DNA from: Lepidodermella squamata
Lineage: Eukaryota > Animalia > Gastrotricha
Length of the DNA stretch: 64,000 nucleotides
Direction of reading: 5' to 3'
NCBI GenBank assembly: GCA_047495785.1
Contig: JBLDXI010000054.1
Span: forward strand, 744,001 to 808,000
Shown here: positions 1 through 64,000 of the stretch, one piece after another
Layout of the letters: every line of letters starts with the position of its first letter
How positions within the stretch are numbered: the first letter of the stretch is position 1
The notes under the pieces: model-generated
What the model was told of the DNA's origin: nothing
What the model saw: the letters and a program-made list of their open reading frames with translations, nothing else
Database searches by the model: none
Translations under genes and position numbers: made by a program

Positions 1-129
1 GTTAGCACATGCCGGGTTGCAGCTGGCTGCATAGGAAACAAGCAGAGGGTTCAACATATGCAAAAAGAGAGAGTTATCTTACGACTGCTGGTGGTTATTT
101 CCTCTGGATAAGGCGTCTGCATCAGTTTG

Positions 130-340
130 AAGAGGAACATTGGTAAGTGGAAAAATCAGGCATAATTTCCCTTACCGTCGTTTGGTTGAAATCAGCCTGG
201 CTGTAAACCGCCAGCGGGGCTAATGCTGAAAGAGAATTTTGTTATTGTGTTAGCGGGCTGGCGGGGTTTCATGTTAGCTCTTACCCAAAAGCAGCGCCAT
301 TACAGGTTTGAATGACATTGCTATGCCTGAAGGGGTGACG
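130..340 (+). pseudogene. Possible degraded hAT transposase C-terminal dimerisation-domain remnant
   Basis: Frameshifted fragments WKNQ / HNFPYRRLVEISLAV / ASGANAEREF / LALTQKQR resemble the hAT motif WW..FP.L..LA...L.IPA.SA..ER.FS; stops and frameshifts are present. Confidence 0.35.
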
Positions 341-711
341 AAATGAAAATTATCAAGAAAATGTTTATGAAGATGAAATGTGAGAAAATTCGATGACTGC
401 GAGCATCTTATAAAGGCTTTTTTCTGTACTTATGTGTCAACAGCTGCTTCTGCCATGAACGCAGTTAATCATGTGACAATAATCAGCTGGAAAACAATTG
501 ACTATCCTTCTCATTACAACTCTTCACGAATTGTTTGGGCAGCTGAGGTACGGAATGCACGTCATATCGATGGGTCAACAACACCACCAGTAGAATGGAA
601 TGCACACGATGCCTTAGCTGCCTAAGCACTAAACATTGGCTCATTCATTCTCTCAGAATGTCTTTTTATTTCAATTATTTATTAAGTGTACAAAAAAGAC
701 AGGATAATTAA

Positions 712-1335
712 GACAGGACAAATAAGATGAGGGCGAATAAGGCAATTAACAGTCGGACCGTCGTCATTCGTCTTTCGGCTGCTTGGGTCGGTTATCAGCA
801 GGGTGCGATAGTGGATCCTGGAGCTGCCAGGGATGGAAAATTGCTTTTGCTGTATTTTCCAAAATGGCTAGTGATTTCAACCAAAACCAGCAAAGCGGGG
901 AAATTTCGAGAATTTTTTACTCTAAAAATTTAATACCTCTCAGAATTTATGAAACAGCCGGAATTTTCTTTTTTGTCGCGCACTGCTAGTAGGACAGTTC
1001 AGCAACGTCAAACGTTCTTTGGCAGTGGTATTTGAGCAGGAGACACTTCAGCGACCAGTCGCTATTAGCACTTAAGCAGGCAGCAATTCAGCAACTGCCA
1101 CTTTAGCAGGTGCGCCATGTACTATTCAGCAACCGACTCTACCCCAGAAGCACTGATTTTTTTTTTAGAAAAGTGGCAGCTGCTGTACTGATTTCTGCTG
1201 AAGTGCTAATAGCGACTGGCTGCTGAAGTGTCTCCTGCTCAAATATCACTGTCAATTGACGTTTCTAAACTTTCTTACAACCCTCTGGTCTGATCATTAA
1301 TTATCTTATTCTCCCTCGTCTTATTTGTCCTGTGT
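712..1335. mobile_element. Nested inverted-repeat (fold-back/MITE-like) structure
   Basis: Inner ~52 bp inverted repeat at 1021-1072 / 1201-1253 (ggcagtggtatttgagcaggagacacttcagc...), with internal ttcagcaac sub-repeats. Outer ~37 bp inverted repeat at 712-748 / 1297-1335 (acaggacaaataagatgagggcgaataagg). Confidence 0.6.
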
Positions 1336-1953
1336 TTTGCCCTTCGCGATGAAAATCGCGATGAAACTCGCGGTACGAACACTACCAAACACCAATAGAC
1401 GCATTTTTTGTGCCCTATTAGTAACCCTATACGCTGATAGTAGCCTGACTAATAGTAGCCCTATTAGTCTCCCTATTCTGACCCACAAACTAAGCAAATT
1501 TGCTATGGAGGCACACGAGGCGCAGTAGAGCAAGCCCGCTGCCATGTGCTTGGAGGTTCTTGGTTCAACTCTCCGCCGCTTTAAAGGTCAGCAAAAACCA
1601 GTTGCGTGTGCTGCTTGTCGGAGCCCGTTTGTCAACTTTGGCCGTTCTAGACCAGTAATAGTCGTCGAGCGCGAGCTGCTGTGGGAAGTCGCCATGCCAC
1701 TGAGCTGGAAAACTATCGGTTGTTCCGGCGATCGTGGAAAAAGAACCGCCAACAAAGCCAGGAGTCTGTCGGATGTTCTCGACTTTCTTTAGTCAGCGCG
1801 AGCCGTACTTGAAGGTTTAAATTTAAAATATCCTAGACCTGACACCTAGAAATCTTAATGTAGCTGTTTGAGCAAAAGTTCCTTGAACAAAGCATCAACG
1901 ATTTTTTTAATTCGATGAATCCATTCCAATTTATTTCCTTATCTTTTCTTTTT

Positions 1954-3301
1954 TTACAGTCCATTCACCTGAAGCTTTGCGAAAAAATTTCGCATTTGAT
2001 AAGTATCACTCGCGTCTGCCGCTGAGATAGACGTTACAACACTGAAATATACTGTGTTAACTATCAGGAAGACAGTGCAAGAAAAAATAACTAGGCCTAT
2101 ATCTAGCAATCTAGCTCGATTCAACTCGAGATGAATTCTATGCCTGCAATTTATAGTCAGGATGAATTGTTTCTTGAAGAATCTGGACGAAGAGTAGGCG
2201 GCTGTGAAAATTGCATAGATTGCGATGACTACAGCCATCAGCAAGTTCCATATTACGTAATAATGATAAGAAATTATCTGCGTTGTTCGAGGGCAAGTGT
2301 CCACTAGGCCTAAAACTAAAGTGAAAGCAAGTAAATTGTAGCCCATCAAGCAAGATCTTTCGACGCCCTCTGGTGGTAATATCATAGCAACGAGCTGAAC
2401 GAAAATCATTAGAAATACAGGAATGAAACAAGACGGAATGAACTGAGCGGAATTTCTTCTCAGATGGAAATGAAAAGCGACTGTATTGGAGCCGTTCCAG
2501 ATGGATTCTGATCCGTAGCTTTCAAGTGACCATGGCCCGATGTCGTCCACGAAAACTGAGGACGCTGTAAGAGAGGAGTAGCTGAGGTCGACGAACGTTT
2601 TTTCAGCTCCGTAGTACAGTTCGGATAGCAAAACGAAGCAGAGTTGCGAGTCGAATGGGAAAGCCTGCAAAATCGGATAAATTCATCAAAAAATCGAATT
2701 TCATAAGCAATACCCAGAAGTCCATAGGGCAGTAAACGTGGAAGTCTCCGCCGCTAGATAGTGAAGCTGTACCTTGTGGCAGCCAATCGTAACCACCTGG
2801 GTAGAGAATAACGTCATCTTCAAATTTTGAGATATGCTTCATATCCCCGGCTGAATTCAGCAGAAACAATTGAGGATGCCAGACTGTATCGTGGCGATAC
2901 AGGCACCAGGAAATGTTGCTTCTAGCGTCCAGGGATAGACCGCCTATGACTAGATCTGGCTGGAAAACGTCTCTGTGAGTACACGGGGCCGTGCTCCAAT
3001 ACATCTTTAATTGTCCAGAAAATGAGAATCTAAGGAAAATGATAAGGCTCAAAGACAGGATTGTTTCCCAAACCAACTTTTTAGAAGTTTCGTCCAAATC
3101 TAGCAATCGATAAGCTGATAGAAAGACCCATAGCTGAACTACGTCCGACTGCTGTTGAACAGGCCTGCTGCGAAAGCTCGCCATATAAGTACACCGTTTT
3201 GCTAACCATGTGCAGAATTCCTCTTCTGGCGCTGGAGTTCGCTGTAGTTGGCCTTCAACCAAACTTGGTAGCCACAGTAAAATTAAAAGCGACTTGAGCA
3301 T
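1954..3301 (-). CDS. Divergent Cys-loop (pentameric) ligand-gated ion channel subunit, copy 1 (~416 aa)
   Basis: Exons 3301-3078, 3029-2714, 2664-1954, with 48 and 49 nt GT-AG introns. Signal peptide, RPV motif, WHP motif, spliced Cys-loop CPMDFWAFPFDSQLC, pre-M1 LRR and four TM helices. Confidence 0.9.
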
Positions 3302-3684
3302 TAGAATGGCTATTTTATAAGTGTGGTCTTACTTAATCAAGAGGCTGTGTGCACATGAAGTCAAAAGTTATTTAAAACTGCCGGCGCACCAAATTTCAGC
3401 TTTCATCGTTCAGCTATTTCCTGTTTCATTTCCTGTATGCATTTCATATGTCCCCAATGCGAATTTTTTTCGTTTCATTCGCTTCCCCGGTGGACCGTGC
3501 GATAAAAATAGGTTTTAATTGACAGAAAAACTGTTTCTTGACATTTTGCATGAGAAACTTTCGGATAGTAGAATTTTCCTTTGTTACCTGATTAATTTGG
3601 CACCGATCTAGCCTTTCGTCATTACCAGAAAAAGGTAATGCCCCGCATTCTAGGTCAAAAAATGGAGCCTTTATTTCACAGAAA

Positions 3685-5059
3685 TCAACCGCCATTTTGC
3701 AGCTTGGAAAACATGTTGTCAACCAAACTAGAATCACTGATCGCCAGCAAAGTGTTGTAAAAAAAGAATAAATTAGCTAATAAAATGGCAGAAACTGCTG
3801 TTAGGGCCACTATCAAGTCTAACGATCGAGTATTGCAAATTCTGACGCAAACCGGTAAATGTAACTCGATTTTCTGCCGGATAAACTCGCCTGGTAGGTA
3901 CGAGTACGCAAACAACGTATAAAGTAATAAGGCTAAACATAGACTGAAGTTTGTTACAATATAATAACCTAGATACGAACAATTCCGAGGTAAATCCTGT
4001 TTCAAAGTTGGAAAAACAGTAAGAAAAGCGAATAAATTGTAACCAGTGAATATAGGACGCTCGAATCTATGAGGCGGTAACAACATGGCAGAAAGTTGCA
4101 GGCTGTAAAGCAAGCAAATGGGGGCGAAAATTGATAGCCAATAGGACGAGTCATTCCTTTGAAATTCCATGAAGAAAGCAATGTTATTGGTTTGGTTCCG
4201 AATTGATCTTGTGCCGAAGCTTTTGAGCGACCAAACAGTAGCAGAATCTCGGAGTTTAGCTGAAGCTATGAGTTCGAAATATCGGAAATTCACGGAATTT
4301 TTGTCAGAACAGTAATACTGCTCGCACAGAATGAGGAAGCAGACTTGGCTATCAAATGGATATTTCTAGAAGCATTGACCGATTGAACACCACTGAAAAC
4401 AAGAAATTCACGAAATTTACGCTAAAATCGTAGCTGCATTGGACTTCAAAGTCTCCTAGAGCTGTATTATGGGCGGTTCCTTGTGGGATCCGTTTCGCCC
4501 CGGATGGGTAGATCCTGATTTCAGGGTTGAACTGAGACGCCAATTTCACCTCTCGGGCCGAATTGGCCAGGATGAATTTTGGCTGCCACATTGAGTCTTT
4601 AGGGTATAGGCACCATTGTACCCCATGTTTAGCCTCATCCGAGAGCCCAGAAGTGGCTAAATCCAGTGAGAAATAGTCTCGATGGGTGCAGGGTGTTGTT
4701 GTCCAATAGACATTCAACTGACCACTCACAGTTAATCTTGAAAAAAAGGAAAACTACTTCTCCGAATAAAATGTGGATCATCCTTACGTTTGAGCTGATT
4801 CGTCAACGCTTTTGATGCGAAAAACATGAAAGTACAAAGCTACATCGACTGCATCCGATTGCAGTTCGACCGGGCGGCTATTTCGGCTGTTTAGATAAGG
4901 ACATCGATTGGCTAACCAGTTGCAGAACTCGTCTTCGGGCGTTTGATTCGGATTCGCAGGAGGGATGGTCCATTTTTCTACAACAGCAGCAGTTTTGCCT
5001 TCAATCCTCAGACTGAACGTAAGAACGCAAGCGATAGTAAGACAAATTTGTGGTATCAT
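3685..5059 (-). CDS. Divergent Cys-loop ligand-gated ion channel subunit, copy 2 (~422 aa)
   Basis: Exons 5059-4788, 4736-4421, 4365-3685, at the same intron positions as copy 1. Cys-loop CSYDFSKYPFDSQVC, WQP motif, M1-M4. Confidence 0.9.
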
Positions 5060-5605
5060 TGCTACATAATAGCGATGTTGCAAGCATGGGGACCTAAATT
5101 GCAGAGACAAGTGCGATTACTATAGTTACGAATGAAAATACCAATACACAGTGGGATATTGAAATCAATTGAGGAGAAGCGTGCGTAATTAAAAGCTACA
5201 ATAATCGATATAAGAAGAATCAACACGAAACAAATGCACGAAAGAAGTGCAAATATCATACATTTTTTTATCAATCAAATTTTGAAGCGTTAAAAATATG
5301 CACTCTTCCGATCTGAAGAAAGATGAGACTATCGGTTCTCCATTTTTTATACTGTTTTTAGGAACAGTGCCAAGCATTTAACATCCTTTTTTGTAGTCGA
5401 TATATGTACTCCCACATATAGGGTAGATTACATACAAAAAAACGTACAGCTTAAGGCGATTCTATTTATTCCTCTTTTTAATTTCATCGATTTACGAAAA
5501 AAACGAAATAATCACTTTCGGATTATATCGATTTCGAAAAACAATTCTCTTGGGATGGAGAGTATTGAAAATTGTTAATCTATTATTAAATTAGGATTAT
5601 CGCCA

Positions 5606-7058
5606 TCAGAACGGTACTTTTCGATCAACAGATGCTAGCAGCTTGCTAATTTCTCTCGCTTTTATCCTTGGATCTTCATTGTCCGTTGTCAGCACTGCCA
5701 GGAAAAACCAACAATTTAAAGCCAGTGTGACGCCAAGTGCTACGAGACTAGCTAGTAGGTCTATAATCCTGATAAGCCGCCATTCCGTGTTGAAAATTTT
5801 GATTTGCTTCCGCATGAGTTTGGTTCTACATTTAACAGCTGCGAAAAGTGAGTAGATTGTCATGGCAACGCATAAAGCCATGTGACCCGCGAAGTAAGAG
5901 AACAAATACACGATTTGAGACGTTTTCGGGATGTTGCCCAAAGTGACTGGAAATGCTGTTACAAACGTGAAGAGAATATAGGCCATGAAAGCAGGACGCT
6001 CCAATTTATCAGCCGGTAGAAACATTGCAGATAGCTGGAGACTCGCCAACAATAGAATAGGGGTGAAAATGGAGGTTGAATAGTAGAGAGGATTCCGTGA
6101 GAATTGAAAGAAGTAGGCGATCTGGTTGCGGTCTTCTGATAAGGAAAAGCAGGTGTTGAGTTTGAGCCGCCACAAATCAACTTCTGCGAGGAAGATCGGA
6201 GCGACTTGGAGATTGAATTTTGAAATGGCCATGCTGCTTCGGCTATATTCGTCGTAATGCTCAGCGATAATGTATACACATCGTTGGGAGTCGAATGGGA
6301 AAAGCTACATGGATACAGAAAGGAGCTTTCAAATGGAGTTTCCAGAGTGGAACAGAGAGTTTTTAGAGCTTGAGAGCTACAACAACTTCAAAAAGTTGAA
6401 ACCTCTTTCCAAGGTTATCTGCAATTTGTCACTTTATCTTTATAGGTAATTGTTACCTTGAACTCCATGTTGCAATGAATTCGATAATCTCCCTCGCCTC
6501 TGATGTGAGCGAGCCCAGTTTCATAGCCTCCAACATCCAAATGAACCGGTATTTTCGATCGAGGATTCGCAATTGGAACCACAAAATCCCCAGCCCAAGT
6601 GATTAGGTCGATCTCTGGGTGCCAGATCGAGCTGCTATCATACATACACATTGAAAAATTGTATTTCGCGCTTTCAGAAAGATTCTCATCTGCCATTAAG
6701 TCGGACTGGAAATTACTACGCTTTGTACACTCTCCAGTAGACCAAATAACGTCAAATCGACCTGAGATCGTTAATCTAAAAAAGAAACGTTAAAATTTCT
6801 GGGTTAGAAACTTTATTTCCACTCCTAGACTAGAACTAACACTTGGCTCAAGTCATCGAAGCTTTGTAGCCGACTCGCTGTGAAAGTTATAGCGACTTGA
6901 ACAGCCTTATCTGGGCTAGACACGGGCTTAGCTCGTTTGCTAGTTAGATAGACGCAACGCCTAGCTAGCCAGTCACAGAATTCATCGTCCGGAGCTAGGA
7001 CGGCACCTGAAATCGTCGATGTAATGGCCGATAAGAAAAGAAAATGTCTTGCAAACAT
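5606..7058 (-). CDS. Divergent Cys-loop ligand-gated ion channel subunit, copy 3 (~411 aa)
   Basis: Exons 7058-6841, 6775-6457, 6304-5606. Cys-loop CNMEFKLFPFDSQRC, WHP motif, M2 ERPAFMAYILFTFVTAFP. Confidence 0.9.
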
Positions 7059-7539
7059 TATTAATAAACTGAGATTTAGTCTTATTCTAGTTTGCCTAGC
7101 ATTTGTTTGATAGGCAAACAGGAGGGATGTGTATTTTATGTAAAGCGCAGCCTACTGCTGCGGTAATGCTTCGATCTTCATTCGCTGATTGACATACTGC
7201 TTGTTATGCCGCTGGTATTGATGAATTGATGACTCGTTTTTAACTATGAATCTAGCATTGTACCTACTGGAGTACAGCTGATGACTTGACTGGAAAATAA
7301 AAGATGCATTTTCCCGACAATTTCATCAGAATACTCTGAAAATTGTCATGAGAATGAATGAATGTCCCCAGCAAGTTAGGTTTAAGCACTAAATACTAAT
7401 TTTCAGCCAGATTTAGTGTCTTTTCCCAAATCGATAATGATGCCCATAACGGTCTTTGAATGCTCTTTTCAAGCAAGACATGAAGCTCGGAAAAGCTCGT
7501 TAGAATGAAAAAAGCGAATAGGTATTTATTGCAAATAAA

Positions 7540-9024
7540 TTAATAAATTCCACGTTGAAGTTTATAAAACAAATTCTCCATTTGGTACAAATTGTCAATA
7601 TCCTTAGCGAAAATGGTCAAATAAAAGTAGACACTGTTCGTAACGACAGCGGTACACACCGAGAGAAACCCGACAATAAAATCGAGCAACCGAACCCGGC
7701 TCACATGGTAACTTTTCGTCACCTTAACACGAGATCTCATACATTTTCGTGAGTAGTAAACAGCGGCTAACAGGGTGTAGATCCCCATAGCAACGCACAG
7801 GCACATATGGGCGCCTAAATAGTAGAAGAGGTACACGACTTGCGACGTCTTCGGAATGTTGCCTAGCGTAGTCGGAAAGGCTGTGACAAACGTGAAGAGA
7901 ATGTAAGCCATGAAAACAGGCCTTTCAAGTTTCTGAGGCGGGAGGAACATAGCTGTTAGTTGCAACAAGCAAAGCAATTGAATTGGAATGAACACTGATG
8001 TTACGTAATACAAGGGCATTCGTTTGAACCCAAAGTACAGGACAAAAATATTTGTTGTATTCCAGACGAATCTTGTCCCGTATTGCTCGAGCTGCCAAAG
8101 TTCGATCGAGTCGAGGAAAACGGAGGATGGTATGAGTTTGAACTGCTGGACGTTCATCAATTCCTTATTCCTTCCATAGAACTTATCGCTTATTACATAA
8201 AAACAAATCTGGGAGTCGAACGGGAAAAGCTGGAAGGCAGAGAATCGGTGGTCTAGAAGTTGGGAGAATTTTCAAAAAATTACGGAGAAATCTTGAGGGC
8301 ACTTTGCGGAAAAATCTCCATATTCAGTCACGTGCATGAACCCGGGAGGGGCTGTCTCACGACCTGATGGGTAGAGGAAAATATCGTTGGGATAACTAAA
8401 GAAAAATATGCTTGAATTATCGGAAGGGATTATTGAAGCCTGCTAGCCTGTATAATTTCATGTCACCCATAGAATTGACTAGTAGAAAATGGGGATGCCA
8501 AACGCTCAGGCTGTCAATGGTGCACCAAGTCACGTTGTTTCGGGCTTCGAGTGAGAGATTTGACCGTGCAAGATCGGCTGCAAAATACGGTCGCATTGTA
8601 CAAGGGCTCGTCGACCATAGGATATCTATCATGCCAGAAATCGAGAGCCTGTAATTTACAGAGAAAGTGTCACAGAATCCCACTCGAGATTTAGCACTTC
8701 AGGATATCTTCAAATTATTTCAAAAATTGAAATTGATTGCGAGCTCTAAAATTTCAGAACTTTATAGAGGATTGTTGCTCACGTTTGCGTCAGATCATCC
8801 AAGGCTATCAATCGATAGGCATGGAAGTAGAATAGAACCGTAACAGCGTCTGATTGGCGATCGACTGGTCTAGCTCGGTTGCTGGCTAGATACGGACACC
8901 TTCTTACTATCCAATCACAGAATTCATCTTCAGGCGGCACGAGAGGAGTAGATGGTCCAGCCACTGCTGATAGCCCTATCTGCTGTTGAACTACTGCTAA
9001 CAGATAAACTAGCTGTATTTGCAT
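7540..9024 (-). CDS. Divergent Cys-loop ligand-gated ion channel subunit, copy 4 (~414 aa)
   Basis: Exons 9024-8783, 8648-8448, 8395-8284, 8229-7540; the model needs an extra 52 nt GC-AG intron at 8447-8396. Cys-loop CPQDFSLFPFDSQIC; M2 nearly identical to copy 3. Confidence 0.85.
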
Positions 9025-9865
9025 TAAAATTAATAGAAATGGTGTGGTTGGAATAAAAAATAATGATAAATACTCGACGCCAGCTTTAATTGGATTAATC
9101 CTGTGCCGTATGTTTGCATACACTCCAAAAACTGATATCATCATTCAGCCTATAGCAAGTATATCGATTGCCCTTTCGTGGTTCCTCTAGAATAGAAGTT
9201 GCCCTTTCGAAATATCTGCTGAATCATTTCACTCCGGCTTGAGAGATTTCAAAGCTTTTTTCGCAAAATCCTTTCGGCAACATGCTTTTCCCTTTCCTAG
9301 TATCTAATCCAGGGTATGCATATCATATTTAGTGTGTCGTCGTCATATAAAGAAAATCGATGATAGTTGATAGCTAGCTGATAATGGAATTTCAGGTGCT
9401 CATTTATTTGGCCTCCTCAATCAAGCCACAGCCATAGTGTAAAAAAAGGAAATTGCGATATTTTTCGCGCCACAAGCATCATATTACTTTTTATCGCCAA
9501 TTTTAGGCCACACCATGGTGATGAAACATATAGTGAATAATCCTTAGAACGTGATTCATTTACGCTTCCACGCACAGTTCAAAACGCCCAGAGATTATCT
9601 CGGTTAGTTTATCACACATTTTATCTTGCATTGCTGCGTTATCTCTCTGACATACTTGTAGCGTTTAAAAACGGGGCGATAACGGTTAGAGATTAATATA
9701 GCATGCCCACACTGCATACGCATGCCACTCAATTGAGAATAGCTCTACTTTGTCAGCAAAGTTGAAATTAGAAAATACCACCTTAAAATGTTGTTTAAAT
9801 TATTTATTTTAGTTATTTTAATGTTTTAATGTAAAGTATTGCGTTTAACGCATTAAATTTGTCTC

Positions 9866-11782
9866 ATGCAGTCTCGAGCCGGCAAATTTGTTATCCCTTT
9901 GCTGGTAGTCGTTGCTTTCGCCGCAGTTTGGATCTTGTTCTGGCCTTTCAGCAGTCCGCCATCTCCGTCTGAAGAAATTCCACACATAGAATGCCCGAAA
10001 TGCCAGGCCAACGAAAAAGCGTGCCCGAAGTGCCCCATGGCGAAACCTACGAAATGCCCGAAATGTCCTACCCTAGAAAAGTCGCAGGATGAGCTTAATC
10101 AATTGCTAAGACTCGCTCGCCACATTGCTACAGCCCACCGTCACTCTCGAAGCGGAATTGCGGTCAACGAACTGAACAAAGCCTATTCCATTGTCAATGA
10201 AATACTCGGCTCAACCTATCAAAAATTGCTCAATGAATCCCTGCCTCAAGTTCCGCCTGGTCCTGAAGCGAGCCCGGCTAGCTCGGATGAACTGCCGGAT
10301 GTTTGCGATGAATACATGCCTAGCATGGAGTACGGCTATCCGTGGTACTATCACGGCTATATTCTAAACCCAAATTGCACGGCTAAGCCAATCAAAACAA
10401 TGGTATCGCTACTGATAAACGCGAAAAATCTGGATAATTCGAAATTAACCGCGGTTTTGACCGGGCTGAAGGATACGTACCCTGAAGTTACCGCAATAGT
10501 CGCTACTGACTCGGAATTGCCAGAAGATACTTCAGCAAAAGTTGTGAAGATCTCCGATCGTGACACTGAAGGAAAAATCTGGAAAAAATTGGTTGAATCT
10601 GCCGAGACAAAGTACGTCATATTAGGACGAGGTCTCCATCGGTTTGATAATCAATCGAATTTCGAGAGACTCATTCGACTCGCTAGTACTGTTGATATTG
10701 ACGTAGTGGGTGGAGGTTATCGATACGCGGATGGGCGATGGTTCCGTGGTTGCTACCAAATGGGCCTCAAGAATTACACGCTGAAATTCGTGGAAGGTTA
10801 TGACTTCTCGTATTCTTCCTGCGTGTTTTGCGACTACATCCCTGGCCCATTCCTGGTGAAACCGAAGACGCTACTCGCTGACTTTGATGAAAATTTAGAT
10901 GGAGAGGTGGTTTTTGTTGATTTTTTCCTGAAAAGATTCCGTGATGAGAAGAAGAAGCAAGTCGTTTGCCCGGATGTTATGTTCAGTGTTGAAGCTAATA
11001 ACGAGCTGCATCCTATTAGTCGAGATCTATGGATTCCCTTTGTCAAAAAGCATACCTTGAACAAATTAACATTCACGAATGGGGAGAGTTCGTTATTTAC
11101 CTGCGCTGAGTCTGGCAGTACCTGCTCATGGAAGGGAGGTTTGATCTTGCCGATATGTTGCGTTCAGGAATTGGCCGATGCCGTGAAATTTGTGACTCAG
11201 GTCAGTCAAGAAATAAATGGAACGTTGGAAATCGAAGCTGGTAGTTCAGTTGGAGCTGTTAAATTCTACGGCGTCTTACCCTGGGAACGGGATGAAGACT
11301 TCAACTGGTTGGCAGATGATGATCAGGAGCAAAAATTGATGGCTCGGCTTCCAGAGTTTAGAAAACGAGGCTACGATCTTATTGTAACGAAAACAGACTA
11401 TAAGAAGTGTTACAGGGAGAAAAAGAGCGTTAATTGCGGTTACATCGCTATGAAAACTCCGAATTGGCGGTTTGAGTTGTGGGGAGTCATCGAAACTGGA
11501 GCGACTCGAATGGCGGAGGACCTAAAGGTTCAAAATGTGACGCGGATCCTGTTTGATGGCAAATGGGTTCGGACGAATCACAATCCTTTGTTATCGATTC
11601 GCAACGAGTACGGCGACGATATATTCGAGCATGTTGAACATTGGACAACGCTTGGTTACAGCACCGGTTGGGTACATCCGAAAACAGGGCATTACTTGCC
11701 GTGCCCTTGGCCGGGCTACCATGGTTGTTTGGACAATTATTTGCCCGTTGGAAATATTCAGTTTCAGGATGTTTATATTTGA
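9866..11782 (+). CDS. FKRP/LicD-family type II membrane nucleotidyltransferase (fukutin-related protein-like), 638 aa, intronless
   Basis: N-terminal signal anchor, CPKC x3 stem, glycosyltransferase-like middle region, LicD-type motif GSSVGAVKFYGVLPWERDED; AATAAA at 11789. Confidence 0.8.
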   Translation: MQSRAGKFVIPLLVVVAFAAVWILFWPFSSPPSPSEEIPHIECPKCQANEKACPKCPMAKPTKCPKCPTLEKSQDELNQLLRLARHIATAHRHSRSGIAVNELNKAYSIVNEILGSTYQKLLNESLPQVPPGPEASPASSDELPDVCDEYMPSMEYGYPWYYHGYILNPNCTAKPIKTMVSLLINAKNLDNSKLTAVLTGLKDTYPEVTAIVATDSELPEDTSAKVVKISDRDTEGKIWKKLVESAETKYVILGRGLHRFDNQSNFERLIRLASTVDIDVVGGGYRYADGRWFRGCYQMGLKNYTLKFVEGYDFSYSSCVFCDYIPGPFLVKPKTLLADFDENLDGEVVFVDFFLKRFRDEKKKQVVCPDVMFSVEANNELHPISRDLWIPFVKKHTLNKLTFTNGESSLFTCAESGSTCSWKGGLILPICCVQELADAVKFVTQVSQEINGTLEIEAGSSVGAVKFYGVLPWERDEDFNWLADDDQEQKLMARLPEFRKRGYDLIVTKTDYKKCYREKKSVNCGYIAMKTPNWRFELWGVIETGATRMAEDLKVQNVTRILFDGKWVRTNHNPLLSIRNEYGDDIFEHVEHWTTLGYSTGWVHPKTGHYLPCPWPGYHGCLDNYLPVGNIQFQDVYI

Positions 11783-11900
11783 ATCTAGAATAAAAACATG
11801 CTTCTTTGATACATTATTCATTTATTTATTGCTGGCTGACAGGATAACTTTTCTTAAGATGTTACATCGGCCATGGTCGATTAAAGTTTCTGGTTAGCTG

Positions 11901-14159
11901 TTAACCTTTTTGAACAATATTAATTATCAAAACAGAAGTTGAAAGCAACATTGTCAAGGCGATCAACGCAATTTGCTGTTTCAGTGGTTCGTCCATTATA
12001 GCCAGGATGAACAGCGTAGCCATTAGCACAATGCCAACATTGCAAATTTGAATATTCATTTTGCCAACTTTTTCCATCGAACTTCTGGAGTACCGAACTT
12101 GAGGATTACGTTTCACGTTGTAGACAGCTTTCATTGCTATTACAATAGCGATTATGTTACAGGCGAAAAAACTTGCAAGCCAAATGCCCAAATTTTTAGA
12201 TAGGCATACCGTGGCCCTTCTCAAAGCCATTGTATCAGTCGGTTCGTCGTAGACCAATGGCAAAACGATAGTTTTCAATTCATGCCTTTCAGGATCAGTG
12301 ATTATCCAGCTAAGAAGATAGATGATATTGAGAAGCACAAAGATTATCGCATTTTTCGGAACCTCACGAGGTGCTTTCAATTCGCTTCTTCGACTCGATT
12401 TCCGGTGCAGAGAGGACTTTCTGCTCGAAGATCGGAACCCAGGGCTCTGTGTGCCTTCAAGACGAAGCGAACTGAATGAAGAGTCGAGTGCGGCCTTTGC
12501 AATTCTTTGAAATTCGAGAGAGCTCATAAGCAATGCACCCGTCAAACTTGAAATTCCGAGAACGAGCAGAGACAATCGAAGCTTGCAAATGTGTTGAAAT
12601 GAGGGCGATTCTATAGTGAAACTGATTGAGCAGCCATCTATAACCAAGCTCGCCAAGAACACCTGAGCCCTGAAGTCTGTAAACCCTCTGAGTCCATAAC
12701 CTGTTTTATACACGTACACTGAAAGACCTAAAATGGTCGCGAAGACTTTGACTGAAACAATTGTGAGGGCAGATATCGTTACTTCCTTGGGCAATCCAAT
12801 TTCTACCGATTTCTCAGTCCAAAAGTCGCTTGGAGGGCTCCAATTCAACTTTTGGACGTAGTCGAACTGATAACGGTCGAAATCTGTGAGGCTTGCATCT
12901 TGAGGTAATTTGACGTTATAAGATAGCTTGAGCCTATTTGTATCCTTTGAATACACCCCGCAGAACATTGGCTCGCTATCAAGTTCCAACCTCGCTGAAT
13001 ACCTCAACTTGCCAACTCGAGTGTTTACGAACTCTAAACCAGGCATAGTCTCATTAGCAATTTGAGAAATCAATACTTTGTCTGCTTCGTAATCTACAAG
13101 GGTTAAGCCTCGTGACTTCAAAGCCTTCTCCGTCTCTGCCAGGGCAATTAGAGCCTCCAACATAGCATCATGGCAGGGAAATCGATTAGGATAGTCTGCA
13201 GCTCGAGAGCTGTTAGTCTTCGCATCTACCAAACGTTCAAGTTCTAACAAGTCGTAACCAAGCGAATTCGGACCATTATTTGATTCTGGCAGAAGAAAAT
13301 GTCCCAACCATATTGTGATTTCATACATTTCAATCAGAACCTTTGGCTTACAACCGATTGTAACAGCAAGAGAAGGGTCAAGAAAAGATTGAGTATAGCC
13401 AACAATGGCGTAGCGTTTCCCTCGAATCCCAGCTTTGTGAGCTAGACAGAAGAATCTCCCTGCAATTGAAGCTGCGTTCATATCGATGACAATGACGCGT
13501 AAATTCGTGGCTCTAAAATTCGCGATTACTTCCGCAGTTATTTCAGGCACAGCTTCGTACCAGCCAACGTATAGGCCGTTCGATCTAGCGAGCCGGTAGA
13601 ACAAATTTCCGTTGGACAAATCGAAATTGTTGAGCGAATAAGCGAGTTGGCCTAATTTTCGCCATTTTGTGAATTTTTTGATGAAGGAGATTCTCAGGTA
13701 GACAGTGTTTGCTCCCGGCAGTCTTGATCTGTAGATATTCGGGTATTTTACCCTTTGCTCGACCAGGTTGGGAGCTCCGCAGCCTGAGGAGATTCCGATA
13801 AGATTCAAATGATGGATTATAGGCCCGGAACTCTGGCAACCTGGGCTAAACCAATTGGCGACGTAAATAGGAGATTTGAACTCTTGGCTTCTGGAGTATT
13901 CAATGAGCTGACGGCTAGTTTTGTGGGCTAAAGGGCCTTCGTCAGCGAAAATTGGTTTAATGAAGTAGCCTGGGAGCATTGAGCTGTTTGCATTGAATGC
14001 TTCGACAGCGATTTCCATGGAAGCCTGGCATATCTTGCCATCGGCCGGTTCGTTCCCAGTGAAAGGAATGAAGGCCAGCATATTTAAAGAAACTGGTTTC
14101 AAATCAGAGGTTTGGCAAGTGGCTCCAATATTCAAGGAGAAAAATAAAATAAACAGCAT
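11901..14159 (-). CDS. Class C GPCR, GABA-B-receptor-like (Venus flytrap + 7TM, no Cys-rich domain), 752 aa, intronless
   Basis: Signal peptide; periplasmic-binding-protein-like region (EIAVEAFNANSSMLPGY, KYPNIYRS, GIRGKRY); WSPPSD linker; seven hydrophobic helices with C...L in TM3 and W...DP in TM4. Confidence 0.8.
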   Translation of the reverse strand: MLFILFFSLNIGATCQTSDLKPVSLNMLAFIPFTGNEPADGKICQASMEIAVEAFNANSSMLPGYFIKPIFADEGPLAHKTSRQLIEYSRSQEFKSPIYVANWFSPGCQSSGPIIHHLNLIGISSGCGAPNLVEQRVKYPNIYRSRLPGANTVYLRISFIKKFTKWRKLGQLAYSLNNFDLSNGNLFYRLARSNGLYVGWYEAVPEITAEVIANFRATNLRVIVIDMNAASIAGRFFCLAHKAGIRGKRYAIVGYTQSFLDPSLAVTIGCKPKVLIEMYEITIWLGHFLLPESNNGPNSLGYDLLELERLVDAKTNSSRAADYPNRFPCHDAMLEALIALAETEKALKSRGLTLVDYEADKVLISQIANETMPGLEFVNTRVGKLRYSARLELDSEPMFCGVYSKDTNRLKLSYNVKLPQDASLTDFDRYQFDYVQKLNWSPPSDFWTEKSVEIGLPKEVTISALTIVSVKVFATILGLSVYVYKTGYGLRGFTDFRAQVFLASLVIDGCSISFTIESPSFQHICKLRLSLLVLGISSLTGALLMSSLEFQRIAKAALDSSFSSLRLEGTQSPGFRSSSRKSSLHRKSSRRSELKAPREVPKNAIIFVLLNIIYLLSWIITDPERHELKTIVLPLVYDEPTDTMALRRATVCLSKNLGIWLASFFACNIIAIVIAMKAVYNVKRNPQVRYSRSSMEKVGKMNIQICNVGIVLMATLFILAIMDEPLKQQIALIALTMLLSTSVLIINIVQKG

Positions 14160-15285
14160 TTTGTAGTCGAGCCGATTATTAAGCTATTCAAAATTCACAG
14201 AATTGTCACTTTAACCCAACGATCGAGAATTAGCGAAACTAACAGCTTCTTTTAGCTTTCGCCAAGCTTGATATATATCACGTCCACAAATTGATTACTT
14301 GCGAAGGCAATTTTCTTCACGGTGCGCTGCAGTTATAAGCTCATCGAAAATAAAGACGATTTTAATTGGGGCTGCAGGACAAAAAGTGTGACATCTCGCA
14401 CTTTCGTGTAAAATTTGGAATGCTATTTTCAGCGCGTTTAGCCGAGGTCAAGCTGGTTAAATTCTGCCAACCCTAGATCCTAGATCTAGCTCAGGAGTCC
14501 AAAATGGATGATCAAGATAATATGTATAAGGATATTATTTCCAGACTAAATGCTGTCAAAACACGCTGCTGTCTGGAATTTGTCCTCCGCTCCACAGAAG
14601 AAGATGTTCCAAGACCCTAAGATATTGTTTAGCAACCTGGTACCCTGTTATACTTCAATATTCACAATTTTTCAGTCTATCCCAACGATCTAGAATTAGC
14701 GAAATTGACAAAAATTTATTTTAGTTGTCGGTTCTCGCACTCGCATTTCGCACTGAGCGCGTGTGCAGTAAAATGGCTTGACGCGTTTGAACAGCCTTGC
14801 TGAAATCTGAAATATTGCATACCTGAGCCGAACCAGGTTGGGTGGGAATTTAATGGCGTAAATTTTCAATCATGATCCACGATAAATACTCGATTGTTAT
14901 ATTTCTAAGGGAGACTAACTAATCGAAATGCCATATTTTGGGCAAATTTAGCTCTGAAACCCTTAATTTAGGGTCTGCTTTGAAAATGAAAATGAATTCA
15001 AGTCAAAACGAAAACGTTGTAAAGCCACAGGTGAATCCGCATGCTGAACACTCTCATTCGTTAATTCTCCGAGCTAACAATATTGGCTTCGTAATCATGG
15101 TGGTAATTATGCGTGACTTGAAGTCGATCGGTCACGCGCGGGTGATATCACAGCAACCACAGCAGAAAATGTAGGAATATTGCTCACTCCCATTAATTAA
15201 AGTATAACTTTGCCTTCAGAAATGGATTATGGTAAATAAAAACTAATTTGTTTCACCAAATTTTTCAAGTTTTCACCGGGTAATC

Positions 15286-15390
15286 ATGGACAAACTGCAG
15301 GCATCACTGCACCGTCGAACGTCGCAATACTCACGCTACGAACGGCGCGTTTCAGTTTTCTATCAAATCGACAAGAAATTAGCATGCCAG
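15286..15390 (+). CDS. Candidate alternative first coding exon 1a of the dynein heavy chain (MDKLQASLHRR...KLACQ)
   Basis: ATG-initiated open 35-codon exon ending CAG|GTAAGC (phase 0), compatible with phase-0 acceptors at 16428 and 16503. Confidence 0.5.
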
Positions 15391-16161
15391 GTAAGCATTT
15401 TCGATCATTCACTGCTCTTAATTCCATCAATTTAAAATAAACAAAAAATGACCTAAATTCATGCGCGCACTAATTGAGAAAGGCGCTAGTAGACGATTTA
15501 TCGAGTCGCTATCAACCAGTTTTGTTTACATCAGGTCTCAAACTGCGTTCATATTCTATTCAGCCTCATTCTTAGACGGGATGAATGCTGAATTCATGTC
15601 CTGCAAATTTATGAATTAATAATAGCGCAAGACTGTCAATATACTTCATAGCATGGCAAAGTAGGTCAAACCGAGACAAAACGAGCTTAACCTGGCTCAT
15701 GGAATTTTTTCTAATTATCGCTTCATATAATTGTTAAATAAAAAGCCGGATTTTCCGAGAAATAAATGTCAAAAAAATCGAAAAGAAAATTCATGATTTT
15801 TGTGTCCGTGGGGGCTTTTCAAAACGATGTGAAATCCGGTCAGTTTTTTCAATTGCTTTTTCGCCGGTCGCAGGCGAGTCACATTTATTACCTGTAGCAA
15901 TGAATAGCCATTTATTATTACAATAGGATTTCAAATGCCTATGCATACATCGCAAGTGTGTTGATACAAAAAAATTTCTATATCGCTCGCATTATTGGGG
16001 CTACTAGATTTTGTTTGGTAGCCACTAATAGCGTTGGCTCTTTTGCCTCTATTGTATATTATTATTCAAAGGGAGTAGTTGTGTTATTGCGGCATCGGCG
16101 CGCTTGCCTGTTATTATTACTATTATTTACTGAGCGCGCGCGCGTTCTATTGATAAAATGC

Positions 16162-16175
16162 GTTGCCATGGCGCC
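16162..16175 (+). promoter_or_regulatory. RFX X-box-like motif upstream of the ciliary dynein gene
   Basis: GTTGCCATGGCGCC against the X-box consensus GTTGCCATGGCAAC; it lies just upstream of candidate exon 1b. RFX control of ciliary genes is established. Confidence 0.55.
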
Positions 16176-16187
16176 GCTGGGCGATCA

Positions 16188-16211
16188 ATGCGTATAATAG
16201 CGCCTCAAAAG
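16188..16211 (+). CDS. Candidate alternative first coding exon 1b of the dynein (MRIIAPQK)
   Basis: ATG...AAG|GTGACG phase-0 donor, starting just downstream of the X-box. Confidence 0.4.
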
Positions 16212-16433
16212 GTGACGCACAGCGCAGCGCAGACACCGCCGGGTTGGTTCGCATCACCGCCATCATCATCGTCGTCATCTCTGCGATTTTGTTATATTCG
16301 GTGTAAAAACATAACATTTCACTGCGAATTTTCAAGAAATTTTATTTAATTATTATTTAAAGCGCGCGATAAGAGATTAGCGCGCACGCTAATTTATTTC
16401 CGCGTTGTTGTTAGTCTCAATATATAGCAAAAA

Positions 16434-19400
16434 ATGGCTACCTTGAGACAGGTACATTTCAAGCTGGATTGCTGTTTTGAATTTCGATCAATTTTCTTTT
16501 AGCAACGGCTTCGCGAGGAGAGGGAAGCGAAGCGGTCGATGCTCGACGACCGGCATCACTACATGCTGGAATTCGTGTCGAAATACGTCGGCATGGAACG
16601 CCCCGAGGCGGAAGATTGCGTCCTCGATGGCAATCAAATCGAGCTCATGGACAAGTTTTTGAGTAAGTTTCCCAATTAAATAATTTACTGGAGAAAATTC
16701 GGAAAATAATGTCTTGTAAAATGTTTAAAAATTAGGAAATTGTAACAAAAATTCCAAAATTTAGGAATAATTTTTTAATTAATTTTAATTTAAGATTTAG
16801 ATCACAAATTAGTTTTAAAAAAATGTTGAATAAATTTAATATTTTTTAAATGTTTGAATTGTGTTATTAATTTTTAAAATACAAATATTGAAAAATCCTT
16901 GCGTTTTTTTTTAATTTATAGGCGCTGATGGTGGCCAGACCTTGCTGTTTATTTATCAAGAACCCGAGCCTGAATCCCAACAGGCCGAAGCAGCAGCGGC
17001 CCCCGGTGCCGATGGACCAGTCCTGCGACTCAACGCCCCAACCAACCGGCCACCGCCCCGGGCGAATAAGCCCCGAATCACCGTAACTGATGGCACTGAT
17101 GCCATCACGTTAACCGGCATTTGTTGCATCTACTACAAATCGCTGCCGATCGCGATAACGAGTAGCAACATATATAAAGAGCTCAACTTTCTGCCGATGG
17201 ATTGCCGCGGCGAGGCTGGCAAGGGCATCCTAGCCGGTATTGGCCAGGTTTTGACGGGTATTTTTGTCCCGGCCCTGACGACCAACGAGGAGAGCTGGGG
17301 GCTGTTGAAAGACAGCCGCGATGGCGCGAGAACCCGTGGCCAATTCATCGCATCGTTGGAAAGCTTCGTCTCAGTTATGAAGGGTGCGTGGAAAATTCAC
17401 ATTTTGGGTCCCCTACAAAGTAGGGAAAATTTAGTAACAGGCTTCAAAGCAAAAGCTTCAAAGCAACCTGACCTCAAAGCAAAATTAAAAAATGGCTTCA
17501 AAGTAAAATAATAGCATTAATTCCAAAACATGGTGATCATTGCTTATTACTTTATTTTACTTTTTTTATGGGAGTGCTTTGAAGCCATTTGGTCTGAAGT
17601 GTGCACCATTTGTTGCTCTCTGCTTTATTTGAAGCCTGCTACTCTGTGGGGGACCCCACACATTTTCCCTCAAAAAATATTACATTTTGAAATTCGAAAA
17701 AATTAAAAATTAAAAAATTGATTGATTCTAAAATATACTATCAAAAAAACTAAAATTTTCTAAATTGAATTAAAATTAAAAAATTGATTAGTTAAGAAGA
17801 AATCGATTAAAATGCAATTAAATGGCTAAATTAATTTGAGTAATTTGATTTAATATTGATTCAATTTTTTTCTGAATCGATCAATTTTTTCTCTAATTTA
17901 TTTATTTATTTATTATTAATTTGAAAATTGAATTTTTTCGTATTTTTATGATAATTTTATCGCTTTCAGAGGCCAGTTCGAGTTTGGACGACCGCATTGT
18001 GCTGAAGCCGTGCACAACGCACAATTTAGCGAAGCTGAAAACGCCCAGCGACTTCCTACACATCGCCTCTAGCCCGGAACAAATGACCCATATCGAGCAA
18101 ATCGTTCAAGTTTGGATCAAACAAATTGAACAGGTCCTCGCCGAGTCGGAACAGGTGCGGAAAGAGGCCGACTCTATCGGCCCGCGGGCTGAACTCGAGT
18201 ACTGGAAGCACCGGATGGCGAAATTTTCCAGCCTGCTCGACCAGCTTAAAACGCCCCAAGTTCGAGCTGCGGTGGGTATTCTAACCGTGGCTAAATCTCG
18301 AATGCTGAAGGCGTGGCTCGACCTTGACCGGCGCATCACGGACGCGACTAACGAAGCTAAGGACAACGTTAAATTTTTGTATACCCTAGACAAATGGTGT
18401 GACCCGTTGTACAATAACGACCCTACGACTATGTTAGACTCAGTTGCCGGGCTTCTGAACGCGATTCGCATGATTTACTCGATCTCGAAATACTACAACA
18501 CGTCCGAGCGGTTGACATCCCTATTCGCGAAAATCACCAGCCAGATGATAACTTCGTGCAAGTCTTATATTACGAATCACGACGTTGATACCGTTTGGTC
18601 GCAGGATATGGTCGATGTTCGGCGGAAGATGGAGGAGTGCCTGCGGCTGAATGCTGAGTACCAGGCTCAGTACCACAAAACGAAGGCTAAACTGGCGCAG
18701 TCGCCGGATGAGAAGCCGTTCGATTTGTCCGAGATGTACATCTTCGGCAAATTTGAGACCTTCTGCCGGCGATTGAGGAAGATTATCGATATTTTCGATA
18801 CCATCAAGACGTATTCGAGCCTTCAAGAATGCCGCGTTGAGGTAAGAAAAATTGGGCAATTTATTACAATTATAATTAGATAATTTTTTCGTGAAACCTA
18901 TTTTTCATCTTTATTGCGAACTTGCAAATATTTCATTAATGGATTTTTCATTTTCAGTCATTATTCCGTTATTTTCTATGGAAATTCGAAAATATTGTGA
19001 TTAATTGCAGATAATTTTCATGAAATTCATTTATTTCTTCAATTCTTGGAAATTTAAAAAAATTTCTCTTTATTGACCCGGCGACTGTTCTTTTCCTTTT
19101 CATTTTAGTCATTATTTGGTCGCGATCAGGTTTTAAATTGACCTTGATAAAATTCCCCTCGTAGAGCCCTTGCCAGAATATCGGCCGCCATCTCTCCCGT
19201 TTTGTTCAAGTTTTGTTTTACACCAAACCTGTAGATTTACCGAGTTTACAGACTCGGTAAGCATTCCTAGAAATTCGCTTTAGGCGTTCAACATTTCGAA
19301 AATTCATATTTTCGCAATCAAATTAGCAATCCAACTAAAGATTATATCCTTAGACGTAGGCCTTCTAAACAGCTGATATCAAAGAAATCACTGATTTGTG

Positions 19401-22400
19401 AAATCGATACTTTGAATCGATATCGGCTCTACTGAGCTATAATTTGAAGCTCAAATTCAGACAGTTTTCCGCCGTTTCCACGATAGAAGCAAATAAACAA
19501 GATTGAACTAATCCGTGAAAATTCGTCAGAAAAATCCCCTTTTAAACTTGACACGTTTTGTTCTAAGAGGTTCTATGCATTAGCTATAATTTCCCCAGCA
19601 ACAATATGATAATTTCAGTTTGTTTTATTTTCCCGAAAATTCCTCAATTTCCAGATATTATTTTGGTTTTCACAATTTCGACGCATTAATTCCTGGACTC
19701 AATTTTTGAATTCTTTGAATTTTTTGTTTATTTTTTCAGGGCATCGACATGATGTACGCTAAATTCAACGTCGCCGTCGTTGCAATGAAGAAGAAAAAGT
19801 ACGACTTCCTGAACCTGCGCAACCAGGACTTCGACCAAGACTACGAAGACTTCCGGCGACAGGTCGAAGACCTCCGCACCGCTATAATGACCTTCTTGGA
19901 CACGAAATTCAACCGCGTCAGCGACACAGCCGAAGCCCTGAGGACGCTGCACAAATTCGAAAATCTCGGCATTCCTAATCTGAATTTCGACGAGCGATAC
20001 GCGCGCATTCTAGCCGCCTATGCTCGAGACATTGAAATGGTGTCGAAAATTTACCAACGCCACAAATCCGACCCGCCGCTGCCGCGAAATTGGCCGCCTA
20101 TTGCCGGGCGAATCGCGTGGGTTCGGCAGTTGTACCGCCGTCTAGCCGACCCGATGGAGTCGTTTTCGCGCCATCCGACGATTTTGCAATCGGCTGATGC
20201 TAAGAAGTTGATTAAACAATACAACCGAGTTTGCACCGTCCTGCTCGAGTATGAAATTTTGTACCATAAGGAGGCGTTTGTTAAGCAAGTCGATGCTGTT
20301 CGCATTGGCCTGCAGGCGACTGTGCTGGTTCGGCATCACGAGACTAAGGAGATTTTTGCGAATTTCGACCCGGCTGTTAATACGGTGGTTAGGGAGACGG
20401 AGATTTTGGCCAGGCTGGGGTGTGAAGTTCCACCGTTTGCTAAACAACTGCGACAACGGCAACAACAGTTGAAGGAACGATTACAGGTAAAAATTAGTAA
20501 AAAAATTCAAACTCATAAATTTTTGAAGAATTTCAGCTAACTTTTGATTTCGAATTTCAGAAATTTCAGATTTTTTTCGGAAAATATTTTAAAAGTTCTA
20601 AGCAATTTTTAAAACTGCAATCTTTCAATATTCAATATTCTATGATTTTTTTAATTAATTTTAATGTTTAAATAAATTTGAATAATTGTTAGAAAGTACG
20701 AACTATTTCTTCAAATTTCCTCGAAAAATGACCTGAAAAATTGAAAATGTTTTTAAAATTTTGAATTTTTAAAATTTTTAATAGTTAATGCCTTGTATTG
20801 GCATCGCACGAAACCTTTAATTCTAGTACAGTAAAACCTGTTATCTCGAACTCTGTGTATCTCGAAAACCTGTGTATGTCGAAGTCTTGCCGAGGAACCG
20901 TGGGTTTTTCAGCATGTAGCCCATATTATTCACTCTGTGAAGTCGAACTCTGTCTATCTCGAAAGTCGAAGAGCGGGAAAGGAACGGTAGCCATATGGTG
21001 CATTATTGTGACTCTTTGAAGTCGAATGTTCGAAGCTCTTTCTTAATTTTGAGCGATACCGCGCGCGCAAGGCAAGGCGTGAAGTGGCTAAAGAGGGTCT
21101 AAGCGTGTTGTTTACCTACCTGCAGCGCTCTCGGCGAAACGCTAAAGCTGCTCGTAATCGTCAACCCCCGCGTTGCGTAATCCTACTTGAACACTTTATT
21201 TCAGGTCACGCGGCCTATCCCAGCGCATTTAAGGCCGACAACGCGGCTTGTGACTTGGGTAATTACAGAATATTTCAAATCTAGCGCTAATATTCAATAA
21301 AATGTTGCTATTTGTGCTCTAAAATATTGGGGTGATGAAATAAACGCTTTAAAATAGGCCCAGGGGTGATTTCATGCGATATATGTCAGTCTCCCTCTAT
21401 CTCGAATCTCTCTGGAAGTCGAATGGGTCGAATGGCACCGTGAGCCTTCGAGATAACAGGTTTTACTGTAATTGAAAATTCTATAGACGAAGACTCAAGT
21501 TTTGGATATTCTCATTGATCTCCATTTTTTCAAAAATCACCTCAATCGATTTTTTTATATTTTTGATACATTTTTCTCCTCAACTAGACCCTCGATCACC
21601 TGTTGGCCGAGTACCATCGCGTTACAGGCAAAGTTCCGCAAGCTTTCGAACTTCTCATGTCGCCGCACTTCGCCAAGGTCATCGCCGCCCTAGAACCCGG
21701 CTGGACCTCAGTCACGTGGACCTCGGTCAATTTCTCGACCTTCATCGAATCGGCGATGAAAGCCCTCGCCGACTTTGAACTACTCATCGACCGGGCGCTG
21801 CAGCTCACCGAGTTCCGCATTGACTCCGTGTTCCATGAGATGACCCAGGTCACGCTGTGCGAACTGCCCGACGAAGAGCCGTGGACGGCAGACCACTTCC
21901 TCGAACGCACGCAACAACTGTGCCACAGAGGCGCACAGGTAAAATAAAAAATCCGATATTAACACGTTTCAATTTTTTAAGGTGGATTTTTTTTTAATTT
22001 TGCCAAATTCAATCTCGTCGTTAAAATATGGCCATTTTATCACACTCGCACTGACCTAGAGTAATAATGTCAGAGAAAGTAGGTCAGGTCATCAGAAACG
22101 CAGCCTTAATTACGTCAAAAGCGTGCTAAAAATGACGCACTTTTCATTATAGTACAAGACTGCTATGATTTTTGTTCCTTTTAAATGTGAATAATAATGA
22201 TTTTCCTATTACACAATTCTATTTTTTCTCGAATGTTCTTCCTCCAGATTTTGCAAACAAAGAGCATAAATGTGGAAGATGCGGCGCACGAGTTGATCGA
22301 CATGCTCATTGGTGATTTGCACAAGACGCATGCTCACGACGAGGAGGACAGCGAAAAGCCGTCGGAGGGTGTTGATGCGAATGCTGCGGCGGCTGAGTCT

Positions 22401-25400
22401 GCCGATGGCCAGCAGAATGAACGCACGCGGAGCCGCAATTCAGGTGGACCGGGTAATAATACGAACCGCGGCCGCACCGGACGGAAAGATCAGCGTGAAG
22501 CTATTGAAGAAGCGGCTTCAGAATTGCTGAACCATTTCTCACACAGGTGAGCATTAGAATTTTCCAATTTTTTTCATTTCCATTAAAATTATAAAAAAAA
22601 ATCAAAATCGAGGAAAATATTTTTGAAATTTGTGTGAATTTAATTATAAAAATGAATTTGAAATATTTTAATTTTTTATAATTTTCAGGAATCTCGATTC
22701 TTTGGTTAAAGTAACCCGGCAGACATTGGAAGCACTTCGGCGTCGTCTGACCGCAAAATCGTCTATGTTGACAATGTACGGCGCGCGGAATGCCGGGAAT
22801 GAATCTTCGCGCGCTTTCTTCCACGTCGACACTGTTCTGACGATTCCGAATGTGAATATTCAACCGACGCTAGAGGAGGTGCAGCAGGCGGTTAACAAAG
22901 CGGCGCAGATGATTGTCGGCGTGTCGAAGGGCGTGTCGCAGTGGACGCGAACTCGCGAGGAAAAAGATCAGTCAAAAGACGGTAAAAAAATTGTAGTGCT
23001 CCGAAAAAATTTTCTAGAATTTCAAATCTCAATTTTTTTAGGTTCCTCAGTGGATGAATTTTTTGGAAAATTCGGGAAAAATTTCTAGAATAAAGAATTG
23101 AATTATTTGTAAATATTCGAAAAAAATTGAAAATTGGTTTCTTGGAAATTGTTCACAATTTTTTTTAATTTCGATGGTTCAATTTTACCTGTCAGATTTG
23201 GCTAGAATGAGACTTGAGGAATGTATGTCATCGATAATTACAGTCTTAGTGACTTTTTAGATCTGTAGCCCGAAACAGGACATTCGCGCACATTAACTAT
23301 TTTTTTAGTGAAATTTAGCTTTTCTCATGCATTCTTTGAAATTTTGTTATGAAATGAAACAGGGCGGGTTTGGGAGAAGCAGTCTGAAAGGCCCTCTGAG
23401 AGACCATCTGAGGGCCAACGAACCTACGTGTCACGATCCAGTCGTAAGTACCCCACCCGAAAATTGAAACCAACTATACTAGCCCGCTTCATCTTAATTT
23501 TGTCTTGCAGAAAAAATCAGTATACTTGTACTAGATTTTAGAAATTTTTAATCTTGAAAATTAGAATTTAGCACAGAAATATTTTAATTTTCTTTCTGAT
23601 TATTTATTTATTTATTCTGAAAATTAGCTTAATTTTTCTGAATTAGAATATCAATTTTTTAATACAAATTAAAAATGAATTTTTTAAGCTGGATTTTTAA
23701 ATAATTTCTTTCAATTTTTTTAGATGGAGCAGGTGAAAGGAGAGGAAGCGTCGCGAGTGGCCCAGATTCGGACAATCCGCCTCAACCAGCCGCCTCGGAG
23801 GCTCCGACTTCGAAAACCGGCCTAACCGCTGCCCAGAAAGAGCAGCAGCAAACAGCGATTGAAATCCAACAGCTGAACTACTACCGGCCAGTCAGCGAGC
23901 ACAAAGAAATTCTGAAACTCATCTCTCAGCTTTCATCCATTGTCAGCTCACTGAAGAAAGAAGTCACCGACGTGCTGAAAGGCTTCAACAAATACGCTGA
24001 AATTTGGAGCCGAGACCGCGAAGAAACGCTGGCTGAGTTCACGAAGCAGAACCCGAAGTTGCCGGAATATATGGGCGAGATAATTTTCTACGAAGAGTGG
24101 GACATACGAATCGGGGAAGAGCCGGAGTTTTACACGATAGGGCCCATTGCGTTGTTCACTGAACGGTTCAAACTCGGCTTATCAACCGAGACGAAAGCGT
24201 GGCGGTTGATGTACGGCAAGGCCTGTAACACGAAATATCGGTCTGAGATGATATCGATTTTCGATTTCATCGACGATTTGACAAAGCGGCTTCAGAGGCC
24301 TATCAAAGATTTGGATGATATTCGGCTGTTGATGGGTTCTTTGAAGGAGATGAGGGAGGAATTTACGAGGATTGATATGGCCATCCCTGGGGTTGAGGAG
24401 TCGTATGCTATGTTGACTAAGCACGAGCTGCCCGTTGCTAGGGAGGAGGTTGAGCGGTGTGATACGCTGCGGTATTCTTGGGAGAGGCTGCTCCAGAATT
24501 CGATGACTGTGCAGAATATGCTGGTCGATGTTCAGCCGCGGTATCGTGGGCAACTGTTCGAAAATGTTGGCCAGTTCAAGGTCGATACGGAACAGTTCTA
24601 CAAAGACTACAGAGCTAAGGTAAAATTTGGGAATTTCTCTTAAATTGTCCTAAATTAATAGTGATTGTTTTGCATTTCATGAAAAGTCATACAAAAATAT
24701 TGAAATTTATTTGAAAATGGGTTAAAAAGAAGCAAAATGTGTCAAATCAGGGTGGTTTCGGAAAAAATTGAATATTACTCTAAAAATAATGGGGAATGCG
24801 GGCCGAAATATTATCGAAATTCGAATTTGAAATTTGTAATTCATTCGAGGGTTCTTATAAACAAACAACTCGAAAATATTCTTGTGAATTTCGATTATTT
24901 TTGTGTTTTATTGATTTTTCTGAATTTGAGATTTTCGCCTAGTGCGATTTAAAACTTCTTGAAAATACCAGTTTTGGTTCCCATTTTTCCCGCGAATGAC
25001 TAAATTGGCCCCTCTTTAATTAGTTGGAATGGAAAATTGAGAGAGAATGATGAACTCGAAATTTGTGAAAAATCGAAACCTGAGATTAAATGCATTTTCG
25101 CTTCGGATAAATTTCAATATTATATCCATTATTCTATAAACTTGAAAATTAAATTGCTGTTTTTGAAATTTTAAAGCGTGTCCCATAAGTAACGCTAGCA
25201 TAAAAAAATACACGAAAACAATTTCAGAAGATCTAAAATGAGAGACGAATCTCTTGGCCAGGAATTTTTAGAAAATTTAAATAATCGCGAGAACATTCCG
25301 CAGAAATTTGGTCCAACTTCGTAAATTATACCGAAAATTACCGAACCATTTAGCATCGGGATTTTCCGGGTTTTCTCAGGTAAGTTTTGTATTTCTTCGG

Positions 25401-28400
25401 TTGAATCGCTTATAAAAGATGGAATTTTAATTTAATAAAACTGGTTAAAAAATCCTTCAAAAAGTTGCCAAAATAAAAAAATAGTTGCGCAACTTCTGGG
25501 ACACGCTGTAAATGGGTCTCAATCGTTATTCGTCAAAAAATTGAAACATTCGTGATTTTTACGAGCTGGTTCAACCTTCGATCTCAAAAATCTCTGATTT
25601 TTCACATTAGAAGTGAAGTGTGATTCTAAGCTATTTGGATTTGAGAGTGAGAAAAATTTGAATTTTGAAAATTCGTTGAACTTTTATTTTTATTTTTAAT
25701 TTTAATTTTTATTCATTCTTATTTTCAGGGTCCCAACGTAACTGGAATCACGCCTCGGGAAGCCGCCGATCGGCTCATCATCATGCAAAACACGTTCGAC
25801 TCGCTCTACCGCAAATACATCACCTACTCGAGCGGCGAGGAGCTCTTCGGCCTGTCCGTTTCCTCCTACGACGAGCTGCACCAAATCAAAAAGGAACTGA
25901 ACCTCCTCCAAAAACTGTACCAACTCTACAACAACGTCATCGACACTGTCTCGAAATGGTACGAAATCCTGTGGACGGACGTGAATATCGAAAAAATCAA
26001 CACAGACCTACAAGAATTTCAAAACCGCTGCCGCCGCATGCCGAAAGCGTTGAAAGAGTACGAGGCGTTCAACGAACTGAACCAAAAACTCGAGGACTTC
26101 TCGCAAATGGTGCCTCTCCTAGAACTCATGGCTAACAAAGCGATGAAGGCCCGGCACTGGCAACGCATGTCCGACACGTGCGGGTACAATTTCGACATTG
26201 AAAGCGACAATTTCACGCTGAAAAATATTCTGGAGGCCCCGCTGCTCAAGTACCGCGAGGATATTGAAGATATCTGCGTCTCAGCGGTGAAAGAGCGTGA
26301 TATCGAGGCGAAATTGAAGACGGTCATGTCAGACTGGGCTCTGCAAGAATTTTCGTTTGGTAACTTCAAAAATCGAGGCGAACTCTTGCTAAAGGGAGAC
26401 CGAGTTACGGAACTAACCACCCTACTTGAGGACTCGTTAATGGTCCTGAGCTCTTTGATGTCCAACCGGTATAACGTCCCGTTTCGTAAGCAAATCCAGC
26501 AATGGGTTCAGAGTTTGACCACGTCGAGCGAGATTGTCGAAAATTGGATGCAGGTGCAGAATTTGTGGGTGTACCTCGAGGCGGTTTTCGTGGGTGGTGA
26601 TATCGCGAAACAGCTGCCCAAAGAGGCGAAACGCTTCCAGAATATCGATAAATCTTGGATTAAAATTATGACTCGAGCTCATGATATGCCGAATGTTATT
26701 CAGTGCTGCACGAGTGATGAAACGTTGAACCAGCTGTTGCCGCATTTGTTGAACCAGTTGGAGGAGTGTCAGAAGTCGCTGACTGGGTATTTGGAGAAGA
26801 AGCGTCTGTTGTTCCCGCGGTTTTTCTTCGTCTCAGATCCGGCGTTGTTGGAAATTTTGGGCCAGGCCTCGGATTGCCACACGATTCAGCATCATTTGTT
26901 GTCGGTTTTTGATAACACGAAATCGGTCACTTTCCACGATAAACAGTACGAATTGATCCTGTCAATCCATTCTTCTGAGGTAAATTTTGTCTACTTTTAT
27001 TTTTAATTTTTTTAATTTTGTTTTTGAAAAAGTACATTCTGAATTTTAAACAAATTTTCAAATTTTTCGTTGTTGAATTTCGATTTTTGAAATTCAATCA
27101 GATGTTTTTCCGGAATAATTTTTTTAGTTTCATCAAAAATTGGTTAGCATTATTCATGAATTTCGTTTAAAACTCGGCTTTAGGAATCCTGGTGATCTGA
27201 ATTACGAATTTCTGATCGTTTTTTCCGATATTTTCGATTTTTCGATAATCGATCGCCGAGATGAGATTCCTAATTTGCTATTAGTTATCCAATTACAGAA
27301 TTTAACAAACAATTGGTACAAAACCTTGCGAAAAGTTTTCACCTGGATCTTCGTCTTATCTTTAAAGGCTAACTTTTACTAAAATATTCGACAATTGCAC
27401 GAATTCCTACGAGACACTGGTCATTTATCCGTTTTCCCCGAATTTATACGATTTCCCAGCGCGGAGATGTGCCTTTTAGACACCCTGGGGTTGTAGTCAC
27501 CCTACAGGATTTTTTGAATATAGGGTGGCAGGAAAAGATGCCGTTAGGCTTTAATGGGTTAATTTCGATTTTTCTTTTGATTTTTATTGTCAATTTTTGA
27601 AAATTATCTCTCAAATAATACTTTTTTGTTGTCTCATAGAGTTCCTTGTAAAATGCTTTGAAACTCGGTCGCGAATGATAGTGAAAGAAAATCGATGCAA
27701 TTTTCAAGAATTTCAGCTCATTTTTGCCTGTTTACAAAATTCCTCATAATACAGTGTCCCATAATAATTCAACAACCGAAGAAAATGTAGGAAAAATGGG
27801 ATCAGAAAGCCTGAAAAGATCGATCATATTATGTTCTGAGATGATTTTATATTGCTTGGGAATGAAAACCGATAGCTAAAATGCAAAATTCTGAAACTGA
27901 AATTCAAAAAATACCGAACTATTGGGTTTTCGAGTTTTATTCGGTAAATTTTAATTTTATTTGTTAAATCACAGACAATGGACGAAGAATGCTCCCAATG
28001 CTCTAATTGAGGAAGCATGCGTGCATTTTCAACGAAAAGGTGGACATTCAAAAATTGTTGCGCAATCTATGTAACACTAATACGAGTTGTTTGATTGAAT
28101 GTTCAATTGATTGAATTTTGAATTGATTGAATTGATTGAAATTTAATTGAATTTCCAATATTCGCCTAATTTATTCAGAATTTATGAACAGTTATTGGTA
28201 ATTTAATCCAAATGTGTCCGTAGTTTTACCCGTATGGCCCGGTTGGCCATCCATTGTTGATCTCGATGGAATTGTATACCTTTCTAACGCTGAAAACTGG
28301 AAAAATGTGATTTTCATTAAATTTTTCCAATTTTTTTATTTAAATTTCGAAACTTCGAAATGATAATTTTTTGGTATAAATGTTGCATCTCTGAACAATT

Positions 28401-31400
28401 TTTGTGAATATTTTTCAAATTATTCATTGTCTACATCGATTTCCTATCTAATTTCGATTATAGGGTGAGACAATCGAGCTGCAAAAGCCTGTTCGCTGCG
28501 ACGGCAACGTCGAAGTGTGGCTGATGCAGTTGATGGTCGAGAGCCAGCGATCGCTGCACTTTGTCATCCGAACCGCCGCCATGGCCATCAGCGACACCAA
28601 CTTCAACCTCGTCGAGTTCCTCAACATGTTCCCGGCGCAAATCGGCCTGCTCGGCATCCAACTAATCTGGACGCGAGACGCAAATGACGCGCTCGTCTCG
28701 GCTAAATCCGACAAGAAAATCATGTCGAGCACAAATCAGCGATTTTTGGACATGTTGAACTTGCTGATTCAGCAGACAACGCGTGATTTGACGAAAGTTG
28801 AGCGAACGAAATTTGAGACGCTCATCACAATTCACGTGCATCAGCGGGATATTTTTGATGATTTGGTGAAGATGCATGTCAAGAGTCCGCTTGATTTCGA
28901 GTGGTCGAAACAGACGCGTTTCTACTTTTTGGAGGACCAGGACCGCGTGAATATTCAAATTACGGACGTTGATTTTACGTATCAGAATGAGTTTTTGGGC
29001 TGTACCGAGCGTCTTGTCATCACGCCGCTGACTGATCGTTGCTACATCACGCTGTCTCAGGCTATTGGCATGTCTATGGGAGGCGCTCCTGCAGGTCAGT
29101 TTCTGATAATTTGAAAAACTTTCAAATTTAAAGATTTAAAAAAAATTTCAATCACCTTTATTCGAAGAATTCGAAAATCGATTAAACTAGCAGAAAATCT
29201 TTTTTTACCAACATTTTCAGAATTTGTTTGAAATATTTGGAAAGTGCTCTTTGAAATTCGATTTACCTTGGTTTTTTAATAAAAAATTCAAGGTCCTCGA
29301 AATAAATTCTTAAATGCAAAGAAAATCATAAAATGGAAGAATCATGCTGGCTGAAGTGGAACTAAATTTCTGAATGTTACGCTTAGAACTTTCATAGAAC
29401 TTGGGTAATTTTCATAATTGAGTTTATTCGTGAACTTTTTTATCGTTTGAATTCATGATTTTCCGTATTTTATTGGGTGTTGTGGTGATTTGCGTGAGAT
29501 AGAAGCCTGATACCGGCAGTTTTACGTTCGCAATCGATTCAGCGCACCTGAATACCCCTAGACCAATCAGACCAATATCGAAAGTTATCGATTATCGGTT
29601 ATCGATAATCAGTGATTTCGATCTCCGATTCCGATTCCGAACTGATCAAAGTCCGAGGCAATTTTCATGATTATCGCATCAAAATCTCCTGGAATTATAA
29701 TTGGAGAAAATTCTCGACATTATTGACTATCGATTATTGATCGATAACCAATCGTTAAAAATCGCTGTCGTCCGATCAGCCCAAAAATTATATCGATGGA
29801 AAGCCTAAATCAATTTCGGATTTTGTTTACTTTTTTTGGTGTGATATTTGAAATTTCTCTATCAATCTGATGACGATAATCTGGTTAACAGCTGATCATC
29901 TGATAACTGAATATTTGCAGAAGCTTCCTAAATGACGAACAATACGGCAACGAATGTTGCTCACAACGAGATGTAAAGAATTGATAGGCCGTTTCCGCCT
30001 CAAATATTCAACTCAAACTTCATAGGAGGAGGCTGATAAGCAACTCCATCTGACTAACCGAGAACGAAAACAGATACCCACAGCGAAAACAGATAAAGAC
30101 AGTCAAACAGTCAACTGAAACTTGCCTCAGGATCTCCAGGCACAGCCGCCGGAGCAACGCCAGCTAGTGCACCTAAATTCTAAATTCAAATATTTATTGT
30201 TCATTGATATCACATAAATAGGGGGGACGAAATAAGTGAAAGATATCAATGACGCGGGGTCACAAGATTATATGCGCTTGCCGGCGGCAGTGCGCTGCGG
30301 ACAGAAGTGGGCGGGGTGATGGATGATTTATCGAAAGCAGACAGGCACGTAAACACAGCGAGGGAGAATGGGAGGTAGAAGAAGGGAAGAGAGAAGAGAA
30401 AGCAAAGGATAGAGGAAGAGGGAGAGGCGGCAAGATCAGACATCGAAAGTGGGCGAAGGACCCCGAGGAAGCCTGCTGGCGATCAAGGCAAGCGGGGAAC
30501 GGGGCACCGGGTTCGCACCACCTATAATTGTTAGCTTGGCAAGGTGTCCCTCCTTTAACAAAGGCGACGGGCTTCGTCCACAACGTCGGCTCGAAGTGGT
30601 CCTCAATGGCTGCCTTGCAGTGGGCGCCGATTTTCTCAGTATCTTTTCTTCGTAATCATTCACGATACCAGCAAGAGGTAGTAGTTGCAGAGCCAACGTC
30701 TTTGAGGCGTACGGCTCGCGAGTCGCCGAAAAGACAATAGCAATCAGATTTTTAATAATCTTTGGAGACTTCTTTTGGTAGCAGTGGCACGCAATGCCTT
30801 ACCTCCCGTCGCAAGCGGGGTAACTGCATGATTCCACTGCGAACGGTGAAGGTGAAACCCCTGCCAGACATCTAGAGGAATGACTCCATCAATCGGGAAA
30901 ACGTTGCGTTTCATGGGGCCACCCTCCTTCGGTACAAGCATTTCCATACGGACGGAAGGACCTGGTGTTCTTCCACCAACCGTTTGGGATAGGATTGGCC
31001 ATGATGATAAGTGACCCTGGAGTAATCTGTTGCCAGAAGCTGGCACTCGTTGAATCCTTCAGCACAATAATGGCGATAGACGAGCTTTCGTTTGAACGGT
31101 CGAGGCTTAATTGCAAACGTCCTGCATGTTCATAAATTAATTATGTTTAATCATGATAAGTGATGGCCAGGCTTTATACTGGATAATTTTATGGTCATTT
31201 ATTTCAAATTAATCGGGAAATTCCAGAAAACTTGGAAAATCCATTTGTGGTATTATTACAATTTATTAAAAGTTGGGTTCCGCTTCCGAACAATTCTGGT
31301 TCCGCAACAGGCAATTTTGCTGAAAGTAAGACTCATAAAAGTGATTTGGGTGAGAACGAAGCCTGATAACGGCATTCTGACGTTCGCAATCGATTCAGCG

Positions 31401-34400
31401 CCCTGAAATACTCCTTAATTCGGATCAGCCAAATACCGACAGTTATCGATTATCGATTATCGATAATCAGTGATTGCCGATTCCGATTCCGAGGGTGATT
31501 TATTCCTAGGGTGATTTATCGCATCGAAATTTCCAGGAATAATTGAAATTGGAGAGAAATCGCGATATTATTGATTATCGATTATCGATCGATTATCGAT
31601 TATCGATCGATAACCAATCGATAAAAATCAATGTCGTCCGATCAGTGAAAAATTTTATCGATATGAAGCCTAATTCGATTTCCGAACATTTTTGAGAATT
31701 TTCTAGTTCGACATTTTTTTACCCGAGATCAAGATTTATTGGCCATCAAGAAAACCCCTCTCCAAATTAGTTATTTCCGATTCTATCGATGAGTTTTCAA
31801 CATTTTTTAAAAATTTCGTGTTTTTTTTAGGCCCTGCCGGAACAGGCAAGACTGAAACTACCAAGGACATGGGCCGTTGCCTTGGCAAGTACGTCGTCGT
31901 ATTCAACTGCTCCGACCAGATGGACTTCCGCGGTCTCGGCCGCATCTACAAAGGCCTGGCGCAGTCCGGCTCGTGGGGCTGCTTCGACGAGTTCAACCGC
32001 ATCGACCTGCCCGTACTCTCCGTCGCTGCGCAGCAGATCGCCGTCGTGTTATCCTGCCGCAAAGAACGCCGCCGCCAGTTCGTATTCACAGACGGCGATA
32101 TCGTCGACATGAACCCGGAATTCGGAATTTTCTTGACCATGAACCCGGGCTACGCCGGGCGCCAGGAGCTGCCTGAAAATCTGAAGATCAACTTCAGAAC
32201 CGTGGCGATGATGGTGCCGGATCGGCAGATTATCATCCGTGTCAAGCTGGCCGCGTGTGGTTTCATCGAAAACGTGCCCCTTTCGCGTAAATTCTACGTG
32301 TTGTACAAGCTTTGCGAGGAGCAGCTCACCAAACAGGTGCATTACGATTTCGGTCTGCGGAATATTTTGTCGGTTTTGCGTACGCTCGGCTCGGTTAAAC
32401 GGTCGAACCCCAATGATCCGGAGCCGACGACTATGATGCGAGTGTTGCGTGACATGAACTTGTCCAAGCTTACCGATCAAGACGAGCCGCTTTTCATGTC
32501 GCTTATTGCTGATTTGTTCCCAGGTAAGAATTCTCTAATGATTTTCTACGCTTTTATGAATGAGATGTGAACATCGCATAGAGCTCCGAAAAAAGAAGAA
32601 TTCTCGATCGGCGCATCTCGATCTTTTTCAAATTCGTCAAATTTATTTGAACCTACATTTTTACTTGCCGCAGGTTTTCACCAGTTGAAGCTGCTAAAAG
32701 CATTTCATTTCCTATACTACAGCGTCTTCCATAAGTAAAGAAAGCGAAGAAAAGACACGGAAAAGGGTTCAGAAACTCTAAAATGACATCTCATGGCTAG
32801 AACAATTTTAGAAAAATTCCAAAAATCACTAGAATAGGAATCAAAAATGTCACTTGTTAATGGGACTAGGAGAAATTTGGAGAAATTTGATCTAACCGGG
32901 TGAAATACCGAAAATTACCGAACCTGTTACCATCGGGGTTTTCCGGGTATTCTCTGGTAAATTTTTTATTTCTTCGGTTAAATCGCAGATAAAAGATGGA
33001 ATAGGTTTAATTTAATAAAAAATAGTTGAATTTTCTACGAAAAATGACCTTAACAAAAATAAAAAATAGACTTGCTGTATTTCATTAAATAAATCTCGAG
33101 AAAAATACCGATGAGAATGGTTGGGTAATTATTCGTATTATTTCATATTTCGATTTAACTTATTTAACTTCTTTTGAATTTTCTCCGCTTTACCTACTTT
33201 TGAGACTTCAGCAATTTCAACAAGTTTTTCAAAAAAAATATGACAATTATTTCAATTCAAATTAGTTGGGTCTTTCAATCGGAAATTTTCGCGGATTGGA
33301 AAGTCCTCCATCGATCTAAAATTTAAAATATTAATTTCCTACTAAGACTAAGTATTGTCGAGTTCGAGCGTTGCAGAATCATCATAAATTGCCAAATTTT
33401 GAGTTTTTCAGGTTTTTTAATTTTGAAATTGCTGTCTCTTTTCATTTTACTTCAGTATTGAAAAATGTGACTTCATGGGAGACCTAATTTAAATATTCAT
33501 AATTTCACTGTCACACGTCAACTTTTTCTCTTCAAAAATATTTTCTAGACAGCATTTTTGAGCATTTTTCCATCGAAAATTGGTCTTGAAACCCAATCAT
33601 GTCGTTTGAAATTTCGTTTAAGTTTTGTGAAGTGTGAAGATCACCATTCACACTAGTTTGGTTAGCCATTTTCCAAACTCTGAGCTCACTTCAGCCTTTC
33701 GAATTTTTCGATTTCCCTAGAAAAAAGGGAATTTCTAAGAAAAACGGTATTTCTAGAGAATAAGGGATGGAAAATAGGCAATCAAAGTGTTGGTCTTGGC
33801 CTAAGGCCTAAGCCTCAAGCTGGGTTAGAAACATGTAAATTTCCCACTTTTAATGACGTTTCAAGTCCGTTGACGATGCAGCTGCTTCTTCACAAAATAT
33901 TGAACAATCAGAAAAATTCAGTCGAATTGGTAAAATATCGATTTATCGGTTTTTTTCCAAATTTTTCAAAATTTCAAAATTTCAAAATATCATTTTATCG
34001 AATTTTACCTTCAATTAAATTGCAAAAAAATTGAATCGCATTTTAATGAGCGTGTTGAGATTTGAAAACCTCGCAATTTTCATTTTAAAAATTCATTTCA
34101 TTTATTCAAAAATTGTCTTTAAAACTGGGAATTGAAACGAGGTGTTTGACCTTCCGAATTTCCGAATTTTTCCAGCTGAAATTTTTGAGAATTTATTAAA
34201 TTTTTTATTTATTATAGGCATCGTTTTGGACAAGGCCGGTTATCCGCAACTCGAGGCCGCGCTCGACAAGAACATCCTGGACGCGAAACTCGTCATCCAC
34301 CCGGCGTGGAAACTCAAATGCATCCAACTCTTCGAAACACAACGCGTCCGCCACGGCATGATGACGCTGGGCCCGTCCGGCGCCGGCAAAACCTGCTGCA

Positions 34401-37400
34401 TCCACGCGCTCATGAAAGCCATGTCGGACTGCGGCGACCCGCACCGCGAGTGGCGCATGAACCCGAAAGCCATCACGGCGCCGCAGATGTTCGGCCGCCT
34501 CGACGTCGCGACCAACGACTGGACGGACGGCATTTTCTCAACGCTATGGCGCCGCTCGCTGAAACTCAAGAAAAACGAACACGTCTGGATCATCCTCGAC
34601 GGCCCGGTCGACGCGATTTGGATTGAAAATCTCAACTCAGTCCTGGACGATAACAAAACGCTGACCCTAGCTAACGGCGATCGAATCCCGATGGCGCCGA
34701 ATTGTAAACTGGTATTCGAGGTCCATAACATCGATAACGCATCTCCTGCGACTGTGTCAAGAAACGGCATGGTTTTCATGTCCAGCTCCGTCCTGGACTG
34801 GAACCCGATCTTAGAGGGCTGGTTGAATAACCGGCCGCCTCACGATCGCGACCCGATTATGAACATGTTTTCGGCCTCGTTCCCGCATATCTACCGATTC
34901 GCGACGCAGAGTTTGGTGTTCAAAATGGAGGTGCTCGAGGCGTTTGTTGTCAATCAAGCGTGTAATTTGATGGAGGGCCTCATCCCGAGGCGTGAGGCGA
35001 AGGAGGGTCCGTTGCCTCGCGACCAATTGGCGAAAATCTACGTTTTTGTTATCATGTGGTCGATTGGTGCGTTTTTGGAGCTGGACGATCGCGCGAAGTT
35101 GCAGCAGTACATGATGACGACGACCGATTTCCCCAAGTTGGACTTGCCGAATATGGAGGGCTCGGGTGAGGATCAGACGATTTTCGACTATTTGGTCGAT
35201 GAGTCGGGCACGTGGCAGCACTGGAACACGCGCGTTCAGGAGTACATGTACCCGCCGGATTCGTCGCCGGAATACGCCAGTATTTTGGTGCCTAACGTCG
35301 ATAACGTGAGAGCCGAGTTTTTGATCGACACGATCGCTCGCCAGGGTAAGCCTATATTTCAATACTCTGAGCTTTGAAATTTCAAAATTAATTAAATTAA
35401 ATTCGATACAATTTCGAAGGATTTTTTAGCCGTTTATGTAATTTACGAAATTTTTTGACAATGATAGTCCGCTTTTGAAACTGAGTAAGACTCATCTCAA
35501 TTAGAAGGCTGGGATAACTTGGACTTGTCAAATTTGCTAGCAAAATCAGGGTCTTTCCCTATTTTCATAAAAAGTTTGATGTAAGGTTCGGGACCTTTTA
35601 GGTTTCCTGAGCTTTCCAATCCTATTAAGGGAAATTTGACAAGTCCAAGTTATCAGACTAGCGAGTATTTTACATAACAAATTTTCTAGAAAAAAAATTA
35701 GAAAATATCAAAACAAATGGGAGCATGAGAAACTGGAAAATTCCAGTGTAAAAATCGTTCTACTGCTTGGAATAAATGAAATTCCCCTGTCAATTCGATT
35801 AAATGTTTGGCCCTTGAAAATTCAACCAAAGCTTAATCACTTTATCAATATCTATAAAATTATTAATTCATTAATTCATAAAATAAACCATTATAAAATT
35901 TGTGATTTTTTATCGGTTCAAAAAATTTGGAAACTTTCGATTTCTAGATATTTCAGGCAACAATATTTGGAAGAATTATATAACTAAATACCAAATTTTA
36001 AGAAGGCCGGTTATTTTACCAATTTAATAATGGGATTGGGGGCTTTTGAGTCGGTTTGTTCCAAGCATTTTTAATTGTGTTTTTCAGGTTTTTTGAAATT
36101 TTCAAAAATTCAGTGACTCGTTTCCTTAAAAAATAGGCTCATTTCTATGCAAAAGAACCCAACACCTATAAAAGTAGAACTCTGGTGAAAAATTTGTGAA
36201 ATCTGATTTTTTAATTTTTTGAAATTTACGGGAAGTAAGGCGTTTATTGAATTGGCATGCAATTAATTCTCAATGTCTCAAATCGTCCATTCTAATTCCC
36301 TCGTTTTTTGAACCTCAGCCTCGCAGATTTTCAAATGTTCGAAAAATAAGAACAAACTGGGACAATTTTGCGAGACATAATTTGAATGTTGCTTCGATTG
36401 CAAATAAATTGTCAAAATTTCAAAAATGTTCTTAAAATTGGGAAAAAATCTCATTTTTTGAACAATTTCATCATTTTGAATAATATTTTATTCAATGAAA
36501 ATTTTCAATTTTGAATAAATTTTCTATCAAAATTTGCCTCTTTAACTGGGAATTCGCGTTATTTTTCTCATAATTTTACTTTAATGTTAAATAGGTAAGG
36601 CTATGCTGCTGATCGGTGAGCAGGGTACGGCCAAGACCGTAATGATAAACGGCTACACGGGCAAGTACAACCCGGAAAACCAGCTCGCCAAGTCCTTCAA
36701 CTTCTCATCGGCCACCACGCCGAACATGTTCCAACGCGTTTTCGAATCGTGGGTGGAAAAGCGCGTCGGCACCAAGTACGGCCCGCCGGCCGGCAAGAAG
36801 ATGACCGTGTTCATCGACGACATCAACATGCCGATCATCAACGAGTGGGGCGACCAGATCGCCAACGAAATCGTGCGCCAGTTGATGGAAAACCAGGGCT
36901 TCTATTCGATCGACAAGCCGGGTGAATTCACGACCATTGTCGATGTTCAATTCCTCGCGGCTATGATCCAGCCGGGCGGTGGCCGAAATGACATCCCGCA
37001 GCGGTTGAAGCGGCAGTTTACCATTATCAACTGCACGCTGCCGTCGAATCCGTCTATCGATAAGATTTTCCGCGTTATTGGATGCGGCCATTATTGCGCT
37101 CAGCGCGGCTTTAAGGACGATGTGAGGGATATGGTGTCGCGGCTGGTGCCGTTGACTCGCCGCTTGTGGCAGTTGACCAAGGTGAAGATGCTGCCGACGC
37201 CGGCCAAATTCCACTACGTGTTCAACTTGCGAGATTTGAGCCGCATCTGGCAGGGCATGATCAACACGATCAGCTCGACGGTCACGTCCATTGAGATTTT
37301 GGTCGCGTTGTGGAAGCACGAGTGCACCCGTGTCATCGCTGATCGGTGAGTTCTAACATAAAATTATGGCATTTTTTCAATATTCAATATTCAAAATTTT

Positions 37401-40400
37401 GAATTGAAAAAAATACGATCAAAAATTGAAAATTTTAATTCGAAAAATTTGAAATTCAAAATTGGAAAATTGAAAAAACCCGAAAAATTGAATTTCGACT
37501 TGACTTATTTCGTAAAATCAAAAGTGAATATTTGGTTAATTATTTCAAACTTTGAATAGGCCGTTCGCTACGATAGGTATTGATAATTCTTCGATAAAAT
37601 GCGATTATCGATCAAATTTTAAATTTTATATTGATTCGGGATATTAATGGTTTGGTCGGCGTGAAATGATGAACTCCTGAACAATTAGAAATTGAAAAAT
37701 CCATCCGAACCGCAAATATTTTCAAAAATTTGTCTTTCGTTGAACTTATTCGAAAATTTCTATAAAAAAAATTAGGTTTCCATAAATACTGAATTTTTGG
37801 TTTCAGAATTTTCCGAGTTTTGCGTTTTATCACGGGTCTCAATTTTATTGTCAAGTCTAATGGACAAATCTCATTATTGAAGTGTATTTTTGCGATATTG
37901 GTGGTCATATTACAAGTCCGCAGAGCCGATATCGATTTTTAATATCGATTTCACAAATCAGTGATTTTTCCGATATCAGCAGTTTGAGAAGCCACGGTGA
38001 CATCTTCTACATAATTGGTGACTAATGGACAAATAAATTTGAATTTAGAATTTAGCATTTAGAGGGTAAGCAGGTGGATGAAATGCAGAAAAATCCTAAA
38101 TGTTTAAGAGCGTCGCTATCGATAAAGGAAATCAATAAAGGAAGTCGATCAGTTCGAAATCGCGAAATTCTGGGAACATATAGTACCGGAATCTCAATTT
38201 TAGGGTTGGAAGTATTTAAATTGAAATTGTTTGAATTTGATTCCTATGATTTTCTCGACTGTTCCATTTCAATCTCTCTCGCTTTTTATTGCCTCTGAAA
38301 GTTCCCTGATCGTGTGAAAGGAAAAAATGGGACAGTTCTGGTACAATAATTCTCTATCTTTTCCCCTGATTTGAGCCTTCTTACTTCTTACAGTAGCAGA
38401 TGAGATGAGATGAGCTAAATTAATGGTTTATGCAACCCGTGAAAATTAGGTTCGTGTCGAGGGATGACATTGAGTATTACGACAAAGCCGCTCGCCGGCT
38501 GATCGTTGAAGAATTCGACGCCGAAATGGGCCTCGTCTACGACGACACAAAGTGGTTCTGCGACTTCATGAGGTCGAGTTGCGTGAACCCCAACACCGGT
38601 GAACCCGCCGAGTACGATAATTAAGCACTCGAAAATTTTTTTGTCGCATGCAATTTCAGTTGTTTAACCATTTTTGGCGTATGCTATAGCGATTTGATTG
38701 CAATGCATCCAAAATTTGATTTTGAGTTGAATTTTTGTTGTGAGTTTTATTTCGTTTATTTATTATTTATTTATCCAACCCATTTCAAGTTTCACGACCT
38801 ACGACGATGGCACTTGGTTTGAGAAGACCCTGAAGCGTCTGATCACCGAAGAACTCGGCGACCAGTACGGGCCGATGGTCGACGATAACAAGTGGTTTGT
38901 CGACTTCCTCCGGTAAGTCACCCCCTTCATATTTTTAGTTTCGTCTCGCCTTTCGCTTCTCCGCTTTTCTTATTTTTTTCGTTATTTTTTTCGAATGTTT
39001 TGGATTTTTTACCAATAATTTTTTCATTACAGAGATGCTCCTGAGGCAACTGGTGAGGAAACTGACGAGTCAGCTTTGGATACGCCGAAAATTTACGAAC
39101 CTGTGAGTCACGAAAAAATTTGAAAATTAAAATTTCTCAAATTAGATTAAATTATATTTTTTTATCAATTTCCGTGATTTTTTTTTAAATTTCCCAATTT
39201 TCTGGAAGTTCAGAATAAATAGTCTAAACAACTTGAGACGATGCAAAATTCAAATTTTTATCATAGTTTTTCCTTAATTTTTTAAATAAAATTACCACCT
39301 GTGAAGTCTGGCTATAAAAATTCGAATGAATGCTGAATGCTGAAATTTTATAAATTATTTTTAATATTCCATTACATTTCGATTTAGATCCCGTCGTTCG
39401 AGGCGCTTGAGGAGCGGCTCAAGTTCTTCATGAGCCAGTACAACGAGTTCGTGCGAGGCGCCAACATGGACCTCGTCTTCTTCAAGGACGCCATGACTCA
39501 CCTGGTGAAAGTCTCGCGAGTCATCCGCACCCCGCGAGGCCACTGCCTCCTGGTCGGTGTCGGCGGCTCCGGCAAGCAGTCGCTCACCCGGCTGGCGTCT
39601 TTCATCGCCGGGTACCAGTCGTTCCAGATCACCCTGACCCGCGCCTACAGCCAGAACAACTTCCTGGAAGATTTGAAAAATCTCTACCGAACTGCCGGCC
39701 AACAGGGCAAGGGCATCACGTTCATTTTCACGGATCAGGAAATTAAGGATGAGGGCTTTTTGGAGTACTTGAACAACGTACTCGCCTCGGGTATTGTCGC
39801 TGGTCTGTTCGCGCGTGACGAGACGGATGAGATCTTGCAAGACCTCATCGCCCCGATGAAGAAGGAATTCCCACGTCGCCCGCCAACGAACGAAAATTTG
39901 AACGAGTATTTCCTGTCTCGAACTCGCAAAAATTTGGTAAGCCAGACTTGGTTTTAAATTTTTTAAATTTTAATTTTCAAAATTTCAAAATTTTAATTTT
40001 TTTAAATTTCATCTATTTGAGAAGAAATTAATTTTTCATGATTTTTGTTTGTTTTATTTTTTAGCACATTGCTCTGTGCTTTTCGCCTGTGGGTGAGAAA
40101 TTCCGGGGCCGTGCGTTGAAATTCCCGGGTCTCATCTCCGGCTGTACGATGGACTGGTTCCAGCGCTGGCCGCGTGATGCGTTGATCGCCGTCGCCGATC
40201 GTTTCCTCACTGCTTTCGACATGGAATGCACGCCGGTTGTCAAACGCGAAGTCGTTCATGCTATGGGCTCATTCCACGTAAGTCGAATATCAAGCCATTT
40301 ATTGTTAATTTCACGTTATTCCTCAAGGTATTAGTTAAAAAAATCGCATGTTTTTTGTCTGATTTTCTGAATTTTTCATTCGCAAAAAATAGAATTTCTG

Positions 40401-43400
40401 ATCTTCAAGCATAATTTTGGAAATTTCAAGAAAAAGGACTTTGATGAACAGGAATTTCAAGGAATTTCCCAATTTGGATAAATTTTCCGACAAAGCTGAA
40501 TTTTTGAATTTTGAATTTTCCGAAGTCTTTTTCGAATCTTTCACATGTTTTGAACAATTCAAAAAATTTGAAAATTTGAAAAGATAAATTGAAAGTCGAT
40601 TTCTGAATTCCTAGCAATAAATGTTTATCGAAAATTCGAAAAACCTGAATTTTCTGCTTTTCGAATATAAATTTGGATTTTACCGAATAGGATGTGGTCG
40701 CTGATTCGTGCGGTGACTACTTCTCGCGATACCGTCGAACCGCGCACGTCACCCCGAAGTCGTACCTGTCCTTCTTGAGCAGCTACCGCAAGCTGTACCT
40801 GGACAAGCGGACTTACATCGCTGGGCTAGCCGCTCGAATGGACATGGGTCTCGAGAAGCTCGTCGAAGCCGCACAGTCCGTCGAAGAGCTGAAAATCGAG
40901 CTCGCGCAGAAGGAGAAAGAGCTCGTGATCGCGAACCAGGAGGCTGAGCGTGTGTTGGCTGAAGTCTCAGCCAAAGCGCAACAGGCCGAAAAGATCAAGG
41001 CCCAGGTGCAGAAGGTGAAAGACAAGGCCGAGGCGATTGTGAAAGCCATCCAGGCTGATAAGGTGATAGCTGAGAGTAAGCTAGAGGCGGCGCGACCGGC
41101 GTTGGAAGAAGCCGAGGCCGCGTTGAATACCATTAAGCCGGCTGATATTGCCACTGTGCGAAAACTGGGCCGGCCGCCGCATTTGATTATGCGCATTATG
41201 GACTGTATTTTGCTGCTTTTCCGGGCACATCTCGACCCGGTTACGAAGGACCCGGAGCGTGACTGCGTCAAGCCGTCGTGGGGCGAGTCGTTGAAGCTGA
41301 TGGCTCAGTCGGGCTTCTTGAACAGTTTGCTGTCGTATGCAAAGGATACGATCAATGACGAGATGGTTGAGCTGCTGCTGCCGTATTTCGACGCTGAGGA
41401 TTATACGCTGGAGAACGCTAAGAAGGTGAGTGCTAGAAGAAATTGACGCATTGAAAACTACTCTACTTCTTATATAAGGAATGGATGTTACATTAGAAAA
41501 CCGCAGAAAATTCTTGCAAATGGTCTGGAGGATTTAGGATATAATTATAAATTTTGTGACATTTTTGCTAACATTGGTGGGGTCTGAAATAGTACCGTGA
41601 ATTGGGGTGACGTTGGATGATCAAGATTCGAAGGTGGTAAGATTAGGACCCCATGAGTTGGGTACCGTTGGAATCCGCCTTACATAATTTAGAATCATAT
41701 GCCGCTTTCCCAGAGACCGTCTTTCAGGCTATCCAACGGTACCCCACTCATCGAGTCTTTATCATACCAGTTCGATTTTTGAGGCTCCCCCTGCTTTGAA
41801 CCCTTCTGCTTTATGGGGGACCCATTTTTGATAATCCTAAGTCACCCTAATTGACGGTGAATCACGAAAAAAGTTACTCATGAACAGTGGGCGAAGTAGG
41901 ATCCTCCAAAATTGGGGATATTCTCGGGCGCAAATTTGTTGAACAAAGGTTCCATCTGTGGTTTTTCTGGGTTTTCAATCTTGACCCTGCTAACTGAGGT
42001 AATGGGAAGGGGAATTATACCCCCTATTCCCCCTGTACTTCGCTGATTCTGATTCTGATGTTAAGAATACAATTTTCAACCATACCAACCATTTTCTTAC
42101 AGGTATGCGGTAACGTAGCCGGTCTGATTTCTTGGTCGAAAGCGATGTGCAACTTCTACTCAGTCAACAAAGAAGTACTTCCGCTGAAGGCCAACCTTAT
42201 CGTGCAAGAAGCTCGTCTCACCGCTGCGAACAAAGATCTCGCAAAGGCGCAGGAACAGCTCGACGAGAAGCAGCGCGAGCTCGACGCCGCCATGGCCATG
42301 TACGACGAGGCGATGCGCAAGAAAAAGATGCTGCAGGACGACGCAGATCGGTGCCGAAAACGCATGGGCGCCGCTAACGCCCTCATCGACGGCCTTGCCA
42401 GCGAACGAGAGCGCTGGACGCAGCAGTCGAAGGAGTACAAAGCCCAAATCGGGCGACTCGTCGGCGACGTCCTCATCTCCTGCGGTTTCCTATCATACAG
42501 CGGGCCGTTTAACCAAGATTTCCGTATAAAACTTAGCCAGGCTTTGCAAAAGGACATGAGGAACCGCAAAATTCCATTCACAAACGGGTTGAATGTTAAC
42601 GATATGTTAACAGACCCTATAACGGTTGCGGAGTGGAATTTGCAGGGATTGCCGAATGACGAGTTATCTGTACAGAACGGTATCATCGCCACTCAGGCGT
42701 CACGCTTTCCCCTCCTCATGGACCCTCAGGGCCAGGGTAAGACCTGGCTGAAGAAACGCGAGGGCAAGAATGAGTTGATGATCACTTCCCTGAATCACAA
42801 GTACTTCCGGCAACATCTCGAGGACGCGCTATCACTAGGCCGTCCGCTCATTATCGAAGATGTTGGCGAGGAGTTGGACCCGGCCCTTGACAACGTGCTC
42901 GAGCGTAATTTCATCAAATTAGGCTCAACGCTCAAGGTGAAGGTCGGTGATAAGGAGGTTGATGTAATGCAAGGTTTCCGCATGTTCATCACAACTAAAC
43001 TACCCAACCCATCCTACACCCCCGAAATCTCGGCTAGAACTTCAATCATCGACTTTACCGTCACAATGAAGGGTCTAGAAGACCAGTTACTCGGGCGTGT
43101 AATTCTCACAGAGAAAGCAGAGTTGGAAAATGAGCGCACGAAATTGATGGAAGACGTCACGTCTAACAACCGTAAATTGCAGGAATTAGCAGATAACTTA
43201 CTTTTCCGCCTCGCCAACACCGAGGGCTCGCTCGTAGACGACGAAGATTTGATAAATGTGTTGCAGACGACTAAGATAACTGCAGAGGAGGTTAGGCAGA
43301 AGTTGCAAATAGCAGCTGATACCAACGAGAAGATCACGATAGCTCGTGAAGAATTTCGACCTGTTGCCACTCGCGGGTCGATTCTTTACTTTTTGATCAC

Positions 43401-46391
43401 AGACATGGCTGCGGTAAACTCCATGTATCAAACCTCCCTACGTCAGTTCCTCGGCCTGTTCGACATCTCCCTCGAACGGTCTGATAAGGCGCCAATCACG
43501 CAGAAGCGTATTAAGAACATTATTGACTACATGACCTTCGATGTCTGGAAGTACGCGGTACGAGGGTTGTATGAGAAGGATAAATTCATGTTCACGCTTC
43601 TCCTGGCCCTGAAAATCGACCTACAGGGTGGGCGGATTAAGCATGAGGAGTTCCAGACCTTTATCAAGGGAGGTGCTGCGTTAGATTTGAACGCAGTCAC
43701 TCCTAAGCCCTGTAAATGGATCACAGATTCGATTTGGTTGAACCTTGTCGAATTGTCGAACCTTCACTACTTTTCGGGCATCCAAGAGCAGGTTGCTAGG
43801 AATGATAAGCAGTGGAAGCAGTGGTTTGATAAAGACTCACCCGAAGAGGAGGTTATTCCTGATGGGTACAACACGGCCTTGGATGTCTTCCGGCGTCTGT
43901 TGCTTGTTCGTTCTTTCTGCCCGGATCGAACTCTGCCCATGGCTAGGAAGTACATCGCAGATTCGGTGGGTGAGAAGTACGCTGAGGGGGTTATTCTTGA
44001 TCTGGAGAAACTGTGGGGCGAATCTGAGGCAAGGACTCCGATGGTTTGTCTGCTTTCCATGGGTTCAGATCCTACGTCAAACATCGAAGCTCTGGCTAAG
44101 AAGCACAAGATCGAATGCCGATCGATTTCTGTAAGTTTAACATTGGAAACTAGGTAATTAATAGTACTAACTAATCTATTTTACAGATGGGTCAAGGCCA
44201 GGAAATCCATGCGAGACGTATTATCAAGCAGTGCATGGAACAGGGTGGATGGACCTTGCTGCAAAATTGCCATCTTTCGCTCGACTACGTGGATGGTAAG
44301 ACCTCTTACTAAATTAAATAATAGGAGAGCTTTATGTGAGCAGCAGTTTGAGTAAACGTGAGCTTAATTAAAACTATGCAGTGCACTATGTACATGGCTG
44401 TGAGATGTCATAGCCATAAAAATGGCAACGTGCTCACTCTTCATCAAAAACATGTAACAAAAGGGCAAAGGTTCAAATTGAACGACTTTTCCTAGTTGAA
44501 CAACTCATTACGAAGTAGAAACCCAAGAGGGCTAAACAAACCCTGGGTAGAGGGGGCGCTGGAGGGGGGACCTTTCGGTTTCCTCAGCTGGGAGGTGAAA
44601 AACATCTCAGCTTCAGAATACTTCACATTGGTTACGATGAAGGTCTTGTAATATTTTTGTTTCGCTTTGGTGATCGCATTATGGGCTCCTATCCTAATTC
44701 TTGATATTTTCCTTATCCAGAATCGTTCATTACGATGACGGAAACCGCTACAATGGACGAATCCTTCCGCCTGTGGGTGACCACCGAACCACACCCGAAA
44801 TTCCCCATCTCCTTCATCCAAATCGCAATCCGCTTCACCAATGAACCGCCGCAGGGCATGAAAGCCGGTCTGAAGCGAACATACGCCGGCCTGAGCCAGG
44901 ACCTCATCGACGTGACAACAGCCTCACAGTGGAAACCAATGCTGTTCGCAGTCGCCTTCCTGCACTCTGTCGTACAGGAACGCCGCAAATTCGGCCCACT
45001 CGGCTGGAACATTCCATACGAGTTCAACCAGGCCGACTTCAACGCTAGCGTTCAATTCGTGCAAAACCACCTGGACGAGCTGGACCCGAAACGAGGCGTT
45101 AACTGGAACTGTGTGCGTTACATGCTCGGCGAGATTCAGTACGGCGGGCGTGTGACGGACGACTACGACAAGCGTATGCTGAACACGTTCTGTAAGACGT
45201 GGTTCGGCGAGCACATGTTCCTGGCCAACTTCTCGTTCTACAAAACGTACATCATACCGAAAGCGCCGCGTATGGAAGACATCATGCATTACATCCAGAA
45301 TCTGCCGAATGTCGACACGCCTGAGGTGTTTGGCCTGCACGGCAATGCGGACATTACGTATCAGACGAATACGGCTGGTATTGTGTTGGAGACCATTCTA
45401 TCGATCCAACCGAAGGAGTCGAGTGGCGGCGGAGGGGAGACGCGTGAGTCAGTTGTGTACCGGCTTGCGGATGATATGTTGAACAAATTGCCGCCGGACT
45501 ACATTCCGCACGAAGTTCGCGAGCGGTTGGTGAAGATGGGCCATTTGCAGCCGATGAACATCTTCCTGCGACAGGAAATCGATCGCATGCAAAAGGTAAA
45601 ACACATTTTTGAAATAGGATTCTTATAATTTTTTCCCCGATTTCTTTCTAGTGTATCAGCACTGTTAGGACTACGCTCAACGATTTGAAGCTGGCCATTG
45701 ATGGTACGATCGTTATGAACGATGCGCTGCGTGATGCTCTCAATCGCATGTACGATGCTCAGATTCCAAAGGCCTGGCAGAGGGTGAGTAACTAGAGGTT
45801 TTGGAGATTCGCATGGTTCATTTTTATATGTCTTCTTCCTGTCAGATTTCTTGGGACTCGAGCACGCTCGGTTTCTGGTTCACGGAGTTGATCGACCGTA
45901 ACGCGCAGTTCCACACGTGGTGCTTCGACGGGCGGCCGAACTGCTTCTGGCTGACAGGCTTCTTCAACCCTCAGGGCTTCCTCACCGCCATGCGGCAGGA
46001 AGTCACGCGCGCCCACAAAGGCTGGGCCCTCGACGGCGTCGTCCTCGCCAACGACGTTACCCGCCACATGAAGGAAGAAATCAGCCAGCCACCGCCAGAG
46101 GGTGTCTACGTCTACGGCCTGTTCCTCGAAGGCGCAGCCTGGGACCGTAGGAACAACAAGTTGTACGAGGCTAGGCCGAAAGTACTGTTCGACACGCTGC
46201 CGGTCGCGCACATCTACGCCGTCAACACGGCTGTATCGACGCCGGATACTTCGAAAATGTACGTGTGCCCGATCTATAAGAAGCCGCGGCGTACCGATCT
46301 GACGTACATTGCGGCGATCAATCTGCGCACGACAACGAATCCGGACCACTGGATCTTGCGTGGTGTCGCTCTTCTCTGCGACATCAAGTAG
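16434..46391 (+). CDS. DNAH5: Axonemal outer-arm dynein heavy chain, DNAH5/DNAH8 (gamma) type, ~4,643 aa
   Basis: Exons 16434-16451 (or 16428-16451), 16503-16662, 16922-17383, 17970-18841, 19740-20486, 21588-21938, 22248-22546, 22689-22981, 23724-24619, 25729-26979, 28464-29094, 31831-32523, 34218-35345, 36595-37345, [38450-38572 or 38790-38912], 39033-39102, 39388-39936, 40065-40277, 40691-41425, 42103-44130, 44187-44295, 44721-45595, 45652-45783, 45846-46391 join in frame (13,932 nt). P-loops [32 protein letters not shown]; CFDEFNR; N-terminus [16 protein letters not shown] and C-terminus [14 protein letters not shown] match DNAH5/8. The symbol denotes the DNAH5/8 orthology group. Confidence 0.95.
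17405..17657. mobile_element. MITE-like element in dynein intron
   Basis: Imperfect terminal inverted repeats gggtcccctacaaagtag...caggcttcaaa / tttgaagcctgctactctgtgggggacccc; internal gcttcaaa repeats. Confidence 0.6.
19357..19435. repeat. Dispersed repeat, with an inverted copy at ~37921-37995
   Basis: gctgatatc...aaatcactgatttgtgaaatcgata...atcgatatcggctct matches the reverse complement of 37921-37995. Confidence 0.6.
20829..21468. mobile_element. Tc1/mariner (pogo/Tigger-like) non-autonomous element, 640 bp
   Basis: Perfect 22 bp TIRs CAGTAAAACCTGTTATCTCGAA / TTCGAGATAACAGGTTTTACTG flanked by a TA duplication; repeated subterminal tatctcgaa/gtcgaa motifs; no transposase ORF. Confidence 0.9.
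23363..23443 (+). CDS. Candidate 81 nt cassette exon in the dynein tail ([27 protein letters not shown])
   Basis: CAG| acceptor and strong |GTAAGT donor; phase 1-1 symmetric and open in the dynein frame; GC-richer than the surrounding intron. Confidence 0.6.
25174..25508. mobile_element. Tc1-like MITE, with a second diverged copy at ~32720-33077
   Basis: TIRs agcgtgtcccataagt / acttctgggacacgctg(ta). The internal segment taccgaaaattaccgaacc...aaaagatggaat recurs at 32906-33002, and that copy starts tacagcgtcttccataagt. Confidence 0.7.
29485..29807. repeat. ~325 bp direct repeat, copy A
   Basis: Aligns by eye with 31341-31672 (gaagcctgat...acgttcgcaatcgattcagcgc...ttatcgataatcagtgatt...tgtcgtccgatcag...aagccta). 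Confidence 0.75.
31341..31672. repeat. ~330 bp direct repeat, copy B
   Basis: Diverged direct copy of 29485-29807 in the same dynein intron, rich in ATCGATT units. Confidence 0.75.
35513..35654. mobile_element. Small MITE-like fold-back element
   Basis: Perfect 23 bp inverted repeat gataacttggacttgtcaaattt (35513-35535) / aaatttgacaagtccaagttatc (35632-35654). Confidence 0.7.
38450..38572 (+). CDS. Dynein mutually exclusive exon A ([42 protein letters not shown])
   Basis: 123 nt, phase 2-2, TAG| acceptor and AG|GTCGAG donor; homologous to exon B. Confidence 0.7.
38790..38912 (+). CDS. Dynein mutually exclusive exon B ([42 protein letters not shown])
   Basis: 123 nt, phase 2-2, AAG| acceptor and |GTAAGT donor; matches the DNAH5 pattern ADRFT...WF.K...EE.G...FVDFLRDAPE. 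Confidence 0.85.
41595..41857. mobile_element. Palindromic MITE (pogo-like ends)
   Basis: TIRs ccgtgaattggggtgacgttggatgatcaa / ttgataatcctaagtcaccctaattgacgg, plus an inner inverted repeat atgagttgggtaccgttgga / tccaacggtaccccactcat. Confidence 0.75.
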
Positions 46392-46991
46392 ACGCGATTA
46401 TACATTCCGAACTGAAATGTGATAACATTGAGATTATTTGCACATGGAGATGTTTTGATGATCTGCACATTTTGCCTATAGGGATCTCAACGATGCTTTA
46501 AAGGAGTAAAATTGTAATATTTAAAATTGCGGCGTTTTTCACGGTTGGCTGTGGAGTTGCAACCCGAGTCGAGAAACCAGAGTTCTCGGTTTCCGGGAAT
46601 AATAATAACCCGAAAAGAGTGGAACTGTTTTTTTTACTTTGATTTTGAGGATGAATCCCATTTTCTCGAATGAAGCTCTTTTCACACCTTTGCAATGACA
46701 AAAACTGGGAAACCCTCAATCAAACAGAGTGAATTTGGCCGATGATCCGGACATCTATGGGCGGCGTAGCATTTTTCCGTTGTGAGTTAGCGAACTTAAC
46801 TTCCGTATCAAGAAAGCTCATTTGCTACGACGTACTCGGAAATTTCGAAGATAATGGCTTATCACGACCACAAGAATTATCGCCTACTGCCCCGACAGAA
46901 TTTGCCCTATAGCTATCGTAGTATATAATGGCCTGGTATAGAAACGTATTGCGCCATAACTGAATTACGTTTTGATCGTCGAAATCCCATA

Positions 46992-47462
46992 ATGGACCAG
47001 ATCACCTCTGCTTTGGAAAAGGTCGTGTTCACTGACAATGGCTGGTCCCAGCTGTACCTTCAAATTGTTTTCATAATCACCGCTATCCGAGTTTTCGTCT
47101 ATGCAGTGAAGCTCGAACACCCCGCCAGTGCTAAACTGTCGGCGGAGGCATGGGCAGACCCAAAAATTCGCGAGATGAGCCTCGCCTGGAACAGAACGAT
47201 TCGAGTATTCATGGCATTTCGAGGCGTTACGCTTATTCATGCACTCTACATGAGTCCTGGTACGGACAAATTCTACGCGTGCTTGATTCAAGTCGGGCTG
47301 GACGTTGTGCTCATGTGGATGATTGTCGATGAGTTCCTCCTCGGGCACAGACACAATTTAGTGATACGGCATAAGAACGGCATGGCGCCTACATCGATGC
47401 AGGCTGTAGTTTTTATTGCTGGACTAGTCTACTTGGCATTAACATTGTCATTTGCAGCTTAA
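46992..47462 (+). CDS. Small intronless multi-pass membrane protein (156 aa, ~4 TM), unknown family
   Basis: ATG-to-TAA ORF with coding-like composition and four hydrophobic segments; AATAAA at ~47480. Confidence 0.65.
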   Translation: MDQITSALEKVVFTDNGWSQLYLQIVFIITAIRVFVYAVKLEHPASAKLSAEAWADPKIREMSLAWNRTIRVFMAFRGVTLIHALYMSPGTDKFYACLIQVGLDVVLMWMIVDEFLLGHRHNLVIRHKNGMAPTSMQAVVFIAGLVYLALTLSFAA

Positions 47463-47619
47463 AATGAGTGTTAGATTGTAATAAAAATAAGTTTGATTTG
47501 ATCATGGTGGCTATAATGATGAAAATAGCATAACGATTTTTTATTTTTTTAATAAGCCCAGGAGACAAGGCTTTCTCTCTCCAACTCACAACTTGGCTTG
47601 AAAACCGTCAGTATCAGCT

Positions 47620-48479
47620 TTACAAAGTGAAGTAGGTGTAGCCATCCGAAGGTTTCGCGCCTTTCACGACGCACTTATCAAAGAAAACGCAGTGTTTCTT
47701 CTGTAGCGAGAATCCGAAGGCGCGGCATTGTGGATTTCCGAAAAGAATGCATTTGGTAGCGCATAGTGAAGCTGTTTCATACGCGTCTACATCAACGTCG
47801 GCATAGTAAACTGTGTTACAGTAGTAGTTGAGTTTGTTGAACTTGTTGAGGTACTGGGTGAACACTAAAATGTATAGAAAATATTAGAACCAGAGATATT
47901 GCCATATAATCATATCACTTGATCCATTATTAAATATCAAGCGGTCAAGTGCATGGTGGAAGCTATTTCATATGGATGTAGGTTGTAGGTCTTAGCACGA
48001 GAAAATAGCTGAAGTATTAGCGCTTATCGCCCCCTCGCTACCTAGACCTAGATTTTTTTGTTACCAGTTGAAAATCGCTGTCATCCTACTTAATACCTCG
48101 CTAATTCGAGCTGATTAGCTGTGACATTAGAATGAGGAACTAACAAGGATTCTTGCTGAAGACCCTGTAGCCTTTCTGAATGCTGAGGTTGTTATTGGCG
48201 CAGTCTGAATTCAACTGGCACGTTTTCGACGTATTGCTGTGAGTGAAGCCGAGGCATTTCACGTCGTCCAGGCAGGAACTGGCGCATGCATCGTCTGAGC
48301 TGCCTTGAAGTGTCGAGTAAACTGAGTTGCAAGCGTATTGCACCTCATCAAAGTCGTAGTTCGAGAAGGCATCTGAAAGAACGAACGAAGGCACCAGTTT
48401 CTAGCAACAAGCAGCAGCAATTTATCAACTCACCGAGTGCGGCGATCACAGCAAAAAAGGCAATGAGTTTCGAAAACAT
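47620..48479 (-). CDS. Secreted protein with two PAN/Apple-like domains, copy 1 (~172 aa)
   Basis: Exons 48479-48434 (signal peptide MFSKLIAFFAVIAAL), 48372-48145 and 47864-47620, joined by phase-1 GT-AG introns. PAN pattern C-x3-C...C-x-x-F...C occurs twice (CASSCLDDVKCLGF; CATKCILFGNPQCRAF). Confidence 0.85.
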
Positions 48480-49940
48480 ATTCAAGTAATTTTTAAGAAA
48501 AATGCTGGTAATTGAAAATGCACGGAGCTTTTATCGGCTCCGCCACGTGACTTTGATGAGCTGGCTTTACCACGTGTGAAAAATATCGAATATTATTGTC
48601 AGGGTGATTATCCCGCTTGCTTCGGTGCTACGATTTCAGCTGCCTCGGCTTGTTTGAACTACGAGTCAGGTTACGAGTATTGAGCGTTAGCCTACGCTAC
48701 GAGAGATAAATTGATGGAATGCTCAGCCGAAGAGTGAGCAAAACCGAGCGTAAAATTCTATGTTATAAACCAGCTGCTTCTTACCATAATCATCATGGTA
48801 GTTTTATGCGATCGTTTTTCTATATGACGTACTGCGTGTTATTCTGGACAATTTCAGAAAAACCAACATATACAAATTTCGAAAAATGAGAGAATGCGAT
48901 CCATCCATGTTATTGAAATCGCCCAACCTTAGTACAGGAGGGCTGCAGGTTTTGAGAACTCCGAAATGAATAAACGTCGTCCTATCGTAAAAAGCTGTCC
49001 AGAATAGTTTTGCAAAATATCGCGGCAGATTCAATAAAAACGATCTTGGTCTTATTCTGGAATTCTTGAATCACAGTCATGTTTTTGCAAATCTATGCTT
49101 TATTTCCGGGCGATAAAGTCGACATTATGGGAGGTTAACTACGAAAAGACACAGGATTTGGGTAGTTCTTTACGCTTGGTCCGAATATGTAACCCGAAAG
49201 GAGCCATTTCCATTTTTTACCCGGGTTGTACCCGTTTTTACCCGGTTTACCCGGTACCGAGGTCCCTGAAACACAAACGAATACCGGATTCGGCGCCCCC
49301 GATAACATCTATTGGTATGCCTGAATTTTACTTGTTTCACTAATGCTTAAAACAAGGTGTGTTGCAAAAATGTGCGCTGCAAAATATCGTTAACGACGCG
49401 CCGAAACAACCACTTTGATGACTCATTCGATCGTACTTTGGCGAGCCGAACGTAAAGAAGGAGTACGTTCGGCTTTTTCGAGCACTGATCGTATTTATCG
49501 TAATTTAAATTTACGTTCAAGGGTTGAACGTACTTTCCATAAAAAAACTGTAAATAGTAAAGTGGTTGTTTTGGCGCGTCGCTAAATTTTGTGTTGCACT
49601 TAGGTTTATTTCTGTGACGCTGTAGTGGTGAGCCGCCACCCGCCACCTTATGAAATCCCTTCAATTAAGGTCTCGCTACTATCATAATTCACCGATTTTC
49701 AGCGTTTATCTGAATTCATGCCCATTCATTGTAGATGAATTAGGGTGACTTTTATTCTGGTGTAGAATGTCGGATCTCGTATCACAGTTTTAGCAGGTTG
49801 TAGGCAAATTTCGCAATTCCATTTCAACAATTCTACATTATTTCAACAATTCAGTCGCAAAATGACCTTTTGTATCTTAGGTACTCATCGCAAGTCCTAA
49901 TCGAAAACGGTGAGAATGAGTCAGTGACCACAATGCCGAC

Positions 49941-50483
49941 GTGAATGTAAGGATGAATCGCAGCACCACGCCTCTATACCTGGCTGCTGAGAAAGGCCAC
50001 TTGGAAATCGTGAATCTTCTGGCTGACGAATTCAAAGCCGACGTGAATGCAGCGAATGATGGGGTTACGCCGTTACATATCGCCGTTGATAGAGGCCACT
50101 TTGAAATTATTAAGCTCCTGGCTGGAGACTTTGAAGCCGATGTTAATGCAACGATGAATAATGGCGTTTCAACAATATACGTAGCTGCTAAGAATGGTCA
50201 CTTGGAAATCGTGAAATTTCTCGCTGAACACTTCCAGGCTGATGTGAATGATGCGAGTGATACTGGTGTTACGCCTTTACATATTGCTGCTGAGAATGCC
50301 CACTTGGAAATCGTGAAGCTTCTTGCTGGAGACTTTAAAGCCGACGTGAATGCAGCTAGTGATACTGGCGCTACGCCTCTATACTTTGCTGCTCAGAAAG
50401 GTCACTTGGGAATTCTCAACATGTTGCCATTCTCATTCAATGCTGATGTAAACCAATCGCTACATGACGGCGTTACGCCTTAA
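49941..50483 (+). pseudogene. Ankyrin-repeat fragment (about 5 repeats), probably truncated
   Basis: Tandem TPLH.AA..GH.EIVK.L....ADVN repeats. The frame opens after an upstream TGA, part-way through a repeat, and stops at GVTP-TAA where Leu (TTA) is expected. Confidence 0.7.
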
Positions 50484-50727
50484 ATCGTCACTTCCAACTG
50501 CGGTCGCCCAAGCAATGTCGATCTCAAGCTCGTTATCGATCCCGTTCAAGGAAGCTTGCGTTGAACCAGTTCGTGCCATGAACGAAGGCTGATGGAATGG
50601 CACGGAATGCAAGGCGATTGCAGCACCGCACCGTTTTGGTTAGTTCTGGAAGGAATTCTGCTCGATTTTCTCAACATTGAGGGCGACTGCTCCTCGGATA
50701 TTGCGATCGTCTCGGTGGAGTTTTATC

Positions 50728-51028
50728 CATTGTGTTTGAGGTTGTAAGTTGAAAAAAATCCGCACCCTGATTGGTCAGTTGGCTCGTATCCATGGCTCTG
50801 CCTTCCTACTTGATCGTGCGATCTATATAATTTGTGGCTTTTATTATTCTTATGAAGGCCGTATCGTAGCACGCGTTTCCGACAAATGCGTAAAACCATT
50901 CATAAAAAGATATTTTTTGCAAACATTTTATGGATCGCACGATCAAGTAGCAAGGCGGAGTCATGGATACGAGCCAACGGACCAATCAGAGTGCAGATTT
51001 TTTTCAACTTACAACCTCAAACACAATG
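50728..51028. mobile_element. Fold-back MITE with ~95 bp terminal inverted repeats
   Basis: cattgtgtttgaggttgtaagttgaaaaaaatc...cttgatcgtgcgatc is the near-perfect reverse complement of gatcgcacgatcaag...caacctcaaacacaatg. Confidence 0.85.
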
Positions 51029-51377
51029 TCGACATGGGAGCTGACTGCTGCTCGATTTTCATGGTATCAGGGTTGAATGATGCCAGACTTTCGAATTGCG
51101 CTAGTTTTTCCATGAGATTGATTCATTTTGAATAATAAAGCTAATTTTTGGTTCCTCAGGTTTCTTGAGTTTCATGAGTTTCATGAGTCTAAGGGGTATA
51201 TGTTTTTATGCCGATCCGAAGTTTTAAATCCAGCCATTTGCCCGGGTTTCTATTCTATCATTTAAAAAAAATACCTCTTGGATATTTGGTCAAGTCCGGT
51301 TTATTCACATTTTATTCACACAAGCCCAGAACACAAGACTTTCTCTCTCTTAAACTCACAACTAGGCTCACAAATCA

Positions 51378-52280
51378 TCAGCAGTACTCATAAACAGTAC
51401 ATTTCGTTAGGTCAGCAAAGTAGGTGTAACCATCCAGTTTCGCAGGGTTTTGCTCCACTTGACGCAGGGTTTTGACGCACCACTCAAACACCATGCAATC
51501 GTTCTTCTGTTGCGAGAATGCGAACCCGCGGCATTTTCCGTAATTAGCGCAAATGGCAGCGCACATCGCAGCTGTGTCATACCTGATGTGATGAAGTGCC
51601 TTATTCAGTTGTGATTCACAGTTGTAGTCGACTTTGGTGAACACGGTGAGATAGTCGGTGAACTCTAAAATGGATAAAAATATTAGAACCAGCGATAACG
51701 TCGCCGCCAAGGGCACGGGGGTAGCAACTGCATGATTGTAGGTCTTAACACGGGAAAATAGTGTAATTGCAAATTGCAGCCCCCTAAAAACTTGAACGAC
51801 GAGAAATCATAATATAGCATTTTTCACCAGGTAATTTACTTACATACATTTTAATCTTACCGCCAGATAGATAATTACCCCAAAGGAGCAGAGTATGAGG
51901 ACGGGGAAAATGTATTGTCAAAGCTGATTTACTAACTAGTATTCTTTTTGAAGACCCTGCTGCCTTTCTGAATGCCGACTTTCGTATTGGTGCACTCCGA
52001 ATTTAACTGGCAAGTTTTCGCGGTTTTGCTGTAAGTAAAGCCGAGGCATTTTTTCAAGTCATCCATGCAGAAACTGGCGCAGGCATCGATTGAGCTGTTT
52101 TGCAGCGTCGAGTAAACTGATTTGCAAGGGTATTTCACCTCATCAAAGTCATACTTCGAGAAGGCATCTGTAAAGTACGAACGAACGCAGTCATCAGATT
52201 CTAGCAAATAATATAGCAGCAATTATGAACTCACCAACTGCGGCGATCACAGCTGAAAGAGCAATGAATTTCGGAAACAT
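51378..52280 (-). CDS. Secreted two-PAN/Apple-domain protein, copy 2 (~187 aa)
   Basis: Exons 52280-52235, 52167-51937, 51664-51378; same structure as copy 1, with a strongly diverged second domain. Confidence 0.85.
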
Positions 52281-54651
52281 ATTCAACGCGAAATGATAAA
52301 GTAATTAAGAATAATGCTGATAATTGAAAATGCAGGGAAAATCCGTCAGGTATAATCGCGGCTCCGCCACATGACTTTGAGCACGTGTGGAAAACATCGG
52401 CGATTATTGTCAGGGTGATTATCCCGCTGGCTTCGGTGCTACGATTTCAGCTGCCTCGGCTTGTTTGAACTATGAGTCAGGTTACGAGTATTGAGCGTTA
52501 GCTTAAAGTTTGTTAATCTACGAGAAATAAATTGATGGAATAAGCAGCCGAAGAATGATAAGAAACGTGCGTAGATTCGATGTAATATCCCAGCTGCTAG
52601 GCGCTAATAGTCGCCATGGTAGTTTTATGCGATCGTTTTTCATAATGTCGTGCTGCGTGTTATTCTGGACAATATCACGAAAACCAAAATGTAAATCTTG
52701 CAAAATGAGAATGAGATCCATGCTCAAGACCAAGATAGATTTATTATAATTTATCGCATACATTTATGATGATTCATTCACGAAAACGAAACGAAAAGCT
52801 TTTTATTTTGTCCTTTTTTCCAGATGAATGATGCCCAACGAAAATGTACAATTTGGAAGGGAAGAAAAAAGGCGCAGGCACATCACGAAAAGGCGCTTGT
52901 CCGGGACAGTGCGCCACTCATAACACCGGACGGGCACATACTGAAATTATCACAAGGAGCGGAATTATCAGACACAGCAGAAGACAGAAGGCTAGTGATT
53001 AGTGGTAGGACAGCGGAGACGGAAGGTGGAGGACGTGAGAGGAAGAAACAAGGGAATAAGCCGGAAGGGGAAGAAGAAAGAGGAGAGAGACTAACATTGT
53101 GGGACAGGGAGCGGGCCGGGCGGCAAGCGAGCGTTGAGAATTGAGAAGGAAGACAGGTGACTTCACAGGCGGCGACGCGGAAAGCCGAACATTCTCGATG
53201 TCTTCACGAAGCGGCAGCACAAAGCGGACGACCTTGTCGGCATAGCAGCACTGGACGGCTTGTAAGTGCGAGGACAGACTGGGCAGGCGACAGCGCTGCT
53301 CCAGCGCACTAACACGAACACGATCACGATATTTTTTCTAGTGAATATCAACTCCGAGGAGTTTTTAACGCCTAGTGAAGGAACACTCCTACCACACAGG
53401 ATACGGGTCTATTATAAATATAGAAGTATAGATATCGAGGTTGAAACCATGTCGTTTCAACATATTTTTTGCCATTCTTGGAAAGATATCAGTGGAACCC
53501 TTTGGGTGACCTCGACGAAGCGGGGTGTGTTTTTCGCGAGCTTCGGATTCGGCAACATCTCTGGGACAAAGGGCCCAGTAGTGCCCGCGATGGTAGAAGA
53601 GAGTGATGACACCAAAGTTGTCCTCGCACTCGTTCGTGTTAGCTTCTTGCTAGCTTGACCACGTGACTTCAATCAATTCTGTTTCGGTTTATGATGGGAA
53701 ATTTAACAAGTGTGTTTAATTGGTCTAAATTACGTTATTCCTACATGCGCATAGACCAGCGTTTCCCAAACCGTGTCCTATAGGAAACTCGTGTACTATG
53801 CCAACTATGCCAACAACAAGAAACAAGGCATTTTTGGACGATTTTCAGACCGAAAATCGACGAAAAACCGTCAGCTGAATACCTATTTATGAATTTGCTT
53901 ATGAATGCCTATGATCATGAGACGATAAAGGATAGGTAGCAATAATATTTTAAACTAAGAATATAATGTTCCTTGCCAGCATTTCTTGAGGATTTCAAAT
54001 TTTTTAAATTTCAATTTTCAAGGAAGAGGCTCCCAAACTCCTTAAAAGACAGGAAAGGACAAGTGTCGTCGAAGCCTCTTAAAATTTAAGGTTAACGTAG
54101 TCCAACTTACCAGTGGTTCCACAATGCAGAGATGATTTTGATTCCACAACATTATTTGGCTGTCTTCCTGGCCTCAGATTACCCTATTAACACCTTGACG
54201 GCGCATAGTAATATAACATTAACTGTTTTGCGTGGCTGATTATTTTTTCACGCAATAAAAAATGACATTAGGCGCGTTTTTTCGAATTTCGCATTTTCCA
54301 CACTGCAACCCTGGTAACTATAAACGTATGTTTTATATAGTTCGACTCCTTGTTCATCGATCTTAAAAGCGGCATCAATATCTCAGGATGTCAATAATTC
54401 GCAAAAAAACCCCACTTATCACATGTTCACAGTCAATCATGGATAACAGCACACGGGACTACGTGTTATATCGCAAGCTAAGATTGAAATTAAATTCAAC
54501 AAGAGCATAACGGACTAGCTTTTCGGTCTGTGCTCCTCTCTCTCACTAATCACGCTAATCATTTGCCAGCAGGCAAATCCACACGAAGCCTATCCACAAC
54601 TCAGGGGTGAGATCTGACATTTCTTTCAAATTTTTGCGAGCACCATTTACA

Positions 54652-57274
54652 ATGTTCCTTCAACTCATTCTACTGCTAATCTTTCCGAACAGCTGCTCGT
54701 CTCAAACGGTCTTGTCAAGCCCGATTCCAGCTATGGTTTATCGCACGAACCACAGCCGTAGCAGCAGCCGCCCCGTACTAACAATACTAGCCTCCTGCAA
54801 CTACGGAGGTCTACCTTCAACCAACATCGGACCCTTCTGCACGGAACCCATGCGCTTTGCTCTGGATAGCATTAGAAAAGTTCCTAACTTGCTTCCTAAC
54901 TACGATATTGCGATTGAGCCTTATGAAGACATGGTAGATAACATATCATTATCAAGCTATTTAACTATACTTAATATACGTTTTTGAAATTTAGTGCAGC
55001 CGACCTCCTGGAATTAAAGCCTTTCTATCCCAAATGGATCGAAATGATTTAGTCGTCGGTAGAATCCCTCTCATCGTCCACTCAACGTGCGCATCCCACT
55101 ACTACAACGGTCAATTCATGACTTCGCAGAACTTTGTCGGGGTCGGTTTTTTAGACTGAGAATCCTGCGTTTTTAACTTTATTATTTTATTTTGATGTTC
55201 AGATAACAGCGGTTACTTATGCGGCCGAAGTCGATTTGTATCGAAATCGTTTTCCGAATTTCTTCCCGATGGCGCCTTCTTCCAGTGAGGGCTACAACGC
55301 AGTAGGAAGATTTATGGCTCGAATGAATTGGCTCAAGATGGTCCACATTTCAGAAATGAACGGACTTTTTAATCAAGTAGAGGTTGAAATATCGCGAAAG
55401 CTGGAGACTGCTTTTGGAATCAAAACGCTCGGAATTTTCAAGATTCCCTATGTCACCGGCGTACCTCCCGAATCTGAAGACGTTCAAGTAACAGTCGAAG
55501 AGATGCTGACTGTTGATCCGAGAATCATATCAATAGGGGCTCTCTACCCAGCCAGAATCGCATGTTGGTTCCACCGATACGGGTTATATGGACCCAGCTA
55601 CGTATTATTCATAAATAGCTTAAGCGCTTTCCAAGAAAATGATCCGACTAGATACAGCTGGTGCACTAGTAAAATGCTTCGAGATGTTCTACAAAGCGCG
55701 ATTATTCATGGACCTGCCTCAGCTATGGATCTAAATCAAATGAATAACATCGATTCACTAGGTAACACTGGTTCTGATTTCGACTCGGCAATCAGCTGGA
55801 TGATTCAGGATGCTAGACAGTCGAGATCTTGGGGTATGAGAAATGTTTTCTACGATCCTCTCCTATTCGCTCTATTTGTTCTAAACGCGACGGAAAATTC
55901 TTTGAATAGGAAAAACCAAACTCTTCTGAATTGGGCTACTAACACCCAGAGTTTTAAGAGCAATGGACAGGTTATCGTTGAAGAGTTGAAAAGATCGCTG
56001 TATTCAACTCGTGTGGTAACAAAACTGGGCGAAGTCGGGTTCGAGCCGAATACGACCCGGAACACTGGAGGAAATATGGCATATGGCTTCTTCCGATATT
56101 CTTCAACTGGTACCTTCACGTTGCAGCCGATAGCAGCCTTCGAAACAGGCTCGAAAACATTGAGATTTGTGTTGAACTCAATCAATTGGGGCACAAAAAG
56201 TGGGAAACCACCCGTTGACTCAGTAGAAATTATTCGAATAGTTCTACCGCTTATTTCAACAGTTGGCTACATCACGATTACGACCGTTGCCGGGCTTGAA
56301 TTATTCTGCGTTGTAGTCATCGCCGTTTTCCTTTTTTATCAGGCTAAATCAGCAGATACAACTCATTCTTCATTGGCTCTGTACTATTTCTTGCTTCTCG
56401 GAGATGTACTCCTGCTTATTGCTGTCTTTGTGCAAAAGAAGCATTATAGCAGCACGATCAATGTCGATTGCATGGTGTCGATCGTTTTGATCTTCATTGG
56501 GTTGTTTTGCGTTCTGTACGCCATGGTTGCGAAACTCCATTTCGCTCTGCTAACGTTTCTATCAACGAAGTCCAGACAACCGCAAGTATCGGTGCTGAAA
56601 TCTGTATTCGGAACGATGAGGACAAAAGCTCAGCGCAAATCACGGGGTTCTGTGGTTCAACAAGTCTATGACGGAGAGCATTCTAGGAAATTGTCGAAAT
56701 ACATAGGTTTCATATCGATGTTTGCTATAGTGATCCTCCTCCTTGTTTGGTTTCTTGTCGCACCGATGACTCACGATTTTAGTGTTGAAGCTGCTGGAGA
56801 ACAAGAACTTCGAATGGATGTTGCAAATGAGAATATCGTCCATTCCTGCCAAATAGGGAATTCAATCGTTCCGCTGTGTATTATCGGAATCATATCTTCT
56901 TGTTTAGCACTCATTGTCATTCGGGGAGCTTTCCTAGCTTATGCGTTAAGATCGGTAAGAAAAAACCTGATAAAGTTATTTATCACAAATTAGCTGTTTT
57001 GCCTTGCAGAAATGCATTCCAAGTGTTCCTGATTTAAAAGCTACTCGGTCTTGCTTTTACGGAACAGTGATGCTGCTGCTTTGTGGAGCAATCATTTCTG
57101 TGTTCATCTTCAAAGAACAATCCCTTCAGCGTTTAGCGATTTCAGCGACCATATTCGGCTGTGTGCTATTGAATCTTGGGATAGTTTTCACCGCAAAAGT
57201 AAGCTCTAGCTAAATTAGAACTCAATCGTAATTTTCATTTTCAGACTTATAATGGAACCGCAAGCATCAGATAA
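54652..57274 (+). CDS. Class C GPCR, GABA-B-like orphan (~799 aa)
   Basis: Exons 54652-54933, 54995-55141, 55203-56954, 57010-57198, 57245-57274 join in frame. Signal peptide, Venus-flytrap motifs (LLPNYDI, FPNFF, MNW, GLYGPSYV), W...PP.D linker and 7TM. Confidence 0.8.
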
Positions 57275-57442
57275 CGCCGGATAGGTTTCTTTCTTCAGCC
57301 TTGACTAAAGTCTTTTGTACGAATCAGGAAGTTCGATGCATTTAAACAAGTTTAAATAAGATTTGAAGCATCATTAAAATCATGTAGCCGATACCTCTAT
57401 ACCCCAAATGGTTGGTTTAGAAGTTATACCATTTAATACTGA

Positions 57443-57444
<2 letters not shown>

Positions 57445-57520
<76 letters not shown>
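57445..57520. repeat. (TG)38 microsatellite
   Basis: Uninterrupted TG dinucleotide run. Confidence 0.98.
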
Positions 57521-57524
<4 letters not shown>

Positions 57525-57789
57525 TTATCACCTTAACAAACACTTCCACGGACTCGATTTAGAAAAATTCGCAAGATGCAGCGTTCATAAAATTCCAAAT
57601 TCAGACATCAGACATCAGGTAGCGATCAAAATTCGCAAAACTATGCATACTTATAGACCTAATCTTTTTATAAGCTTTCACAACGCCAGACATGTCGTAA
57701 AAATTCGGCAAGAAAACATTCGTCAAAATCAAAAGCCTGAACTTGAAATTATTGAATTGGAGACGGTTGGAAACGATACTTTTCACGGC

Positions 57790-58482
57790 TCATTTCGATT
57801 TTGCCCAGTTTTCGTACGTGATTGGATAGCAACAAGCAACAAGCGAACAGCGAATTGATCGTGCACAGGCATGCGAATAACGAACACATATCGGTGTAAT
57901 TGCTCGGGAAAATGCGCTGTGGCTTAGCCGCGCTAAAATAGCCGCGCTTCGGTTGCCAAACACGTCGATATAATCGTACCTAGCTGTCATGTTGAGACCA
58001 TTCCAACCGAGGCCGTAGGCGTCCATGAATAGGGAATCGACTTTAGTTTGTTGGGATGGCACGAAAACGGCTGCTTTAGCTGATTCTTGCATGACAAAAG
58101 CGACCTCGCAGTATTGAGTATCAAACGGAAAAGACGTGAAATCCATCGGGCAAAACGAGTCGAACACGCCGACCCTTTGCCAGTATACGCCCACGTTATA
58201 GTCTGTTACATTTTCGTCGAAAAACGCGTACATTCGAGTTGTGAAGCCGCTGATTATCGCAAAGTCTTCCACCGCGTTTTTGTGATGCATATGAGGCCGC
58301 CAGAACGATTGGCCTTCGCCTAAGATGTAGGTCGCGCAGTTCCCCGCGCCTTGAAATTCATCGCATTGATAGTACCAGTTGAGGTTCAGAGCCCCGGAGA
58401 AGGCCATTGATTCTCCCTCCCACGTCGTCAATTCTGTAGAAGAGATTTTTCGAACCTCAGAAAATTTAATATTCAGTCGCAC
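57790..58482 (-). pseudogene. Cys-loop receptor extracellular-domain-only locus (pseudogene or soluble binding protein)
   Basis: WRP motif and an uninterrupted Cys-loop CPMDFTSFPFDTQYC; no M1-M4 follows. Candidate upstream exons at ~59188-59044 (signal-like) and ~58856-58754 do not splice cleanly in one frame. Confidence 0.6.
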
Positions 58483-59300
58483 ACTTTGAACAAAAAGGCC
58501 TATATGAATCTAAGTAATTGTCGCGTGTGAACATATGCCAATTTTTCAGCGAGTCGACCTTCGTTCATGAATACGACTCAGACTCGCTGCCTAATTAGCA
58601 TACGCACACAAAAAATATGGCTAAAATTCCGGAGTTTTTAATTCAATCATAATAATATAGTAATAATAATAAAATAGACGGGTACAGGAAGCCGGAAATT
58701 GCACAAATTTGCAACACTTTATAAAAATTGAACTAAGCTGAGGCCTTTGCAACCTGTATAAGCGGATAGGACGAATTCGGCCGGTTTGATTGAAGTTCAA
58801 TAGCGTCATCATTTTTAACTTCAAAGTCGAAAAAATTTACACAGAGGTCAATGAGACTACGGCTGACACGGTGATATTTTTTTTTTGATCAAAAAATGAT
58901 AAGAACCCTCATGATGACAATGATCAGCAATATTCCTCAAAACGGTGATCAAGAATTCATCAAATTCGAATTTCTGTGAATTTTCAAAGGCGAAATTCCG
59001 AAATCGTTCTTCCCGCTATGAAAGGGTTAAGATTGCAGATACCGGCTTCCAAGTTGTATTCCAGCGCGTGAAGGTGCTTCAACGTGAAATTCTGTATGCC
59101 GTTTTCGAAGTAATAAGCTGTGTGATGCCGAAATGACGAGCAGGAATACATATAAAATGGTATCATATTGGAAGCTAGGTGCCATAATGTAACCAATAGC
59201 AACAGACGCACAGAACGTTTTTTTTATTTTGTATTTTAACATGCCCAGGAGGCAAGGCTTTCTCTCTCCAACTCACAACTTGGCTCAAAAACCATCAGTA

Positions 59301-60918
59301 TCAGCTTTTAGTAGGGTATTTAGTATCATCAGTGTAGTAGTTGTAGCCATCCGAAGGTTTCGCACCTTTCACGACGCACCTATCAAAGTAAACGCAGTGT
59401 TTCTTCAGTGGCGAGAATCCGAACCCGCGGCATTGTGGATGCCCGAAAAGAATGCATTTGGCAGCGCATGCTGAAGGTGTTTCATACGTGTTTTTATCAA
59501 TGTCAGCATAGAGTGCTGTGTTACAGGAGTAGTTGCGTTTTTTGAACCAGTAGTTGAGGTAATAGGTGAACACTAAAATGTATAGAAAACATTAGAACCA
59601 GAGATTGCTATATCACCATAACACATGTTCCATTAAACCATATCAATGTGTCAAGTGCATGGGGGAAGTTATTCCATGGATGTAGGTTGTAGGTCTTAGC
59701 ATGAGAAAATAGCTTATTAGCGCTTATTGCCCCCTCCCTACATAGAAAATTTAAATACGAGAAATTTCATGTTTTCCATGTAAATTTAATGTCGGAGTGC
59801 CTATTTTTGGCATAATTACGCGGTATATTTAACCATTTTTACATCATTTTAAAAATTGAGCTTTGTTTTTACCGTATTTTTGGGGTTCACCTGGTTAGGT
59901 TTAGGCTTAGGCTTAGGGTAAGTGTAAGGGCTAAGGTAATTTTTATTATAATAATACCGTCGTTCGGGGTTAAATTGGCACTTGAGGCGATTTGGCCGAA
60001 AATTGATGCCATCGCATTAATTTTGATAGCTCCTAGACTGCAAGTCAGATCTCTGAAAAAATGTGTGCAGATGATCTTCAACAGACGAATTTGTGCAGAT
60101 TTTTTAGCCAGTTATTTCCCAGAATGAGGCCACGGCAAGCCAGTTTTTACAGGTAAGTTTAGGCGGGTAACAACGACCCATGTGAAATGAATTATCTGTA
60201 ACCAATCGAAAGGCTTTGAGTTCAGATGAAATTTGTTCCCTCAACCATTTCCTTTGGTGATATCAGGAAAAAAACCGCGACTCGAGGCGATGCATAGGTA
60301 TGGCCAGGTAATTGCGCTCAAATTGCCCCATGGAAAAATCATACATGGGGGCGAATTGGTCTTTTGGTTTAATTAGTCTATTTAATTACGGAAACCTTTT
60401 AAACGTCCTCCGACCGACCTAGGACAGTCTGGATTAATTAATTAATTAATTTAAAAAATAAAGTAAAAAAAGCAAATAAAAATGGTGCATCCGGGAGTCG
60501 AAACATCACCCACCATAGGCATGCGGCGCATTATAAACACTCGACCACTCAACAATCTCAAAATATTAGTATGGGTTACTAACAAAGCTTCTTGCTGAAG
60601 ACCCTGTAGCCTTTCTGAATGCTGAGGTTGTTATTGGCGCAGTCTGAATTCAACTGGCACGTTTTCGACGTGCTGCTGTGAGCGAAACCGTGGCATTTCT
60701 CGTCGTCCAGACAGGTACTGGCGCATGTTTCGTCTGAGCTGTCTTGAAGTGTCGAGTAAACTGAGCTGCAAGGGAATTCTACCTCATCAAAGTCATGCTT
60801 CGAGGAGGCATCTGAAAGTACGAACAAAGCACTCAAGTTCTAGCAACAAGGAGCAGCAATTTATCAACTCACCGAGTGCGGCGATCACAGCGAAAAAGGC
60901 AATGAGTTTCGGAAACAT
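59301..60918 (-). CDS. Secreted two-PAN/Apple-domain protein, copy 3 (~181 aa)
   Basis: Exons 60918-60873, 60811-60584, 59572-59301; closest to copy 1. Intron 2 is expanded to 1,011 nt by an insertion. Confidence 0.85.
60483..60550 (-). mobile_element. Degenerate tRNA-derived (SINE-head-like) sequence inside the PAN copy 3 intron insertion
   Basis: Minus strand has an A-box-like tggtcgagtgt, a B-box-like gtttcgactcc and a 3' ggatgcaCCA followed by oligo-T; no intact cloverleaf. Confidence 0.4.
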
Positions 60919-62305
60919 ATTCAAGTAATTTTTAAGAAAAATGCTGGCAACTGAAAATGCACGCAATCCGTCAGCTTTTATCGGCTTCTCCACGTGACTT
61001 TGAGCTGGTTTTACCACGTGCGATAAACATCGAATATTATTGTCAGGGTGATTATACCGCTGGCTTCGGTGCTACGATTTCAGCTGCCTCGGCTTGTATG
61101 AGCTATGAGTCAGGTTACGAGACTACAAGTTGTTAAGCTACGAGAAATTAATTGATGAAATGCTCAGCCGAAGAGTGAGCACAACCGAGCGTAAAATTCG
61201 ACGCAATAAGCCAGCTGCTTCTTACCATAATCATCATGGTAGGTAGTTTTGCGATCATTCTTCAATATGACGTACTGCGTGTTATTCTGGACAATTTCAA
61301 TAAAGCCGAAATGTAAAAATTGCAAAATGCGAATGAGATGCATGCTTAAGACTAAGATAGATTTCTTTTAAGAAGCAGCTTGATTGTAAAATTTCTAGGG
61401 TGCGATCTTGGATCCCTAAGCTGCCAGGGATAGAAACAAATTTTGCGATTTTTTTCCAAAAAGAACTTCAATTTAACTTGCACTTGAAAATTGATCGAAG
61501 CGCGAAAATTTTGAATATTCCCGCTAAAACATGTTCCAAACAGTGGAATCTCTCAAATCTGTCAAAATTAACGAAACAGTGGGATAAAATCTCATATATT
61601 GTTGTCTGACCGGGCGGAGCTGGGGGGATGATTCCAACCACCCCCCTTCCCCCCTTCTGAAATTCGCACACTGGCGGGCGGGCGGGCGTCAGATGGTTTG
61701 CCGGGCCTAAAAAACCTTCCTGAACATGATGTACCATTTTGTTGGCTGCCTGAAGCTGGAGCGCCGGCGAATACACATCCATCTCTATATATCAAAGTGA
61801 ATCAATATTTTAGTCGTAAATCAGGATCCTCAGAAACGGACAAGCTTCAATCCAACGATAAAAATTGTAAAGCGCCCAGACATGTTCCTTGGTTCGGGAT
61901 ATTTCGAAAGCTTTTCAAATAAATGGTCTGCTGGTTTACTTTCCGAAATCTGAAATGATTGTATTATCACGTGCGTTAAACGTGGCTTCTCTAGGTAGGG
62001 ATATGTACTTTGTGATAGAGATGTCGCTGCGTTGCGTTTGAAAGGAGTCGCAATAATATATTATAATGTATGGGTTCCAAGTATTTCTAAACTAATATTT
62101 GGTTGCAGCTAAACATTTGCGTAGTGCTTTTTCTTTAATTAGGATGTGCTTTCTCATTACGCTCCTTTGAAGTACAGCGCGACGATTTCATTTGATATTC
62201 CAGTTGATGACATTGCGGGGTTAATTCAGACTATAATTTTCAAAGTTGCCATTTGTTTTGGAAAAATCGAGCACTGGTTAGTAAGTACACTGCGGCTTCG
62301 CGAAG

Positions 62306-64000
62306 ATGCTCATAATTATTCTGATTCAGATCTTTGTTGTTCGTAGTTGTTTGTCTGCACAGGTATCAATGGATAGCCCAATTCCAGACTTCGTATACAG
62401 AACTGGATACAATCCGAATAATTCCCGCCCTGTGATAAAACTACTTGCTTCTGTCAACTACTGGGGGCCACCTACTCTGAATAACGGCCCTCTTTGTACC
62501 GAACCCATGCGTTACGCCTTGGACAGCATCAAAAACGTTCCGAACTTGCTATCAAATTACGAAATCGTGATTGATGTTTACAACGATTACGTAAGTACTT
62601 TTACGGTTTGTTTTATGCTTGGGTTTCTCACGATTTTGAGCACTTTGGAAAGCTATGAGGCCTGTGCGCAAAATGGGTTTAGATATGACTTCTTTGATTG
62701 TTTTAGAGAATGCTACTAGGGACGTTTTCTTAGCCGAATGATGCCGCTCTCAGCGCGCCACGTTGATGGAACTGTTTTAAAACAGCAGCGTTCATTTACC
62801 ATGCCTTTAGCCTTTGCACTTTGTTTTGAGTTTAGAGTGCGAAAACTAAGCCAAATCTGATTACTGATATGATGACTGTTTTTTCTACAGTGCAGCAGAC
62901 ACGCTGGCATCGAAGCTTTCCATTCCAAAATGGAGGAAAATGATGAAGCTGAAGGAAGGTTCCCTATATTAATACACTCTATATGCCCGGCTCACTACTA
63001 CAACGGTCAAGCTATGGCAGTGTATAATTTTGTTTCCGTAAAATTGCTGGGCAACTTTTGAATCCCGTGATAGTTATAGCTACATTTCAGATAACTGCCT
63101 CCACTGTCATGGACGATGTTGACGTTAAGAGAAGCCTACTACAAAATTTATACAATCTATCACCATCCGTTGGCGATAACTACGAAGCCGTCGGACGGTT
63201 TATGCAGCTGATGAATTGGCGGAAAATGGCGCAAATATCAGAGATGTACGGAATTTACAATCAGATGGAGATTGACGTATCGATGATGTTAGAATCAAAG
63301 TACAATATACGAACGCTTGGGATCTTCAAAATACCATTCGATTACCCTTCGCCACCAGAGTCCGAAGAAATCAGTGCTACTGTCGAAGAAATGAAAACTG
63401 TTGATCCTCGTATTATTTTCCTGGGAGCGATTTTCCCATCGCGAGTTGCATGCTGGCTCCATCGGTTGGGAATTTTTGGACCTCACTACGTTATTTTGAT
63501 ACCGCAGAGAGCTTCTTTCACGCAAACGGATCCGCTTCGTTTCAGTTGGTGCACAACGCAGATGCTGAGCGAGGTTCTTCAAAGCTCGATCTTGCATAAC
63601 GCCGCTACTGCCATGGATTTAGGCCAATGGTCCAAAACTGACTCGTTGGGAAATTCGGCTCGAGAATTCGATGACGCCGTAAATTCGATGATCGATATCA
63701 ACCCCCAAATTGTCGGCTGGTTTGATCGCTATCACTTTTACGACCCATTGCTTCTCTCACTATTCGTCCTCAATTCGACAGAAGCTTCGCTAAACAAGGT
63801 CAACCAAACCCTACTGGATTGGACAACAACGACAGAGAACTTTCAGAAAAATGGTTCATTCATAGTTGCAGAAATCAAGAAAGCGTTATATGCAACACGT
63901 GTTACCGGAAAATTGGGTGCGTTCGGCTTTGAGCGGAATACAACGAGAAACACTGGGGGAAACATCGCATACGCCTTCTATCAGTACCAGCAAATTCCTA
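62306..64000 (+). CDS. Class C GPCR-like paralog of 54652-57274, truncated by the window end
   Basis: Exons 62306-62590, 62891-63037 and 63091-end; same intron positions and the same 147 nt exon 2. Shares GP.CTEPMR.ALDSI, HYYNGQ and GFE.NTTRNTGGN. Confidence 0.8.

Follow-up and report, generated by a model that had tools for sequence, protein, structure and literature searches.

Organization of the locus

The window analysed here, a stretch of 64,000 nucleotides from Lepidodermella squamata, carries a dynein heavy chain gene with a tandem exon duplication in its motor region. The two homologous exons, A and B, are separated by a short intron and embedded between constitutive exons (Table 1). 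Inspection of the sequence and its translation indicates that each copy is preceded by ag and followed by gt, that each finishes an Arg codon at its start, and that each ends with two bases of a further Arg codon, whose last base is the A at 39033. The copies align without gaps, with 66 of 123 bases and 19 of 42 residues identical, and in tblastn searches against the window they find each other at an E-value of about 1e-10; the same searches of the whole window with either exon returned no third copy. The tandem exon duplication is real, and the original prediction of two 123-nt phase 2-2 exons lying 217 nt apart between the AAA3 and AAA4 P-loops, with about half of their residues different, agrees with the coordinates, splice dinucleotides and translations obtained here. 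The exon following B had to be corrected with respect to an earlier account, and spans 39033–39102 with the donor CCT/gtgagt.

Table 1. Features of the exon pair and its surroundings, and paired exons at the loci of other animals. Positions are those of the window unless a scaffold or contig is named; a slash marks the exon–intron boundary.
Feature	Position	Strand	Remarks
Constitutive upstream exon	36595–37345	+	AAA3 P-loop GEQGTAKT at 36615–36638; start of the AAA3 lid
3' end of upstream exon	37345	+	CG of a split Arg codon; donor TCG/gtgagt
Intron preceding exon A	37346–38449	+	1104 nt, GC 0.31
High-copy dispersed repeat in this intron	about 37840–38207		
Exon A (FC-type, derived)	38450–38572	+	123 nt, phase 2-2, GC 0.53, GC3 0.75
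Splice signals of exon A			Weak acceptor, pyrimidine fraction 0.41; very weak donor GAG/gtcgag
Possible 3' extension of exon A	38573–38611	+	Open in frame; alternative donor CGA/gtacga at 38611/38612
A–B intron	38573–38789	+	217 nt
Exon B (canonical)	38790–38912	+	123 nt, phase 2-2, GC 0.54, GC3 0.80
Splice signals of exon B			Acceptor caag/T; strong donor CCG/gtaagt
Intron following exon B	38913–39032	+	120 nt
Constitutive downstream exon	39033–39102	+	Acidic AAA3-to-AAA4 connector, ends PKIYEP
Exon carrying the AAA4 P-loop	39388–39936	+	GVGGSGKQS at 39556–39582
L002/L003, environmental scaffolds	3112–3234; 3533–3658		Canonical-like exon of 123 nt, then derived exon of 126 nt
L085, Logan contig	710–832; 1231–1467		Canonical-like exon of 123 nt, then derived exon of 237 nt with His/Ser-rich insert
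L005 and L008/L011/L015, rotifer-type			More derived exon of 123 nt, then canonical exon of 123 nt 85–100 nt downstream
L038, another lineage			Derived exon of 123 nt, then canonical exon of 123 nt 607 nt downstream

Identity of the dynein and the segment encoded by the exon pair

The P-loops start at 31830 (AAA1), 34370 (AAA2), 36615 (AAA3) and 39556 (AAA4), which gives the motor order AAA1–AAA4. Among all dynein chains of the PDB, the flanking exon best matches human DNAH5 (residues 2752–2832, E-value 1.5e-36), followed by a 4730-residue chain in entry 9fqr (1.4e-27), the remaining dynein classes giving values of 1e-15 or weaker; exon B aligns with residues 2834–2875 of human DNAH5. Judged from these comparisons, the gene is an outer-arm axonemal dynein heavy chain of the DNAH5 type (DNAH5/DNAH8, Chlamydomonas gamma).

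The Pfam domains AAA_7, AAA_lid_1 and AAA_8 were detected on the fragments of relatives, and locate the segment within the final third of the AAA3 lid (AAA_lid_1), before the D4 module. An AlphaFold model of the fragment of one relative, calculated with a 36-sequence alignment as input, has pLDDT values of 82–97 across most of the alternative-exon segment, dropping to 68 at the strand. The model consists here of two helices, of 19 and 7 residues, and of the strand FVDFLR, which pairs with the strand PKIYE of the next exon, the acidic loop between these two strands being modelled at low confidence. According to this model, the alternative exon encodes the final helix pair and β-strand of the AAA3 lid, and the chain runs from the PKIYE strand on into AAA4.

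In this segment, orthologous sequences from many animals, about 130 in all, conform to the pattern RF..[DE]D..WF.K...(8)...E.LG...(12)...[YW]FVDFLR. Exon B fits this pattern, with a profile score of 61.7 bits. Exon A departs from it by the changes of WF to YY, LG to FD and FV to FC, the nearly invariant Trp-Phe and Leu-Gly pairs being lost, and when searched alone it matched no PDB dynein. By its sequence, B is the canonical form and A the derived one.

Coding constraint on exon A

Exon A is free of stop codons despite 57 base differences from B among 123 positions, and its third codon positions are nearly as GC-rich as those of B (Table 1), compared with a GC content of 0.31–0.35 in the surrounding introns. 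The neutral decay of exon B was simulated in 20,000 runs with intron base frequencies and up to 57 differences. The simulated sequences stayed stop-free in 9% of the runs, reached a GC3 of at least 0.75 in 0.03% (P 3e-4) and kept at least 19 of 42 residues identical in 0.02% (P 2e-4). Scored against a profile of 132 orthologous exons, exon A reaches 27.4 bits, a value attained by none of 500 neutral simulations (average −1.3 bits, maximum 15). Between A and B, dN/dS is about 0.26 with dS saturated (pN 0.40, pS 0.71). We argue from these values that exon A is no product of neutral decay and that it was maintained as a coding sequence through most of its history.

A second haplotype or strain is represented in the DNA run X2, whose difference table, restricted to the best-supported differences, lists two within exon A, at 38507 and 38543, both synonymous third-position changes by codon reading. 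The flanking introns are rich in substitutions and indels in the same data, with about eleven in the 120-nt intron following B. As two synonymous differences out of two have a chance probability of about 0.04, the haplotype evidence is only suggestive. To judge by its coding signature, exon A codes for protein or did so until very recently.

Exon pairs in related animals

Contigs of relatives encoding the neighbouring exon were scanned for copies of the duplicated exon. Tandem pairs were found in the two closest relatives (L002 and L085), in rotifer-type contigs and in L038, which constitutes the new result of this comparison (Table 1). The assignment to rotifers, of bdelloid type, is based on a close protein labelled Rotaria by one source. 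All paired exons in relatives have an open frame, a length divisible by three, phase 2-2 and ag/gt flanks. In the tree of the flanking exon every paired locus falls into a single well-supported clade (96/96), and the window is sister to L002 and L085 (80/86). The original prediction had named the decay of exon A in relatives among the points that would refute it; frames and splice sites are intact in the pairs of L002, L085, L005, L008 and L038, and such equivalent pairs match what would be expected of mutually exclusive exons.

When two rotifer lineages are compared, the extra exon has a pN of 0.26 versus a pS of 0.78 (binomial p 4e-4), and the canonical exon a pN of 0.07 versus a pS of 0.57. 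Copies are also broken or lost: the extra exon of the rotifer L009 carries a 13-nt frame-shifting deletion, L006 and L014 are without an extra exon, and L007 and L012/L013 have lost the intron entirely. L001 and L086 gave no pair information, the region not being covered or the intron being too long.

Exon A shares with the second exons (e2) of L002 and L085 the replacement of Val38 by Cys in FVDFLR, which requires two base substitutions, as well as the loss of the helix-capping Gly24. These shared states point to a common "FC-type" alternative exon, which would be older than the split of these three animals. In the window the FC-type exon precedes the canonical one, whereas in L002 and L085 it follows it; this reversed order could be explained either by a three-exon intermediate followed by differential loss, or by independent duplications with convergence. 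All exon-copy phylogenies are based on 42 columns: one tree joined A with L002 e2 (94/87), and a larger maximum-likelihood tree collapsed. In seven AU tests on these columns the FC clade, the grouping of A with B and positional orthology all obtained p > 0.07, and the slightly better likelihood found when A, L002 e2 and L085 e2 are held together comes with none of the alternatives rejected.

Splice signals and possible modes of exclusion

Fourteen donors and 14 acceptors of the gene were mapped by spliced alignment to the proteins of relatives and scored on a matrix of their own. The mapped donors have the form GT[A/G]A.., once GTCAGT, and score 7.9–11.6 bits. At −1.65 bits the donor of exon A lies far outside this range. 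Its sequence GTCGAGT is a perfect GTGAGT plus one extra C at 38575, which may represent recent damage or may be tolerated by pairing with U1 with the C at +3 bulged. A small fraction of human donors use one-nucleotide bulge registers, that at +3 included (PMC4856993). At the homologous position, the FC-type exons of L002 and L085 have ordinary-looking donors (gtagtt and gtatca, respectively).

Two further donors are found close to exon A. The in-frame CGA/gtacga at 38611/38612 scores 1.33 bits and would add 13 residues, giving a 162-nt exon; by hand count, 10 of the 13 third positions in the 39 bases concerned (38573–38611) are G or C, too few codons to weigh. The out-of-frame CCG/gtgaac at 38598/38599, with 7.2 bits the best donor near exon A, would give a 149-nt exon. 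The acceptors of A and B score 1.6 and −1.4 bits, respectively, versus 6.1–13.8 for the other acceptors, on a matrix built from 14 sites only; weak acceptors on both exons fit competing, regulated exons. The 53 GC-rich bases after exon A could be a remnant of the next exon, but the resemblance (P.TGE.) is too short to carry weight, and 4.7% of intron windows are equally GC-rich.

None of the known mechanisms of exclusivity (short intron, frame shift with decay, incompatible spliceosomes, competing RNA stems) was found at the locus. Exclusion by a short intron is not supported: introns of 56 and 62 nt are spliced in this gene, and the A–B intron of 217 nt is therefore long enough for splicing. 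Both exons being multiples of three in length, their joint inclusion or joint skipping would keep the frame. All splice ends of the pair are GT-AG, so incompatible spliceosomes are not indicated. Concerning competing RNA stems, an inverted-repeat scan yielded only AT-rich low-complexity pairs, RNAduplex scans of the three introns gave intron–intron pairings no better than those of shuffles, and the fold or hairpin around the donor of exon A has a z-score of −1.3.

Transcript and protein evidence

Reads were available from X1, a probable RNA run of 118 M letters, in addition to the DNA run X2. The X1 contigs are confined to exons apart from a repeat, and of these one falls on exon B, whereas exon A has none; as the cover of X1 is very thin, several constitutive exons being bare, the absence over exon A means little. 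No exon–exon junctions are listed in X2 or in the thinly covering X1. With the upstream exon as query, the best match in the protein collections is 78% identical, too low for the species to be represented there. The open frame through exon A gave no candidates in these collections, which for an absent species says nothing on expression. A rotifer fragment used as query retrieved canonical forms only, in a search whose length filter would exclude long transcripts. As a separate observation, an exhaustive search of representative proteins returned full-length dyneins, most of them from protists or very distant, the top match being P0217, a protein of the length of human DNAH5.

Interpretation of the exon pair

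With moderate confidence, we regard A and B as probably a conserved pair of mutually exclusive exons, of which A would be a minor or regulated form. Each mRNA would take either A or B, so that the C-terminal third of the AAA3 lid would exist in two versions, with B as the default; the weak splice sites of A suggest that it may be used rarely or only in particular cells. Its donor may work via the U1 register with the +3 C bulged, or the exon may extend 39 nt further, to 38611. The duplication, the long coding constraint on A and the pairs in relatives lead us to infer that A is included in present-day transcripts and that its use excludes B. The original prediction of mutually exclusive exons is partly supported, while a donor of exon A so far outside the range of the gene speaks against a working switch. 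Since related animals carry similar pairs, the gene probably makes two versions of its motor.

The same donor lends itself to another explanation. Exon A may be a recently disabled relic, in which a one-base insertion changed GTGAGT into GTCGAGT and which is now skipped, its decay having just begun. A donor one extra C from a perfect site, scoring −1.65 bits where the others score 7.9–11.6, is what such an event would leave behind, the lack of X1 contigs on the exon agrees with it, and relatives do lose or break copies, as seen for L009 (frame-shifted) and for L006 and L014 (single exon). The frame, GC3 and profile score of exon A are nevertheless intact, both listed haplotype differences are synonymous, and +3 bulge registers do function in some human donors, so that we consider a relic rather unlikely, although its chance is substantial and it is the main alternative. 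The donor at 38598/38599 is close to the normal range of the gene and by far the best nearby; exon A might thus be included as a 149-nt poison exon whose frame shift lowers dynein output. A poison exon needs no constraint at the protein level, yet exon A keeps the lid-domain profile and the codon bias, and in relatives the corresponding exons stop precisely at the homologous in-frame donor, which makes this explanation improbable.

Joint inclusion of A and B, which would leave the frame intact, or read-through from exon A into a truncated heavy chain, appears more improbable still. The segment is present as a single copy in all of the about 130 orthologous sequences, and, in the structural model, doubling the helix pair would disturb the AAA3 lid. 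As for read-through, the frame does stay open for 17 codons past exon A, and the tail described in the original prediction (16 protein letters, not shown here) was recovered, followed by TAA at 38622–38624; the product would be without AAA4–AAA6, and the truncated isoform proposed on this basis is unsupported.

If A and B are mutually exclusive exons, their exchange may alter AAA3 gating or the contacts between stacked heads. The ATP site of AAA3 is regulatory and gates the main one. A broader proposal, which we put forward tentatively as possible but not the likelier case, is that of an old AAA3-lid switch shared by the clade, in which gastrotrich-like animals would keep the FC-type exon, rotifers and another lineage would have analogous pairs, and each gene would give two outer-arm motors. 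Such motors would differ in AAA3 gating or in head-to-head contacts and could serve different cilia, for example locomotory versus excretory or sensory ones; cilium-type-specific motors made by splicing, as envisaged in the original prediction, are pure conjecture. In the outer-arm array of Tetrahymena, AAA3 small domains help to form the grooves that hold the linker of the neighbouring heavy chain (bioRxiv 10.1101/2020.12.08.415687), which is only a functional lead because the grooves described are on other heavy chains.

Comparison with known systems

Dynein heavy chains are usually viewed as following the rule of one gene, one motor, and the diversity of ciliary motors is ascribed to gene duplication. 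Examples of a division of labour established in this way are DNAH5 (cilia) and DNAH8 (sperm) in vertebrates, and CG9492 and kl-5 in Drosophila. The present pair resembles DNAH5/DNAH8 in providing two versions of one outer-arm heavy chain, and DNAH5 and the DNAH8-length chain in 9fqr differ strongly in the very same 42-residue segment. In both of these systems, however, the whole gene has been duplicated, whereas the exon pair would swap only 41 codons. The sperm of this chaetonotid gastrotrich is not known to have flagella, and if it lacks them the analogy of cilia versus sperm would not transfer directly.

Mutually exclusive exons born by tandem exon duplication are exemplified by the muscle myosin heavy chain gene Mhc of Drosophila. 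As in clusters of the Mhc type, the dynein exons are adjacent, homologous, equal in length and phase, and encode the same piece of a motor domain, one of them being conservative and the other derived. Unlike such clusters, the dynein pair is predicted from the genome, comes with no exclusivity mechanism that could be found, and has an abnormally weak donor on its derived member. The pair is a probable addition to the known class of tandem-duplicated mutually exclusive exons. If it is what we propose, an exchangeable AAA3-lid module would represent a natural experiment on which 41 residues can retune an outer-arm motor, and its small size makes it suitable for a swap test with recombinant motors. 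That such pairs recur among several lineages of small invertebrates suggests a solution reached repeatedly. Should exon A be dead, the locus would instead show how such switches get lost.

Alternative motor-domain forms are described for some dynein genes (Kollmar, PMC5100056), and our literature searches found no described case of such an exon pair for an axonemal outer-arm dynein. The closest counterpart is the predicted mutually exclusive motor-domain exon of the cytoplasmic dynein DHC1 of Schistosoma mansoni (Pillmann et al. 2011, PMC3228551; also Kollmar 2016, PMC5100056). Both cases concern a duplicated exon of a dynein heavy chain, predicted from the genome, the copies having the same length and a split codon at either end. 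Whereas the flatworm gene encodes a cytoplasmic dynein, the present pair belongs to an axonemal outer-arm dynein, falls in the AAA3 lid and recurs in several lineages.

Fate of the alternative exon in related gene copies

Among the rotifer-type copies of this dynein gene, the extra exon, counterpart of the derived alternative copy, is intact in some and broken or missing in others (Table). In L009 a deletion of 13 nt has taken out the Trp-Phe codons and disrupted it; L006 and L014 are without it, and in L007 and L012/L013 the flanking intron itself is missing. This pattern suggests that duplicated copies of the gene have undergone differential loss. In L085, the locus of one close relative, the derived exon carries a His/Ser-rich insert of approximately 38 residues, located in the loop that joins the helices to the final strand; it is nonetheless open and in phase.

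Table. Positions of the features discussed
Feature	Sequence	Positions	Length
Broken extra exon	L009	1188-1313	
Derived exon	L085	1231-1467	237 nt
Dispersed repeat	window	37840-38207	
Loose ends within the repeat, run X1	window	37920-37994	
Bases directly 3' of exon A	window	38573-38625	53 bases
TAA ending the exon A frame	window	38622	
Region compared with X2 contigs	window	36600-41500	

Sequences flanking exon A

The bases directly 3' of exon A have an exon-like GC content of 0.55, a richness matched by 4.7% of intron windows. The frame of exon A remains open through them as far as the TAA, and their translation bears a faint likeness (P.TGE.) to the beginning of the exon that follows. This stretch may be what is left of a larger segment that was duplicated, or it may be a true 3' extension of exon A.

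The intron upstream of exon A holds a very high-copy dispersed repeat, over which the summed contig depth in the DNA run X2 is about 31,700 vs. about 100 around it. The repeat is also found, with many loose ends, in the probable RNA run X1.

A probable second haplotype or strain and a PDB annotation

The contigs of X2 are of two sorts, one identical to the window and one differing by about 2.5% in exons. These differences lie almost exclusively at third codon positions. The two sorts of contig point to the presence of a second, well-diverged haplotype or strain, which could serve as a resource for genome-wide selection tests.

PDB 9fqr chain I3 (4730 residues) ranks second among the matches to the dynein exon and has 'Cilia and flagella associated protein 57' as its molecule name. 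Judged from its length and similarity, this chain is a DNAH8-type heavy chain, and the name therefore looks misassigned in the sequence file.
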